Shown here in pieces: positions 1 through 64,000 of a stretch of 64,000 bases of DNA; positions within the stretch are counted from its first letter, which is position 1, and the number at the start of each line of letters is the position of its first letter. The stretch is from positions 25,211 to 89,210 of the forward strand of contig JAAYTD010000043.1 of the NCBI GenBank assembly GCA_012518115.1. The letters run 5' to 3'. The stretch is from Ignavibacteria bacterium (GTDB taxonomy: Bacteria; Bacteroidota; Ignavibacteria; Kapaibacteriales; UBA2268). Below the pieces are notes generated by a model. That model worked only from the letters and a program-made list of their open reading frames with translations. It was not told the origin of the DNA and made no database searches. The position numbers and the translations under genes are program-made.

Positions 1-1
1 G

Positions 2-172
2 GCTATTTATAGAGATCCTGTCAATAAAATATCTGTCATAGATAATAAAGAATGTATCGCCTGCGGTGAATGTTTAGATAATTGTAAAAAATGTAGTATG
101 AATTTCTTTAGAAAAAATGAAAAACACAAGACTGTTAATAAACTCTGCAAAGAAAATTTGCCTGCTGATTAG
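2..172 (+). CDS. C-terminal fragment of a 4Fe-4S binding protein (5' end outside window)
   Basis: Manual translation of frame 2: AIYRDPVNKISVIDNKECIACGECLDNCKKCSMNFFRK...LPAD*, with a CxxCxxCxxxC ferredoxin motif; stop TAG at 170-172; not in ORF track. Confidence 0.8.
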   Translation, partial: AIYRDPVNKISVIDNKECIACGECLDNCKKCSMNFFRKNEKHKTVNKLCKENLPAD

Positions 173-1460
173 CTTACTTGTTCTAAGTAGTAATTATAGC
201 TATTCAGGAATGGATTGCCGTAGTATGCTTGGTGGATACATAAAACCATTATTTGGTTCTAAATACGTCGTGGGCGGTATCGAGGTAACCGGTGCATTTG
301 CCGGTATGACTGATAGGAATATAAAAAACGGTCTGGCTATCGCTGGATTGGGCTTTAATTTTAATGACTCTAAGCATCAAATCTATGTTGAAGGTGGGTA
401 TAAGAATTTTTATAATTCTAAAGGTGGTCCCGGAAGAAAAGGGATTGATACAAGCGGTGCAATTGGTGGGTATGAACAATTTCCTGCTGTTGATAAGTTA
501 AAATTGAGCTTTCGCGAGCTCTTCTATAAGTATGATGTACCAAACTTTAAAGTGGGAATTGGCTTGCAAACAATGAAACTTCCCGATTATTTCTTACTTG
601 ATGAAAGAGTTGTTGGACTTAATTCATCACTTAGTTCCGGAAACTTCACTTATAGCGTTACTGCTGCTTCCGTTCTTGCTCAATTTGCTCGATATGCTGA
701 TTTCTGCGGTACTCGTCATATTTATAACCTTACAAGAGGCAGACGAGTTGACTTCTTAGGTGATTATTTTGGTGAATCAAATTTTTGGGCTGCCACAGTA
801 AAATGGGTAAATAATCCAAGCGAAAATTCACAAGCAACTACTGAAAACAACAGTGAAGATGATGAGTTTGAAGATTTTACTCCTGTAGAAGTTTCTAAAC
901 CCTTTCTGCAAGAAGTAGGCGCTATATTTTACAATGAATTTGGAGCTGCTTTCCCTGATTATAAATACTATGGTGGACTATTTGCCGGATTTAATCTCCC
1001 TCTAGGAATTAACTTAAAAGCCGAAGCTCTTTATCAATATATTTATAAAGAAAATGCTGTAGGATATTTTGTTGAATTGAGCAAATTATTTGATTTGGGC
1101 AATGGTTTCAGCAGTCTTGTTGGTGCAGCTATGGTGGGAAAGATTGAAATAGATAGCAATACTATGTTTTATCCTTCATATACAAATCTGTTTATGGGAG
1201 AAGTTATGAAAATGGATGCCTTAGATTTGCCTGTAGCTCAAGCATTCGTAAAATTCGATTTCCCTTGGCTTGATAATATGTACTTTAAAACTACTGTAGC
1301 AGGACAAACCGCAGGTTCTCATACAAAAGAATTAGATTTAGAATTAAGCGCCCGATTTTTTAATCATCTAAAAACAACATTAATCGGTGGATATATTAGT
1401 TCTGACGCCCTTAAGCAAGATACATATTTCGGAAGAATAGAATTTAGAGTAGCATTTTAA
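117..1460 (+). CDS. Putative outer-membrane beta-barrel protein of unknown function
   Basis: N-terminal signal-like stretch, many amphipathic Gly/aromatic-rich strands, C-terminal beta-signal-like GRIEFRVAF ending in Phe; overlaps upstream gene by 56 nt. Confidence 0.6.
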   Translation: MKNTRLLINSAKKICLLISLLVLSSNYSYSGMDCRSMLGGYIKPLFGSKYVVGGIEVTGAFAGMTDRNIKNGLAIAGLGFNFNDSKHQIYVEGGYKNFYNSKGGPGRKGIDTSGAIGGYEQFPAVDKLKLSFRELFYKYDVPNFKVGIGLQTMKLPDYFLLDERVVGLNSSLSSGNFTYSVTAASVLAQFARYADFCGTRHIYNLTRGRRVDFLGDYFGESNFWAATVKWVNNPSENSQATTENNSEDDEFEDFTPVEVSKPFLQEVGAIFYNEFGAAFPDYKYYGGLFAGFNLPLGINLKAEALYQYIYKENAVGYFVELSKLFDLGNGFSSLVGAAMVGKIEIDSNTMFYPSYTNLFMGEVMKMDALDLPVAQAFVKFDFPWLDNMYFKTTVAGQTAGSHTKELDLELSARFFNHLKTTLIGGYISSDALKQDTYFGRIEFRVAF

Positions 1461-1497
1461 TATTAAAACACATAATTTATATTTGAAAATTAATACA

Positions 1498-2349
1498 ATG
1501 GAAAATAAAAATAATAATCCACGAAGAGAATTTATTAAAAAGTTCGGATTAATGGGCATCGGGATTTGTGCCGGTGGAACTTTTCTAAATTCTTGTACAA
1601 AAAATGTGCTTAGTCCATTTAGGACCGGGTATTCTATAAATAGCGAGAAGTGTATCGGATGCGGAGTGTGCGTATCTGAATGCTACTATAAAGCAATTGT
1701 ATTGCCATTTAATTCTAAATATCACATAGAACCGGAGCTATGTATCGAGTGCGGAGAATGCGAACCTCAATGTAAATATCAAGCTATTTTTATAAGTACA
1801 CCTACTTATAATTTTTTATCAGATAAATGTATTGGCTGCGGCAAATGTATAGAAAAATGCGTAAATGAAGGAAATTGCATCACTTATGAAAAAGAAACAT
1901 ACACGATAAGGAACAAATGCAAACCGGGTCGCTGCGAGCATCAGTGCGAAAAAGCTTGTGAGTATGGAGCTATAACAATAGCTGACAAGTGTGTTATTGA
2001 TACTGAAAAATGCCAAAAATGCGGTAAATGCGTAGCTGCTTGTCCATACAATGCGATTAATCCCGCAAAAGTAACTAAAGATGAAGCAAAATGTACTCAT
2101 TGTGGTCAATGCTATGAAGTTTGTACTGAATTTAATGCTATAGAAAAAATTAAACCTGACGGATATACTGAACCGCATATAGATCAAACTATATGTACAG
2201 CTTGCGGAGATTGCCGAACATTCTGCACTAAATACGATGCAATTAAATATAAATTAGAAATTGCGCGCATTGACAGTTCACTATGTGTAGATTGCGGTAA
2301 ATGCGTTTCGAGCTGCGAGCAAAATGCTATTGAATTAATAGAAATATAA
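1498..2349 (+). CDS. Tat-exported polyferredoxin lipoprotein (8 [4Fe-4S] motifs)
   Basis: PRREFIK twin-arginine motif, hydrophobic stretch, lipobox-like FLNSC; 7 canonical CxxCxxCxxxC motifs plus one variant (CKPGRCEHQCEKAC); ATG at 1498 preferred over TTG at 1483. Confidence 0.85.
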   Translation: MENKNNNPRREFIKKFGLMGIGICAGGTFLNSCTKNVLSPFRTGYSINSEKCIGCGVCVSECYYKAIVLPFNSKYHIEPELCIECGECEPQCKYQAIFISTPTYNFLSDKCIGCGKCIEKCVNEGNCITYEKETYTIRNKCKPGRCEHQCEKACEYGAITIADKCVIDTEKCQKCGKCVAACPYNAINPAKVTKDEAKCTHCGQCYEVCTEFNAIEKIKPDGYTEPHIDQTICTACGDCRTFCTKYDAIKYKLEIARIDSSLCVDCGKCVSSCEQNAIELIEI

Positions 2350-2431
2350 GTTTAGAATTTACTTAAGTAATTAGTAAGTAAAATAATTCTCAAATCATCA
2401 TCTAATTTATAAGAATTAGTTTGAATATAAT

Positions 2432-2465
2432 TGAGGTAGATAAGAAAAATCTACCTCATTTTTTT
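2432..2465 (+). terminator. Rho-independent terminator after the polyferredoxin operon
   Basis: Perfect 10-bp stem TGAGGTAGAT/ATCTACCTCA, 7-nt loop, followed by T7. Confidence 0.85.
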
Positions 2466-2508
2466 ATATACTAAGCATTTTTATTCAAATTATTTCCTTA
2501 CAATTCAT

Positions 2509-2516
2509 TATATTTG
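2509..2516 (+). promoter_or_regulatory. Bacteroidota-type -7 promoter element (TAnnTTTG)
   Basis: TATATTTG 40 nt upstream of ATG 2557, just after a terminator. Confidence 0.5.
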
Positions 2517-2556
2517 TATTTTGTCTCAATATATTCTTACTCTTTGAATAACAAAT

Positions 2557-3906
2557 ATGAAATTTAACCCCAAAAGAAATTTTTTATTTATATTAACCGT
2601 TGTATTTTTCTTTTCAATTTCGCCTATTTTTGCTCAATCAGGTATGTATTTTAGTGAATTTTGCAAGCGTCTTGAAATGTATTTTCATCCAGACTTAGTT
2701 GCTGATATACACAAAGAGATGCCACCAAGTGATTTTCTTGTATGGGGTTGGGATGTTGGAGATTTTTCAGGAGATGATAATAATGATGTCGCTTTTTCCA
2801 TACGTCGTTCAGGGCAAAAAGACAAAATTATAGATGTTTATCTTTTTGTAGATATTGACGGTTTTTTGACAAAAGTTGGTGAATTTCAAGTTAATTATTT
2901 TGAATTGCCATTAGAAGTCGGTGTAGCTATAAGACATAATCTTTGTTATGTTACGCAAAAATTCAAGCAATTTAATTGGGACATAAAAAGCTACAAGTTT
3001 ATAAACAATGTTTTAGTTAGTTACGATATTTATTCTACACGTCGTATTGGAAAAATTACGCAAGAAACCTGCAAGAATTTTTACGACTTACGCAATACTA
3101 AACGATATTTAAATACAGCCAAAAATACAACTGAATTCTGGGCAGATTATTTAGTAATTCCTTCATATTCGCGAGGTCGTTTAGTTTATAGCGGTTTTTC
3201 TGATGAAGCTTCTGTTAATTATATTGAATATGTTCCTGAAGGTGCTTATTGGTTAACTGGCGCTTCAGATTTATCTTATAGTGTCAATTCTGTCTATGAC
3301 GATCAGTATTTATATTTTTCTATAACTGTACAAGATGATTACGTAGTTACTCCATTTTGTGATACTTGCGTTAGTGAAGGAATAGAAATATGGCTTGATG
3401 TGCATGATTACAAAGATGCAAGTGAACGTTTAGCAACAATTAGTAACAATGTGCCACTTTTCAACAATCAAGCAAAAGAAGGAATTTATAAATTTACTAT
3501 ACGTGCAGGCGATTTTATAACTCGGCAACCAACTGTTATTATGAGTTCCAGCACTGAACTCACTCCAATTCAAAAAGTCGCTTCAAGAGGTATAAATGTT
3601 ATATGTGATCTAAATGAAAAAGGATATTTTTGTATATTGAAAATTCCATTTACAGCACTCGGTCGCACAAATGTACCGATAACAAACAATGAAATAGTTG
3701 AATGGGGTTGCACAGTAAAAGTTATTGACTATGACAATGAATTTCGCCCCGAAGAACGCACTGTGATGACTACTTCTATTTTCCAAGAAGATAATCCTTC
3801 TACTTACGGCTCACTACTATTTATTCCTGACGAAAAATGGTATGGCGATATTTACAATGTTCTGCAAGCAAAATTAGTAAATGATCTTAAAGAATTTGGT
3901 TTCTAA
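2557..3906 (+). CDS. Secreted protein with C-terminal CBM9/DOMON-like domain
   Basis: Signal peptide (..SPIFAQ); FG-GAP-like GDFSGDDNNDVA; YDDQYLYFSITVQDD..EGIEIWLD and LKIPFTALG resemble CBM9-like sugar-binding domains. Confidence 0.5.
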   Translation: MKFNPKRNFLFILTVVFFFSISPIFAQSGMYFSEFCKRLEMYFHPDLVADIHKEMPPSDFLVWGWDVGDFSGDDNNDVAFSIRRSGQKDKIIDVYLFVDIDGFLTKVGEFQVNYFELPLEVGVAIRHNLCYVTQKFKQFNWDIKSYKFINNVLVSYDIYSTRRIGKITQETCKNFYDLRNTKRYLNTAKNTTEFWADYLVIPSYSRGRLVYSGFSDEASVNYIEYVPEGAYWLTGASDLSYSVNSVYDDQYLYFSITVQDDYVVTPFCDTCVSEGIEIWLDVHDYKDASERLATISNNVPLFNNQAKEGIYKFTIRAGDFITRQPTVIMSSSTELTPIQKVASRGINVICDLNEKGYFCILKIPFTALGRTNVPITNNEIVEWGCTVKVIDYDNEFRPEERTVMTTSIFQEDNPSTYGSLLFIPDEKWYGDIYNVLQAKLVNDLKEFGF

Positions 3907-3926
3907 TAAAATAAATAATTTGCATA

Positions 3927-5267
3927 ATGATAAAAGTCTATAAGTTCGGCGGCTCTGTTTTGAAAAACTACTTTGGTTTCAAACAATTAGAGCAAATCGT
4001 AAGAAATAGTTTAGCTGAAAAACGCGATGATGATAAAATTGTCATCGTTATATCCGCTTTGGGAAAAACAACAGCAAATCTGAACCTAGCTATGAAACAT
4101 GCCGAACAAAACGAAAACGATTTAGTTATAAATATTGTTTCCGATATTTTCAATACTCATAAACAAATAGTTAAAGAATTGGAATTATCAAAAGAAAACA
4201 CTTGGCAATTAGATTTATTTTTTAGAACAACAAAAGAAAACTTGCTGAGATATTTGCGTGGGGTAGCAATTACCCAAGAACTAACTGCACGCACAAAAGA
4301 TATCATATTAAGTTTTGGAGAAATGATAGCTTCAAGAATCATTTCCATATATCTCACTGACAAAGGCATTACCAATTCATACTTCAATATTACAAAAGTT
4401 TTAATTACAGACGATAATTTTGGATCTGCTACTCCTAATTTATTAGAAACTGAAGAAAGAATATCAAAATATCTACTTCCTGTTCTTAATCTCACTAACT
4501 GTATGGTAACTCAAGGATTTATAGCTTCAAGTATAACAGGTGAAATTACAACTATGGGAATAGAAAGTTCAAATCTTACTGCCACAATTCTTGCGGGAGT
4601 ATTGCATTCGGAAGAGTTTGTTATCTGGACAGATGTAGAAGGTATCCGTAGCGCCGATCCGAAGTTAGTAAAAAATACGAAACTGATAAAAAACATAAGT
4701 TATGAATTTGCTGATTTACTAGCGGCTTACGGCTTAAAGCTCATATATCCTAAGATGATAGATTATTTACGCTTGTTTGATTTAGAGCTCCAATTCCGTT
4801 CGGGATTAAATTTAGACGGACAATGGTCAGTAATTACAAGAAACGGTGATAATAAGAAGTATAAACTATTACTACATAAAGAAAATACAACGATGTTGCA
4901 CAAAGAAAAATCTAGAACAAATTTTAACTTAGCAACATTAAATGAACTTGTAGCAGATAGCAGAAACATATTTCTTGTAAATCCTGACAATGTAATAATA
5001 ATTTCAGATACTCTTTCGTTAGAACTGAAAAATACTCTGGTTATTGAAGGATTTATATGCGAAGACAACGTTAATACTATTACAGGAATAAACATATCTA
5101 TTGAGGAAATGCACAAATTCCTCGACGAAGATGCAAATCAAAATATAGATAAACTATTCATTAACTACAACTTTAAATCAGGAATATCAAGTTTGCATAT
5201 TCTTCCTAAAAACAAAGAAAAATTTCTTGAAATGGTGTGCGAAAAAATCACTGAAATTGAAATGTAA
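3927..5267 (+). CDS. lysC: Aspartokinase-family amino acid kinase (divergent)
   Basis: VYKFGGS, VISALGKTT, SFGE, VTQGFIA, IWTDVEGIRSADPK motifs; the LGRxGSD motif is altered (see findings). Confidence 0.7.
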   Translation: MIKVYKFGGSVLKNYFGFKQLEQIVRNSLAEKRDDDKIVIVISALGKTTANLNLAMKHAEQNENDLVINIVSDIFNTHKQIVKELELSKENTWQLDLFFRTTKENLLRYLRGVAITQELTARTKDIILSFGEMIASRIISIYLTDKGITNSYFNITKVLITDDNFGSATPNLLETEERISKYLLPVLNLTNCMVTQGFIASSITGEITTMGIESSNLTATILAGVLHSEEFVIWTDVEGIRSADPKLVKNTKLIKNISYEFADLLAAYGLKLIYPKMIDYLRLFDLELQFRSGLNLDGQWSVITRNGDNKKYKLLLHKENTTMLHKEKSRTNFNLATLNELVADSRNIFLVNPDNVIIISDTLSLELKNTLVIEGFICEDNVNTITGINISIEEMHKFLDEDANQNIDKLFINYNFKSGISSLHILPKNKEKFLEMVCEKITEIEM

Positions 5268-5288
5268 ATATAAAAAATTATACTAATT

Positions 5289-6929
5289 ATGAGCTCTCAA
5301 TTTACTTTAAAAATTAACTATGTGGATATTTTCAATAAAGATATTTTTCCTGCAAGAATAACTGTAGAAAACGGAATTATTAAAGAAGTAAGTAGAATTG
5401 ATGAAAATTGTAATAATTATATCTTGCCCGCTTTTATAGATTCTCATATACATATAGAAAGCAGTATGTTAACGCCTATAGAGTTCGCTAAAGCTGCTTC
5501 TGTTTTCGGAACTGCAGCCGTTGTTGCCGATCCGCATGAAATAGCAAATGTTTTAGGGAAAAAAGGCGTTGAATTTATGATAAATAACGCTAGTAATGTT
5601 CCATTTAAATTTTACTTCGGAGATCCTTCCTGTGTCCCTGCCACTACTTTTGAAACAAGTGGTAGCACAATATCTATAAATGATATTCAAGAACTTTTTG
5701 AAAAATACGACTTAAAATATCTTAGCGAAATGATGAACGTGCCGGGAGTAATTTTTGAAAATCCTGAAGTTATCGCTAAAATTGAACTAGCTAGGAAATT
5801 AAATAAAAAAATAGACGGACACGCTCCATTATTATCAAACAAAGAACTTGAAAAATATATCAATAGTGGAATTACAACAGACCACGAATGTACTAGCTTT
5901 GCTGAAGCAGAAGAAAAAATACATAAAGGAATGAAAATCCAAATAAGGTGTGGTTCGGCTGCAAATAATTTTGAAGAACTATGGAAACTAATCGATATGT
6001 ATCCTGATAAAATTATGTTCGCTTCCGATGATTTGCACCCCGACGATTTGATAAAAGGACATATAAATTTAATCGTGAAAAAAGCCATAAAAAAAGGCGT
6101 CAATATATTCAACATCTTAAATGCAGCTATAAAAAATCCTGTTGAACATTATAATTTAGATTTAGGTTTGTTAAGAAAAGGAGACGATGCCGATTTCATT
6201 ATAATAGATAACTTAAACGAAAATTTCAAAGTATTACAAACATATTGCAAAGGAAAATTAATTGCTGATAATGGACAAACACTAGTACAAGACAAAGAAA
6301 CAGAAGTAATAAATAATTTTATAGCAGAAAAAATCAAACCTGATGATATAAAAGTTAAAGCGAATAATCATAATAAAATTAAAGTTATTGTAGCAAAAAA
6401 CAATGAACTTTTAACAGGCTTAGAAGTTTGTAATGCTACGATAAATAATGGATTTATAGAAACAAACATTGAAAATGATATTCTAAAAATTGTAAATCTC
6501 AATAGATATGCTACTAATGCTGTTCCTGCTGTCGCTTTTATAAAAGGAATAGGAATTAAAAAAGGAGCTATAGCTTCAAGTGTTGCTCACGATTCGCATA
6601 ATATTATAGCTGTTGGAACAAACGATGAAGATATAGCAAGTGCAATAAATTTAATTATTGAAAACAAAGGCGGACTTGCTATAGCTAGTAAAAACGAGAG
6701 TTACATATTAGAGCTCCCTATCGCTGGTTTGATAAGCAATAAAGATGCAAAGTATGCTGCAGAAAAATATACTATTTTAACAAATAAAGCAAAGGAGTTA
6801 GGTACAAATTTATCCGCACCTTTTATGACGCTTTCTTTCCTTGCGCTTCTTGTAATTCCCGAATTGAAATTAAGCGACAAAGGTTTGTTTGACGGTAAAA
6901 AATTTGAATTTACAGAAATTTATGCATAA
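5289..6929 (+). CDS. ade: Adenine deaminase
   Basis: IDSHIHIESSM, DPHEIANV, PSCVPAT, DGHAP, DHEC, SDDLHP, SVAHDSHN, PFMTLSFLAL motifs. Confidence 0.95.
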   Translation: MSSQFTLKINYVDIFNKDIFPARITVENGIIKEVSRIDENCNNYILPAFIDSHIHIESSMLTPIEFAKAASVFGTAAVVADPHEIANVLGKKGVEFMINNASNVPFKFYFGDPSCVPATTFETSGSTISINDIQELFEKYDLKYLSEMMNVPGVIFENPEVIAKIELARKLNKKIDGHAPLLSNKELEKYINSGITTDHECTSFAEAEEKIHKGMKIQIRCGSAANNFEELWKLIDMYPDKIMFASDDLHPDDLIKGHINLIVKKAIKKGVNIFNILNAAIKNPVEHYNLDLGLLRKGDDADFIIIDNLNENFKVLQTYCKGKLIADNGQTLVQDKETEVINNFIAEKIKPDDIKVKANNHNKIKVIVAKNNELLTGLEVCNATINNGFIETNIENDILKIVNLNRYATNAVPAVAFIKGIGIKKGAIASSVAHDSHNIIAVGTNDEDIASAINLIIENKGGLAIASKNESYILELPIAGLISNKDAKYAAEKYTILTNKAKELGTNLSAPFMTLSFLALLVIPELKLSDKGLFDGKKFEFTEIYA

Positions 6930-6949
6930 AATAAAGTGAAATAATCAAA

Positions 6950-7843
6950 ATGAAAAAAACTAAAGGAATAATTCTTGCGGGCGGTGCTGGCTCACGTCTC
7001 TACCCTCTTTCTAAAATCTATAGCAAGCAACTTGTAGCTGTCTATGATAAACCGATGATTTATTATCCTTTTTCTATGTTAATATCTGTCGGCATAAACG
7101 AAATTTTGATTATTTCAGACGAAAACACTTTGCCTTTTTATGAAAAATTATTTGGCAATGGTAATGATTTAGGTTTAGAAATTTCTTACGCATTGCAAAA
7201 AGAACCGAACGGAATTGCAGAAGCTTTTATCATTGGTGAAAAATTTATTGGCAACGACAATGTTGCACTAATTCTTGGAGATAATATATTTTACGGCAAC
7301 ATAAGTTTCTTTACTAATGCTGTAAAAAACAATAAAATTGCTACAATTTTTGCTATATATGTAAAAGAACCTGAACGTTACGGCGTTATTGAGTTTGATA
7401 AAGACAATAATCCCATAAGTATAATTGAAAAACCAAAAGAATTTGTATCTAATTTCGCTGTTCCCGGATTTTATATCTATAATAAATCAGTTGTTGAAAT
7501 AGCTAAAAAACTAAAACCGTCAGCTCGTAACGAACTTGAAATTACAGATATAAATCAACACTACTTAACACAAGGAACTATTGATGTTATTAAAATTAAA
7601 CAAGGTGTAGCTTGGTTAGATTGCGGAACTCCCGAATCACTTCTTGACGCAAGTAATTTAATAGCTTCAATTGAGCAAAGACAAGGATTGAAAATTGCAT
7701 GTCCCGAAGAAGCTGCACTAAATCAAAACTTCTTAACTATAGAAAAATTTAAGGAATATCTGAACTCAATCCCAAATTGCGATTATAAAAAATATTTAGA
7801 AAATATATTAAAAAAATATAAAGATTATGAGAATATCAAGTAA
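6950..7843 (+). CDS. rfbA: Glucose-1-phosphate thymidylyltransferase
   Basis: GIILAGGAGSRLYP, KQL..YDKPMIYYP, LILGDNIF, EKP, SARNELEIT motifs. Confidence 0.93.
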   Translation: MKKTKGIILAGGAGSRLYPLSKIYSKQLVAVYDKPMIYYPFSMLISVGINEILIISDENTLPFYEKLFGNGNDLGLEISYALQKEPNGIAEAFIIGEKFIGNDNVALILGDNIFYGNISFFTNAVKNNKIATIFAIYVKEPERYGVIEFDKDNNPISIIEKPKEFVSNFAVPGFYIYNKSVVEIAKKLKPSARNELEITDINQHYLTQGTIDVIKIKQGVAWLDCGTPESLLDASNLIASIEQRQGLKIACPEEAALNQNFLTIEKFKEYLNSIPNCDYKKYLENILKKYKDYENIK

Positions 7844-9275
7844 ACTTTCACTCCGATTTGTATTACTATTTGCAGTTTTTACAATAATAGCTTTCTTCCT
7901 ATTTTCATATTTAGTACGTGAAAAATCGGAATACGACTACATATATTTTCTATCAACATTGAACAATACAATAAGTTCTACTCTTGTTGAAAATGATAGT
8001 CTCAAAAAAAATTACAATGAAATCCTTAATAAAATACATAGCCAGTTTTCCAATAAACCAATCATTCGCATTACATTAATTTCATGCTCTGGAAAAGTTA
8101 TATTTGAATCCGATACATTCGCCCATAAAATGGACAATCACAAAACAAGACCTGAAATTATGAAAGCACTCAATGGCGAAGTTGGCACAAGTATCCGTCA
8201 AAGTAAAACACTTAAAAAAGATTTCCTTTTCGTAGCGTCGCCTGTTAAAAATTCAGACAAAACGCAAGTTATAGGTATAATAAGAACTTCTGTTTTAGTC
8301 AAAGATTTTGATAGTCAAACTGCAAAATTTGCCATAACAATTATATTTTTTCTTGTTATCTTTCTTCTCTTCGGCTTTTTAATTCTTGATAGATTTTCAA
8401 AAAGAATAACTGTCCCTATTTGTGAAATAGAAAATGCTACAAAAGAATTTGCATCAGGAAATCTTGATGTAACCGTTAAGGCAGAAGGAAAAGATGAGAT
8501 AGCTTCGTTAGCTAATAATTTTAATATTATGATTGACAACTTTAAAAAACTTTTGTCTGAACTTAAATATTTAGAACAAGTTAAACGCGATTTTATTGTC
8601 AATGTCTCACATGAATTAAAAACACCTCTTACTGCTATCAAAGGTTTTATAGAAACTTTGGAAGACGAGCTCATAGAAGATGAAATAATTGAAGAAAAAG
8701 AACTTAAAAACTATTTGAAATATATTGATATTACAAAAAGACATACGCATCGTTTAATATCTATAGTGCAAGATTTATTGATGCTATCAGAAACAGAAAC
8801 GGTTTCTTCTTCACTTATGAAAAGTAAAACAGATGTAAAAATGCTATTAGAAAAGATGTTGCCTATATTTTCTCAAAAATTAGAAGAAAAACAATTAAAA
8901 TTAATAACAGAATTTACCCCAGATTTCCCTGAAATTTCTGTAGATGCTTTTAAATTTGAACAAATTTTTGTGAATTTAATTGACAATGCAATTAAGTATT
9001 CGGATAAAGGTGAAATTAAAATAGCTGCTAAAGCTGATAATGAATATGCTTATTTTACAGTAACAGATTCAGGAATTGGAATAAAACCTGAAGACCAAAC
9101 GCGTATTTTTGAACGTTTTTATACCGCTAACAAATCACGCTCAAGACAAACAGGCGGAACAGGTTTAGGATTATCAATTGTTAAGCATATTGTGCTTTTA
9201 CATAAAGGTGAAATTACCGTAGAAAGTAAGTTGGGCACAGGAACAGTGTTTTTAATAAAGCTACCAATTGTATAG
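7827..9275 (+). CDS. Membrane sensor histidine kinase (PhoR-like, HAMP domain)
   Basis: Two TM segments, MDNHxxRPEI periplasmic motif, HAMP (DEIASLA..FN.M), H-box NVSHELKTPLT, N/G1/F/G2 boxes. Confidence 0.9.
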   Translation: MRISSKLSLRFVLLFAVFTIIAFFLFSYLVREKSEYDYIYFLSTLNNTISSTLVENDSLKKNYNEILNKIHSQFSNKPIIRITLISCSGKVIFESDTFAHKMDNHKTRPEIMKALNGEVGTSIRQSKTLKKDFLFVASPVKNSDKTQVIGIIRTSVLVKDFDSQTAKFAITIIFFLVIFLLFGFLILDRFSKRITVPICEIENATKEFASGNLDVTVKAEGKDEIASLANNFNIMIDNFKKLLSELKYLEQVKRDFIVNVSHELKTPLTAIKGFIETLEDELIEDEIIEEKELKNYLKYIDITKRHTHRLISIVQDLLMLSETETVSSSLMKSKTDVKMLLEKMLPIFSQKLEEKQLKLITEFTPDFPEISVDAFKFEQIFVNLIDNAIKYSDKGEIKIAAKADNEYAYFTVTDSGIGIKPEDQTRIFERFYTANKSRSRQTGGTGLGLSIVKHIVLLHKGEITVESKLGTGTVFLIKLPIV

Positions 9276-9278
9276 TAA

Positions 9279-9854
9279 TTATTTTGCCGTCATTTTTTCT
9301 TCTGCACTAAGAATTAAAGCATTTATTTCATCTTTTGTCATATCTTTATCTATAACAAAAGTATCTATAACTTTAATTTTTATACTTGCAAAAGGTAGCG
9401 GAAATTCAAACTTATCCCAACTTTTATGAAATTGCTTTTTCGCAGAAGTTTCACAACGTAAAAAAAAGATAGGCACTTGCCCTCTTTGTGCAGCTATAAA
9501 TGCTCCCGCTTTCATTTTATGGCGAGGACCGCGAGGACCGTCTGGAGTAATAAAAACACTTGTTTCACTTGTAGCTTCTATCATCTGCTCCAACACTTCA
9601 TTTCCTTTTTTTGAAGAAGAACCACGTATTAGTTTATATTTCCACGAAGATAGCAAGTACGATAAAATTTCACCATCTTTGCTTAAACTAACAACCGCAC
9701 TAAAATTATTACCTGAAAAGTATCGCCAAATCGCTAGCATTTCATTGTGCCAAAAAGCAACAACTTTATGAGCTTGCGGTATCTCACCTACGAGCTCTAT
9801 TCGCCAAGTTTTAGAAAGAATATTTAAAATTACTTTTAATAAAGTTTTTTTCAT
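9279..9854 (-). CDS. DUF374 / lysophospholipid acyltransferase-family protein
   Basis: FWH, SLSKDGE, IRGSSSKKG, ITPDGPRGP, SWDKF..PLPF motifs. Confidence 0.85.
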   Translation of the reverse strand: MKKTLLKVILNILSKTWRIELVGEIPQAHKVVAFWHNEMLAIWRYFSGNNFSAVVSLSKDGEILSYLLSSWKYKLIRGSSSKKGNEVLEQMIEATSETSVFITPDGPRGPRHKMKAGAFIAAQRGQVPIFFLRCETSAKKQFHKSWDKFEFPLPFASIKIKVIDTFVIDKDMTKDEINALILSAEEKMTAK

Positions 9855-9921
9855 TTCAGCAAATATAAATATTTTTTATTAATCCATTATTATATAGCAA
9901 AAAAATAATACTACTTTGAAT

Positions 9922-10164
9922 AAATTCTTCTCTTGAGAGTTATCCTAATTAACCCCGTATGAGTAACATTTTTTATTCGCACAACAGCAACACTAGTTAG
10001 AACCCAACGGGGTTTGTCGTTATTTTTTTTAATAGACTACCCCGTCAAGCTAGCGCTTGCCACCCCTTCGTTCCAAAGGGGAATTTGCAGCCCGACCTTT
10101 AGACAAGTTGAATTTTAAAAAATCATACTAATCCTACAAATCCCATAAATCACAGTTTAGACAA
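9922..10164. repeat. Cluster of degenerate REP-like palindromic elements
   Basis: GC-richer intergenic patch with AACCCCGT/ACGGGGTT inverted pair (9951-9958, 10007-10014), hairpins CAAGC-TAGC-GCTTG (10046-10059) and CCCCTT-N7-AAGGGG (10063-10081), and four AATC units at 9-10 nt spacing (10121-10151). Confidence 0.55.
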
Positions 10165-10202
10165 AAAAAGGTGCTTCTTTTTCTAAAAGAAGAAGCACCT
10201 TT
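10163..10202 (-). terminator. Rho-independent terminator of the M13 peptidase gene
   Basis: 13-bp perfect stem AAAGGTGCTTCTT/AAGAAGCACCTTT with a U-tract on the minus strand. Confidence 0.85.
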
Positions 10203-10230
10203 ATTTTTATAATTATTTCAGTTCTATTTA

Positions 10231-12288
10231 TTACCAAATAGCAATACGTTTTTCAGGAGCAAGGAACATTTTTCCATCAACAATATTGAAAGCGGTATAG
10301 AACTCAGGTATATTTGCTAACACAACATTCACGCGTGCATCGCCCGGCGAATGCACATCATCTTTTAATCGGCGCGCTAGTTCTTCAACTCTTATGTTTT
10401 GTCGCCATACTTGTGCATAAGACAAGAAAAAGCGTTGTGCAGGAGTAAATCCATCAATAGGTGCAACATCTTTTCCGTCTATAGCTTTATGGAATGCTGC
10501 AAGAGCAATAGTAACGCCACCTAAATCAGCTATATTTTCGCCCATTGTTAGTTCAGGATCTATATGAGCTGTTTCGCTTACTTCAGGATATTTGTAATTA
10601 GCCCATTGAACGCCGTATGTTTCTGCTTTTTTATTAAACTTTTCAGCGTCTTCTTTTGTCCACCATTCTGCTAAGTTCCCATTTTTATCAAAATTACGAC
10701 CTTGATCATCAAAACCATGTGTAATTTCGTGAGCAATAACAACACCTATTGCACCGTAGTTCACAGCATCATCAGCATCTTTAAAGAAAAATGGTGGCTG
10801 CAAAATTCCCGCAGGGAAAACTATTTCATTAGAATTCGGTGAATAGTAAGCATTAACTGTTTGCGGGCTCATATGCCATTTTTCTTTATCATAAGGTTTT
10901 CCTATCTCTGCTAACATTTCAGAATATTGGAACTTACTTGCATTTACTACATTTTGGCAATACTTATCAGGTTCGATATTTACAGAAGAATAATCTATCC
11001 ATTTATTAGGATAACCAACTTTAACGCCGATAGCTGCTAATTTTTCTTGAGCCTTAGCTTTTGTTTCTTCGCTCATCCAATCAAGTTGTTCAATTCTATC
11101 AGCAAACGCAAGTTTTACGTTTTTAATAAGTTCTTCCATTCTTGTTTTTGCTTCAGGTGGAAAATACTTTTCTACATATAACTGTCCTAAAGCTTCACCT
11201 AATGAACCACTAACAACGTTTAATGTTCGTTTCCATCTTTCGTCAAGTTTTTGTTTTCCTTGGAAAGTTTTTCCCCAGAAATCAAAGTTTTGATTTACAA
11301 AATCATCACTCAAATAAGCAGCTCTGTCTGTTATCAAATGCCATAAGAAATAATCTCTAAGCACTTCAGGTTTTGCACTCTTTACATTCTTAGATAGTGC
11401 TTTGAAAAATGGAGTTGAAGTAATATTAATTTCTGCTGGAGCAGGAATTTTCAAAGCAGCGAAGAATTTATCCCAATCAATAACCGGCACCATTTTTTTC
11501 AACTCAGGGATCGTAATTTTATTGTAGGTTTTAAAAGGATCACGTTGCTCTACTATGGTCATTGAACTATGTGCCAATTTCGTTTCAAAATCCATTATCG
11601 CTTGAGCGCGCGCGTTGCAATCTTCTTGTTTTACCAATTCAAACATTTTTGCAATATGAACAACATATTTTTCGCGTAACTCTTTAGAACGATCGTCTGT
11701 ATCAGTGTAGTAATCACGATTTCCTAATCCTAATCCACCTTGTCCAAGTTGAGCTATAACCATAGAGCTATTTTTATCATCTTGTCCTGCCCACATTACG
11801 AAAAGTGGCATAGTTGTTTCGGATTGTAACACATAAAATTGCTCCATAACTTCATCAAAAGTTTTAGCAGCAAGTATTTGTTGCATTTGAGCTTCTATAG
11901 GTTGATAACCTAATTTGTTAATTGTTACAGTATCCATTCCTGACTTAAAAAAATCACCTATTTGTTGTTTAGGTGTTCCTTTTTCGCCACTTTCTTTAGC
12001 AGCATTTTCTACAATCTCCTTTAGATTTGCATTCGTTTCCTCTTGCAAAATATTAAAAGAACCCCAACGGCTATGCTCATCTGGAATAGGAGTTGCTTTC
12101 ATCCAACCGCCATTAGCATATTTAAAGAAATTATCGCCCGGTGAAACAGTAGTATCAAGATTTGCTATATCAATAGCTTTAACTACTTTTTGTTCATCCA
12201 CCGACTTCTTGTCTTGACTGCAACCAATAATTGCAACTACAGAGACTAAGACCACTGTAGCTACCCAAATTAATTTTGATTTTAACAT
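10231..12288 (-). CDS. pepO: M13 family (neprilysin/PepO-like) metalloendopeptidase, lipoprotein
   Basis: Lipobox IIGC; VNAYY, FPAGILQPPFF, HEITHGFDDQG, GENIADLGG, HSP motifs. Confidence 0.92.
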   Translation of the reverse strand: MLKSKLIWVATVVLVSVVAIIGCSQDKKSVDEQKVVKAIDIANLDTTVSPGDNFFKYANGGWMKATPIPDEHSRWGSFNILQEETNANLKEIVENAAKESGEKGTPKQQIGDFFKSGMDTVTINKLGYQPIEAQMQQILAAKTFDEVMEQFYVLQSETTMPLFVMWAGQDDKNSSMVIAQLGQGGLGLGNRDYYTDTDDRSKELREKYVVHIAKMFELVKQEDCNARAQAIMDFETKLAHSSMTIVEQRDPFKTYNKITIPELKKMVPVIDWDKFFAALKIPAPAEINITSTPFFKALSKNVKSAKPEVLRDYFLWHLITDRAAYLSDDFVNQNFDFWGKTFQGKQKLDERWKRTLNVVSGSLGEALGQLYVEKYFPPEAKTRMEELIKNVKLAFADRIEQLDWMSEETKAKAQEKLAAIGVKVGYPNKWIDYSSVNIEPDKYCQNVVNASKFQYSEMLAEIGKPYDKEKWHMSPQTVNAYYSPNSNEIVFPAGILQPPFFFKDADDAVNYGAIGVVIAHEITHGFDDQGRNFDKNGNLAEWWTKEDAEKFNKKAETYGVQWANYKYPEVSETAHIDPELTMGENIADLGGVTIALAAFHKAIDGKDVAPIDGFTPAQRFFLSYAQVWRQNIRVEELARRLKDDVHSPGDARVNVVLANIPEFYTAFNIVDGKMFLAPEKRIAIW

Positions 12289-12520
12289 AATAATTTTTAG
12301 TTTAATTTTTAGTTTGATAAAATATTATTGAATATAACATATAAATATACGGAAAATTTATAAAATGTTAATGCTATATTTCTAAAAAACAAATAAATAA
12401 TTTACATTTCTTTTTTTACTTAATAATAATATCAAAAAATATTGTTATTTTTGTAACTATTGTTATTTTTAAAACTATAAAAGATAACTTTAATTATATT
12501 TATGCTGTGTATAATATAAA

Positions 12521-13648
12521 ATGCAACAAAACATGTTAAAAAAAATTATTTTTATATTATTTTTTACATCATCTTTCTATCTATGTTTCGCTGCCAATAA
12601 TTCTATTGATAGCCGTACTGCTTTAGCTATGTATAAGGTTGGTAATACTTGGCATTTAATTGATGAGAATGGCAAAGAACTTTTTTCCTCGAATAAAATT
12701 TTAGATATAGAACAATACAATGAAAATTTATTAGGTGCTTATGTAATTGAAAGAGGTTATGTTAGTTCCGTTTACTTTAACAATACAGGCAATATAGAAT
12801 TAAAATCGCCTACTAATCTCCCTTTTAATTTTCAGGATGGACTAGCTCTCGTTATGCAAATAAATGATACGAATAACAAAGACGTAAAATTTGGTTTTAT
12901 CAATAAAAGTGGTAAATTAGTTGTTCCTGTAAAATATCTTGATGTTATTCCTTTTTCTTGCGGTTTAGCTTATATTATGAATTTTGATGAGCGTGGTTAT
13001 ATCAATACGAAAGGAAAGTTTGTTATTCCTATGCAAAAAGGTTTCGCAGGCTATGGCTTTTCGGAAAATTTATCGCCTATTTCTGATGCTGACAAAGCTT
13101 TATTCGGTTTTATTGACACTTTGGGAAATTTAGTTATTGATTATCAATTTGATGAGGTAGGACAGTTTTCAGAAGGTTTATGTAAAGCTTACAAACGTGG
13201 AAATTTTGGTTATATCAACACGAAAGGAAATTTTGTTATAGCTCCTCAATTTGATGAAGCTACAGAATTTCAAGAAAATAGAGCTTTCGTTTCTATATTT
13301 AATTTTGAAAAAGATGCCCATCAATGGGGAATTATAGATAAAGATGGGACACATATAACACCTTATATTTTCGATAGATATAAAAGATATAGCGAAAAAA
13401 TTGCAGCTGTAAAATTAGGTGATTACTGGAAATATATCAAATATGACGGCAGCGATTTATCGGAAAAACAATATAAATTTGCAGGAAGTTTTAAAAACAG
13501 TAAGGCTTTTGTCGTTAATACTGATGATACAAAAATGTTTATAAATACCGAAGGTGAAACTATTTTTGAAATGCCTAAAAACGCAGAAGTTATCTTAGAC
13601 TGTAGAAATAACGAAAGATATGAAATGGAAATAAAAGAAACAAAATAA
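12521..13648 (+). CDS. WG-repeat-containing secreted protein
   Basis: Signal peptide; repeated (F/W)G(F/Y)I(N/D)xxGxxVI...FSEGL units. Confidence 0.85.
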   Translation: MQQNMLKKIIFILFFTSSFYLCFAANNSIDSRTALAMYKVGNTWHLIDENGKELFSSNKILDIEQYNENLLGAYVIERGYVSSVYFNNTGNIELKSPTNLPFNFQDGLALVMQINDTNNKDVKFGFINKSGKLVVPVKYLDVIPFSCGLAYIMNFDERGYINTKGKFVIPMQKGFAGYGFSENLSPISDADKALFGFIDTLGNLVIDYQFDEVGQFSEGLCKAYKRGNFGYINTKGNFVIAPQFDEATEFQENRAFVSIFNFEKDAHQWGIIDKDGTHITPYIFDRYKRYSEKIAAVKLGDYWKYIKYDGSDLSEKQYKFAGSFKNSKAFVVNTDDTKMFINTEGETIFEMPKNAEVILDCRNNERYEMEIKETK

Positions 13649-13654
13649 TATATA

Positions 13655-14476
13655 ATGATAGCGGATTTACATACACATACAATATATTCAGACGGATTAC
13701 TTACACCAGAAGAACTCTTTAAAAAAGCGCAAGAACATGGAATTAAAGCTTTAAGCATAACTGACCATGATACTCTTGAAGGAAATATAGGAGCTCATGA
13801 GCTAGCTAAAAAATATGATATCGATTTTATTGAAGGAATAGAAATCAGTTGTTTTGATTCACAAAACGAATATCATATATTAGGATACGGCATTGATATA
13901 TATGATCGTGAATTGAACGACCATTTGAACGACTTTAGACTAAAACGATTAGAACGTGCCGAAATTATGACAAAAAGGTTAAATAATTTGGGAGTAAATA
14001 TAAATTTTAACGACGTAGTGAACAAAGCAGGTGTGGCACCTATTACACGTCCTCATATAGCACAAGTAATCATGGACTCAGGGTATGTATCTTCTACAAA
14101 AGATGCTTTTAATCTTTACATAGGTGACAAAGGACCAGCTTTTGAAGTCAAAGCGGTTTTTCAAGTAGAAAAAGCAATTAAATTGATAAATGCGGCAGGT
14201 GGTGTCGCAGTTATAGCGCATCCGGGATATTCTGTAACACAAAAAAAATTATTTAAGTTTATAGAAACAGGATTAGATGGAATAGAAGTCCATCACCCAT
14301 TACATAACAAAAAATTAAGACGAGAATTTCATAGCATAGCAAATCAATATTGGCTGTTAGAAACAGGAGGTTCTGATTTTCACGGAGATAGACCAAACGA
14401 AATTGATATTTTCGGACGTGAAGGAGTACCTGTAATAACAATGCAACAAATTAGAAAAAGATTGATAAGACGATAG
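13655..14476 (+). CDS. PHP-domain phosphoesterase (TrpH/YciV-like)
   Basis: DLHTHT..SDG, ITDHDT, GIEIS, HILGY, RPHIA, AHP, GGSDFHG. Confidence 0.9.
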   Translation: MIADLHTHTIYSDGLLTPEELFKKAQEHGIKALSITDHDTLEGNIGAHELAKKYDIDFIEGIEISCFDSQNEYHILGYGIDIYDRELNDHLNDFRLKRLERAEIMTKRLNNLGVNINFNDVVNKAGVAPITRPHIAQVIMDSGYVSSTKDAFNLYIGDKGPAFEVKAVFQVEKAIKLINAAGGVAVIAHPGYSVTQKKLFKFIETGLDGIEVHHPLHNKKLRREFHSIANQYWLLETGGSDFHGDRPNEIDIFGREGVPVITMQQIRKRLIRR

Positions 14477-14495
14477 TCTTCTTTTACATAAAACT

Positions 14496-15386
14496 ATGAC
14501 ACTTATTTCAAAAAATGATCTTGCAAAACATGAACATGTAAGCGGAAGTAAAAGCGAACAATCTAATTTCAAATTCGCTTTTTATGTTATGGAAAAAGAA
14601 AAAAGAGAAGCTATCTTTAATATCTATACATTTTTTAGCTATCTTGATGATATTGTAGATAGTAGCAATAATAAGTCTGAAAAAGAAATAAATGAAAAAA
14701 AGAAACGATTAGAATGGTGGAAAAATGAAATTCAGTTGCTTTATTCGCAAGAAGCTAGTTTAACGCCTGTTACAAAAACATTAAAAAATATTATAGTAAA
14801 TTTCAAAATTCCTAAAGAATATTTTGAAACTTTAATAGACGGAATAGCTAAAGATTTAACAAAAAAAGAATATCTAACATTTGAAGAATTATTAAATTAT
14901 TGCTATGGCGTCGCTGCTGTTGTCGGAATAATTTGTACTTATATCTTTAAGGATACAAGTGAAGTTACACAAAAATATGCAATAAATCTTGGCTATGCTT
15001 TGCAATTGACAAACATAATACGCGATATAAAAGAAGATTTTGCAAGAGGTTATATTTATATACCTGAAGAAGATTTTGTAAAATTTAATTACTCTAAAGA
15101 CGAGCTCTCGAAAAATATATATAACGAAAACTTTGTCGATTTAATGAAATATCAACAAACAAGAGCTCTAGATTTCTATGAAAAAACAGAAGGAAAATTG
15201 ACTAAAGAACAAGCAAATAAGTTCCTTGCTGCAGAAATTATGAAAAACATATATTTTGAAATATTAAAAAAAATAGAGAAACAAAAATTCAATATTTTTC
15301 AAGATAAAATAAAAATTTCTTCAGCAAACAAAATATATATCGCAATAAAAACAATATTGAAAACATCTATATTTTCTAAAAATTAA
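14496..15386 (+). CDS. Squalene/phytoene synthase family protein (HpnD/CrtB-like)
   Basis: DDIVD, YCYGVAAVVG, ALQLTNIIRDIKED..RGYIYIP motifs. Confidence 0.85.
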   Translation: MTLISKNDLAKHEHVSGSKSEQSNFKFAFYVMEKEKREAIFNIYTFFSYLDDIVDSSNNKSEKEINEKKKRLEWWKNEIQLLYSQEASLTPVTKTLKNIIVNFKIPKEYFETLIDGIAKDLTKKEYLTFEELLNYCYGVAAVVGIICTYIFKDTSEVTQKYAINLGYALQLTNIIRDIKEDFARGYIYIPEEDFVKFNYSKDELSKNIYNENFVDLMKYQQTRALDFYEKTEGKLTKEQANKFLAAEIMKNIYFEILKKIEKQKFNIFQDKIKISSANKIYIAIKTILKTSIFSKN

Positions 15387-15438
15387 TAATAAACAATCAA
15401 TTTATAATTTGTAAAAACAAGCACGAAACTAAATAAAT

Positions 15439-16389
15439 ATGTATAAAAAAATAATCTTATTCTTAATATTATCGTTGAATTTTTATTTAATCAAAGCAAA
15501 CGAAATATCGCCTTATTCTTTTTTAAGAAATAGTTCTACTGCGAGAATTACAGGCTTATCGGGTGCAGTTGTATCTTTAGAAAATGATCCGGGCGCACTT
15601 TTTTTCAATCCTGCAACTTTGTATGTCGCTAATCATCGTAATATTAATGTAACATTTTTTAAGCATGTTCTTGATATAAATTCAGGCAATACGTCTTACA
15701 TACATCGCTTTGCTGACACTTCTTTAGGTGTTGTAGCTGCTTCGGCTGTTTTTACTAATTATGGAAGTTTTGACTATATAGACAATCAAGGTAATGCTAC
15801 AGGAAGAAGTTTTACAGGTAATTTACTTGCTCTTCAAGCTTCATATTCCAATATTATTGATGAAAACTTCTATTATGGTCTGACTGCTAAACTTATATAT
15901 AATTCTATAGAGAGCATGCGTGGCTTTGCTTTTGCTGTTGATGGCGGATTACTTTACAAATTAAGTGATAACAGAAGTGCTTTTGGAATTTCTATTTTAA
16001 ATGCAGGAACGGAAATTTCTAAAATGACAAATGAAACACATACGATGCCACTTGATATCCGTTTAGGTGGTAGCCATAGATTGCGAGGCTTACCTTTATT
16101 ATTCAACTTTAATTTTACACATTTAAATGAAAGTAGCAGTAATTTTATGTCGCGTTTCAAAAATTTTGCAGTTGGCGGTGAGTTATACTTTGGAGAATGG
16201 GTACAAGTTCGTCTTGGATACGATAATTATATAAGAACAAATGTTGCAGCAAAAGAAAATAAAGGATTATCAGGTCTATCTGCTGGAGTTGGTATAGTTA
16301 CAGACTGGCTAATGGATTTTTCTTACGGTATGGCAATTTATTCAAACGATTTATTTATTCATAGATTTAGTCTTGATTTTAATTTATAA
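15439..16389 (+). CDS. PorV/PorQ-family type IX secretion outer-membrane protein
   Basis: Signal peptide; FL...ARxxGLSGA, DPGALFFNPA, NYGSF, AVDGGLLY, VRLGY; beta-barrel-like C-terminus. Confidence 0.75.
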   Translation: MYKKIILFLILSLNFYLIKANEISPYSFLRNSSTARITGLSGAVVSLENDPGALFFNPATLYVANHRNINVTFFKHVLDINSGNTSYIHRFADTSLGVVAASAVFTNYGSFDYIDNQGNATGRSFTGNLLALQASYSNIIDENFYYGLTAKLIYNSIESMRGFAFAVDGGLLYKLSDNRSAFGISILNAGTEISKMTNETHTMPLDIRLGGSHRLRGLPLLFNFNFTHLNESSSNFMSRFKNFAVGGELYFGEWVQVRLGYDNYIRTNVAAKENKGLSGLSAGVGIVTDWLMDFSYGMAIYSNDLFIHRFSLDFNL

Positions 16390-16394
16390 AAATT

Positions 16395-17105
16395 ATGGAA
16401 GCAAAATATAAAAGAATTCTTCTAAAACTGAGCGGTGAAGCTTTAATGGGTAAAGATGAATTCGGTATAAACCCTAGCGCTATTATGCAATTTGCAAAAG
16501 AAGTATCCGAGATCCATGTTCTTGGAGTAGAAATAGCTATTGTTGTTGGCGGAGGAAATATCTTTCGAGGAATACAAGCCTCTTCTAAAGGAATAACAAA
16601 ATCATCAGGCGACCATATGGGAATGCTTGCAACTGTTATAAATGCTATAGCTTTTCGTAACACTTTAGAAAATATCGGAGTTGATGCACGAGTACAAACG
16701 GCAACTTTTATGCCTCAATTTGCCGAGCTCTTTTCTGAAAACAAAGCCAAAAAACATCTTGAAAAAGGAAGAGTTGTAATTTTTGCAGGCGGAACAGGAA
16801 ACCCATTTTTTACAACAGATTCAGCTGCAGCTTTAAGATCAATAGAAATTGAAGCGGAAATTCTTATAAAAGCTACTGATGTTGACGGAATTTACGATTC
16901 CGACCCCAAAAAAAATCCGAACGCTAAACTATATAAAAAAATTTCTTATCACGAAGTACTAGAAAAACAATTGCGAGTTATGGATTTAACAGCTATTACG
17001 CTATGTCAAGAAAATTCTTGCAAAATTGCTATACTTAACTTAAATAAACAAGGAAACTTAACTAAATTTATATGTGGTGAAAATATAGGCTCATTGGTTC
17101 TATAA
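16395..17105 (+). CDS. pyrH: Uridylate kinase
   Basis: RILLKLSGEAL, GGGNIFRG, DHMGMLATVIN, GTGNPFFTTDSAA, VMDLTA. Confidence 0.97.
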   Translation: MEAKYKRILLKLSGEALMGKDEFGINPSAIMQFAKEVSEIHVLGVEIAIVVGGGNIFRGIQASSKGITKSSGDHMGMLATVINAIAFRNTLENIGVDARVQTATFMPQFAELFSENKAKKHLEKGRVVIFAGGTGNPFFTTDSAAALRSIEIEAEILIKATDVDGIYDSDPKKNPNAKLYKKISYHEVLEKQLRVMDLTAITLCQENSCKIAILNLNKQGNLTKFICGENIGSLVL

Positions 17106-17155
17106 TAAAATAAATTGTTTTAGTATTGTAAACTTCTAATTAAAATTTAATAATT

Positions 17156-19018
17156 ATGTTTGATAATAGCATAGATAATAATATAAAATCTTCATATGTC
17201 TCAGATATAAAACAAGGATATATATTAAGTAAAATTATTCTAGATAAAAAAGATAAATCTAAAGTGTTAGATGGAATGATCCTTGATACAAATGAAAACT
17301 TAATAGAGTTACTTGATATTGCTGGAATAAGCGCAACTGATACTTTGAAAAAAGTTATGTCACATATGATAGATAGCCAATTTAAAGAATTTCTTGATTT
17401 ATATTCGAAAGCCGCTCTTGAAAAAAAACAAAAGAGCCTTATACAGTATTCTGAAAAGTTGAAATCTTGGATATCTATTGATATGATTTCTCCGCAGCCT
17501 GATTATGTTATGTTAATATTTACAGATGTTACAGACGAAATTAACAAAGAAAAGCATATTGAAAATCTTGTCAAATATCAAAAACAACTAGCCGAACTCT
17601 TTTTCAACTCTATTTCAGACATGTTACTTGTTGTTTCAAAAGATGAAAGAATCGTTTTTGCAAATAAAGCATTTTATGAAATAACTGATAATAAATATGA
17701 ACTAGGTATTAAATTAGATGAACTATATCCTAAAGAAAACAAACAAAAATTTAACAACATATTAAAAGAAATTAAAAACGAACTGGTTGAAACAAAAGCA
17801 CCTGTTTCAAAAAGAATTGATTGGTTTGAAGATGAAATTTCATATATAGACTTAAGTGCTAATCTTGAAGTTTGGAATAATGTTGAACATATTTTTCTTG
17901 TTGTATGCATAAGAAACATATATACGCTAAAACGTATAAAGGAGTTATTAAACTATCACTTTAATATGTCGCTTGAAAACATAGCAATGTTAGTACCTCT
18001 AGCAGCAGCTACTAAGCAAAAAGAAATTAAAGCTGATAATTTAATTATAGAAAAACTATCTCTTATAAACAAAGATATTGCAACAAATGCAACAGAAAAC
18101 GGTCTTACTTTTAAAATAATTTCTACAGATGATAATCTTGATTTAATTAAAGAAATAAAACACAAAAAAATTCTAAATAACATCCCAGCTACCTTGCTGA
18201 CAAATACAGGAATAGAAATCCCTATGATATATTCCGCTATAATTCTTAAACTTTGGGAAACAGAGTATTGTTTTATTGTACTTAAAGAAGCTAAAAAGAC
18301 TGAAAAAGACCTTGAAGATGCTCTTGAACAACAAAGCAATTTCCTTTCTATGGTAGTTCATGACTTGAAAGGCCCTATAGGCGGATGTGCGTCCTATATT
18401 AAAGAATTATCTGAAAATCTGCAACTGCTTTCGCAAGAAGAAATTGAAGAAAGAGTGGCATACCTTTCAACTTCTTCAGAAAATATATATAGATTATTAG
18501 AAGATTTATTAGAATGGTCAAGAATAGAATGCAAGACTGTAGATTTTAATTTAGATACAACTATACCACATATAATTGTTAATACAATTATAAGCACTAT
18601 GTTATTAAATGCTAAATATAAACATCTTAAATTAATCAATAATATCGATAGCAATCTCACCATCCAAGCTGATGCAAAAATGTTAAGTACAATTTTAAGA
18701 AACTTAATTTCAAATGCTGTAAAATTTACAAACAAAGATGGTAAAATCATAATAAGTCATACAGAAAACAAAGACTTTCATATAATAAGTGTTTCTGACG
18801 ATGGAATAGGGATGTCCGAAGATATAAAAAATAATTTATTCAAAAATCCTAGCTGTACATCACGTACAGGAACTGCTGGAGAAACAAGTACCGGATTAGG
18901 ATTAGTTATTTGCAAAGAATATGTAGAAAAACATGGCGGAAAAATCTGGGTTGAAAGTGAAGAAAATAAAGGAACAACTTTTTACTTTACTATACCACGC
19001 AAAGACGAAAAAATATAG
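17156..19018 (+). CDS. Cytoplasmic PAS-domain sensor histidine kinase
   Basis: No TM segments; PAS-like FNSISD..IVFANKAF; H-box VHDLKGP; RNLISNAVKF, DDGIGM, TGLGL boxes. Confidence 0.85.
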   Translation: MFDNSIDNNIKSSYVSDIKQGYILSKIILDKKDKSKVLDGMILDTNENLIELLDIAGISATDTLKKVMSHMIDSQFKEFLDLYSKAALEKKQKSLIQYSEKLKSWISIDMISPQPDYVMLIFTDVTDEINKEKHIENLVKYQKQLAELFFNSISDMLLVVSKDERIVFANKAFYEITDNKYELGIKLDELYPKENKQKFNNILKEIKNELVETKAPVSKRIDWFEDEISYIDLSANLEVWNNVEHIFLVVCIRNIYTLKRIKELLNYHFNMSLENIAMLVPLAAATKQKEIKADNLIIEKLSLINKDIATNATENGLTFKIISTDDNLDLIKEIKHKKILNNIPATLLTNTGIEIPMIYSAIILKLWETEYCFIVLKEAKKTEKDLEDALEQQSNFLSMVVHDLKGPIGGCASYIKELSENLQLLSQEEIEERVAYLSTSSENIYRLLEDLLEWSRIECKTVDFNLDTTIPHIIVNTIISTMLLNAKYKHLKLINNIDSNLTIQADAKMLSTILRNLISNAVKFTNKDGKIIISHTENKDFHIISVSDDGIGMSEDIKNNLFKNPSCTSRTGTAGETSTGLGLVICKEYVEKHGGKIWVESEENKGTTFYFTIPRKDEKI

Positions 19019-19119
19019 TCTTGAAAAATAATAAATATGTTTATAAATAAACTTTGCTGGAATGATGAGCATTGTACCACAGATAAAAATTAACACATTA
19101 AATCTATAAAGGAAAAGAT

Positions 19120-19917
19120 ATGAAAGACAATAAGAAAATTAAAGAAATTGCCATAAAATCTGCTTTGATAGCTGGCGAAATTTTACGAACTGGATTTGGA
19201 ACTTGTTTTAACATAGAGAACAAAGAAGGAAAAAATAATCTTGTTACAGAATATGATATTCGCGCACAAGAAGCGATAATTAAATCTATTAAAGCTGAAT
19301 TTCCCAGCCATATTTTTTTAGCGGAAGAAGAAAACGAAGATGTAAACTATGACCCTATCAACGTAACAGATGAGGTTCGTTGGATCATTGATCCACTTGA
19401 TGGTACTGTAAATTTTGCTCATTCTATACCTATTTTTTCTGTAAGTATAGCTGCTGAACTACATAATGAAGTTATTTGTGGTGTTATTTATCAGCCTCTT
19501 TTAAATGAACTTTTTGTTGCAGAAAAAGGGAAAGGAGCTCTCTTAAACGATCAACCAATTTATGTAACAAAAAATGCTGACTTAGACACTGCATTTTGCG
19601 TAACAGGATTTCCTTATTCTGTTGAATATATCAGTAGAACACTTAACTTTTTTACTCACTTCGTTAAAAACGGAAACCCAGTACGACGACTTGGCTCTGC
19701 TGCATTAGATTTAGCATACGTTGCAGCAGGACGCTTTGATTTCTTCTGGGAAGAAAGACTTAATCCTTGGGATGTCGCAGCAGGAAAATTATTAGTTGAA
19801 GAAGCAGGTGGCAAAATCACGCAATATAATGGCGAAAAATACTCTATTTTTGACAAAAATATAATAGCTACAAACGGTTTATTGCACAATCACTGTATCA
19901 ATATCTTAAACAAATAG
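19120..19917 (+). CDS. suhB: Inositol monophosphatase
   Basis: NLVTEYD, AEE, WIIDPLDGTVNF, RRLGSAALDL, PWDVAAG. Confidence 0.92.
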   Translation: MKDNKKIKEIAIKSALIAGEILRTGFGTCFNIENKEGKNNLVTEYDIRAQEAIIKSIKAEFPSHIFLAEEENEDVNYDPINVTDEVRWIIDPLDGTVNFAHSIPIFSVSIAAELHNEVICGVIYQPLLNELFVAEKGKGALLNDQPIYVTKNADLDTAFCVTGFPYSVEYISRTLNFFTHFVKNGNPVRRLGSAALDLAYVAAGRFDFFWEERLNPWDVAAGKLLVEEAGGKITQYNGEKYSIFDKNIIATNGLLHNHCINILNK

Positions 19918-19918
19918 A

Positions 19919-20989
19919 ATGAAAGTATTTACCGCTGACGAAAATATACCGCTACTGAAAGAAGTATTACAACAGAAAAATAAAATCTATGAGTTTACAA
20001 CTAATAATTTAACTAATGAAGAGCTCATTGAAAATGGAACGGAATTTTTAATAGTACGCTCCACAATAAAAGTAAATGAAAATTTACTTAAAAATACTAA
20101 AGTTAAATTTGTAGCGACAGCAACATCAGGCACTGATCATATTGATACTGAATATCTTGCTAAAAACAATATAAACTTTATTTCTTCTGCTGGCTCAAAT
20201 GCTAATTCGGTTGCCGAATATGTTGTTTTTTCCATTTTACTCTGGATACAAAAACGCAATCGAGATTTATCCCAATTAACTCTCGGAATTGTAGGCTTTG
20301 GACATATCGGAAAAAAAGTAAAAATATATGCAGAAACATTAGGAATAAAAACATTAGTTAATGATCCACCCCTTGAAAGACAAAATCTATCTAATCAAAA
20401 ATTTTGCGAATTAGATGAAATTTTAGATAAATGCAATATAATTACTATCCATACTCCGATGATATTAGACGGAATAAATAAAACCTTGAATCTATTTGAC
20501 GCAAATAAAATTGAAAAAATTGCAAAGAATGCTTTGCTTATAAATACAGCAAGAGGTGGCATTGTTGATGAAAATGCACTTTTTGCAAGACGTAACGAAT
20601 TAGATTTCGTGATAGACGTTTGGGAAAATGAACCTGATTTTAATCTTGAGCTAGCTAGAGAAGCATTTTTATCAACTCCTCATATTGCAGGACATTCTTT
20701 TGAAGGAAAATTGAAAGCTACAAAACTTATTGTAGAGGAATTGAACAAAACATATCAATTAGGATTTGCTCTCTCGGAAGTAAACCAAATATTAAGTCAA
20801 GGCACAACTTTAACAAAAGAAGAAATGAAAAATGCAGATTTAACTTTATCTGCTTTAAATGAAAGTCGTAAATTATCACAAGATTCCGATTTCTTACTTT
20901 CATTATCCGATGAAAAAACACGAGTTAAAGAGTTCAAAAAGTTTCGCAACGAATATCCTAAACGGAATGAAATTTTATTTTTAAAATAA
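19919..20989 (+). CDS. pdxB: 4-phosphoerythronate dehydrogenase
   Basis: ADENIP, VRSTIKVN, ATATSGTDHID, GSNANSVAEYV, NDPP, INTARG, DVWENEP, TPHIAGHSFEGK. Confidence 0.9.
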   Translation: MKVFTADENIPLLKEVLQQKNKIYEFTTNNLTNEELIENGTEFLIVRSTIKVNENLLKNTKVKFVATATSGTDHIDTEYLAKNNINFISSAGSNANSVAEYVVFSILLWIQKRNRDLSQLTLGIVGFGHIGKKVKIYAETLGIKTLVNDPPLERQNLSNQKFCELDEILDKCNIITIHTPMILDGINKTLNLFDANKIEKIAKNALLINTARGGIVDENALFARRNELDFVIDVWENEPDFNLELAREAFLSTPHIAGHSFEGKLKATKLIVEELNKTYQLGFALSEVNQILSQGTTLTKEEMKNADLTLSALNESRKLSQDSDFLLSLSDEKTRVKEFKKFRNEYPKRNEILFLK

Positions 20990-21006
20990 ACCAGCTAAAA
21001 ATAAAA

Positions 21007-22329
21007 TCAAAGACGAAGTAAAAATTGCTCTATAAAAATCAATAATTCTTCTTTGTCAATAGATGTTTGTTTTGAAGAAAAACGCATTTCTTCAATTTTA
21101 CTTTGCACAATTAAATAATTTTGTGCCATAACTTCGCTAACTCCTTTCTCTGTTAAGAGATTATATATCTCCTCATCAGAAAGATTTTGTTTTTCTATTT
21201 GAAATTTATCTTCAATAAATTTATCAATAGCTGTCAAGAGTAATTTCAAAAATTTATCCGTATCCGCATCGTTTATTGCCATTGCAGCATCAGATAAATA
21301 ATTTTTAATAATATCATCGCCATCTAAGCTAGTATATACAAAATCATCCTCACTTGTATTTTCTTTATTGTTAACCTTTTTTTTACTAATATTTTTCTTG
21401 TAAAAAAACACAATTAGTCCAATTAAAATTAAAAATCCAAATACAAGAAAATAAATTAAAATTTGTTGCGAACTGCTGTCTTCCACAACTTCTTTATGCG
21501 TATCGTCAAGGAAAAAAACAGGAATAGCCTCACTAGCTAGTGTATAGTATTCTTTGGTAGTTGGCGAAAAACATAGTATTTCAATTGGTTTAACAATGTA
21601 GCTGCCTGTATCCGATGAAAACAAATCTAATTCGTAATTCTTCCAACTATAAATACTATTATTTTCTACAACAAAACTATCTAATGTGTTATATATGTTT
21701 ATTTTTAATCCAGTCGTTCTTTCTACAGTGGGAACATAAGGAACGGATAAATAGCCGTTTCCTAAAATATTTACTTTCATAAGAACATGCTCGTTCTTAT
21801 TTACTGTTACCGCACTCGCTTCCGTAGATATGTCAAAATCACCTATAAATACACATTTTTCATTAAATTTATTTTTAGGTAATTGTATTATTTCTATGGG
21901 AGTTGAATTTGAAGTAGATGTAAATTGTATATCAACATAACCATCAGGATATTGAGCAAGATATTCAGAATTATTTTCTAATGGAATACGTGCTGACAAA
22001 TCAAGTCCTAATTCATCAAGATTAGTTTTGCCACTTGCTTTTCCCTGCAAAAGATAGCGATGTAAAAGTGCTTTTTTGAAATGTAAATTATCAATAAGAG
22101 TATCTGTGAATTTCAGCTCGCCAAAGTTTATTTCTTTAGAAGTAAATGTATGGAATTTAGGCTCTTTTACAGCTTTAATATCTTGCAAGACTATATTATC
22201 ATTGACAATTAAATAATAATCGGCAATAAAAGCTTCACCAACATAAAAAGTATTTTTCTTTACTTTTAGTTCTAAATTAATGTTAGTTTTTGCAAGTTCC
22301 GTAGCAAATTTTGTTAATTCATTACTCAT
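21007..22329 (-). CDS. BatD-like protein with a C-terminal TM anchor
   Basis: YVGE..., I.LP, FIGDF.I, I.G.GY..., FSPTTKEYYTL pattern of BatD Ig-like domains; TM at about aa 290-310; no clear signal peptide. Confidence 0.6.
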   Translation of the reverse strand: MSNELTKFATELAKTNINLELKVKKNTFYVGEAFIADYYLIVNDNIVLQDIKAVKEPKFHTFTSKEINFGELKFTDTLIDNLHFKKALLHRYLLQGKASGKTNLDELGLDLSARIPLENNSEYLAQYPDGYVDIQFTSTSNSTPIEIIQLPKNKFNEKCVFIGDFDISTEASAVTVNKNEHVLMKVNILGNGYLSVPYVPTVERTTGLKINIYNTLDSFVVENNSIYSWKNYELDLFSSDTGSYIVKPIEILCFSPTTKEYYTLASEAIPVFFLDDTHKEVVEDSSSQQILIYFLVFGFLILIGLIVFFYKKNISKKKVNNKENTSEDDFVYTSLDGDDIIKNYLSDAAMAINDADTDKFLKLLLTAIDKFIEDKFQIEKQNLSDEEIYNLLTEKGVSEVMAQNYLIVQSKIEEMRFSSKQTSIDKEELLIFIEQFLLRL

Positions 22330-22351
22330 ATCAATTAATCTTCAAAAAATT

Positions 22352-23371
22352 TTAATTGTTTTCAAACATCATTTTTTTTGTTAATTCTTTTAATATCTCT
22401 AATATCTTCTTCGTATCCGTTTCGGTAGTTATTTCACTAACTTTATTGCACGTTACAACTTGCGCAAATTGAATCTCATTTAAAAATAAATTTATCTCTA
22501 AATCATTTGACTGTGAACGCTCAATAATTTGCCCTGTAATATATTTTTTTACACCAAAATTTGATAAAGCTGCAAGTTCAGAAACAGCAGGTCTTATATT
22601 ATTCTCAACTCCATAAAGATTGTACAAAGAATATAAATGATCGCGAGTTTCAATATCTAATACAACCCAATCTGGCGAATTACCTATTATTTCAAAAATC
22701 GTTTCTGTCATCTCATAGCTACGTATAAGCTCGTCTGTAAAGAACTCCCATTTTTCACTGTTTTCACCTTTCTGAAATTCTATGCCACATATAGCAAGAA
22801 GTGGAGCAGGCTTAGCGTTCTGCTTCTCAAAAAGCACAGAATCACTCTCTACTACAGCAAAAGCACGCTGCAAAGCTAATAAAAGCGAAGGATCATAAAT
22901 AGCGCGATGTTCGTCATCTGTAAAATAATGAAGCATAGCATAGCCCTCGCCTGTAATAACATTTTCAGGACTTTCAGGATTAATCCGCGATATTTCCGCT
23001 CGCAAAAGATTTCGCAGTTGCTCAACTTTTACAACTAATATACCATCTGCTTCCAAATTTTTAGCAATATCAAAAGCAGTGTATTTTTCTGGTAATTCTT
23101 GAATAACTTCAGAAATTTCTTCATTGGAAATTAGCTCATATTTCTCCGTAACAAGCATAGCTAAGTTAAGCGCTGCCGAGATCTTATACTCACTGCAAAA
23201 AGTTGTATCCACTCCATAGCTTAAAATACTCTTAGCTAAATATATCCTTTGCTTAGCAGGAGCTCCAGTATCTTGCTCATCAAGCTGATGCGAATATGCC
23301 ACATCGAAAAAACTTAATAAAAACAAGCAAGAAATTAAGAAATACCTTAATATATTTTTTACTATATTCAT
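22352..23371 (-). CDS. Secreted hypothetical protein, possibly two CsgG/TolB-N-like domains
   Basis: Signal peptide; two segments (KYELIS...IAKNLEADGILVVKV and DWVVLD...LSNFGVKKYITGQI) resembling that fold. Confidence 0.4.
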   Translation of the reverse strand: MNIVKNILRYFLISCLFLLSFFDVAYSHQLDEQDTGAPAKQRIYLAKSILSYGVDTTFCSEYKISAALNLAMLVTEKYELISNEEISEVIQELPEKYTAFDIAKNLEADGILVVKVEQLRNLLRAEISRINPESPENVITGEGYAMLHYFTDDEHRAIYDPSLLLALQRAFAVVESDSVLFEKQNAKPAPLLAICGIEFQKGENSEKWEFFTDELIRSYEMTETIFEIIGNSPDWVVLDIETRDHLYSLYNLYGVENNIRPAVSELAALSNFGVKKYITGQIIERSQSNDLEINLFLNEIQFAQVVTCNKVSEITTETDTKKILEILKELTKKMMFENN

Positions 23372-23474
23372 AAATTATTATCACATTTCTAAAGCTAAAT
23401 ACAAAAATACAATTTTTTCATATATTTTTACGCTTTTTTTTGACCTTTTTAATTATTGTAATACAATTTTGAAT

Positions 23475-23548
23475 AACTCTCCTCTTAAAAGAAGAATTTT
23501 CCTGTTCAACGAAGGGCGAAAATTCCCTTTCGGAACGAAGAAGAATTT
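23475..23548. repeat. Degenerate REP-like copies upstream of trpS
   Basis: AAATTCCCTTTCGGAACGAAG (23520-23540) nearly matches the reverse complement of 10066-10086 (AAATTCCCCTTTGGAACGAAG). Confidence 0.55.
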
Positions 23549-23612
23549 ATATAATTCAATTTGGTATAATTTCTTCAACACTAACTACTTAAACTATTTT
23601 ATCTTCTTTTAT

Positions 23613-23643
23613 TTTGTTTTCTTTCTTATTTTGTTTATTTTTG
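23613..23643 (+). promoter_or_regulatory. Bacteroidota-type promoter of trpS (-33 TTTG / -7 TAnnTTTG)
   Basis: TTTG 23613-23616, 19-nt spacer, TATTTTTG 23636-23643, 34 nt before ATG. Confidence 0.5.
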
Positions 23644-23677
23644 CAGATTATACTATTTTATCTTATATTAAAAATCA

Positions 23678-24715
23678 ATGGAAAAACAGAACAGCAAAAC
23701 CAATACAGATACAATTACTCGCCGAAAAACTATTTTAAGTGGGATTCAGCCTTCAGGTAAATTAACTATTGGGCATCTATCGGGTGCCTTAGATAATTGG
23801 GTAAAGCTCCAAGATGAATATAATTGTTTTTATATGATAGCAGACTTACATGCTATAACTGTCAGGCAAGTTCCTGCTCTTTTGCGTTCTCAGACATTAG
23901 AGACCGTTGCAATTTATTTAGCATGTGGCATTGATCCTAAAAAAAGTACGTTATTTGTTCAATCTCATGTTGCGGAACATTCTCAGCTAGCTTGGGTTTT
24001 GAATTGCTTTACTGGAATGGGCGAATGCTCTAAGATGACACAATTTAAGGACAAATCGAAAACACATAAAGAGAATATTAACGTTGGACTTTTTTCTTAT
24101 CCTACTCTAATGGCGGCGGATATTTTGCTTTATCAAGCAGATTTAGTACCTGTTGGCGAAGATCAGAAGCAACATTTAGAACTTTCGCGTAATTTAGCAC
24201 AACGTTTCAATCACTATTATAGCAATACTTTCAAGATACCGGAGCCTTATATTCCAAAAATTGGAGCAAGAATAATGTCTCTTCAAGAGCCGACAAAAAA
24301 AATGTCAAAATCTGATGAAAATGAACGCAATATCATTTTTATTGATGACACGCGTGAACAAATTATCAATAAAGTCAAGCGTAGTGTAACCGATAGTGGC
24401 AGTGAAATAAAGATGGCAGCGGACAAACCCGGCATTTCTAACCTTATGACTTTATATAACATAGCTACGGGCAAAAATTTTACAGAGATTGAATCAGAAT
24501 TTTCGGGAAAAGGTTACGGAGATTTCAAACTTGCGGTTGGTGAAGCAGTAGCAGATTACATACAACCTATACGTGAAAAATTTATCGAATATAGAAACGA
24601 CAAAAAAATGTTAAACGATATTCTGAAAGAAGGTGCAAGTAATGCACACTTTGTAGCTTCAAGAACATTATCTAAGGTCTATAAAAAAATAGGCTTATAT
24701 TCTTTAGATAAATAA
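23678..24715 (+). CDS. trpS: Tryptophan--tRNA ligase
   Basis: SGIQPSG, TIGH, ADLHAIT, YPTLMAADIL, VPVGEDQKQHLE, KMSKS. Confidence 0.97.
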   Translation: MEKQNSKTNTDTITRRKTILSGIQPSGKLTIGHLSGALDNWVKLQDEYNCFYMIADLHAITVRQVPALLRSQTLETVAIYLACGIDPKKSTLFVQSHVAEHSQLAWVLNCFTGMGECSKMTQFKDKSKTHKENINVGLFSYPTLMAADILLYQADLVPVGEDQKQHLELSRNLAQRFNHYYSNTFKIPEPYIPKIGARIMSLQEPTKKMSKSDENERNIIFIDDTREQIINKVKRSVTDSGSEIKMAADKPGISNLMTLYNIATGKNFTEIESEFSGKGYGDFKLAVGEAVADYIQPIREKFIEYRNDKKMLNDILKEGASNAHFVASRTLSKVYKKIGLYSLDK

Positions 24716-24788
24716 TTTATAAACTGTTATTATAAAAACTTTAGTTTTTACCATTGACACTCAAAAAAAAAAACTTTAGCTGTAATTT

Positions 24789-25283
24789 ATGCAAAAGAAA
24801 TTTTTAAATCTAACTAATGGCATTGAAGCTATAGAACGTTATTCTCTTGATATATCTGAAGTTAATTTTATTCGCATACAATCAACGCACTGTGAACAGT
24901 TTCAATTTGAAAGAATACTTTTAGAACTTGACAATAATTTTTTGATGTGGCTAGCTCTTGGTTACGAATGTATTATTTATGATTTTGGCGCTGCTGGCAG
25001 TGAGACTTCAAAAGCGGTTTATCATGGTGTAGAATGGATTAAGTATGTGCTTAATAAGCGCTGGTTTGGCAAAGATACTATTCCTTATGTACGTGGAAAA
25101 ATGGTGCTTTCGTCTTTTCAAAACTATTATTCTCAATTAAGTAGAAAAACTAAACGTCGCATTGATTACTTCAAAAATTTTCTATTAGTTACAGATTTGA
25201 AATTAGTATCTATAACATCGGCTTCAAGTTATGACGGTCAAAAAGAGAAATTAGCAGAATTGATAAAAACTTATATTACCTGA
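24789..25283 (+). CDS. Hypothetical cytoplasmic protein
   Basis: 164-aa ORF filling the trpS-mnmE gap on the same strand; motif-like NLTNGIE, FIRIQSTHCEQ, LALG..C.IYDFG; no family recognised. Confidence 0.75.
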   Translation: MQKKFLNLTNGIEAIERYSLDISEVNFIRIQSTHCEQFQFERILLELDNNFLMWLALGYECIIYDFGAAGSETSKAVYHGVEWIKYVLNKRWFGKDTIPYVRGKMVLSSFQNYYSQLSRKTKRRIDYFKNFLLVTDLKLVSITSASSYDGQKEKLAELIKTYIT

Positions 25284-25314
25284 TAGAAAGTATTTTTTAG
25301 AGTATAAATAAATT

Positions 25315-26664
25315 ATGAGAACAATTGTAGCACAAGCAACTGCTCACGGAATTAGTGGTCTTGCTATTATTCGTGTTTCCGGAGCTAAAGCGTTTGAACT
25401 TGTTGATATTTTTTTTAGCGGCAAGAAAAAAATTTGCGATGCTAAAAGCCATACTATTTTATATGGAAATTTCATTGAAGATGGCAATATTATTGACGAT
25501 GTTACAATTTCTGTTTTTAGAGCTCCGCATTCATATACAGGTGACGATGTTATTGAAATTGGTTGCCATGGCGGAAATATTATCCCGCAAAAAATCATAA
25601 GTATGTTAATTTCAGCAGGTTGCACTTATGCCGATGCGGGTGAATTTACGCGACGTGCATTTATAAACGGAAAGCTTAATTTAATGCAAGCCGAAGCAGT
25701 TGCTGATTTAATTCATTCAATTTCTTTACCTAGCGCTATAACTTCTGCACGTCAACTGCATGGCGGATTTACTAAACAACTTTCGGATATACGTAAAAAT
25801 CTTATAAATATAGCAGCTCTTTTAGAACTTGATCTTGATTTTGCTGAAGATGAAGTTGCTATTTTTGATAGCTCTAAAATCAAAGAAGACTTAACTAGCG
25901 CTCTCCGTTTATGTGAGTATTTACGTTCTTCTTATAATTCTGCAAATATACTGCGAGAAGGCTTTTTTGTAACTATATGTGGCTTGCCTAATTCAGGGAA
26001 ATCAACTCTTTTTAATGCGATTTTAAATAAAAACAGAGCTATTGTCAGCAATATTCCGGGCACAACTCGTGATTATCTTGAAGAAAGCATAATTATAAAC
26101 GATATTGCTATTAAGTTTATAGATACGGCAGGCTTACGTAAAACACAAAACTTTATTGAAAGTGAAGGCATAAAATTAGTTTATGATAAATTAGAAGAAG
26201 CGAACTTGGTACTTTTTTTAAAAGATGTTACAGAACAAGATGCAACAGCTATTAATATTTATAATGAATTAAAGCAAAAATATCCTGCTCAAAAATTCCT
26301 ATTTGTCAACAATAAATGCGACTTATTAGAAAATAATTTATTGACGCCAAAAAAAAATACTATAAATATATCAGCAAAAAATCAAGATGATATAGAAAAG
26401 TTAAAACAAGAAATAGGAAAAATTGCAAAAGATTGTGTAAATATTAACAACGAAATTTTACTTAATCAGCGTCAATATCATTTACTTGGTAAATCAATGG
26501 AACATCTTATAACAGCTATAGAAGATCTGGGCAGTGGCGCTAGTAGCGAATTTATAGCTCCTAGTGTTCGTTCGGCTGGAAATGCAATAGGCAAAATTAA
26601 TGGCGAAACTTGGAACGACGAAGTTCTAAATAATATCTTCAGTAATTTTTGTATTGGAAAATAA
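25315..26664 (+). CDS. mnmE: tRNA U34 modification GTPase MnmE
   Basis: TIVAQAT, IIRVSG, PHSYTGDD, GEFTRRAF.NGK, GLPNSGKS, GTTRD, DTAG, NKCD, C-terminal FCIGK. Confidence 0.96.
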   Translation: MRTIVAQATAHGISGLAIIRVSGAKAFELVDIFFSGKKKICDAKSHTILYGNFIEDGNIIDDVTISVFRAPHSYTGDDVIEIGCHGGNIIPQKIISMLISAGCTYADAGEFTRRAFINGKLNLMQAEAVADLIHSISLPSAITSARQLHGGFTKQLSDIRKNLINIAALLELDLDFAEDEVAIFDSSKIKEDLTSALRLCEYLRSSYNSANILREGFFVTICGLPNSGKSTLFNAILNKNRAIVSNIPGTTRDYLEESIIINDIAIKFIDTAGLRKTQNFIESEGIKLVYDKLEEANLVLFLKDVTEQDATAINIYNELKQKYPAQKFLFVNNKCDLLENNLLTPKKNTINISAKNQDDIEKLKQEIGKIAKDCVNINNEILLNQRQYHLLGKSMEHLITAIEDLGSGASSEFIAPSVRSAGNAIGKINGETWNDEVLNNIFSNFCIGK

Positions 26665-26686
26665 TTTTAAAATATAGGATTTCACG

Positions 26687-27205
26687 ATGAATAGACATTT
26701 TAATGAAATATCACCATTTGAACTAAATTACAATTTTTTCAATGGATTATCAAACGATTGGGCATTACTCTGCACAGGAAATTCCGAAAAGCAAGCAAAC
26801 ATTATGACGATTAGTTGGGGTGGCACAGGAATTTTATGGAATAAACCTGTAGCTATATGCTATGTTCGTCCGCAACGCTTTACTTTTGAAATACTTAAAG
26901 AATGCAATAACTTTACTATCAATTTTTTTGACCATAATAAATATAAAAATGAACTTTCTATATGCGGAACAAAATCAGGCAGAGATATAAATAAGTTTGA
27001 AAAAACAGGTTTAAACTTGAAAAAAATTGGTAACAATATCGGCGTTCAAGAAGCAAAACTAATTTTAAGTTGTAAAATTTTATATTCAGACTTTTTGAAA
27101 GAAGAAAACTTTTTAGAAAAGAAAATAGTTGAAGAATTTTATCCAACAAAAGATCTTCATAAATTTTTTATAGCAGAAATAACAAATGTTTTACAAGCTA
27201 GTTAG
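26687..27205 (+). CDS. Flavin reductase-like FMN-binding protein
   Basis: NIMTISWGG.G..WNKP, YVRPQRFT, CGTKSGRDINK, DLH..FIAEI. Confidence 0.85.
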   Translation: MNRHFNEISPFELNYNFFNGLSNDWALLCTGNSEKQANIMTISWGGTGILWNKPVAICYVRPQRFTFEILKECNNFTINFFDHNKYKNELSICGTKSGRDINKFEKTGLNLKKIGNNIGVQEAKLILSCKILYSDFLKEENFLEKKIVEEFYPTKDLHKFFIAEITNVLQAS

Positions 27206-27214
27206 AGCAAAATA

Positions 27215-27877
27215 ATGAGAGAACGCCAGACTCCTTTAACAAAGGAAATACAAAACTATATATATGAAAATTTTAATGCTGAAGACGAACTTTTATCGGA
27301 AATTTCCAATCAGTGTTGGGCTGAAGCTACTATTCCACAAATAAATATTACAGGCTATCAAGCAAATTTTTTGCAATTTCTTATTAAAGCAATTGATGCA
27401 AAAAACATATTGGAGATTGGAACTTTAGCAGGATATTCAGCGATTGTTATGGCTCGCGCTAGTTCGGCAAAAGCAAAAATTTTAACGATAGAAAAAGAAA
27501 AAAAACACGCTGATTACGCTATGAAAAAAATAGCAGAAGCAGGATTTAGCAATAAAATCAAAGTACAAGTTGAAGATGCACGCCAATTTGTAAAGCATTT
27601 CACACCGCAAACAAAGCTTGATTTTATCTTTTTAGATGCTAATAAGTCTTCGTATTCTCAGTACTTTGATGAACTAGCGCCACATCTACGACAAGGCGGA
27701 ATGATAGTTGCGGACAATGCTTTTGCTTTCGGCTTTTTACTTGATTCAGCACCTGAGCGTAACCCGAAAGGAGTACGTTCTATGCTTAGTTTTCATAAAC
27801 ATATACTTGAACGTAATGATTTTTTTACTACAATTGTTCCTATCGGTGATGGTATGCTTATAAGTTTAAAAAAATAA
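27215..27877 (+). CDS. SAM-dependent O-methyltransferase (CCoAOMT/TrmR-like)
   Basis: ILEIGTLAGYS, DFIFLDANK, GGMIVADN, PIGDG. Confidence 0.9.
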   Translation: MRERQTPLTKEIQNYIYENFNAEDELLSEISNQCWAEATIPQINITGYQANFLQFLIKAIDAKNILEIGTLAGYSAIVMARASSAKAKILTIEKEKKHADYAMKKIAEAGFSNKIKVQVEDARQFVKHFTPQTKLDFIFLDANKSSYSQYFDELAPHLRQGGMIVADNAFAFGFLLDSAPERNPKGVRSMLSFHKHILERNDFFTTIVPIGDGMLISLKK

Positions 27878-27923
27878 ATAATCGATTTACTAGCTAGTTG
27901 CTCTAAACCGATTATTTATTTTT
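27870..27923. terminator. Bidirectional terminator between the methyltransferase and recA
   Basis: Long imperfect inverted repeat AAAAATAAATAATCGATTTA / TAAACCGATTATTTATTTTT between convergent genes. Confidence 0.7.
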
Positions 27924-27944
27924 GACTTATCTGTAAAATTTATA

Positions 27945-29015
27945 TTATTGTTCTTCTATATCTGCTTTCTTTTCTACTTGCTTATTTATATTAAAACTTT
28001 GGTTTTCATTTAGCAATTTCTTTACTTCTTCTTCAAGTTTTTTCAATAAATCAGCGTTTTCTGTAAGAACTTTTTTCAAAGCATCTCTTCCTTGTACTCT
28101 TTCTTCACCATAAGTGTACCAAGAACCACTTTTTTGTATCACACCATATTCTGTTCCTATATCTAATAAATCTCCAATCTTAGAAATGCCTTCGTTATAC
28201 ATAATATCAAATTCAACTTCTTTGAAAGGTGGCGCCACTTTATTTTTAACAACTTTTACTCTAACACGATTTCCTATAATTTCATTACCTTCTTTCAATA
28301 CGTCTTTTCTGCGTATATCCATACGTACAGAAGCATAGAATTTAAGCGCATTTCCGCCTGTTGTTGTTTCAGGATTTCCATATATCACACCGATTTTACT
28401 TCGTAATTGATTAGTAAACACAACTGTTGTTCTGGACTTCCCTATAGCAGCATTTAACTTACGCATAGCTTGCGACATTAATCTTGCTTGCGATCCCATT
28501 TGTGCATCGCCCATTTCGCCTTCTATTTCAACGCGTGGAGTAAGAGCAGCAACAGAGTCTATGATAATAACATCTATAGCATTACTACGTACCAAAGTTT
28601 CAACTATCTCGAGAGCTTGTTCACCAAACTCTGGTTGAGAAAGTAATAAAGTATCTAAATTTACTCCTAAACGTTGTGCATAATTTACATCAAGAGCGTG
28701 TTCAGTATCTACAAAAGCCGCTAGTCCGCCTTTCTTTTGAGCTTCCGCTATTATATGCAAACAAACAGTTGTCTTACCTGAAGATTCAGGTCCATAAATT
28801 TCAATAATTCTACCACGAGGCACACCACCGACACCTATAGCTGCATCAAGTGAAATACAACCTGTAGAAATCACTTCAACCTGTTCTACTTGCTTTTGAC
28901 TTAAAAGCATAATAGAACCTTTTCCATAGGTTTTTTCTATTTGATCAATAGCTATTTTTACAGCTTTTAATTTTTCCTCTGTTACAGAGTTCGTAGCAGG
29001 AGTTTTATCTTTCAT
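27945..29015 (-). CDS. recA: Recombinase A
   Basis: [59 protein letters not shown]. Confidence 0.99.
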
Positions 29016-29056
29016 TGTTTTTATATTAATTTAATTTGATTTGACAAAATATATTG

Positions 29057-29064
29057 CAAATATA
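29057..29064 (-). promoter_or_regulatory. Bacteroidota-type -7 element upstream of recA
   Basis: TATATTTG on the minus strand, 41 nt upstream of the start codon. Confidence 0.5.
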
Positions 29065-29138
29065 TAAAAAATATTTGTATTTTTAGTAAAAAAATGTTAT
29101 TTTAGCAAAATTGTTTATATTTATTTTAGGAACAAAAA

Positions 29139-29663
29139 ATGAAAAGAACTTTATTGTCTTTATTTGTTTTAAGCCTTTTCTTATTAACTGCAACACATAC
29201 TAAAGCAGCTTATACAAAGGCAATTACTGTAGACCCTATATTACTCTTACAGTGGAACGATTTAAGATTTCGATATGAAACCTCGTTAAGTTCCAAAAAT
29301 TCATTAGCTTTAGATCTTGAATTAGATAACAGATATAACGATGTTGTCGGTTTTAGAGTAGGAGCTCTTTACAGATGGTATTTTCGTGATGTTTTCCCAG
29401 TTCACACTGCAGGATTGGAAGGTTTTAATTTAGGTCCTTATGCTTTGTTAGGGTTCTATTCTTGGGACTATCCTGTAAGTAATGATCGTAGAGAAAGGCG
29501 TACAAATGTTCATCTTGAACTTGGTGGTGAACTTGCCTACAAATGGGTTTTTGGTGGATTTACTATAGAACCTAACTTTAGATTAGGATTTCCCGTTGTT
29601 AAAAAAGGTTATTACACCAACTTTTATTATGGTTTCGGCGTTGGTTTAGGATACGCTTGGTAA
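29139..29663 (+). CDS. Small outer-membrane beta-barrel protein (DUF3575-like)
   Basis: Signal peptide ending TKA; alternating aromatic strands; C-terminal GVGLGYAW. Confidence 0.7.
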   Translation: MKRTLLSLFVLSLFLLTATHTKAAYTKAITVDPILLLQWNDLRFRYETSLSSKNSLALDLELDNRYNDVVGFRVGALYRWYFRDVFPVHTAGLEGFNLGPYALLGFYSWDYPVSNDRRERRTNVHLELGGELAYKWVFGGFTIEPNFRLGFPVVKKGYYTNFYYGFGVGLGYAW

Positions 29664-29704
29664 AAGTAAAAAGTTAATATTTCATATTTTAACAATATAA
29701 AAGT

Positions 29705-29740
29705 AAAAGAGAGATTTTATCAAAATAGTCTCTCTTTTTT
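29705..29740. terminator. Bidirectional terminator
   Basis: AAAAGAGAGA / TCTCTCTTTT stem between convergent genes. Confidence 0.7.
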
Positions 29741-32120
29741 ATTTATTATTTTTTATAAAAGCTACAATAATTCTTAGTATTGCAAAATCTATTGGATTTT
29801 CGAGTTTACTTTGTATATCTCTTAGCATTAAATAAGGTGTTTCATCTATTATTTTTTTGACATTATAATAATCTTCTTTACTAAAATAATCATAAGGATT
29901 GAGCTCAACTCCATTTTCGATTGCATATTGAATTTGCCTAGCTATCTCACCTTTTGACACTCCAATTTTTTTAGCAACTTCATCTATATTTTTTCCTTTC
30001 AAAAACAGTTTATTAATTTTTATAATCTCTTTAGCAACTTTGTCGTTTGTTTGTTTTTCTGTATGTATATTTTTTTTGATATCTATTTTTTTCGTAACAC
30101 TTCTATTTGTCTTTTTTGCTGATAGAATAAACTTATTTTTTTCATAAAAATTTACGCCTGCAGAGCTAACACTCACAACAGGATATTCGTCTTCTGATAA
30201 AATAAGCAGTTTGTTTTCTATAGCTATATCTATTTTTGTTATAATTTCATTTTTTTTAGAATCTTTCAAAATACCGAATAGTTTTTCATTTATATTCGTA
30301 TAAGTGCTAAATTTTTCTATGTTCTCACCTATCAAATACTCTCTTATAGAATATCTTCCGTATCTTCCTTTCAATTCTATTGCTACAGATATAATTGCCA
30401 CATTTTCGAAATCTACAACAATAGTGGTTTTCATTTTTCGTTTTTTACAAGAACTACATTTTTTACATTTTCCGCTATATCTATTATCGTTGAAATAATT
30501 CAATATAAAATTCCTTTTGCATTCTTTTGTTTCAGCATAATCAAACATTCTTTGCAAATTATTTTCAGAATCTTTCTTACGTGCATAAAATTCGTTGAAA
30601 TCCATATTAAATTCATCAAATTCATTTATTTTCAATTGAAATTCATAGGTATTGGGCGCTAGTTCATCTTTAACAGCAACAATATTTTCTAATTGCAAAT
30701 ATCGCATATTTTTTTCAAAATCTTCTCTTTCTATTTCATATTTCCTAATTAGATAGTCTTTATCTATATCTACAAATTTATATAGACTTTCTTCGGTTAC
30801 AGATCTTAATATTGCTTCTAACATTTTACTTTTACTATCACTTAATTTGTTCAAATGGTCAATTAGATTTTCTTTTGTATCTAATATCATAATCTGCATA
30901 TTCTTATTTATATTGTTTTTATTTATGACATTATATCTAACAAATTGCTCTATAATAGTATAAGTTTTTGCTGCATTTAGTCCTGTTTTATTTGCAATTT
31001 CTATTTCAGTGAAGAAAGAAGTTTCTGTTTTTTGATTTTTGAAAAAGTCAAAGAGTTTAATAAACTCTTCTTTTGGAGGAAAAGTTGAGTTAATAAAGTA
31101 TTCTTGTAATTTTATATCATTTAAGTTATAGAAAAGATAGCAATTAGATTCTTTACCGTCGCGTCCTGCCCGTCCTGCTTCTTGATAGTAAGCCTCTATA
31201 CTTCCCGGCAAATTATAATGAATAACATTACGAACATCAGCTTTATCTATCCCCATTCCAAAGGCATTTGTCGCTACAATAATACTGTTTTTGTTATTTA
31301 TGAAATCATCTTGATTTTTTTGTCTTTGTGAGGCAGACATTCCCGCATGATACCTGTTTGCTTTAATATTGTCCACTATAAGTTTTTTATATACGTCATC
31401 AGTATTATTGCGAGATCCACAATAAATAATTGTACTTCCTTCTTGATTATCAGCTACAATATTTTTTATTTTCTGGAATTTATCGCTTGTTTTTTCCGTC
31501 AGATAGCTAAGATTTGGTCTATCAAATCCGCTAACAACTCGTTTAGTTTTTTTCATTTTAAGTGCTTTGATAATATCATCTTGCACTTCTGGAGTAGCTG
31601 TAGCTGTTAATGCTACTTTATTAGAAATACTTATATCTTCTAAACTATCCACTATATTTAGATATGACGGTCTAAAATCATGTCCCCATTGAGATATACA
31701 ATGAGCTTCATCTACTGCAATAAAAGAGATTTTTATCTGGCTTAAAATCGTTAGAAATGCTTGGCTCTCTAACCGTTCAGGTGCAATATATATTAATTTA
31801 TATTCTCCTTTTACCAATTTATTTATTCGTTCGCTATATTCATCTCCTTGCAAACTGCTATTAATATAAGTGCAACTAATTCCACGTTTTTCTAAAGCTT
31901 CACTTTGATCTTTCATCAACGCAATAAGAGGTGAGATAACAATTGCCGTACCTTCTAAAATTATCGCAGGTAACTGATAGCATAATGATTTCCCACCTCC
32001 TGTTGGCATAACAACTAAAGTATCATTTCCTTCAATAATATCTTTAATTATTTCATATTGGGCATTGCGAAATTCTTCAAATCCAAAATATTGGCGTAGC
32101 TTTTTATAAATCAATGACAT
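29739..32120 (-). CDS. recQ: RecQ-family ATP-dependent DNA helicase
   Basis: MPTGGGKSLCYQLP, VDEAHCISQWGHDFRP, ALTATAT, ATNAFGMGIDK, YYQEAGRAGRDG, Zn-binding C..CKKCSSC. Confidence 0.95.
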   Translation of the reverse strand: MSLIYKKLRQYFGFEEFRNAQYEIIKDIIEGNDTLVVMPTGGGKSLCYQLPAIILEGTAIVISPLIALMKDQSEALEKRGISCTYINSSLQGDEYSERINKLVKGEYKLIYIAPERLESQAFLTILSQIKISFIAVDEAHCISQWGHDFRPSYLNIVDSLEDISISNKVALTATATPEVQDDIIKALKMKKTKRVVSGFDRPNLSYLTEKTSDKFQKIKNIVADNQEGSTIIYCGSRNNTDDVYKKLIVDNIKANRYHAGMSASQRQKNQDDFINNKNSIIVATNAFGMGIDKADVRNVIHYNLPGSIEAYYQEAGRAGRDGKESNCYLFYNLNDIKLQEYFINSTFPPKEEFIKLFDFFKNQKTETSFFTEIEIANKTGLNAAKTYTIIEQFVRYNVINKNNINKNMQIMILDTKENLIDHLNKLSDSKSKMLEAILRSVTEESLYKFVDIDKDYLIRKYEIEREDFEKNMRYLQLENIVAVKDELAPNTYEFQLKINEFDEFNMDFNEFYARKKDSENNLQRMFDYAETKECKRNFILNYFNDNRYSGKCKKCSSCKKRKMKTTIVVDFENVAIISVAIELKGRYGRYSIREYLIGENIEKFSTYTNINEKLFGILKDSKKNEIITKIDIAIENKLLILSEDEYPVVSVSSAGVNFYEKNKFILSAKKTNRSVTKKIDIKKNIHTEKQTNDKVAKEIIKINKLFLKGKNIDEVAKKIGVSKGEIARQIQYAIENGVELNPYDYFSKEDYYNVKKIIDETPYLMLRDIQSKLENPIDFAILRIIVAFIKNNK

Positions 32121-32129
32121 TTCTTTTAG

Positions 32130-32471
32130 TTAAAATTCCCATTTCAATCTTTTTCCAGCAATAAGATGACAATGTATATGTGGAACTGTTTGTCCGCCAT
32201 CATCATTGCAATTCATAACTAATCTATAACCTTTTTCTGCAACATTATATTTTCTAGCTAGCTCTGTTGCAGTCAGTATAATTTGAGATATCAATTCTGA
32301 ATTATCGCTTGTAAGCTCATTAATAGTTTCAATTTGTTCTTTTGGAAAAATTAAAAAATGTATTGGCGCTTGTGGATTAATATCTTTAATAGCCATTATT
32401 TTTTCATTTTCAAAGATAATTTCTGATTTTATTTCTCTTTTAATAATTTTGGTAAAAATTGAATCTTCCAT
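32130..32471 (-). CDS. hinT: Histidine triad nucleotide-binding protein
   Basis: SIFTKII, DINPQAPIH, GGQTVPHIHCHLI. Confidence 0.92.
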   Translation of the reverse strand: MEDSIFTKIIKREIKSEIIFENEKIMAIKDINPQAPIHFLIFPKEQIETINELTSDNSELISQIILTATELARKYNVAEKGYRLVMNCNDDGGQTVPHIHCHLIAGKRLKWEF

Positions 32472-32498
32472 TTGTTTTTTCCTATTTTTTTGTGTTAT

Positions 32499-32533
32499 AA
32501 AAAAAAAGCCCTCCGCATAAATACGGAGAGCTT
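32499..32533 (-). terminator. Rho-independent terminator of the 1678-aa secreted protein gene
   Basis: Minus-strand stem AAGCTCTCCG / CGGAGGGCTT followed by a T-run. Confidence 0.8.
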
Positions 32534-32552
32534 GTTATGAAATTACTGCTTA

Positions 32553-35500
32553 TTAGTTACTTCTAATTAAGCTCATTTTCTTAGTAAGGATGTTGTCTCC
32601 AACAGTCAATCTAATCATATAGCTACCAGTTGTAACTTTGTTTCCTAAGTTATCTCTACCGTTCCAAGCATAAGAAGCATCGCCGGCATTTACTGTTTCA
32701 TCACTCAAGATAGTACGAACAACTTTACCAAATACGTCAACCACTTCAAGTGTTACGTTCTCATTTCTTGGCATAAAGAAATTGATATAAGTAACATCAT
32801 TAAATGGGTTTGGAGCATTTTGTTCAAGCACAATCTCTTGATTCTGAGAAGCAACATGACTAACTGTAATTATATTATTGTTATGGCATGACAATGTTCC
32901 GTCATAATCCATTTGCAATAATCTGTACTGGTAAGTTTTACCAGATTCAACATCTGTATCATTATATCTGTATCTTCTAGCAGTAGTTGAATTACCTGCA
33001 CCTTTTTCGAAAGTAATTTCTTTCCATTCGCCATCTTCAATATTAGCTCTTTCTAATAGGAAGCCATAGTTGTTAATTTCAGATGCAGTTTCCCACATAA
33101 TTTCTATAGTATTATTGCGTGAATTTCCGTAAAAATAAACTATTTCTACAGGAATAATAGAATCAATATAGCCACCACCTCCAGCTACATCATCTGGACA
33201 AGGATATCTTGCAGTATCTTCTTCTACAGCTTTTTTACCGAAATAAGGTCTTAAAAGTGGCAACCAAGTTCCACGAGATAAAGTACGATAATTATCGCTA
33301 TTTCGTCCATAATGATCAAAATGAGCATAAGCTGGCTGTCCAATTGTTGGCATAAACTTAGTCCATTCACCGCTATTAAGTATATTTTCAAAAGCAAATA
33401 TGTTATTATTTACATAAACTGTTCCAAAGTTTTTGTCAATTTTCGGCACGCGTAAAGTTTTATCTACAAGCAATTGAATACCTCTATTACCAAGAGTACC
33501 ATCCATTTCAGCAGATACAAACATTGTTCTCATAGCCATTCTTTGTCCTGAAGCACCTAATTCTAATCCTGTTTCGCCACGTTGAGCAATAGAAACCCAA
33601 TATGTACCTTTTTCAAGTGCAATACCTACTGGTAATTCATATAGAACGAATGCAGCTACTTTAGGATCAGTACTTTCTTTACCGGCAATATTTTTGGATA
33701 ATAGTCTTCTTGCAAATAATGTTCCTCCTACTTGATTAGCAGGAGTGTCATCAGTGGAGTTTCTATATACTGCAAATGAAATATCGTCAAATGCTTGATT
33801 AGCTTCAGTAAAGTAAGCTTGGAAGCCTTTTATAGTATCAGATGCTGACAAAGTAAATTTCACCGCAATTTGTCCTGAATAGACTCCTTCACTCGGTCCT
33901 GGATACCAAGGGAACATTCTAACCATGCTTAAGCTACCACCGGCTATATAATCTATATATGGACGTCCAAGTACATAGTAATCCTTATATGGATTATCTG
34001 TTGCTAAATTGTGTGTCATTGTCTGAATTCCATTAGGACGCAAGTCTACATTATATCCACCAAAAGTAGCACCTAATAAATTAAGTCCCTTACCATTAAC
34101 ACCAACTTCGGCTGCTACATCATTAGAAGGAGCATCATCATAGGTAAAGCAATCGCTGAATATTAATCTAAACTCGGAAGTAGTAGTATCGTTACTGCTT
34201 ACTGCGTCGCCACCAGGATATATTGATATTGCTTGTAGTGTATAAATGCCTTCACCAAATCTACGAGCCGCAAACTGTGGGAAGTTAAGCTCCGTAGAAG
34301 CACCTGCTCTCAGACTTGCCTGTTGTATTGTACGACAATAAACAGGTTGTCCTGTTGCGCCATATCCTTTAAATATTTTAACTTTAATTGTAAATGGTCT
34401 AGCATCAGTATTAGAAACGTTTGTAAATCTTGTAACAACATCAATATCATTAGCTTGAGAAGCCGGTACAGAAGTATATGGCCATATAACTTTTACTGCT
34501 TCCATTTCTATATCAGGTACAACAGTATTGAATACAACAGAAATGTTGTCTATATAGAATAAATCAGCACCACCCTCGTCAACCGTATTCATATAAATCA
34601 TAGGATCTTTTTGATCTCCGAAAGGACCTTCCGTTTCAATAACTCTCACTCTAAATCTAAAGTTTTTACCACCATCAAAAGCACCATCTATATAGTAATC
34701 AGGAATTGGCACCATATATTTATAGAACTCATAGTCAAATCCTATATCATATGGATTGTACATAACACCTCCAGTAACTTTTCTATTATAAGTAGAAGTA
34801 GCACCCCAACGCACAGGTTTATATACTTTTTTATCAGCATAATCCCAGCCTATAAAGTATCCGCCACCGCCATATATAGCTAATGCAGGAGTAGTTTCTA
34901 AAGGAGTTCCTATTATTTCACCTTCTTTCCACTCCGGATGGTAACGCCAAATTGGATTTCTCTTAGTTCCAGTTCCATTGTGAGAAGATGAATCTTTCAC
35001 GTGGTCTGTACCTGTATTTGTAATAAATCTTATTCCGTCAGGACTTGGTTTCAAAAATTCAATTGCTAAATAGTCAAAGTTTGCAACTTCGCCTCTTATA
35101 TATTGATTTATTGCACCGTCATTTCCACTAAATACTGCACGATGTTCCGGACCGATTAATTGATTATCAGAAAAACCTCTGGCTGTTGAAATAGAGGAAC
35201 TATTTCTTTGAACAGATAGAGCTACGAACGCTCCATTTTTGTTTCTTAAGTCTATAGGAAATGATGTTAGTTTATCCCCTACAGGTCTTTCCATGTTAGG
35301 ATCTGCGTTCCAGTTCATTTCTATAAACGGACTTAATAATGCCGTGTTAGGCGGATTAGCAGTTCTTGCAATACCAATAGGTGGCATAGGATAAGCACTT
35401 GTTTGGGTGGGGATTGCACCTACAACTCTTGGACCATTATTATCATTATGTACCCATTTTAGTATTGAAGGACGAAGTGTATTTTCTATTGAATGGAAAC

Positions 35501-37589
35501 CATTGTCAGCAACTTCATCTCTAAATTCTTTAAGTCTTCTAATAACCCAGAACTTAACTTTTGAAGAGTCGTCAAAAGGCCAATGATCGCCTATAACTTC
35601 ACTTGTAACAGGATCAATTGCTTCTGTAATCGCTTGTGCTTCCATCAAACCGATTTGATTATCTATATATTGATTCGGTTCAAATTTAGAAAAACGTACT
35701 CTTACAAATTCATAAGGCGGAATTCCATTTTGATTATCTGCCATATCTTTAAGAGTTGCTTCATAGTTTGCACCCGCTTTAACAACATTTACATATCTAA
35801 CATTTGAGAACTCATCATCAGTACAGTTGATTTTATCAACAAGACCATCTGCTAAACGCAAACAATGATTTGAAATTCTTGCAACACGATTATATACAAA
35901 TCTATCAAAAGCTACATTTCTCACTCTAAATCTTGCTTGAAATTGGAAGTCTTGTTTTACAAAATTCACTCCGCGTGGCCCTTGAATTTCATTTGTTAAA
36001 TTTTGAATAATAGCAACCGGTTGCATAGAGCCCAATCTTTCTTCACCCGCAAACAGTTCAAAAGGATCGTAGGCATCTTGAACATCTTCCGTTTTTATTA
36101 CTTCCGTATAACCCAATCCTGTTGTAACATCTTTACTTCTTGTTAAATACTGAACATCTACAAGCCGTAAAGCATTACGCCATTGCTTAAATTTAACTTT
36201 ATAATTCGCATTAATAAAATTAGCAAACATATTAGGAGGCATTACACTATTAGGAGGCTGATTACCTGGTTGTTGTTGTGTATATTGTGGATATTCAGCA
36301 GCCCATATTTCAGCTTCCGAACCAGGGTTTTTGCTATCGTACCCTACATGTCTAGCGTAACCACCTACTCCCATAATCATAAAAGGTGCCATAAATACTT
36401 CTGGACTTGCTTGAGCAGCTATACTATTACTCGCATCTGTATAAATAACTACTCCTTTAAAATCACTATATAAATATGTAATAGAACTATCAACTCTATT
36501 AAGTATTACTTGACAACTAGCTGATAAATGTCCTACGTCTTGTATAGGTCGTCCTAAAGGCTCTGCTTCAGTACCAATAGTAAAATGTGCTGGAAGAGTC
36601 GGCAAGTTATATCTACCTGGCAACATAGTTAAGTTTTTATAATAAATAATCAGTCTGTCAGAACTTAACGATCTTTTGTACCAAACTTGTCCATAATCAT
36701 CTGTTATTTTTCTGATAGGGTCATATTGTGGTAAATAGTAAGGACCATAAAATGGTGATATATAAGCTGCACCAGGAGCTATAGTTAATAATTGTCCCAT
36801 ATTTGAAAAATGACCTGTATTAGTAAAAGCTTGATTATCTGCTACTGTAGGTCCTCTTCTTATTCCACCATACCTATTATCTTCGTTTCCACCGCAAGTA
36901 ACAAACAAATAACCATAATTATCAGGTGTTGCGTCAGATAGTCCGTCACCTTGTCTTTCACGACCTGGCGCAAACCAATCGGCACTCATAGGATCATAAC
37001 AGCTCTGCATTCCTGCAGGTTTAACTCTTTTTCCGTTATTATCATAGAAATATCTTCTATTTGTCAAAGATATAATACCTTTTGCAGATACATAGAAACT
37101 ATCGTATCTGATTCCATTAAAATAAAATGCAAAACCTAGAGGAATAGGACCAGCAAAAGCTGCATTAACAGAATCTACAGGCGTTACTTTATCATGTGGA
37201 TTAAACATATGCGCTCTGTCAGCAGGGTTTCTAAAATACCTTACACCTTCATCGCCACTTCCCTCACGCTCTGCTATAGGCACTTGACGAGGACCTGAAT
37301 AAATCCTCCTCCATAAGTAAGAATCAACATTAGTTGGTGCAAATTCTTTCTCTACCGGTTTCCACCTAGCCCAAGCATCTGGATTAGAATCATCGAGTAA
37401 ATAGTATCCTGTTGAAATTGCAGGAGATGTTTTAGGATTTCCTATTTCATTAAATCCTTGTGGAGTTGTTGATAGGTCTGGTTTCTCTGCATTATACTTA
37501 CTAAAAGTATCATCTTGCGCCACAGACGTATCATATACTCCAAACGTTGCTAAAATACATATAGCAACAAATAGACACATTTTTTTCAT
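32553..37589 (-). CDS. Large secreted protein with T9SS-type / FlgD-like C-terminal domain
   Basis: Signal peptide; NIDO-like GPIPLGFAFYFNGIRYDSFYVS; CARDB-like segment ending SSNDT; IPVEIVYF..WETASEINNYGF Ig domain; LEQNAPNPFN...WNGRDNLG..V.TG.Y C-terminus. Confidence 0.8.
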   Translation of the reverse strand: MKKMCLFVAICILATFGVYDTSVAQDDTFSKYNAEKPDLSTTPQGFNEIGNPKTSPAISTGYYLLDDSNPDAWARWKPVEKEFAPTNVDSYLWRRIYSGPRQVPIAEREGSGDEGVRYFRNPADRAHMFNPHDKVTPVDSVNAAFAGPIPLGFAFYFNGIRYDSFYVSAKGIISLTNRRYFYDNNGKRVKPAGMQSCYDPMSADWFAPGRERQGDGLSDATPDNYGYLFVTCGGNEDNRYGGIRRGPTVADNQAFTNTGHFSNMGQLLTIAPGAAYISPFYGPYYLPQYDPIRKITDDYGQVWYKRSLSSDRLIIYYKNLTMLPGRYNLPTLPAHFTIGTEAEPLGRPIQDVGHLSASCQVILNRVDSSITYLYSDFKGVVIYTDASNSIAAQASPEVFMAPFMIMGVGGYARHVGYDSKNPGSEAEIWAAEYPQYTQQQPGNQPPNSVMPPNMFANFINANYKVKFKQWRNALRLVDVQYLTRSKDVTTGLGYTEVIKTEDVQDAYDPFELFAGEERLGSMQPVAIIQNLTNEIQGPRGVNFVKQDFQFQARFRVRNVAFDRFVYNRVARISNHCLRLADGLVDKINCTDDEFSNVRYVNVVKAGANYEATLKDMADNQNGIPPYEFVRVRFSKFEPNQYIDNQIGLMEAQAITEAIDPVTSEVIGDHWPFDDSSKVKFWVIRRLKEFRDEVADNGFHSIENTLRPSILKWVHNDNNGPRVVGAIPTQTSAYPMPPIGIARTANPPNTALLSPFIEMNWNADPNMERPVGDKLTSFPIDLRNKNGAFVALSVQRNSSSISTARGFSDNQLIGPEHRAVFSGNDGAINQYIRGEVANFDYLAIEFLKPSPDGIRFITNTGTDHVKDSSSHNGTGTKRNPIWRYHPEWKEGEIIGTPLETTPALAIYGGGGYFIGWDYADKKVYKPVRWGATSTYNRKVTGGVMYNPYDIGFDYEFYKYMVPIPDYYIDGAFDGGKNFRFRVRVIETEGPFGDQKDPMIYMNTVDEGGADLFYIDNISVVFNTVVPDIEMEAVKVIWPYTSVPASQANDIDVVTRFTNVSNTDARPFTIKVKIFKGYGATGQPVYCRTIQQASLRAGASTELNFPQFAARRFGEGIYTLQAISIYPGGDAVSSNDTTTSEFRLIFSDCFTYDDAPSNDVAAEVGVNGKGLNLLGATFGGYNVDLRPNGIQTMTHNLATDNPYKDYYVLGRPYIDYIAGGSLSMVRMFPWYPGPSEGVYSGQIAVKFTLSASDTIKGFQAYFTEANQAFDDISFAVYRNSTDDTPANQVGGTLFARRLLSKNIAGKESTDPKVAAFVLYELPVGIALEKGTYWVSIAQRGETGLELGASGQRMAMRTMFVSAEMDGTLGNRGIQLLVDKTLRVPKIDKNFGTVYVNNNIFAFENILNSGEWTKFMPTIGQPAYAHFDHYGRNSDNYRTLSRGTWLPLLRPYFGKKAVEEDTARYPCPDDVAGGGGYIDSIIPVEIVYFYGNSRNNTIEIMWETASEINNYGFLLERANIEDGEWKEITFEKGAGNSTTARRYRYNDTDVESGKTYQYRLLQMDYDGTLSCHNNNIITVSHVASQNQEIVLEQNAPNPFNDVTYINFFMPRNENVTLEVVDVFGKVVRTILSDETVNAGDASYAWNGRDNLGNKVTTGSYMIRLTVGDNILTKKMSLIRSN

Positions 37590-37656
37590 TTTTCGTACTC
37601 CGAAAATTGTTATTAAAAATTATTATTAAAAAATTATATTGTTCAAAATTATTGTC

Positions 37657-39348
37657 TTATCTTTTGAAACGCCAGCCTTTATCTTCATGTTCAAAGACCC
37701 AGCCAACGATTTTACCTTCATCAAATTCATTAAAGTTACCCCAGTGACTCTCTGTATAGTAGTAACGAGAACCTGTGCTATCACCTTTTATATCTTTAGC
37801 TTGATCCATTATTTTTCTAATTCTATCTTGCCATTCAATCCAAGTTTTTTCACGCAAATCAACCCAACCTTCATCGCACCACTTATCAATATTTTCTTGC
37901 GTTAAATCATATGCTTTTTCAGCACGCTGAACAGGTATTTTAACATCTCTGCCACGCAAGTATTTTTTACCGTCTGGCATTAAAATAACTAATCCGATAG
38001 ACAACATTTGTTGTCTTAATTTATCATCATTTCGGATAATTTCTAACGCTTGTTTTGATAACTCTGCAGGTTGCATTGTCATAAATTTATTCATAGAACC
38101 TGCTATTCTTCTTATCAAATATCCTTCATAAAGTAATTTTGATAAGCGCGGTGGTCCCAGCAATTCAAAAGCAACACTATCTACATTGTTCTCTTTTTCC
38201 ATTTTCTTTACTGTCTCTAATGCTACGCTACGTAACATTCCGGCTCTATAAGTCGGACCTAGCGTTGTTGCATCTAATCCTTGAATTATCTCTTTACCTG
38301 AATTACCACCCTGAACTTCAAAAACTAAATATTCTGCAATCTCTTCAGGTGTTACCATTTCCATTTGTCCTAAAGCTGATATAGCTTCAAATTCTCCACG
38401 TGAGAATAAACCGTTTTCACCTGTATCAATAAAAACAGACTTAAAGACATCACCGCTGTCTTCAACACCCGCATCATCAGCAAATACAAATTTTCCTGTT
38501 GCAGAATGTGCCTTGTCTAATGGCATATCTAACAAAGGAATAGAACGACCTCTACGTTTTACTTCGCCATAAGCTATTCTTTTCCAAGCTATTGTTGCTG
38601 CCGGTTTAATTTCCTTAACAATAGGACCGCCCGGAGTTCTTGCAAGTAAGTAAAGTAATAAAGTATGAGCTCCGCCTACAGCAGTTTTAGCTAAAAGAAC
38701 TTTTGAAGGACGCTCTTCACTATGAGTATAAGGAATATTTACTCCCATACCACCGGTTCCTGTCGTTCCAATCTTAAAATACATTTTAGTTTTAGCATCG
38801 CAAAGCGCTCTATATATAATTTGGATATGTCGCGTCAATTGCGGGATATAGCTACTTGCCATAACTATTTCTGATGTTTTATTAGATAAAGCACCATTTT
38901 CAATTTCCTTTAGACCGGTTACAGTTGAGTTGTAAATATCTAAATAAGCTATACCTGTAGCAGTATTCATACAATCAACAACTAAATCGGCTTTACTATC
39001 TGTTATCAATTGATAAAGAGAAGAACGCTTTAACATCGCATCATCTAAATCAAGAAATATATCTTTAATATGCTCAACTCTCTTTACTTCGTCACCAATT
39101 ATATCGTTAAAAGGAGTGTCTTTCCATTCTGTTCTTGTAAATAAATTACCCCATTTAGGAACAAACATGTTCAGGTTTACGTTAGGAAACTCCTGACGTA
39201 ACAATTCACAAGCACTTTCAGCTTCTTCTTTCTTCAAAGATGCTATTACAATTTCTTTAGGATTATGTAACATCAACTTTCGTGATACCGCTGAGCCAAC
39301 TAAACCAAAACCACCTAATATTAATATTTTAGAACCGGTAATCTGCAT
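37657..39348 (-). CDS. Uncharacterised NAD(P)-binding Rossmann-fold (SDR-like) protein, 563 aa
   Basis: N-terminal ILILGGFGLVGSAV dinucleotide-binding motif; conserved-looking KIGTTGTGGMGVNIPYTHSEE and DTGENG. Confidence 0.6.
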   Translation of the reverse strand: MQITGSKILILGGFGLVGSAVSRKLMLHNPKEIVIASLKKEEAESACELLRQEFPNVNLNMFVPKWGNLFTRTEWKDTPFNDIIGDEVKRVEHIKDIFLDLDDAMLKRSSLYQLITDSKADLVVDCMNTATGIAYLDIYNSTVTGLKEIENGALSNKTSEIVMASSYIPQLTRHIQIIYRALCDAKTKMYFKIGTTGTGGMGVNIPYTHSEERPSKVLLAKTAVGGAHTLLLYLLARTPGGPIVKEIKPAATIAWKRIAYGEVKRRGRSIPLLDMPLDKAHSATGKFVFADDAGVEDSGDVFKSVFIDTGENGLFSRGEFEAISALGQMEMVTPEEIAEYLVFEVQGGNSGKEIIQGLDATTLGPTYRAGMLRSVALETVKKMEKENNVDSVAFELLGPPRLSKLLYEGYLIRRIAGSMNKFMTMQPAELSKQALEIIRNDDKLRQQMLSIGLVILMPDGKKYLRGRDVKIPVQRAEKAYDLTQENIDKWCDEGWVDLREKTWIEWQDRIRKIMDQAKDIKGDSTGSRYYYTESHWGNFNEFDEGKIVGWVFEHEDKGWRFKR

Positions 39349-39664
39349 TTCTATACAAATAAATTAATTTAACATTTTTTTTCTCTTTTTGTAATGTACA
39401 ATTTAGCATTTTTTTTTCTATTAAACAAATTTTTTTATCAATAATTATATTTTTTATGTTTTTTTACACCTTTACTTTATAATTCTTTACTCTATCTTTG
39501 TGTTACAAATAGTAAGACACAAAAAGTGTCGTTTTGTTACATTTTTTTTAATTTTTATGTTTTTTTATAACGCCCATAATTATATAGAGATTATATTTGA
39601 AGCGAATAATAAAACAAAAAAAATATTTTATTTTACTCCACGTTTTTTTCAAAAAGTGTGGATT

Positions 39665-40414
39665 TTACTTTATACTTTTTTGCCGTAAAATCTCAAAAAA
39701 AATAATTCCTGCCGAAACCGAAGCATTGAGAGAATCTAATTTACCCACCATATTAATTTTTATCAAATGATCACAATGTTTTTGTATAGCGCTCCCCATT
39801 CCTTTCCCTTCACTACCAATTACAACTACAATAGGCTTGTCGTATATTTTATCATAATAATTTTCTTTAGCTTTCATTTCTGTTCCTACTATCCAAAATC
39901 CTTTACTTTTCAATTTTTCTATAGCAACAAGTAAATTATTAACTTGAATGATAGGAAAATAATTCAAAGCACCTGCGGAGCTCTTTATTGCAGTCGGAGT
40001 AATCATAGCTGATTTTTTAGTCGGTAAAATTATAGCTTCTACTCCGGCGCATTCCGCACTTCTGACTATTGCACCTAAATTTTGTGGATCAGTAATTCCG
40101 TCCAATATAGCTAGAACAGGATTTTTTTTCAAATCTATGTTTTCTAAAAAACCCACCAAATCGTAAGTTTTTACAATTTGTTTTAGTGCTATAACTCCCT
40201 GCGTCTTAGCATCAGTCGGACAATTTTTTTTCTCTAATTCCCTAAATTTATTTTTATCTAAAACTGTACAATTTATCTTTTTTTGCTTAGCTAGAATAAG
40301 AATATTTTTTGCTTCAACTCCATAACAAATAAAAATTTTTTGTATTTCAGTGTCAGATTTTATTGCCTCTATTATTGAATTTTTTCCATAAATGTAAGTT
40401 TCGCTTTCTCTCAT
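39665..40414 (-). CDS. rlmB: 23S rRNA (Gm2251) 2'-O-methyltransferase
   Basis: IYGKN, QGVIA, LDGITDPQNLGAIVRSA, KSSAGA, IGSEGKG, SLNASVS (SPOUT). Confidence 0.93.
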   Translation of the reverse strand: MRESETYIYGKNSIIEAIKSDTEIQKIFICYGVEAKNILILAKQKKINCTVLDKNKFRELEKKNCPTDAKTQGVIALKQIVKTYDLVGFLENIDLKKNPVLAILDGITDPQNLGAIVRSAECAGVEAIILPTKKSAMITPTAIKSSAGALNYFPIIQVNNLLVAIEKLKSKGFWIVGTEMKAKENYYDKIYDKPIVVVIGSEGKGMGSAIQKHCDHLIKINMVGKLDSLNASVSAGIIFFEILRQKSIK

Positions 40415-40417
40415 TGT

Positions 40418-40945
40418 TTATTTCAAATTATCTTTCAAAAAATCAAATACTTCTTTTAGGCTTGAAAAAATAAAATCTGCTTCTGGAATATCAGCATAAT
40501 CGCCCATTAATATAGTTTTTGTTTTCGCAGCTTTTCCAGCAACAACATCTGAAACAGCATCACCAAGCATCCAACTTTCTTCAGGTGATATTTTATATTT
40601 TTCTATAGCTTCTAAAATCATACCCGGCGCTGGCTTTCTCCGAAAACTGTTACTACTTGCCAAATCAGGTGCAACATAAATTGCATCAAACTTTTCACCA
40701 GTTCTTTTTACTAGCTCCGTTTGCATAAAATCATGAATATGATTTAACTCATCTTCCGTAATAATTTTTTTCCCTATACACTGTTGATTTGTAATTAAAA
40801 TTTTCAAATATTTTCTCTCACTAGCTAGTGAAAAAATAGGAAAAAAATCTTCCAAAAATTGAAATTCATCTATGTTTTTTACATAATCGCCTATCAATCT
40901 TCTATTAACTATACCGTCTCTATCAAAAAAAAATGCTTTTTCCAT
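40418..40945 (-). CDS. gmhB: HAD-IIIA phosphatase (D,D-heptose 1,7-bisphosphate phosphatase-like)
   Basis: FFDRDG.VN, ITNQ, RKPAPGM, MLGD..SD..AG. Confidence 0.8.
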   Translation of the reverse strand: MEKAFFFDRDGIVNRRLIGDYVKNIDEFQFLEDFFPIFSLASERKYLKILITNQQCIGKKIITEDELNHIHDFMQTELVKRTGEKFDAIYVAPDLASSNSFRRKPAPGMILEAIEKYKISPEESWMLGDAVSDVVAGKAAKTKTILMGDYADIPEADFIFSSLKEVFDFLKDNLK

Positions 40946-40980
40946 TTTTAATAATTTAAAATATTATATAAACAAAAATA

Positions 40981-42180
40981 CTACAAATTTTGAATTATAT
41001 CATCTATTTGCGAAAAAATAATCTCCCAAGAGTGTTTTCTTTCTATTAACTGCCTTGCATTGCTTGCAATTTTACGCGCAAAATCTTCAGAAGATAAAAT
41101 TTCAATGGCACGTTCTGCAAGTTCAGCAGAATCATTAGCTAATAAAACTTCTTCATTGTTTTTTGCTTCAATCCCTTGATTTCCTGTTTTCGTTGTAACA
41201 ACAGGACAACCAGCAGCCATAGCTTCTAAAAGTTTATTTTGTATGCCCGAACCACCCGAATGCGGATGCAAAAACAGATTTGCCTGTTGCAAATATGGTA
41301 ACATATCAGGGACATTTGCTACAACTTGAATATCTTTATCTCTTAACATAAGTAAAGACTTAGGAGGATTTGCACCTACGATTTGAAGTTTTGCATCTGG
41401 AACTTTAGCTTTAATAATAGGAAAGATTTCGCCAACTATCTTTTTAGTCATAAGCACATTCGCCCAAACATCAAGCTTTCCCGCAAACAAAATAGTTCTC
41501 TGCGTCCAATCTTTATTTTCTAAAGGAAAAAATTTTGATATATCCGCACCATTTGTTAAAAGCTTATAGCAAGGAGCTGGATTTTGTTTACGCATTTCAT
41601 TTATATCGTCATTTGTAACAAGAGTAACGACATCGAAATGATTGACAATTTCAGGTTCGTAAACTTTAAGACGATTGTATTCCCATTTTCTAACTATCTT
41701 TTGCACAAAATTTGTTGAATTTTCCCAAGAACGCTTTTGGTATAATGTTCGACAGTCTTCACACATCAAAACTTTCTTCAAATCTGCCGATTTTATATAT
41801 TCAGCAGAACGCATAAAAAATGAAAATGCAATGTCAAAATCACGCTCTTTTAAGAGCTCGTCAACTATTTTTCTATATTTTTTTTGAGTATAATATAAAA
41901 TTTCTAACGGTGCTTTCAGTAGTCGTGGTATAATGCTAATTGCAGCTTTTACAGGATATAAAGGAATTACAAAAACCTCAACACCAAGCTTTCTTATCTC
42001 TTCAACATAGCTATCTCTTTTGTTTTGGTCACCTTGAAAAAAGGAAACCAACGTTACTTTATGTTTTTCAGCCAAATGTTTTATTGTATAGTAAGCTTTT
42101 AATTTATCTCCACCTATTATAGGAAAAGGCAAGCGAGGTGTTAGAAATAGTATTTGCTTTTGCTGCTCAGTCTTTTTCAT
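40981..42180 (-). CDS. Glycosyltransferase family 4 protein
   Basis: R.PFP..GGDK, ILFAGKLD..AN, GSGIQNKLLEAMAAGCPVVTT. Confidence 0.9.
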   Translation of the reverse strand: MKKTEQQKQILFLTPRLPFPIIGGDKLKAYYTIKHLAEKHKVTLVSFFQGDQNKRDSYVEEIRKLGVEVFVIPLYPVKAAISIIPRLLKAPLEILYYTQKKYRKIVDELLKERDFDIAFSFFMRSAEYIKSADLKKVLMCEDCRTLYQKRSWENSTNFVQKIVRKWEYNRLKVYEPEIVNHFDVVTLVTNDDINEMRKQNPAPCYKLLTNGADISKFFPLENKDWTQRTILFAGKLDVWANVLMTKKIVGEIFPIIKAKVPDAKLQIVGANPPKSLLMLRDKDIQVVANVPDMLPYLQQANLFLHPHSGGSGIQNKLLEAMAAGCPVVTTKTGNQGIEAKNNEEVLLANDSAELAERAIEILSSEDFARKIASNARQLIERKHSWEIIFSQIDDIIQNL

Positions 42181-42188
42181 TTTTCTAA

Positions 42189-45100
42189 CTAAATTCTTAT
42201 TTTAACAATTGCATTATCTATTTTTTCTTTAATCATATCTTCTATATTTTGCTTTTCCGAATAATGAAATTTATATTCAATAAAGCAGTTTTCTACTTTT
42301 TCATTTTTATTGATATTATCTATAAGAAATAATTTTACTGCATATTCTTCTTGTTCGGGAAATAGACTCATTAAGAAACAGCTATAAATTTCAGCTTGTA
42401 ACTCGTAAATTTTCTTCATATTATCTATTTTTTCCTGTGAATATATTACATTAGTTTTCCAATCCCAAACTTCATATTTACCGTCTAAATTTTTTATCAA
42501 ACAATCAAGAGCACCTGTAACAAAATTATCATCTATAGCTAGTGTTAAATCATATTCAAATTTTGCATCTGCTAAATTATGTCGCAAAATTTCATTAACA
42601 AAATCTATTTCTACCGTCTTCTTGCAGTTTTGTATTACTTCATTTTTGAGTTTATCGCTCAATTCACAGTTCAACTCATAAGATACTTCATCTACTATTT
42701 TTCTTAAATTTTCTTGGCATACACTTCCATTTATAAACCAACTTCTTAATTGTTCAAAAACTTTATGATATAAATTACCTTTGTCTAGAGCTGACAATCC
42801 TATGTTTTCCGTCAGTGAAAAAGTTTTTTCGTCCAAAAAATAATCACTACTTAGTTTGTGAAGTCCTATTTTGTTTTTAAAAAACTCATCAGCTGCGGTT
42901 TCATATACATTGTTCAACATATTATCACATCTAGTTAGTGAAGAAAATGAAAATATTTTCCCTGTTTCAGAATATATTACATCATCATTAAAATAGACCT
43001 GTACATTATTTCCATCTATTTTAATATGTTCTTCTTGGTAATTTTCTTTTACATTGTCATTATTATCATTAAAAATAATTTCAATTTCTTCATTTGTTTT
43101 TTTAGATTCATGTCCTAACAATTTGAGTTCTAATTCAACTGTTTGTTTCCATTGCGGTTTTTTTTCACATAGCTCTATAAGTCCACCTATCTCCCATTCA
43201 AGTCCGTCAAAAAAGAAGCTAAAAGCTGGATTTAGTTTTTGCCACCCCTCTTTTGTTTTTTTAACAGTTCCTGAAATAACTAGCTGCCTTTCTGCTCGCG
43301 TTGTTGCAACATATATTAGACGTTGCAGCTCTTCATCTTCTGCTTGTTGTTCATATTTCTTAGAAATTTTTGCCACTAAGTTCGTTATTTCTTTAGAGCC
43401 AAGCCCTGCTTCATTTAGCTCTGGAGAAAAGCTAATTCCATTTTTTTTATCAACAAATGGAGCTGATATATTAGCCGATCTTTGGTTCAATGAATATAAT
43501 ATTACGATAGGAAATTCTTTTCCTTTTGAAGAGTGAATTGTAAGTAACTTTACGGCTTCTTCATTACCTTCTTCTTCTGCTTCAGCTTCATTAGAAATTT
43601 CTATTAATCTATCTAATTCTCTTATAAAATCTGCATAAGAGACAAAGTCACGTTCTTGGAAATCGCGTGCTATTTCAACAAATTTTTCAATATTTTGAGT
43701 TATCTTTGTTGCATTTACTTTGTCTTTTTTTAGATAAGTCAGCCAATTTCCTGATCTTAGAAGTATTCTTAACAGATGAGAAATTGAAACTACTTGTGCT
43801 AAACTTAAAGCGTTACTCAGTTCTTCAACGGCAAATTTGATTTTACAGTTACTAGTTCCGTTTTTCTTATTGTTTTCTTGTAATTTTTCCCATAAATTAT
43901 CACCTTTTTCCATAAATATTTCGCAAAATTCATCATTGGAAATATTAAAGAAAGGTGAACGTAAAACACCAACTAAAGCTAAATCATTTGTTCGATCATT
44001 TACAAACTTCAAATAGTTTATTAAATCATACACTTCTTGTTGAGAATAGAAACCACCACCACTAATAATTTTATATGAAATGCCATTTTTTAAAAATTGA
44101 TATACTAATTCGGGCACTTTTGTTCGGGCACGATATAATATAGCTATATCTTGCGGTTTATTTCCTTCATTTAGTAATAATTTCACATAGTTAGCAACTT
44201 GTTCGGCTTCGTTCACATTCTCATCATCGCTTTCTCCACTTGTTGTTGTCAAAAGAAATTTCACCTCACCTAATTTCTTTTTTTCTTCGCTTGTCAAATC
44301 ATCTTTTAAGGCTAAATCTATATGTTCTTTGCGTCCACAAACTAAATCTGTATATTTTATACTTCCATCTTCGTTATTCTCATATTTAGCAAAATTTTTC
44401 TTACATATTTTATTAACAAAAGCTGCAATTACGGGCGTTAACCTAAAAGTTGTAGTCAAATTTAGACTTCCTAATACTTCTTCTTCGCTTGTAAACTCAC
44501 GGTTTTTCTTCAACTTACGTTCTTTGTTTTTTTCTTTAATTTCTTCGCGAGCTTTATTGAATATACTGACATCGGCATTGCGGAAACGATAAATACTTTG
44601 TTTGTCGTCGCCAACAATAAACAAATACGGCTGTTGTTCTATAGGTATATCTTCACGTAAAGCTAAACTTTTTACAATGTCATATTGTATCGCATTCGTA
44701 TCTTGAAATTCATCAATTAAAATATGAGTATAATTGTTTGCAACAGATTTTGCTATTTCAGGATTATCTAATAAATTTCTCGCTAAAATAAGCATATCAT
44801 CAAAATCTATTCCGCCTATTTTTCTTTTCTCTTCCATTGCGTAAAAGTCAGCAAGTTGAGCTATGTTAAACACCTCGCGTGCAAGTTGAAATTGTAACCT
44901 TACACTTCTATCATCAAATTTTTCAAGTTGTTCTAAAAGCGCGTTACGGTACTTAGAATCTGGAGAAAATATAGCGCCATTGAGCACAAGTTGCTTTATT
45001 CCACTTGTGTTCCACAAGTCATTTAGCAAGTAGCTAGCTCCTTTTTTTTCAGCATATACATCTATTACTTTCTGTTCTATTCCTTCAACTTGGTAGTTTT

Positions 45101-45914
45101 CAGCTTCACATATTTCAAGTATCGTTTCTTTTACCTTGTTGGGAATTTTATACTTTCCTTTATGCTTTTTTTTATACTCTATTTCACACTCTTCAAAATC
45201 TATTTGAGGCAATGATTCTTGAAAGTCAGAGAAAGCTTTATTTTGCAAACTATACACTTGTTCCCTTATTTGCTGCACATATTCTTCTTCTGGTTTATCG
45301 TATATGCTTTTCAACTCTTTCCATATATCGCGTTTATAAAGCAGTTTTACTATTATATCATAAATAAATTTATATTTATAATCAACAAATAATTTTTCGC
45401 GAATTTCTTCCTCTATTTTAAAATTTAACTCTCCAAATTCTAACGAATTTTGTGTTTCTAAATAAGTATTTATAGCATCAGAAACTGCGGTATTCAATAT
45501 TAAGTTTTGTTTGTAATCATCAAGTGCAGTAAAATTAGGCGGCAAGTTAGCTTCTTGCGGATAGTCACGCAGTATGTTCAAACAAAAGCTATGCGTTGTT
45601 AAGATATTTGCATATACAAGCTGTCGCTTTAATTTATTATATTTCTTTTTTTGCTCTAAATCACTTGTTGTATCGCCAAGTTCTGTTATTTTTTCATCAA
45701 TATTTTTGATAACGCGTTGCTTCATTTCAGCAGCTGCTTGCTCTGTAAAAGTTATAGCTAGTATGTTTTGAGGTGATAGTTCTTCTGGTAGATTTTCAAC
45801 TATTTTCAAATATCTATCTACCAAAACTTTTGTCTTTCCTGAGCCAGCATTAGCTGTTACAACAAGATGACGATCTAATTCAAGTGCTTTTTTTTGTTCG
45901 GAAGTTAAATTCAT
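42189..45914 (-). CDS. addA: AddA/RecB-like UvrD helicase with C-terminal PD-(D/E)xK nuclease
   Basis: ANAGSGKT, AITFT..AA.EM, DEFQDTN, VGDDKQSIYRFRNAD, LTIHSSKGKEF, YVATTRA; GNLYH and GALD...WDWKT nuclease motifs. Confidence 0.88.
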   Translation of the reverse strand: MNLTSEQKKALELDRHLVVTANAGSGKTKVLVDRYLKIVENLPEELSPQNILAITFTEQAAAEMKQRVIKNIDEKITELGDTTSDLEQKKKYNKLKRQLVYANILTTHSFCLNILRDYPQEANLPPNFTALDDYKQNLILNTAVSDAINTYLETQNSLEFGELNFKIEEEIREKLFVDYKYKFIYDIIVKLLYKRDIWKELKSIYDKPEEEYVQQIREQVYSLQNKAFSDFQESLPQIDFEECEIEYKKKHKGKYKIPNKVKETILEICEAENYQVEGIEQKVIDVYAEKKGASYLLNDLWNTSGIKQLVLNGAIFSPDSKYRNALLEQLEKFDDRSVRLQFQLAREVFNIAQLADFYAMEEKRKIGGIDFDDMLILARNLLDNPEIAKSVANNYTHILIDEFQDTNAIQYDIVKSLALREDIPIEQQPYLFIVGDDKQSIYRFRNADVSIFNKAREEIKEKNKERKLKKNREFTSEEEVLGSLNLTTTFRLTPVIAAFVNKICKKNFAKYENNEDGSIKYTDLVCGRKEHIDLALKDDLTSEEKKKLGEVKFLLTTTSGESDDENVNEAEQVANYVKLLLNEGNKPQDIAILYRARTKVPELVYQFLKNGISYKIISGGGFYSQQEVYDLINYLKFVNDRTNDLALVGVLRSPFFNISNDEFCEIFMEKGDNLWEKLQENNKKNGTSNCKIKFAVEELSNALSLAQVVSISHLLRILLRSGNWLTYLKKDKVNATKITQNIEKFVEIARDFQERDFVSYADFIRELDRLIEISNEAEAEEEGNEEAVKLLTIHSSKGKEFPIVILYSLNQRSANISAPFVDKKNGISFSPELNEAGLGSKEITNLVAKISKKYEQQAEDEELQRLIYVATTRAERQLVISGTVKKTKEGWQKLNPAFSFFFDGLEWEIGGLIELCEKKPQWKQTVELELKLLGHESKKTNEEIEIIFNDNNDNVKENYQEEHIKIDGNNVQVYFNDDVIYSETGKIFSFSSLTRCDNMLNNVYETAADEFFKNKIGLHKLSSDYFLDEKTFSLTENIGLSALDKGNLYHKVFEQLRSWFINGSVCQENLRKIVDEVSYELNCELSDKLKNEVIQNCKKTVEIDFVNEILRHNLADAKFEYDLTLAIDDNFVTGALDCLIKNLDGKYEVWDWKTNVIYSQEKIDNMKKIYELQAEIYSCFLMSLFPEQEEYAVKLFLIDNINKNEKVENCFIEYKFHYSEKQNIEDMIKEKIDNAIVKIRI

Positions 45915-46032
45915 AGTGTTTTTTAACTACAAATATATCAAAATTTATTTAAAATAAGGCTTTAATCCAACAAATTCAACTATCGAATTAAAACCTTTTC
46001 AAATTTAATTTCACCTAAATAATTCTAAATTG

Positions 46033-46812
46033 CTATTCTTGTTCTTTTTTTTCTTGTGTAGCTAACAATTTTTCTATATGGCTTTTATATTGCCCGTTCG
46101 GAAACAATCTGTTGTACGTGCCTATTGCGATATTAGCTTCTTCTTTACGTCCCATTATCAGTAAGACTTCTATTTTGCCAACAATAGAAAGTTCAAAAAA
46201 TGAGGTGTCATCGTAATCGTTAATTACGCTATCGTAATAAATTAAAGCAGAATGAGGACTTTCTAAAGTTTTATATAATTCAGCTATTTTAAATTCTTTT
46301 TCACCCAATTTATTGCGTAATTCTTGTATGAATTTTGAAGCATTTTCATAAAGCGAATCTTTTTCAGGATAATAGAACTGGAACTCTTGAAATGTTTTAA
46401 TAGCTCTTTTTGTATAATCTTGGTCTTTTTCGGCAGATGGCGACAAAAGATATTGCGAATATCCGCTTTTATAATGTGAAATTTTTGCATACTCACTGCC
46501 GGGATACATAGATTTCAATCTGTTATAATTAAAGCTTGCTAATATATACTCTTTGCGCTTGAAATAAATCTCAGCAAGATAATACTGAGCATCGTCAGCG
46601 TAGTTACTAGCTGGATATTGCAATTTTATCATATCAAAAAAAGTTTGCGCTTCTAAATAGTCTTTATTGTTGAACAATCGCATACCTTCATTAAAAGCTT
46701 CCTCCGCATTTTTAGGTTCGAAAGATTTTAAGTTTGAACAAGCTGCAATAAAAATAGCTATAGCTAGCAGAATTATTATATTGACGAGTTTTGTTATATT
46801 TAATTTTTGCAT
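46033..46812 (-). CDS. bamD: Outer-membrane protein assembly factor BamD (lipoprotein)
   Basis: Lipobox IAAC; TPR repeats; YP.S, DQDYT..AI..FQ.F...YP, KL..KE..IA..Y. Confidence 0.88.
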   Translation of the reverse strand: MQKLNITKLVNIIILLAIAIFIAACSNLKSFEPKNAEEAFNEGMRLFNNKDYLEAQTFFDMIKLQYPASNYADDAQYYLAEIYFKRKEYILASFNYNRLKSMYPGSEYAKISHYKSGYSQYLLSPSAEKDQDYTKRAIKTFQEFQFYYPEKDSLYENASKFIQELRNKLGEKEFKIAELYKTLESPHSALIYYDSVINDYDDTSFFELSIVGKIEVLLIMGRKEEANIAIGTYNRLFPNGQYKSHIEKLLATQEKKEQE

Positions 46813-46917
46813 TCTTACTTCTAAAAAAATAATTATAAAAATAATGATATTTTATAAAAAAAACAATCATAAATTAAGAAATCAATTGTCAATTGATAAA
46901 AACTGTTTATTAAGAAT

Positions 46918-49900
46918 TTACCAACTTCCATCAAGTTTTAACTTAACTTCCCAATTTTTTAGATTATTATCAAATACTACAGAATTTATATCAGTATATT
47001 TTGCAATTTGCAACATAAGATTGTCAAATCCTTTTGACTTAATTACAATAGGAACATCAATCGATATACTGTAATTTGATGATATATCACCAATGTTTCC
47101 GCCTAATGTCCAATTAGCAAATCCGCCTAATGTTCCGGATATTTTTACTTCTGCCGAATTAAAACTATCTCCAGCAAATTGTAAATTTGCACTTTGCACT
47201 ACACCTGTTTTCATAAGTAAATCCGTCAAAGTTTTAGAAGCAAATTGAGAAGCAAACATATTTGCACCTTCATTTACTAAACTTTGTGAAGCGCTCTCCG
47301 AATATCCGTTTAATCTTCCTGTTGTTAGCAAAATAAACGCATTTTCTTCAATTTGTTTTCTGTCGCCAGTAGCTTCTTCGCCATTTAAGGCATAGGACAA
47401 AGTCAGTTTAGGATTTGTTGCACTTCCCAAAATTTTTGCAAAAACGGAAAAATTAATATAGTTGTTACTATTATCTAACATTCGTCCCTTATATTCAGCA
47501 GTCAAATTGAGTTCAGGACGCGAAATTCTTGCACTCGGGAAAGAAATTGTTCCGCGTGCCGCCATAGAACGCATAATTTGGACATTAGAACCTTCTAACA
47601 CTTCTATATTGCCACCTAATATCTTAGCTTCCGCTTGCTCTCTATCTTTCAAATAACGAATTGGCTTAGAAGGATCTGAAGTTCCGACACGCGCAAAAAT
47701 AGTTCCTATATTTCCTAAATCCAACAGAATTGCGAAGTTTTTAATGCGTACATAGAGATCAATATTCAATAAATCAACAAATTCTTCTCCATTTTGAGAC
47801 GCTAGTTTGTTTTGCAAAAGCGTATCAACAGCATTAGTATCACGATATGAAATCGTTGTAATTCTAATAGTATCTTTATTTATATAATTAAATTTCGTTT
47901 TTCGTTTAACCACACCTGAATTCAATATTTGAGGCATTTTCATATCTGCTTCTAAAATTACAACTTCGCCACTTAAATTCGGGTGTGTCAAAGTACCGAA
48001 AAATCTAATAGGCTTGCTCTCTGTTGCTATAACTAAGTTACCGTAAAGCCAAGGCATAACTGTAGCAGTTTGCTGATTCATAACTAAAAATTTATTTGTT
48101 GAAAGATAAATATCAAGATATTCTAAATTTAGATCTTTCAACTTAACTTCACCATTAGCAGATGCTTCACCATTTTTTAAATCTGATATATGATTTTTTA
48201 TTTTCAGATTTTCAAAATAAATTCTATCTGTTTCTAAATTTATATCGCCAGAAACTTGATAAAAAACATTTGTTGCCAGCAGTCGCAAAGCTAAATTGTG
48301 AAGTGATATTTTACCGTTATATGCAATTTTATCGGAAAGAGTTCCTGTAACATTTATTTTGCCGTCAACTAAACCGCTTACGTTGTCAATCATTGGCACA
48401 AAAGAAGATAAAATATCCACAGGAAGCTTAGCTAAGTTTACATTTACATCTAATTCCCGATTGTCAAACATTGGCTTTCCATCTTGCAGCCCTAAATATA
48501 TCGGAATAGAATTAGCTAACAACTCAAAAAGCTCTTTTTCATCATTGCTAAATACGTGAGCGCTTCCTTTTATTTCTTCATCTGAATAATTGAAGTTAGC
48601 ATTAAATGCCCCAATTTTTTGTTTATCGTAAACAATATTTTTCACAAGTAAATCTAATTGAGCCACAGGCGCATCAAAAGTTCCGTTTAAGACTAACTTA
48701 AGCGAATCCAATTGAGCAAATAAATTTAAATTATCTTGATTGTTTTTCTCTAAAACAATTTGATTAACATCATTAAATTCAAAGTTCTTAACTAATACTG
48801 TCATATCATTGAAATTTGAACTTTTTATATTTCCGAAAAGAGAAATTTCCTCTTTTTCATCTCGAATAATTTTGCAATTGTCTATCGTTAATCCGTCTGT
48901 TGAAACATTAGCTTCTATAGGATTTTTATTATGCCATTTCAAATCATAATAAAATAAATCAAACTGTCCAATACTAGCTACTAGTTTATCCTCTCCAAAA
49001 GTAACCGTACTAGCTATTTGTGTTTTAAGAAAATCACTATATTTCCCTGCTAAATCAACCAAAAATTCTTGCCCGTTAAAATATGTTGAAAAAGACAAAG
49101 AGTCTAACATATGACCTGCGATATTTATTTTATTTCCGTTCTTTATACTAATTTGCATTTTATCCAAATCCAAAAGAGAATCAGCAGTGTTCAAATGCGT
49201 AGCACCTTGAATTGTTAAAGTAGAAATCTGGAATTCATTTTCTTCATAGCTTACATCTAAATTTTCAATCTGCAAAGAATCTATTTTCAGCAAGCTCTCA
49301 TTTTTATTTGAAGTAAAGCTTAGTTCTGCACCAATACCTAAGGAGCTAGCTTCAAACTCTGGAATAAATATCGTTAAAAAAGATAGATCTCTAATGTCTA
49401 ATTTTATATTTGCATCTAAATTCTGGAAGTTTTGCTTCGTGTACAAAGTTGTTTCCACTTGTTTTTCCGCACTTATTTGAGACGAAGCAACCTCGACTTT
49501 ATCGTTAATAAATTTTGCCACCCCTTTAGAATGGTCTAAAATATTATCTATTAAATCCGTAAGTTTGTAGTTTCCATTTATAGTTACAGAAAAGATATCG
49601 CTAAAAATATTATCACATTCAAGACTTATTGTTTTTCCTACTTCATCATTACTAAATTTTCCTACAACTTGCATAGGTAATAAACTTTTGTTGTGAAAGT
49701 TTACTCTTGTTAAATCCACATAAAAATCGCCTAACATTTCATTTACATCAATACCTTGCATATCTAAACTTATTTGACTATCAAAAGCTATAGGTAAATT
49801 TTTTGCAAAATCGGCGTTATTTTCATCTAAAACAACAAATAATTCTTCTAAATTTATATTTGAAAAACCTAAATCAAGAGAAAAATGAGGTGAATCAAAA

Positions 49901-51570
49901 GACTTAATACCTATTCCACCTACAATTGATATTCTGCTTTTCTCAACAGCTTGCACAGTATCTTTTATCAAAATTTCTGTTCCGCCGAACGCAGAATTAT
50001 CAATTTTTTCAAAAATATTGGGATTTTCTAAAACAACAATATCTATATTTGAAATAACCAAAGTATCGCCCTCAACCTGACATTGCAATTTACTTTGTCC
50101 TAAATTATACCTTAGTAGCTTTGAAGGCAAGATGTCGGCTTCTAATTTCGCAAAAATCTGCTTTTCTTCTATTCCTTTCCCGACAAGTGAAATTGAGGTA
50201 TTAAGCGAAGTATAGATTTCTGGTTTATTTAGTATCTTTCCAATATTCAAGTTTCTGGTATCTAAATTAATGTTGTAAGAAAACGGTTGCTTTCCAAAAC
50301 CTACTTCCACATTGCCAAAAACTGCTCCTAAATCAGTCTTGATATCTAATTTTGAATAAATACTATCAACTGTGCCGAAAAAACGTAGTTCATCTATTTT
50401 TACTTTACCGAGATTTGGGATTGCTGTTAAATCAATATTTTTCAAAATCTTCGGCAAATAATTACGATTTATTTTAGTTGATTTAAAAACTCCCGAATAA
50501 GTTAAGCTATCAGGTTCTAATAAATTTGTTAACTTACATTCCGAAAGTTTAATATGTGAATCATAAGTATCTAAGAAAATTTTATCTATGTTGAGTTCGT
50601 TAAACGTACCATTTACCGAAATTTCCATATTTTCAACTTTGCCGATACGCACAGGCATAATCGAGAAATAATCTATAACTTCAGGATTAAATTTATCGCT
50701 TGAAAGTTGGAGCTCCATCAATGCTTTTTCAATATCTTCATTTCCCGAAGAAAAAAGATCGTAATTTTCTAATTTAACATAGCACTCAATTTTAGAATCA
50801 TCTAAATTTAATTTCAGATTTTTAGCTTCTATTTTATCGGAGCTCAACTCTGCATCTACTGCTAATTGCTTGATATTGCAGCCCGATACTTCTTCGGTAG
50901 CAGATAAATTTTCAATAGAAGTCGCAAACCGCATATTTTCCAAACAAATATTTGTATTTGCGATTTTAGTGTTCAGATTAGACAAAACAAATTTTTCAAA
51001 ATTAATTTTTCCGCCACTTTCCTCACTAGCTACAGAATCCCACATCGCAAAGTAAGCATTTTCTAAAACTATTTCTTTAATGTTAAATTTAAGTTTTGTA
51101 GGCTCGGTAGAAACTGTTGTATCTGTTGAGGGAGCTACTATTTTATCGTAATTCCACAAGCTATCTTTCAGGGAACGCAACAACTTTATTCGTGGCGATT
51201 TCAATTTCAAATAATTTATGTCAATATTTCCTCTGAAAATTTCTTCAAAGTTCAAGTTAATTTCAATTTCAGGTATACTAGCTAGTGTGTCATTGGCAGT
51301 AATTATTTGGACTTCTTGCAACGCAATTCCATTTAATCCAAGCAGATGGATGTCGTTTAATTTTACATCTGCTATCAAAAAATTATTTGCAATATCTGTT
51401 AATTTGCCAATAAAGTATTGTCTTGCTGATTGAGAATTTGAAAGTACAACAAGAAATATTGCCGCTAAAATTGCAAAAATAACAACGCATTTTATTCCAA
51501 AACTCATAATTTTTCGGAATAAAATGCATTTTTTGTTATCAGATTTTTTAGAGACTTCGTTCTGTTGCAT
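46918..51570 (-). CDS. tamB: Translocation and assembly module TamB-like (AsmA/DUF490) protein
   Basis: Single N-terminal TM anchor, long beta-rich body, GT...P.L.G repeats and DUF490-like C-terminal region. Confidence 0.75.
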   Translation of the reverse strand: MQQNEVSKKSDNKKCILFRKIMSFGIKCVVIFAILAAIFLVVLSNSQSARQYFIGKLTDIANNFLIADVKLNDIHLLGLNGIALQEVQIITANDTLASIPEIEINLNFEEIFRGNIDINYLKLKSPRIKLLRSLKDSLWNYDKIVAPSTDTTVSTEPTKLKFNIKEIVLENAYFAMWDSVASEESGGKINFEKFVLSNLNTKIANTNICLENMRFATSIENLSATEEVSGCNIKQLAVDAELSSDKIEAKNLKLNLDDSKIECYVKLENYDLFSSGNEDIEKALMELQLSSDKFNPEVIDYFSIMPVRIGKVENMEISVNGTFNELNIDKIFLDTYDSHIKLSECKLTNLLEPDSLTYSGVFKSTKINRNYLPKILKNIDLTAIPNLGKVKIDELRFFGTVDSIYSKLDIKTDLGAVFGNVEVGFGKQPFSYNINLDTRNLNIGKILNKPEIYTSLNTSISLVGKGIEEKQIFAKLEADILPSKLLRYNLGQSKLQCQVEGDTLVISNIDIVVLENPNIFEKIDNSAFGGTEILIKDTVQAVEKSRISIVGGIGIKSFDSPHFSLDLGFSNINLEELFVVLDENNADFAKNLPIAFDSQISLDMQGIDVNEMLGDFYVDLTRVNFHNKSLLPMQVVGKFSNDEVGKTISLECDNIFSDIFSVTINGNYKLTDLIDNILDHSKGVAKFINDKVEVASSQISAEKQVETTLYTKQNFQNLDANIKLDIRDLSFLTIFIPEFEASSLGIGAELSFTSNKNESLLKIDSLQIENLDVSYEENEFQISTLTIQGATHLNTADSLLDLDKMQISIKNGNKINIAGHMLDSLSFSTYFNGQEFLVDLAGKYSDFLKTQIASTVTFGEDKLVASIGQFDLFYYDLKWHNKNPIEANVSTDGLTIDNCKIIRDEKEEISLFGNIKSSNFNDMTVLVKNFEFNDVNQIVLEKNNQDNLNLFAQLDSLKLVLNGTFDAPVAQLDLLVKNIVYDKQKIGAFNANFNYSDEEIKGSAHVFSNDEKELFELLANSIPIYLGLQDGKPMFDNRELDVNVNLAKLPVDILSSFVPMIDNVSGLVDGKINVTGTLSDKIAYNGKISLHNLALRLLATNVFYQVSGDINLETDRIYFENLKIKNHISDLKNGEASANGEVKLKDLNLEYLDIYLSTNKFLVMNQQTATVMPWLYGNLVIATESKPIRFFGTLTHPNLSGEVVILEADMKMPQILNSGVVKRKTKFNYINKDTIRITTISYRDTNAVDTLLQNKLASQNGEEFVDLLNIDLYVRIKNFAILLDLGNIGTIFARVGTSDPSKPIRYLKDREQAEAKILGGNIEVLEGSNVQIMRSMAARGTISFPSARISRPELNLTAEYKGRMLDNSNNYINFSVFAKILGSATNPKLTLSYALNGEEATGDRKQIEENAFILLTTGRLNGYSESASQSLVNEGANMFASQFASKTLTDLLMKTGVVQSANLQFAGDSFNSAEVKISGTLGGFANWTLGGNIGDISSNYSISIDVPIVIKSKGFDNLMLQIAKYTDINSVVFDNNLKNWEVKLKLDGSW

Positions 51571-51597
51571 AAAATTTGAATTGTCAAATTAAATTGT

Positions 51598-53121
51598 TTA
51601 GGAATTTATCCCACCTACTGTCATCTTTTTTATTCGCAATGTCGGAGTTCCTGCGGTAACAGGAACAGATTGTCCGCTTTTTCCGCAAGTTCCCAAAAAG
51701 AAGTCCATATCATTGCCAACCATATCAATATCTTTCAAGATAACAGTATTTGTTCCTATAAGAGTTGCATTTTTCAGCGGTGCTGTAATTTTGCCGTTTT
51801 CTATTAAATAACCTAAGCTCAAAGAAAAAGTAAACTTACCTGTACCTTCAACCATTCCACCTTGATATGAAACAGCATAAAATCCTTTTTTCACGCTTTC
51901 TATTATTTCTTCAGGAGGAGTGTCGCCTTTAGCTAGTACTGTGTTAGTCATACGCGGAATTGGAACATGTTGATATGTTTCACGTCTTCCGTGAGCATTG
52001 CGTTTATGCCCTAAAGCATTAGCAGATATTTTATCGTTAATAAATCCTACGACTTTGCCTTTTTCCATCATTAAAGTCTTTTCCGTTAACATACCTTCGT
52101 CATCTATGTTCATACTACCACGATAGCCGGGAATAGTTCCATCTTCATAAATTGTTACTAATGGCGAAGCTATTGTTTGTCCCAACTTATCATGAATTGT
52201 TGATGTTTTTTTCCATATAAAATCTGCTTCAAAAGGATGACCAACCGCTTCATGAATCATCACGCCCGACTGTTTTTTATCAAGAACGACAGGCATTTCA
52301 CCTGCTGGTGCATTTCTTGCATCTAAAAGAATAATAGCTTCTTCAGCTGCTTTTTTCCCTAATTCTTGAGGCGAAGTATTTTGTTTGTAAAAATCAAATC
52401 CTATCCTGCCACCTGCATTTGCACGTCCCGTACCAAATACATCTCCTTTTTGTGCAGTTGCAGATACAACTAAACGGCACTGAGGACGAATATCTGAAAT
52501 TAACAAACCGTCACTATTAGCTATGGTTACATATTGCATTTCATCGGCAAGCGAAGCACTAACTTTCTTTATTTTGTTATCATATTTTAAAGCCGCATCA
52601 TGAGCATTACGTATCATTTCAATCTTTTGCGTCAGTTCCAAATCAGTTACAGGAGATTGCAAATCGTAATATGTTTTCTTAACTTGCTGTTCTTCTAAAT
52701 TTACAGTTTTCACCTTAGAATTACCAGTAGCTATTGTCGCAGCTGTTAAAGCAGCATTTTTTATACTTTCAAAAGTTAGTTCATTAGAAAAAGCATAACC
52801 GTAATTGTTGTTTTTTATAACTCTTATACCTACACCAAGTGAAATTACTTCAGAAGATCTTTTTATTAAACCTTCCTCCATAGCAACAGAATTACTTTGT
52901 GAATACTCAAAGAAAAATTCTGAAAAATCACCACCTTTTGAAAGTGCTATCAATAATAATTTTTGTATCTCTTCCTTAGAAAAACCGAAGTAAGAACTTA
53001 TTAAATTCTTGCCCGTTACATTCTTGCTTGGATTAGCTAGTAAAGTTTCTAACCAATAAGGAGAAGTCATTGCAATACCTAAACCTATTCCACAATTTTT
53101 AATAAATTTTCTACGATTCAT
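51598..53121 (-). CDS. tldD: TldD-family metalloprotease with Tat signal
   Basis: MNRRKFIK twin-arginine leader; GVGIRV, IHEAVGH.FEAD, IDDEG, PIPRMTNT, CGKSGQSVPV; ATG at 53121 preferred over TTG at 53145. Confidence 0.92.
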   Translation of the reverse strand: MNRRKFIKNCGIGLGIAMTSPYWLETLLANPSKNVTGKNLISSYFGFSKEEIQKLLLIALSKGGDFSEFFFEYSQSNSVAMEEGLIKRSSEVISLGVGIRVIKNNNYGYAFSNELTFESIKNAALTAATIATGNSKVKTVNLEEQQVKKTYYDLQSPVTDLELTQKIEMIRNAHDAALKYDNKIKKVSASLADEMQYVTIANSDGLLISDIRPQCRLVVSATAQKGDVFGTGRANAGGRIGFDFYKQNTSPQELGKKAAEEAIILLDARNAPAGEMPVVLDKKQSGVMIHEAVGHPFEADFIWKKTSTIHDKLGQTIASPLVTIYEDGTIPGYRGSMNIDDEGMLTEKTLMMEKGKVVGFINDKISANALGHKRNAHGRRETYQHVPIPRMTNTVLAKGDTPPEEIIESVKKGFYAVSYQGGMVEGTGKFTFSLSLGYLIENGKITAPLKNATLIGTNTVILKDIDMVGNDMDFFLGTCGKSGQSVPVTAGTPTLRIKKMTVGGINS

Positions 53122-53142
53122 AATAATTATTATGTTTTTTAT

Positions 53143-53163
53143 CAAAGTTATAACACAAAGTTA
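53143..53163 (-). promoter_or_regulatory. Two tandem TAACTTTG (-7) boxes upstream of tldD
   Basis: CAAAGTTA occurs at 53143-53150 and 53156-53163 on the plus strand. Confidence 0.45.
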
Positions 53164-53201
53164 ATATTTTTTTTTGAAAAAACATAGTATTATTACATTT
53201 T

Positions 53202-53618
53202 TTATTCGCCAATAATTTTAATTAGAACTCTTTTTTCACGCTTACCGTCAAATTCTCCATAAAAAATTTGCTCCCAAGTACCAAAATCAAGTTTGCCTTC
53301 CGTTATAGCACAAACAACTTCGCGACCCATAATAGTACGCTTTAAATGTGCATCAGCATTATCTTCATATCCATTGTGCCGATACTGTTCATAAGGTTTT
53401 TCGGGAGCTAAACGCTCTAAAAACTGCTCAAAATCATAATGCAAACCACTTTCATCATCGTTTATAAAAACACTAGCTGTAATGTTCATCGCATTTACGA
53501 GAACTAAACCTTCCTGAATACCGCTATCAATAATAGCTTTGCTTACCTCCGGAGTAATATTGACAAAAGCACGACGCGAAGGCAAATTGAACTTTAAAAC
53601 TTTTCTGTACGTTTTCAT
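53202..53618 (-). CDS. yjbQ: YjbQ/UPF0047 family protein
   Basis: [44 protein letters not shown]. Confidence 0.92.
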
Positions 53619-53754
53619 ATTTTTATTTTAAATTAAAAGTTAATTAAATACATAAAATTTACAAAATTTATGCCACTCTTTTTAACTATGAATATATGCT
53701 AATAATATGAAAAAATTGTATATTTGTATAAAAAAATTATAAAATTATTACTTT

Positions 53755-54789
53755 ATGAGAATTATTAAGATATTTTGTTTGATATTTCTACTTTTATATT
53801 CTTTTTCACTAATATCCAAAGAAAAAGAATATGAGTATTGGGGCGATAGCTATTTTGAAGGCAAAACTGATACTCTCAATAGCATAGATCTTGATTCTAT
53901 TCTCACAGACTATGACAAAAATTTCTCTATATTTAACATCTCAGCTGGCTTTTTTCCTAAGCCATATTTAGACTTTGCAATAAATTTTTCAGAAAGCGAC
54001 AATTTAGCTGATTATAATGTAGGAAATATAGCTCTAACAAACGAGATCTCTTACCTTAGCAATATTTTTTCTACAAAACCACCTGCAAAAAATTTCAATA
54101 ACAAAATAGAAGAAAAAGGAAAATTTTCTGATGAAAATAAATATAAATGGTATCAGAATCCACCAAACGCTACTTACTTTTTAAACTTAACATTTGAAAA
54201 ATCTTTTCCCGAGCTCCATACAATTTTAATCGGTAGCATTGGTTTTCGCAAAGATATATTAAAACTTTACTCACCTATTTATAAAAATTACTTTTCTCAA
54301 TATGATGGTAGTAAAAAGCAGTTTGAAGAATGCAATGTATTAGAGATTGAAGACAAAAGTGCTGTTGCTTCTATATCTATGCGCCATCCTATATATGGCT
54401 TTTCGTTTGGCAATGGCACTTTTTCCAGTTTTTATTACCTATCTTACGGAATATTATGTAGCTATTCTTTACACAACAATTTATATTCTTATAATTATAT
54501 CATATCTTCTGCAGAAGATGTACGATATAGCAATGGCGAAATCAAAGAATCGGTTCCTTACAAACCATTTTTGCCAACAATTGAAAAACTACGTTATGGC
54601 TGTATTGTTAGTTTAGGTTGGACAACCACGTTAGATAATGTAAGTATAGGATATGAATTAAAGTATTCTTATGCGTTGAACTCTTTTTTCAAAGAAGAAA
54701 ACATTAGACGAAGCAGTTTAAGTTTTTCAACTTATATAAACCTTACTGTGTTATTAAGGTTTTTTGAATTATTTATATTAAAAACATAA
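53755..54789 (+). CDS. Hypothetical exported protein, possibly an outer-membrane beta-barrel
   Basis: Signal peptide; Tyr/Phe/Ser-rich alternating strands in the C-terminal half; TATATTTG at 53719-53726 upstream. Confidence 0.5.
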   Translation: MRIIKIFCLIFLLLYSFSLISKEKEYEYWGDSYFEGKTDTLNSIDLDSILTDYDKNFSIFNISAGFFPKPYLDFAINFSESDNLADYNVGNIALTNEISYLSNIFSTKPPAKNFNNKIEEKGKFSDENKYKWYQNPPNATYFLNLTFEKSFPELHTILIGSIGFRKDILKLYSPIYKNYFSQYDGSKKQFEECNVLEIEDKSAVASISMRHPIYGFSFGNGTFSSFYYLSYGILCSYSLHNNLYSYNYIISSAEDVRYSNGEIKESVPYKPFLPTIEKLRYGCIVSLGWTTTLDNVSIGYELKYSYALNSFFKEENIRRSSLSFSTYINLTVLLRFFELFILKT

Positions 54790-54824
54790 AAAAAAAGTCC
54801 GAGCATTTATATTTTTGCTCGGAC
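54788..54824 (-). terminator. Terminator of the cyclophilin gene (between convergent genes)
   Basis: 9-bp stem GTCCGAGCA / TGCTCGGAC preceded by an A-run. Confidence 0.8.
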
Positions 54825-54856
54825 AATAAATTATGAAAAGAATATGTGAAAAGAAA

Positions 54857-55462
54857 CTATTTTTTCTTAACTATTTTCATAGTTATTGTTTCTTTTGGAG
54901 CGTCCATTGGACCGCACGGAGTATTAGCTATTGAATCTACAACTTCCATTCCCTCAAGAACTTGTCCGTATATTGAGTATTGTTTATCAAGATGCGGTGC
55001 GTCAGCATGCATAATAAAAAACTGTGAAGTTGCACTATTTACATCGCCACCTTTTCTAGCTGCCGATAGTATTCCGCGTTTATGCTTCAAATCGCTAAAC
55101 TCAGCATCAACAGTTTTTTGATCAGGATGTCCTAACCCCCAAGTTGATCTATTATTTGGACTTGTTTTAGTATTAGGGTCGCCACCTTGAATCATAAATC
55201 CCTTTATTACTCTGTGAAAAGCAGTTCCATCATAAAAACCACTTGTAACTAAGCTATCAAAATTTGCTGAATGCTTAGGAGCAACATCAGGAAAAGTTTC
55301 TAAAATAATCTTACCCAACTCTTTACCTGACTGCATAACTGTTAATACATACTTTGGTCTATCCATTTTTTTCCCTTCATTTCCACTCTTTTTTCTATCT
55401 GCACTACATGAGGAGATAAGAGAAAAGAATAAAATTAAAATTGTTATAAATCTCATTCTCAT
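54857..55462 (-). CDS. Cyclophilin-type peptidyl-prolyl isomerase, lipoprotein
   Basis: Lipobox ISSC; APKH..NF, FYDGTAFHRVIKGFMIQGGDP, SATSQFFI, HLD.QYSIYGQV. Confidence 0.93.
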   Translation of the reverse strand: MRMRFITILILFFSLISSCSADRKKSGNEGKKMDRPKYVLTVMQSGKELGKIILETFPDVAPKHSANFDSLVTSGFYDGTAFHRVIKGFMIQGGDPNTKTSPNNRSTWGLGHPDQKTVDAEFSDLKHKRGILSAARKGGDVNSATSQFFIMHADAPHLDKQYSIYGQVLEGMEVVDSIANTPCGPMDAPKETITMKIVKKK

Positions 55463-55563
55463 TTTAATAAAATAACTTTAATTTTACAAAAACATTATTT
55501 AATTTTTAGCGACTAATGCTTAATTTGAAACAACTCTTGGTATATATAAAATACCACTACGTA

Positions 55564-56037
55564 TCACCCATTTTTTATCAACAGGATCTTTTTAAGTGTC
55601 CTTTGGATAATCACAAATAAATCTTCTGATACTCCTTCTTTCGAAACTACTTTTAGCGGAACACCAAAAATAATGTTAGCAAGTGTGGCATAATCATCAA
55701 GTTCTACATAAATATCTTGAATCTCGCCATATTCCATAACAGTATAGTTTTCCCATTGGTTTTTAATAGTTTCTTTAAAGGCAGCCATATCTTTCGACAT
55801 TTCACCTTTATCACTACCAAAGAAAGTAACTTCTTTGTCAAGCGTTTGAACCATACCAGCCCAATTTCTGTCATTATTAGCTTTGTTATAAGCTTTAATA
55901 ACGTCAGTAATCATCTCAACTTCCTTCTTTCTTTGCTCATCTGTAAGCAAATCGTGCTCACCGCCAGAGCCGTCGCCACCGCAACTTGTTAGGAATAATG
56001 GAAAAAGCAATGCTAAAATAATTAATTTAATTTTCAT
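55564..56037 (-). CDS. SnoaL/NTF2-like lipoprotein, probably frameshifted near the 3' end
   Basis: Lipobox LTSC; helix + DKEVTFFGSD..E pattern; the alternative frame continues KKDPVDKKWVIRSGILYIPRVVSN* to 55520. Confidence 0.6.
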   Translation of the reverse strand: MKIKLIILALLFPLFLTSCGGDGSGGEHDLLTDEQRKKEVEMITDVIKAYNKANNDRNWAGMVQTLDKEVTFFGSDKGEMSKDMAAFKETIKNQWENYTVMEYGEIQDIYVELDDYATLANIIFGVPLKVVSKEGVSEDLFVIIQRTLKKILLIKNG

Positions 56038-56112
56038 TTGGAACCTCTAAATTTTTTGTTGAAAATATATTGATTTTATAATTGTAATATTATTTTCGAA
56101 ACTATAAAATAA

Positions 56113-56401
56113 TTAATTTTTCAAGATGTTGAAATTATCTGTTAAAATTGTTTCTTTTTTTCTAAAAATTGCAATCAATATAGCTAAACCTATAGCTGCT
56201 TCGGCAGCTATTACTGCCATAACAAATAAAACAAGAGCTTGTCCTGAAACATTATCTAAAGCAACAGCACACCTACTGTACCTTAGCAAACAAAAGAGCA
56301 GATAAAATTAAATCATATTCTGGTTTTAGTAGTATCGTCAATAACGTACTGACTACCGCAAATGTCAATAAAATATGACACAAAATATAGTTTAATTCCA
56401 T
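56113..56401 (-). pseudogene. nuoK: Degraded NADH-quinone oxidoreductase nuoK, with a possible nuoJ 5' remnant
   Basis: Manual minus-strand translation: SGQALVLFVMAVIAAEAAIGLAILIAIFRKKETILTDNFNILKN* (NuoK C-terminal half); upstream pieces EYDLILSALLFA and GTVGVLL lie in other frames with stops; NuoK TM2 is absent. Confidence 0.85.
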
Positions 56402-56582
56402 TTTAATTAATTATTGTATAAAAATACATTTAAATTTATGAAATATTTAGCAAAATACCAAACTTTTTCTTGTGTTAATTCAATATTTTTTTGTTTAATA
56501 TAAAAATATGAATATAAATTAATAATTTTTTCGTATTTTAATAAAAATTTATATAAGGTAAAAAGAAAATTACAAATTAAAT

Positions 56583-57185
56583 ATGAAATTTATCAATATT
56601 ATTTTTATTTTATCCTGCTTAATTCTATTACCTATAGAACTAAAAGCACAAGAATATCAAACGATTTCACAACAAGAAATACATCAAAAAATAAACGAAC
56701 TAAAACAAAGTAATTTCAAAGATACTCTGCTTTTCTCGCTTATTGGTTTTTTTCGCACAGAAAAAATCCGTTTTTCTAATATAACAGAAAATACAATTTA
56801 TGTTGATGAAAAAGGCATCTATTATCAACTAAATCTAGATGATGATTTCGGAAATACTACAATAAGTTGTACCTTTTTTAAACCACATATTCACCTTGTT
56901 CCGCCCGATACTATCGACAAAACTATTCAAGTTCTCTCCATTATGAATGAACATATATGTTGTTGTAAAGCAATAGTAGGCTATCCTATAATACAAAAAA
57001 TAGGTAAAAAATTTATATGTGGAAATGAAGTAAAATCTGAGGAAGAAGCAGAAAATTACTCTATAGATTGCTCTAATTTCCAAGGTATGGAAGAACTTAT
57101 AAATAAATATTTTAATAAAGGATTAGAGTGGCAAAACCGAATTAAAACAAAAAAAGAATTGCAAATTTTAGAACTTACAGAATAA
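56583..57185 (+). CDS. Hypothetical secreted protein
   Basis: Signal peptide ending LKA-Q; no family recognised; contains CCC. Confidence 0.65.
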   Translation: MKFINIIFILSCLILLPIELKAQEYQTISQQEIHQKINELKQSNFKDTLLFSLIGFFRTEKIRFSNITENTIYVDEKGIYYQLNLDDDFGNTTISCTFFKPHIHLVPPDTIDKTIQVLSIMNEHICCCKAIVGYPIIQKIGKKFICGNEVKSEEEAENYSIDCSNFQGMEELINKYFNKGLEWQNRIKTKKELQILELTE

Positions 57186-57408
57186 ATAATAAAACAATAA
57201 AAGAAGACATAATAAACACAAATTAGATTGTGTTATTAAAACATCAAAAATTAACAAAAATATTCTAAAAAGATAACTATAATACTAAAGAATTAATTGT
57301 TTGTAAAAAAATTGGTATAGAAAATGCTAATAAAACTAATGTTAATTATAAAAACATGTGTTTTAACGATTAATTTGTTAATTATTTTAGTAAAAAATCT
57401 TAGAAATT

Positions 57409-60400
57409 ATGATTAAGTTATTAAAACTAAAAGAGATATCCTATATTTTAAAAATACTCGTTGCTATATTGTTTGTATTTTTCTTAAATACAAGCACTTA
57501 TCTATTTGCACAAGTTCCTGCAAATCCTGCTAGTTGGCATTTCCCTGATGGCAACAAAGAGGCGACAAAATATGTTCCTTTTAGATCAAAAGAGCAACAA
57601 CTTGATTCTTTTAAAATAAAATGGAGCTCTAATTATATTTTTGGTGATGTTCAGCCACTTATTGGTAATATTATACACAACAACAGAATTATTGATGATC
57701 CTGAAGCGTTTCCATTTTCACCAAACGAAATAGCAGCGGTTATTGGCGATAATTTGATAATATTAAATGGCGCTGGTAAAGTTTTAGCTAATTATGAACT
57801 TGTAGATAACAATAGAAATGGCATCGGTATTCTTGGCGTTTCTGCTTTGTTGGATACTAATTCTAATTCATTTACTCCATATAATTCTGCGCGTACTTTG
57901 GTTCTCGGTTTTGAAACTATTGAATCTAAGCGTCCCGATAGCTTAGCTGTAGCTTATCTTGGTGGTTGGAATCATACTAGCACTAACGAAGGAAATTTCG
58001 GTATTTTACGCCGTATAGCACTTAATTTAAAATCCGATTATTTACCTAATGTATCGGCATCTTTAAAACCTATTTATGCAAGAAAAAGAATTGCAAATGA
58101 ATATAATAACAATCCGGGATATGCAATTTACGCAACAGTAAATATGTCTAAGCCTACTATTTCTAATTCAAATACTTCAGGACGAGCATTTTATCGTGGC
58201 TTAGCTACATTTAATTTGCATGATGCTAATATAGGTTATCCATTGCCTGACGAAAGTGATGAATATTACAATCGTATGCATATCGGTCCGCAAGTTTCAT
58301 TTGCTCAACCGTCTATATCAAATTTCCAAGATACAGATAACGCTATACTTTTGCCTTGTCTGCCAACAGCAACTTCAAATAATGAAATTGTTGAAAACAC
58401 ATTTCCAAATGAAGCTTATATCTTATGTTACGATATAACAGACGAAGCAAATAGCGAAAAATTTATTTATTCTTTAACTGAAGAAGTTGATACAAGACCA
58501 AGAATTAGAAATTACTATCTTGAGCTAAATGATGCTGGTGCTGAAGAAGAAGGCGTGCAAGAATACTTTTTGATGACAACAGAATACAATGGTATAGAAG
58601 GCGCAGAAGGTTCTCGCGGTCGTCCGGGTTTGTTTTTATATAGTAGTGACGGCACACAACTTTATGATTTAGATGATATAGATAGATCGGCACATCCATT
58701 CTTTGGAACTAAGGACCACTATTGGTCTGTTGCAACTGGAAATGTGGACGGCAGATCATCTAACGAATGGCTTCCTTGTTATCCTAATAATCCGGGCAAC
58801 GAAATTATAGTAACGCAATCTACTCGCGATTTTGCTTATCCCGCTAGTAAACTTATGGTATTAAGATATAGAACAGGTATCCCTGTTCCTAAAGCTTCAC
58901 CTCCGGGCGAAAATTTACGTCATTTAGACACAATTTGCACAGGAACTATAAAAGGCTGGGTTGCTGCGGTAAATGATCTCGATGGAAAAGACGGAAAAGA
59001 CGAAATAGTTATCGTAGGTGGAACAGATTTAAAAGTGTTACGAATGAGGGATTACACAAGTGTAGAGTTTCGTTCGGGAAATCATTTTGATACAGTATTT
59101 ACCTATACATTCCCAAATCAAACTATTACCGCAACAGCTATATCTGATGTAGATGGCGACGGATTAAACGATATTATCGTTACAACTAACGAAGGTTTAT
59201 ACGTGTTAGGCACCCCTTTAACTCGCACAATAGCTATTAAAGAACTAAAAGAAACTAATCCTGACGGTTACCAAATAGATTATTGCTTTGGAGATACATT
59301 AAATATAACATGGACGAACATCATTGAAGGAAACAACTCTGTAGATATCTACTTAAAGCTTTATAAAGACGGCAAAGTTATGTCGCCTGATTCATTGATA
59401 ATTTTAGAAAAAGACTATCCGAACTCTAATGATACAATGACTTACAGAATTGTTATTGATACAAATTTTGCAGGACTTGAAGGACAAATTATTGTGAGAA
59501 GTACTTTAAATCCTTATAAAAATGCAGATACAACGGCTTACTTAAAATTTAATAGACCTCAAATCAACTTTAATTCAGGTGATTTCAACGTAATTTACAG
59601 TGGGGAAAATATTAATGTTCAAGGAAATGCGATATGTGCTGATTCGGTAGGATTACTTTATAGCTTTGACGGAATAGAATGGACAGAAATTGGGAAAACT
59701 CATATTGACTCTTTAACCGGAAGATTTGAACTAATTACACAAATGCCATGTTTAGCACAACTTTTTAGCTGTGATATATTAAAAGGAGATACAACAATTT
59801 TAGGAAAAATTATATATAAGAAAAATCTATTGGTAGATTCAAGTGATGTATTTCCTATGACAATAAAACCGGCAAGATTACCGATTATTATTGAGCCTTG
59901 CCAAACAGTATGTCCTTCGCGAACAATTACATGGAAAATTCCTGAAGGACAAGATTCATTATCAAATTTAATAGTATTATTATCTGAAGATTTAGGTGAA
60001 AGCTTTATACAAGTCGGTTCAGTACCCATTACAAACGAAAAATATATTTGGAATGTACCGACAAATATGAAAGATACTATTCTTTTACGTTTTTGTGGAA
60101 CAGAAACTTGTTTAAGAACAGATACATTGATTTGGAATTATAAACCACATTATATCAAAACAGTAGCTCCTAATCCTATGAAAGTTCCGCAAGAAGTTGA
60201 AATTGTATATGTAATCAATGAAGATGTTAAAGTAAAAATGCATATAATAAACCAAGCAAATAAGATAGTCAGAGTACTAGTGAATAATGAAGAGAGAAAA
60301 GCAGGTTTTGCATATTGTGAAAGATGGAACGGAAGATTAAACGATCAAACAATTGTTGCTAACGGTATGTATTACGTATACTTAGAATTATCTAATGGTG

Positions 60401-60435
60401 CTACTGAAGTTTATCCGATATTTGTAAGAAACTAA
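57409..60435 (+). CDS. Secreted FG-GAP-repeat protein with T9SS-type / FlgD-like C-terminus
   Basis: Signal peptide ending LFA-Q; GNVDG, NDLDGKDGKDEIVI, SDVDGDGLNDIIV repeats; APNP...WNGR....VANGMYYV C-terminus. Confidence 0.75.
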   Translation: MIKLLKLKEISYILKILVAILFVFFLNTSTYLFAQVPANPASWHFPDGNKEATKYVPFRSKEQQLDSFKIKWSSNYIFGDVQPLIGNIIHNNRIIDDPEAFPFSPNEIAAVIGDNLIILNGAGKVLANYELVDNNRNGIGILGVSALLDTNSNSFTPYNSARTLVLGFETIESKRPDSLAVAYLGGWNHTSTNEGNFGILRRIALNLKSDYLPNVSASLKPIYARKRIANEYNNNPGYAIYATVNMSKPTISNSNTSGRAFYRGLATFNLHDANIGYPLPDESDEYYNRMHIGPQVSFAQPSISNFQDTDNAILLPCLPTATSNNEIVENTFPNEAYILCYDITDEANSEKFIYSLTEEVDTRPRIRNYYLELNDAGAEEEGVQEYFLMTTEYNGIEGAEGSRGRPGLFLYSSDGTQLYDLDDIDRSAHPFFGTKDHYWSVATGNVDGRSSNEWLPCYPNNPGNEIIVTQSTRDFAYPASKLMVLRYRTGIPVPKASPPGENLRHLDTICTGTIKGWVAAVNDLDGKDGKDEIVIVGGTDLKVLRMRDYTSVEFRSGNHFDTVFTYTFPNQTITATAISDVDGDGLNDIIVTTNEGLYVLGTPLTRTIAIKELKETNPDGYQIDYCFGDTLNITWTNIIEGNNSVDIYLKLYKDGKVMSPDSLIILEKDYPNSNDTMTYRIVIDTNFAGLEGQIIVRSTLNPYKNADTTAYLKFNRPQINFNSGDFNVIYSGENINVQGNAICADSVGLLYSFDGIEWTEIGKTHIDSLTGRFELITQMPCLAQLFSCDILKGDTTILGKIIYKKNLLVDSSDVFPMTIKPARLPIIIEPCQTVCPSRTITWKIPEGQDSLSNLIVLLSEDLGESFIQVGSVPITNEKYIWNVPTNMKDTILLRFCGTETCLRTDTLIWNYKPHYIKTVAPNPMKVPQEVEIVYVINEDVKVKMHIINQANKIVRVLVNNEERKAGFAYCERWNGRLNDQTIVANGMYYVYLELSNGATEVYPIFVRN

Positions 60436-60468
60436 TTAGCTCTATGTATTAATTTGTCTAAGAAAAAA

Positions 60469-61197
60469 ATGAAATTACTAGTTATAGAAGATGATAAAAG
60501 AATTGCAAAATATCTTAAACGTGGACTAGAAAAAGAAGGGTTTGAAGTAACAGAATGTTACGACGGCGCTGAAGGACTAAAACTCGCAACAAAAGGTCGC
60601 TACGATTTAATAATAGTAGATGTTTTATTGCCAAACATGGACGGTTTTACAGTCATTACTAAAATTCGTGAAGCCGAAATACATATACCTATAATAACCT
60701 TAACTTCACAAAGCTCACTACAAGATAAAGTAACCGGATTGTCTGTCGGAGCAGATGATTACGTAACTAAGCCATTTACTTTTCAAGAACTAATAGCTAG
60801 AATAAACGCTCTATTAAGACGAGCATCAGTTCATACGGCATCTAAACTGTTTTTAGGAAATATCACACTAAACACAGCTTCGCGCATAGCATATAAAAAT
60901 AATAAAAAAATAATCTTAACCAGAAAAGAATATCTACTACTTGAATATTTTATGAAAAACCCAGATAAAATATTAAGCAGACAAGATATTATTGATAATG
61001 TATGGAAAGCCCATTCTTCTGGAAAATATGACATAGCTTCTAATATTATTGATGTATATGTAAAAAAAATAAGGACAAAAATAGAAGGTAATGATGAAAA
61101 TCCAAACCCAAGCATAGAAAGTATAAGAGGAGTTGGATATAAATTAAAAGTACGAATTGAAGAAGAAGAAGACAAAGAAAATCAAGAAGAAGATTAA
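60469..61197 (+). CDS. OmpR-family response regulator
   Basis: MKLLVIEDD, DLIIVDVLLP..DG, GADDYVTKPF, LTRKEY.LL, NIIDVYV..IR.KI, IRGVGY; ATG at 60469 (TTG at 60454 alternative). Confidence 0.93.
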   Translation: MKLLVIEDDKRIAKYLKRGLEKEGFEVTECYDGAEGLKLATKGRYDLIIVDVLLPNMDGFTVITKIREAEIHIPIITLTSQSSLQDKVTGLSVGADDYVTKPFTFQELIARINALLRRASVHTASKLFLGNITLNTASRIAYKNNKKIILTRKEYLLLEYFMKNPDKILSRQDIIDNVWKAHSSGKYDIASNIIDVYVKKIRTKIEGNDENPNPSIESIRGVGYKLKVRIEEEEDKENQEED

Positions 61198-61220
61198 GAG
61201 AATAAACAGAATATTTTTAC

Positions 61221-61258
61221 ACTGCTATAGTATCCATCTACATATAGCAGTTTTTTTT
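61221..61258 (+). terminator. Rho-independent terminator after the response regulator
   Basis: 9-bp stem ACTGCTATA / TATAGCAGT followed by a T-run. Confidence 0.8.
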
Positions 61259-61446
61259 GCCTAAAACCAACAATTTATAATTCTAACTTTTTATTATTCT
61301 AAGTTTGTATAATATAACTCTAACATATTATATATTTTAAAAAATCATTTGATAGTAATTTTTATATGAAAATTTCGTATTTTAGTAAGTTACACAAAAA
61401 GCATTTTTTAGAACTCATTTATACTGATTTTTTATACTTATTATAT

Positions 61447-64000
61447 ATGAATACAATTTATCGTGCTGGAATTGATGTTGGCTCTACTACTATGAAAGTA
61501 GTTTTAACAGATTTAGAAAGCAATATATTTTTTTCAGATTATCGTCGTCATAATGCTGATATAAAAAATACTTTTCTAACTGTATTTAACGAAATAAATA
61601 AAGAGTTTGGCAACATAAAAATAGTTCCTACTATAACAGGTTCAGCCGGAATGGGTATTTCTGAAAAATTTTCTATTGCTTTCGTTCAAGAAGTTGTTGC
61701 ATCAGCAGAAGTTATTAAGAAAAAATTTCCTGATATTAAAACTCTTATTGATATTGGCGGCGAAGATGCGAAAATGATTTTTTTCCAAAAAGATAAAACG
61801 CCTGATATTCGCATGAACGGAAGTTGTGCTGGTGGCACAGGTGCATTTATTGACCAAATGGCATCTTTGCTTGGAATTTCTTTATCCGAGTTGAACGACT
61901 TAGCAGAGAAACATCAAAATATATATCCTATAGCTTCACGGTGCGGTGTTTTCACAAAAACAGATATACAAAACTTAATTGCAAAAAACACAAAACAAGA
62001 AGATATAGCTGCTTCTATTTTTAACGCTGTTGCAATGCAAACAATTACCTCTTTAGCACGCGGGCATGATATAGAACCAAAAGTTTTCTTTTGTGGCGGT
62101 CCTTTCGCATTTCTGCCTGAACTTACAAAACTATTTGCAAAACAGTTGAACCTAAATAAAACAGACTGTGTTTTACCGGAAAACGCACAATTTATTCCTG
62201 CTTGGGGCTGTACCTTAGTTGACGATAATGCTATTAAGCCAAATACAATTACAGATTTTCTAAATGTTATTCGGGAGAAAAGTGAAGATAACATTACTCT
62301 TACAGAAAGATTAGACGTATTATTTGAAGATGAAAATGAATATGATAATTGGAAAATCAAAAAAGATTGCTATCATATTGCAAAACGTAGTTTAGATTCT
62401 ATTGATGAAGATGAAGATTATTTCCTTGGAATTGATTCAGGTTCAACAACAACTAAAATAGTAGTTATTGACAAAGATGATAGAATTTTATTTACATATT
62501 ATACAAAAAATAATGGTAAACCTCTCGAAGCTGTTCAAGATGGTTTAGATATTTTTAACCAGCAATTAAAAAAAGCAAATAAACAAATAAAAATAACTAA
62601 GAGCTCTGTTACTGGATATGGTGAAGACCTTGTAAAAGCAGCATATTCATTAGATTATGGAATAGTAGAAACTATCGCCCATTACACAGCAGCTAAAAAA
62701 TTCAATCCGAATGTTTCTTTTATTCTTGATATTGGCGGACAAGATATGAAAGCTATTTTTGTTAGTAATGGCATTATTAACAAATTAGAAATAAACGAAG
62801 CTTGTTCTTCAGGCTGCGGATCTTTTATAGAAGGCTTTGCTAATACTTTAGGTTTCACTGCAGCAGAATTTGCTGAAAAAGCGGCATTGGCAAAAAATCC
62901 TTGCGACTTAGGAACACGTTGCACTGTATTTATGAATTCAAAGGTTAAACAATTTTTGCGAGAAGGTGCTGAAATTGCCGATATTGCTGCTGGTCTTTCT
63001 TATTCCGTTATAAAAAATTGTTTATACAAGGTACTGAAAATTAAAGATGTTTCCGAACTCGGCGACAATATCGTTGTGCAAGGTGGAACTTTCCGCAATA
63101 AATCTATTGTACGCGCGCTAGAGCTCCTAACAGGAAAAGAAGCGATATTTACAGATATTCCTGAACTTATGGGAGCCTATGGTTCTGCAATTTATGCAAA
63201 ATCACAATATAAAAAGAACTTAATCAGCCTAAAAGAAACTACTCTTGAAACTGAAAAAAAAGATACAAACTTGCCGCAACTTCTTGAATATTCAACAAAA
63301 CAATTTTACTGCAAAGGCTGTGAAAATCAATGCTTGATAAGTATGTTATACTTTCAAAATGGCGAAAAATTTGTTACAGGAAATAAGTGCGAAAAAGTAT
63401 ATACAAATTCAGGAAAACATAAAAGACAAGGTGAAAACCACTATAATTTCAAGTTAAAATTACTTTCACAATTTGAAAAAAACAAAAACGAAGAAAACAA
63501 ATTAACTATCGGAATACCAAGAGCATTGAATATGTACGAGAATTTTCCGTTTTGGAGCGAATTGCTTTATAATTGTGGAATAAATGTCGTTATCTCTTCA
63601 CCTTCTACGTACAAACAATATGAAAAAGGAATAGCTTCAATAATGTCCGACAATATTTGCTTCCCTGCCAAATTGATGCACGGACATATACACGAATTGA
63701 TAGATATGAAAGTTGATAGGATATTCTTTCCTTTTGTTGTATATGAAATTAAAGAACATCCTGCACTTGCTAATAGCTTCAATTGTCCTGTAGTTACAGG
63801 TTACAGTGAAGTTATAAAAAGCGCTATTGCACCGCTAGAAAAACATGGAATACCGCTTGATAGTCCGACTATAAACTTTGATAATATTGAATTGTTAGAA
63901 AAAAGTTGCTTTGACTACTTAAAATCGCTAGGCGTAAAAAAACATGTCTTTAAAAAAGCGTTTGAAAAAGCAAATCAAAGTTTTAGCGATTTTAGAAAAA
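61447..64000 (+). CDS. 2-hydroxyacyl-CoA dehydratase activase-related protein (two BadF/BcrAD ATPase domains + DUF2229), truncated by window edge
   Basis: Manual frame-1 translation: MNTIYRAGIDVGSTT, DIGGEDAK, MNGSCAGGTGAFIDQM, second LGIDSGSTTTK and INEACSSGCG, CKGCENQC, IGIPRALNMYE, ICFPAK, NCPVV; same frame at the window end; absent from ORF track. Confidence 0.92.
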   Translation, partial: MNTIYRAGIDVGSTTMKVVLTDLESNIFFSDYRRHNADIKNTFLTVFNEINKEFGNIKIVPTITGSAGMGISEKFSIAFVQEVVASAEVIKKKFPDIKTLIDIGGEDAKMIFFQKDKTPDIRMNGSCAGGTGAFIDQMASLLGISLSELNDLAEKHQNIYPIASRCGVFTKTDIQNLIAKNTKQEDIAASIFNAVAMQTITSLARGHDIEPKVFFCGGPFAFLPELTKLFAKQLNLNKTDCVLPENAQFIPAWGCTLVDDNAIKPNTITDFLNVIREKSEDNITLTERLDVLFEDENEYDNWKIKKDCYHIAKRSLDSIDEDEDYFLGIDSGSTTTKIVVIDKDDRILFTYYTKNNGKPLEAVQDGLDIFNQQLKKANKQIKITKSSVTGYGEDLVKAAYSLDYGIVETIAHYTAAKKFNPNVSFILDIGGQDMKAIFVSNGIINKLEINEACSSGCGSFIEGFANTLGFTAAEFAEKAALAKNPCDLGTRCTVFMNSKVKQFLREGAEIADIAAGLSYSVIKNCLYKVLKIKDVSELGDNIVVQGGTFRNKSIVRALELLTGKEAIFTDIPELMGAYGSAIYAKSQYKKNLISLKETTLETEKKDTNLPQLLEYSTKQFYCKGCENQCLISMLYFQNGEKFVTGNKCEKVYTNSGKHKRQGENHYNFKLKLLSQFEKNKNEENKLTIGIPRALNMYENFPFWSELLYNCGINVVISSPSTYKQYEKGIASIMSDNICFPAKLMHGHIHELIDMKVDRIFFPFVVYEIKEHPALANSFNCPVVTGYSEVIKSAIAPLEKHGIPLDSPTINFDNIELLEKSCFDYLKSLGVKKHVFKKAFEKANQSFSDFRK

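Follow-up and report, generated by a model that had tools for sequence, protein, structure and literature searches.

The gene set and its limits

The 64,000-nucleotide stretch of Ignavibacteria bacterium DNA analysed here (the window) begins inside a gene, and its first piece carries three plus-strand ORFs (Table 1; the ORF listing gives the first as 2..172). The first two overlap by 56 nt (117-172), the second and third are separated by 22 nt, and a hairpin with a 10 bp stem, a 7 nt loop and a T7 run follows them, so the ORF listing and a terminator scan agree with the original prediction of three coupled genes closed by a single terminator. The window cuts this unit; the rest of the first gene, which encodes a NapH-like membrane protein and starts 974 nt before the window, lies upstream together with a gene for a 123-aa protein, p123. 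The full order (p123, NapH-like protein, barrel, ferredoxin lipoprotein) recurs across genomes of the FCB group and in metagenomes, and the part within the window would make up the outer half of a four-gene redox module of the cell envelope. The gene set is conserved, and literature searches found no paper that describes it. In this anaerobic-digester bacterium it probably serves the haem-free carriage of electrons to the outer envelope.

Table 1. Features of the gene set that lie in the window (window positions)
Feature	Position	Strand	Basis or remark
NapH/NosR-like polytopic Fe-S protein, C-terminal 56 codons	1..172	+	ORF open at 5' end; Fer4_5
Outer-membrane 18-strand beta-barrel (predicted), 447 aa, Sec signal peptide	117..1460	+	AF2 model, structural matches
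Cys34 codon, conserved N-terminal segment right after the signal peptide	216..218	+	Cys in 66/66 relatives
Cys197 codon, long loop between strands 7 and 8	705..707	+	Cys in 62/66 relatives
Acidic insert of the barrel, residues 232-263, with [DE]F motif, between strands 8 and 9	810..905	+	
Tat-exported lipoprotein polyferredoxin (predicted), 288 aa, eight [4Fe-4S] motifs	1483..2349	+	Fer4 2.7e-38
Codons for the arginine pair R14 and R15 in the Tat leader	1522..1527	+	Invariant in 13/13 orthologues
Lipobox cysteine C38 codon	1594..1596	+	Invariant in 13/13, always [LVIM]-x-[SAGN] before Cys
48-nt repeat enclosing the terminator	2417..2464	+	Other genomic copy 92% identical over 48 nt
Intrinsic-terminator-like hairpin and T-run closing the gene set	2432..2465	+	Placed at 2432-2458 by the terminator scan

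Terminator-like sites number 10 in 4.4 kb, against 2.0 ± 1.4 in shuffled sequence. The repeat that encloses the closing terminator occurs once more in the genome, between purH and the gene set and close to the latter, and the pair thus brackets the four genes; the hairpin core itself has only two occurrences in the genome. RNA-library contigs, drawn from four runs, cover portions of each of the four genes, and no listed piece differs from the genome by more than one letter; one 869-nt contig spans p123 into the NapH-like gene; the depth of these contigs is low (2-8), and such libraries can contain DNA. Parts of the barrel gene (about L003 12505-12945) have no RNA-library contig, and a hole of this kind in the coverage proves nothing. 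Searches with Pfam and NCBIfam profiles reveal no catalytic subunit of a molybdo-enzyme or hydrogenase upstream or elsewhere in the gene set, so the lack of such a subunit, first remarked for the window, extends to the genes upstream of it. No NapA-like gene lies within 10 kb upstream or 4 kb downstream.

Proteins of the module

The complete NapH-like gene (G000:C24:24237-25382, equivalent to L003 11027-12172) encodes 381 amino acids. Besides a predicted signal peptide and hydrophobic segments, the protein has a Cys motif on the periplasmic side, two acidic DEF repeats and, at its C-terminus, two [4Fe-4S] motifs (CxxCxxCxxxC). The "4Fe-4S protein" originally read from 2..172 is therefore an iron-sulfur protein as proposed, although it is not a small ferredoxin but the C-terminus of this membrane protein; the 56-aa fragment in the window has only below-threshold Pfam Fer4 matches. 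The whole protein matches PF12801 (Fer4_5; 49.7 bits against a cut-off of 22, in two stretches) and Fer4_10 (27.5 bits against 25.5), and its Fer4_5 matches and two C-terminal [4Fe-4S] motifs place it in the PF12801 class. Against the curated models it scores 78 bits for NapH/MauN (cut-off 213), 76 for NapH (cut-off 234) and 73 for NosR (cut-off 1000), far too low for membership in NapH proper (TIGR02163/NF007013) or NosR (NF046105), and neither it nor p123 has a match to the FMN-binding domain (PF04205) that marks the flavinylated NosR/PceC type. The genome contains menA, which makes menaquinol a plausible electron donor.

The p123 protein is a Sec-exported Ig-like protein with a conserved site of three cysteines and one histidine (C24/H54/C57/C109), and because it is exported by the Sec route with such a fold, any cofactor it holds must be acquired in the periplasm. 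Its fold has only generic Ig-like matches (best Foldseek E 4e-4), the top Z of 9.5 in a structural comparison (VIA) lies within that tool's stated noise range, and there are weak Foldseek matches to PmoB/AmoB domains and the copper protein CrdA (E 1e-3 to 1e-2). Neither Pfam, at E ≤ 5 for all 19 members, nor Atlas names its family, and two of the four families in the module are without a Pfam or NCBIfam model.

The 447-aa protein likewise finds no Pfam or NCBIfam family at E ≤ 0.01, Alginate_exp and OprD included. Its AF2 model (pLDDT 86.9, pTM 0.82) has 18 strands; a Foldseek search links it to MOMP and AlgE (E 1e-13 to 1e-12; TM 0.5-0.66), and structural superposition gives Z 26.0 with AlgE1 (rmsd 3.1 over 312 residues) and Z 25.9 with OpdQ, which bears out the original assignment as an outer-membrane-type barrel. 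The C-terminal residue is F, L, I or Y in 64 of 66 relatives, and Atlas places the protein near alginate-export clusters. Its nine best structural matches are narrow, substrate-specific 18-strand channels, namely AlgE, Occ/OprD (OccD-OccK), MOMP and chitoporin (Z 24-26, rmsd 3.0-4.1 Å over 301-326 residues, 7-15% identity). It shares the fold of these proteins but differs from the AlgE/OprD type in its N-terminal Cys segment, the Cys in the loop between strands 7 and 8, its acidic DEF turn and its place in a redox gene set. No MtrB-type chain occurs among the 50 structural matches listed or among the Foldseek matches listed, though absence from such lists rules nothing out. Since the match is to AlgE/OprD-type channels and not to a 26-strand MtrB-type sheath, we do not think, to judge from the model, that a wire threads the barrel lumen, and the earlier picture of an MtrAB-like wire sheathed by the barrel fits poorly with 18 strands and narrow specific channels as nearest matches. 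A complex prediction for barrel residues 32-447 and polyferredoxin residues 38-288, run without controls, gave an ipSAE of 0.00 in two runs, which counts neither in favour of binding nor against it.

The polyferredoxin ORF starts with TTG, and an ATG follows 15 nt later. The protein matches Fer4 in six stretches and has seven canonical CxxCxxCxxxC motifs and one variant, CX4CX3CX3C (C146/151/155/159); among 13 orthologues 31 of the 32 cluster cysteines never vary, and the conservation of the other, C248, is 90% or more. The invariance of the arginine pair and of C38 upholds the twin-arginine leader and lipobox that had been predicted on this eight-cluster protein, and these residues, together with a TatC in the genome (202.8 bits), are counted as export support for the explanation preferred below. 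We infer lipidation from the conserved lipobox cysteine that follows a hydrophobic signal region; the residues after this cysteine are not acidic. The closest solved relatives are the archaeal polyferredoxins MvhB (9sw6_G, 5.7e-32) and then FwdF (1e-22 to 5e-24), which are also chains of dicluster ferredoxin domains but which, according to their entry titles, are cytoplasmic subunits of hydrogenase and formylmethanofuran dehydrogenase, whereas the module protein is a predicted bacterial Tat substrate with a lipoprotein signal. The number of cluster motifs per ferredoxin varies from 2 to 10 among relatives. Nine ORFs in the genome contain CxxCH, the polyferredoxin ORF not among them, and only one has more than one such motif (it has 11).

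Synteny, fusions and a shared acidic motif

In 20 of 24 genome loci the p123 and NapH-like genes lie upstream of the barrel gene. A ferredoxin gene lies downstream of it in 13, is absent in seven, and in the other four the downstream sequence is too short. Of 52 barrel-bearing metagenome loci, which include several near-duplicate contigs, 45 have a ferredoxin-lipoprotein gene after the barrel gene and six are cut off; the remaining one, in which the barrel ORF is truncated, lacks a ferredoxin gene. The expected synteny of barrel and polyferredoxin is thus widespread but not universal, and the seven loci without any ferredoxin gene, out of 20 with enough downstream sequence (L008, 13, 16, 18, 21, 23 and 25), indicate that the conserved core is p123, NapH-like protein and barrel rather than barrel and polyferredoxin, and that the polyferredoxin is dispensable for whatever this core does. 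In L025 the position behind the barrel is occupied not by a ferredoxin gene but by an ORF for a cytochrome with five CxxCH motifs, and in L008 the barrel stands alone among unrelated genes. Pairs of p123 and NapH-like genes without a barrel also exist (e.g., L090, L100, L101, L108 and L109). The module has a conserved gene order and a patchy distribution, and metagenomes of anaerobic digesters and bioreactors contain its DNA.

Fusions of the NapH-like protein to the barrel make up 22 protein clusters (856-927 aa, from a representative search and a search with P0051 as query), and 13 metagenome loci are of this fusion type. The fusions retain the barrel signal peptide as an internal hydrophobic segment. 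A search for longer barrel relatives found nothing.

The flanks of 23 related loci contain no consistent catalytic or transport partner; the genes found there encode TetR (5), RND/MMPL (2), ferritin-like DUF2202 (2) and NosD-like (1) proteins. In the TetR-linked subgroup the NapH-like core lacks its first Cys motif. A CBM9-like gene, which lies downstream of the module, is present in 21 of 21 family genomes; the upstream neighbours differ in the three genomes that were read, and the neighbourhoods of the CBM9-like gene in relatives offer no clean empty insertion site.

The NapH-like protein and the barrel have an acidic DEF motif in common. In the former it lies in the N-terminal, periplasmic tail of 21 of 21 orthologues; in the barrel, the insert between strands 8 and 9 carries at least one [DE]F in 65 of 66 relatives and at least two in 52, at a density of 7.0 per 100 aa, compared with 1.1 outside the insert; the median net charge of the insert is -7. 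In the predicted model, strand parity reckoned from the C-terminal end suggests that this insert is a periplasmic turn. The NapH-like tails have net charges of -4 to -30 and the polyferredoxin one of -15, while p123 is basic (median +7, pI 9.4).

Candidate functions

In NapGH, NosGH and other NapH-like systems of extracytosolic electron transfer, the gene for a polytopic Fer4_5 protein with two cytoplasmic [4Fe-4S] motifs adjoins that for a Tat-exported multi-cluster ferredoxin (PMC8238504; PMC5449189), and the module resembles them in this and in a modular logic with no fixed catalytic partner. NapH-like proteins serve as modular carriers of electrons across the membrane (PMC8238504); NapH and NapG together make a quinol dehydrogenase and also occur as fused proteins (PMC5449189). 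By analogy with this NapGH logic, the upstream genes identify the polyferredoxin as the likely periplasmic partner of the NapH-like protein. Its Tat signal and NapH-like partner gene are those of a NapG-type protein, but that type has four [4Fe-4S] clusters and is associated with nitrate reductase, whereas the module ferredoxin has eight motifs, a lipobox, MvhB and FwdF as its closest relatives, and no NapA-like gene nearby. The module also differs from NapGH and NosGH in that it is without NapA, NosZ, any other catalytic subunit or an FMN-binding domain, and in that it adds an outer-membrane barrel, a Cys/His Ig-like protein and the DEF repeats.

The explanation we prefer, which we give about an even chance of being correct, is that the four genes form an envelope redox module in which a NapGH-like route for electrons from menaquinol to the periplasm is joined to a dedicated solute channel. 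The donor, the direction in which electrons flow, the docking, and both the existence and the identity of a substrate are inferences, as follows. The NapH-like protein would pass electrons from menaquinol, or from its own cytoplasmic clusters, to the periplasmic side as in NapGH, and the polyferredoxin would be a membrane-tethered multi-cluster relay that lengthens the path through the periplasm. The barrel would be a dedicated solute channel rather than a wire sheath, letting in or out a small redox-active substrate that would be reduced on the periplasmic side. The DEF motifs of the NapH-like tail and the barrel turn could be docking sites for the basic p123, which might then act as an adaptor or carrier between the two membranes.

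We regard as unlikely a role in metal handling, in which the barrel would import oxidised iron or copper species, the NapH-like protein and polyferredoxin would supply reducing power, with the cation bound by the DEF repeats and by p123 at its 3Cys+1His site. The cupric reductase CcoG and FtrABCD, with its membrane polyferredoxin, would be functional analogues. The p123 site (where any cofactor would have to be taken up in the periplasm), the weak matches of p123 to PmoB/AmoB domains and CrdA, the strongly acidic DEF tails and the DUF2202 ferritin-like genes near the cluster in two loci point in this direction; on the other hand, the cluster has no inner-membrane metal permease, the matches of the p123 fold are generic and its top Z is within the noise range, and the commonest neighbour is TetR (five loci), with no metal regulator as a consistent one.

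It seems quite doubtful that the module is, as originally proposed, a true haem-free conduit, one by which electrons leave the cell through the barrel. Here part of the ferredoxin lipoprotein would insert into or cap the barrel, or else a cofactor would sit, Cyc2-like, on the conserved N-terminal segment and Cys pair of the barrel itself; in anaerobic digesters the electrons would go to minerals, shuttles or syntrophic partners. Just as doubtfully, the lipid-anchored chain of Fe-S clusters could, together with p123 and a conserved Cys-bearing plug of the barrel, give FCB-group bacteria of anaerobic digesters haem-free electron exchange with the outside, either through the outer membrane or by way of a shuttle that stays in the channel, and the cytochrome locus of the L025 type would be the same conduit built with another cofactor. 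The module is like MtrAB, PioAB, Pcc and Cyc2 in that a barrel gene adjoins one for an exported multi-centre redox protein, and the tight pairing of the barrel and ferredoxin-lipoprotein genes, the replacement of the latter by a cytochrome ORF in L025, the range of 2 to 10 cluster motifs (as in a modular wire), the two conserved barrel cysteines, the occurrence of the DNA in digester and bioreactor metagenomes and the single multi-CxxCH ORF of the genome all favour a conduit. Unlike the MtrAB-type systems, however, the module has a polyferredoxin without a haem motif and an 18-strand AlgE/Occ-like barrel whose best matches are narrow channels rather than a wide sheath; MtrB needs 26 strands to enclose MtrA, and the width of a 2x[4Fe-4S] domain is roughly 25-30 Å. 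Nor does the barrel have the N-terminal CxxCH haem domain of Cyc2, there being only the single conserved Cys34 in that segment, and two conserved cysteines are too few to bind a cluster alone. The non-acidic residues after the lipobox, which are unlike the Bacteroidota surface-export signal, and the seven loci without a ferredoxin gene also speak against a conduit.

A thiol or sulfur relay appears improbable. Electrons from the NapH-like protein would in that case reduce disulfides or persulfides on the cysteines of p123, on the periplasmic Cys motif in the NapH-like tail and on the Cys34/Cys197 pair of the barrel, and so gate or mature the channel or process polysulfide-type substrates. All three core proteins have conserved cysteines, the core works without the polyferredoxin in seven loci, and the fusions imply a 1:1 coupling of NapH-like protein and barrel, but the gene set and its flanks contain no thioredoxin-fold or DsbD-like component, and NapH-like proteins of the TetR-linked subgroup do without the first Cys motif of their core. 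That the barrel is a general porin and a mere neighbour of the iron-sulfur proteins, as its solitary position in L008 might suggest, is strongly disfavoured by a gene order conserved across dozens of loci, the fusions in 22 protein clusters, the common DEF motif and the 56-nt gene overlap.

The known routes by which respiratory electrons reach or cross the Gram-negative outer membrane depend, to our knowledge, on multi-haem cytochromes. The module gives a functional context to two unannotated families, and DEF is a candidate short docking motif common to an inner- and an outer-membrane protein. Naturally occurring proteins that join an inner-membrane part to an outer-membrane barrel raise a question of biogenesis, namely whether the internal signal peptide is cleaved. 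A substrate that proved to be an external acceptor or shuttle would have a bearing on electron flow in anaerobic digesters. If haem-free exchange with the exterior should prove true, cytochrome-poor fermenters would be able to reach minerals, humics and syntrophic partners.

The four-gene set and its boundaries

The three co-directional reading frames at the start of the window (see the table) overlap by 56 nt (ORF1 and ORF2) or lie 22 nt apart (ORF2 and ORF3); the original prediction of three tightly packed genes ended by a terminator is borne out by the ORF map, Pfam and a hairpin with its T7 run. Terminator-like sites number 10 in the 4.4 kb scanned, compared with 2.0 ± 1.4 in shuffles. The window itself corresponds to G000:C24:25211-89210. 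The upstream DNA shows that ORF1 is the C-terminal end of a 381-aa NapH-like protein, and that p123, a 123-aa ORF, lies 5′ of its gene; purH and its terminator are located upstream of p123.

Coordinates of the gene set and other features discussed (G000, source genome; L003, its own locus including upstream DNA; L025, another genome locus)
Feature	Position	Strand	Remarks
ORF1	window 2-172	+	5′-open; sub-threshold Fer4 matches in Pfam
ORF2, barrel	window 117-1460	+	447 aa; no Pfam match
ORF3, polyferredoxin	window 1483-2349	+	288 aa; Fer4 2.7e-38 (Pfam)
Terminator-like hairpin with T7 run	window 2432-2458		end of gene set
48-nt repeat pair	window 2417-2464 and G000:C24:23589-23636 (L003 10379-10426)		92% identical; bidirectional terminator hairpin inside
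Terminator-like hairpin, 11-bp stem	L003 10981-11007, upstream of window		in 70-nt gap between p123 and NapH-like genes
Secreted 449-aa protein	window 2557-3906	+	weak CBM9_1 match (E 1e-5); immediately 3′ of putative cassette
Two adjoining ORFs, 262 and 250 aa	L003 3884-5426, upstream of window		262-aa ORF: SPPY-type motif by eye, as in DNA methyltransferases
Second NapH-like protein	G000:C70:12743-13750	-	Cys motif and DEF/EEF repeats; unlinked; no barrel nearby
Second p123-like protein	G000:C89:20142-20525	-	unlinked; no barrel nearby
889-aa ORF	L025 7507-10176		five CxxCH
863-aa ORF	G000:C34:1559-4150	+	11 CxxCH

The copies of a 48-nt repeat flank the four genes on both sides, and their hairpin core occurs nowhere else in the 2.48-Mb genome. 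A same-genus genome of 100% completeness gave no match to the barrel profile, which matched one of 400 further genomes in the phylum. This two-copy bracket and the same-genus genome without a barrel suggest that the set is an inserted accessory cassette. The CBM9-like protein beside it has relatives in every one of 21 genomes from the same family. The two adjoining upstream ORFs may be a restriction-modification pair, and the hairpin after p123 may be an attenuator giving a higher level of p123.

The DNA is present in 14 digester, biogas or bioreactor metagenome runs at a word share of at least 0.84, nine of them possibly source runs. Low-depth contigs from four RNA libraries cover portions of each of the four genes. 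No listed piece differs by more than one letter, and one contig of 869 nt extends from p123 into the gene of the NapH-like protein; we caution that such contigs are no proof of transcription. The hairpin between these two genes is also spanned by an RNA-library contig. The source genome encodes MenA (223 bits) and TatC, and no Rnf or Nqr subunit was found in it. Its sole ORF with more than one CxxCH, the 863-aa ORF, adjoins two large flavoprotein-like ORFs.

The NapH-like protein and the polyferredoxin

In the 381-aa protein a signal peptide is accompanied by a Cys motif on the periplasmic side, a pair of acidic DEF repeats and a number of hydrophobic segments. Its Fer4_5 domain scores 49.7 bits (cut-off 22), and there are two C-terminal [4Fe-4S] motifs. 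ORF1 had been taken for a separate 4Fe-4S protein; it is the C-terminus of this membrane-type protein. The nearest NCBIfam models are NapH/MauN (78 bits), NapH (76) and NosR (73), all far under their cut-offs, and we therefore call it NapH-like rather than NapH. The upstream genes, which the original prediction had left as a possible site for a catalytic partner, encode no subunit of a molybdo-enzyme or hydrogenase, nor any other catalytic subunit, according to Pfam and NCBIfam.

Seven of the polyferredoxin's motifs are canonical CxxCxxCxxxC, and the eighth is a CX4CX3CX3C variant. Across 13 orthologues R14, R15, lipobox Cys38 and the cysteines of the clusters are invariant, except for C248 (90% or more), and some orthologues have extra dicluster domains that bring the motifs to 10. 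Its closest solved relatives by profile are MvhB (5.7e-32) and FwdF, whereas NrfC-type beta subunits match far more weakly (1.4e-6); because of this ranking the protein is not an ordinary four-cluster molybdo-enzyme beta subunit, the case that had been named as fatal to the original prediction.

Conservation of gene order and natural fusions

Searching a single genome for each species yielded 24 loci, whose titles are mostly of the FCB group (Bacteroidales, Melioribacteraceae, Kapaibacterium, Neomarinimicrobiota), though a few labels look unreliable. The p123 and NapH-like genes lie 5′ of the barrel in 20 of these; at L007 p123 is split in two, L006 is cut, and L005, L008 and L026 have neither gene. 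As predicted, barrel and ferredoxin genes occur together elsewhere: a polyferredoxin gene lies 3′ of the barrel in 13 of the 24, four being too short to judge, and no ferredoxin gene follows it in seven (L008, L013, L016, L018, L021, L023 and L025). At L025 the ferredoxin's position is occupied by the 889-aa ORF, which has weak Cytochrome_C7 and MtrC/MtrF matches. A TetR-family gene lies directly 5′ of p123 in at least three of the seven loci without a ferredoxin gene (L013, L018 and L021), and also at L015 and L019, which are too short to judge. An MMPL/RND transporter gene is 3′ of the L013 barrel.

Metagenomes were scanned with the fused family as seed, which biases the set; this gave 80 loci (several on near-duplicate contigs), 52 with a barrel. 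In 45 of the 52 a ferredoxin-lipoprotein gene follows, six are cut, and at L083 the barrel ORF is truncated and a ferredoxin gene is lacking. The ferredoxins are of two styles: long polyferredoxins like that of the window, with 7-10 motifs and almost always RR and a lipobox, and short lipoproteins with 2-6 motifs and no RR, encoded beside a second, Cys-poor p123 paralogue. The short type follows the barrel at L041-L074 and L086, and its lipoprotein signals have KK, KR or RNR in place of the twin arginine, which would mean export of an Fe-S protein without Tat. Pairs of p123 and NapH-like genes also occur without a barrel (e.g., L090, L100, L101, L108 and L109).

Three representatives of 856-904 aa consist of a NapH-like protein joined to a barrel, and a dedicated search gave 22 such fusion clusters (856-927 aa, coverage 90-100%; one of the source names is "4Fe-4S binding protein [Paludibacteraceae bacterium]"); the same fusion is present in 13 metagenome loci. 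At the junction the barrel signal peptide is kept as an internal hydrophobic segment with an AxA-type end, which fits in topology with the preceding cytoplasmic Fe-S domain, and for the barrel to arrive in the outer membrane the fusion would have to be cleaved. These natural fusions argue that the two proteins are coupled tightly and stoichiometrically.

The barrel, p123 and the proposed role of the set

An AF2 model of the barrel, built from a 66-sequence alignment (pLDDT 86.9, pTM 0.82), has 18 strands. Its best Foldseek matches are MOMP, AlgE and Occ/OprD channels (E 1e-13 to 1e-9), an Atlas search led to alginate-export-like clusters, and among the ∼48,000 chains of VIA-align AlgE1 was best (Z 26.0, rmsd 3.1, 312 residues), followed by OpdQ, OccAB, OccD, MOMP and chitoporin (Z 24-26) and maltoporin (∼20). 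The family is small, with 11 clusters (90% identity) in a set of 5.8 billion proteins; against 1.84 billion representatives there were 143 matches at E ≤ 1e-3, 73 of them at E ≤ 1e-30. Cys34 (66/66) and Cys197 (62/66) are conserved, and the C-terminal residue is hydrophobic or aromatic in 64 of 66.

Residues 232-263 form an insert between strands 8 and 9 which, by strand count back from the periplasmic C-terminus of the model, is a periplasmic turn. It contains a DEF-type motif in 65 of 66 relatives (at least two copies in 52) at a density of 7.0 per 100 aa, compared with 1.1 elsewhere, and its median net charge is -7. The periplasmic N-terminal tail of the NapH-like protein likewise carries between one and eight repeats of the [DE][DE]F type in 21 of 21 orthologues. 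p123, which has a Sec signal and belongs to no family in Pfam or NCBIfam, is modeled as an Ig-like sandwich (pLDDT 85.8), and fold searches gave generic Ig-like matches only. H54, C57 and C109 do not vary, and C24, probably the first residue of the mature protein, is almost invariant. With a median net charge of +7 and a pI of 9.4, mature p123 is basic, and its partners are acidic (polyferredoxin -15, barrel -8, NapH-like tails -4 to -30); we infer that it docks on the DEF motifs of the inner- and outer-membrane proteins.

The best-supported reading, to which we give about an even chance of being correct, is a NapGH-like module with an eight-cluster lipid-anchored relay, coupled to a dedicated narrow channel in the outer membrane and to a Cys/His adaptor. 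Metal handling by the same proteins is unlikely. A true trans-outer-membrane conduit, as first proposed for the barrel and polyferredoxin, is a little less likely again: the barrel is of outer-membrane type, but it is 18-stranded and AlgE/Occ-like. The pores of such channels measure a few angstroms, 26 strands are needed for MtrB to enclose MtrA, and the width of a dicluster ferredoxin domain is 25-30 Å; threading of the polyferredoxin through the modeled barrel is therefore physically unlikely. A thiol or sulfur relay is improbable, and chance adjacency of the genes, set beside their recurrence across loci, is very improbable.

No description of the four-gene set was found in the literature searched. 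NapH and its Tat-exported partner NapG are established as a quinol dehydrogenase, of which NapH-NapG fusions are known (PMC5449189), and NapH-like proteins are modular transmembrane electron carriers (PMC8238504). Compared with NapH/NapG, the polyferredoxin here would extend the relay to eight clusters and be lipid-anchored, and an outer-membrane channel is added. In the NapGH-like reading, a small substrate would be reduced (or oxidized) by the module at the level of the outer envelope, and we rate the gene set as a variant within the NapH-like extracytosolic electron-transfer systems.
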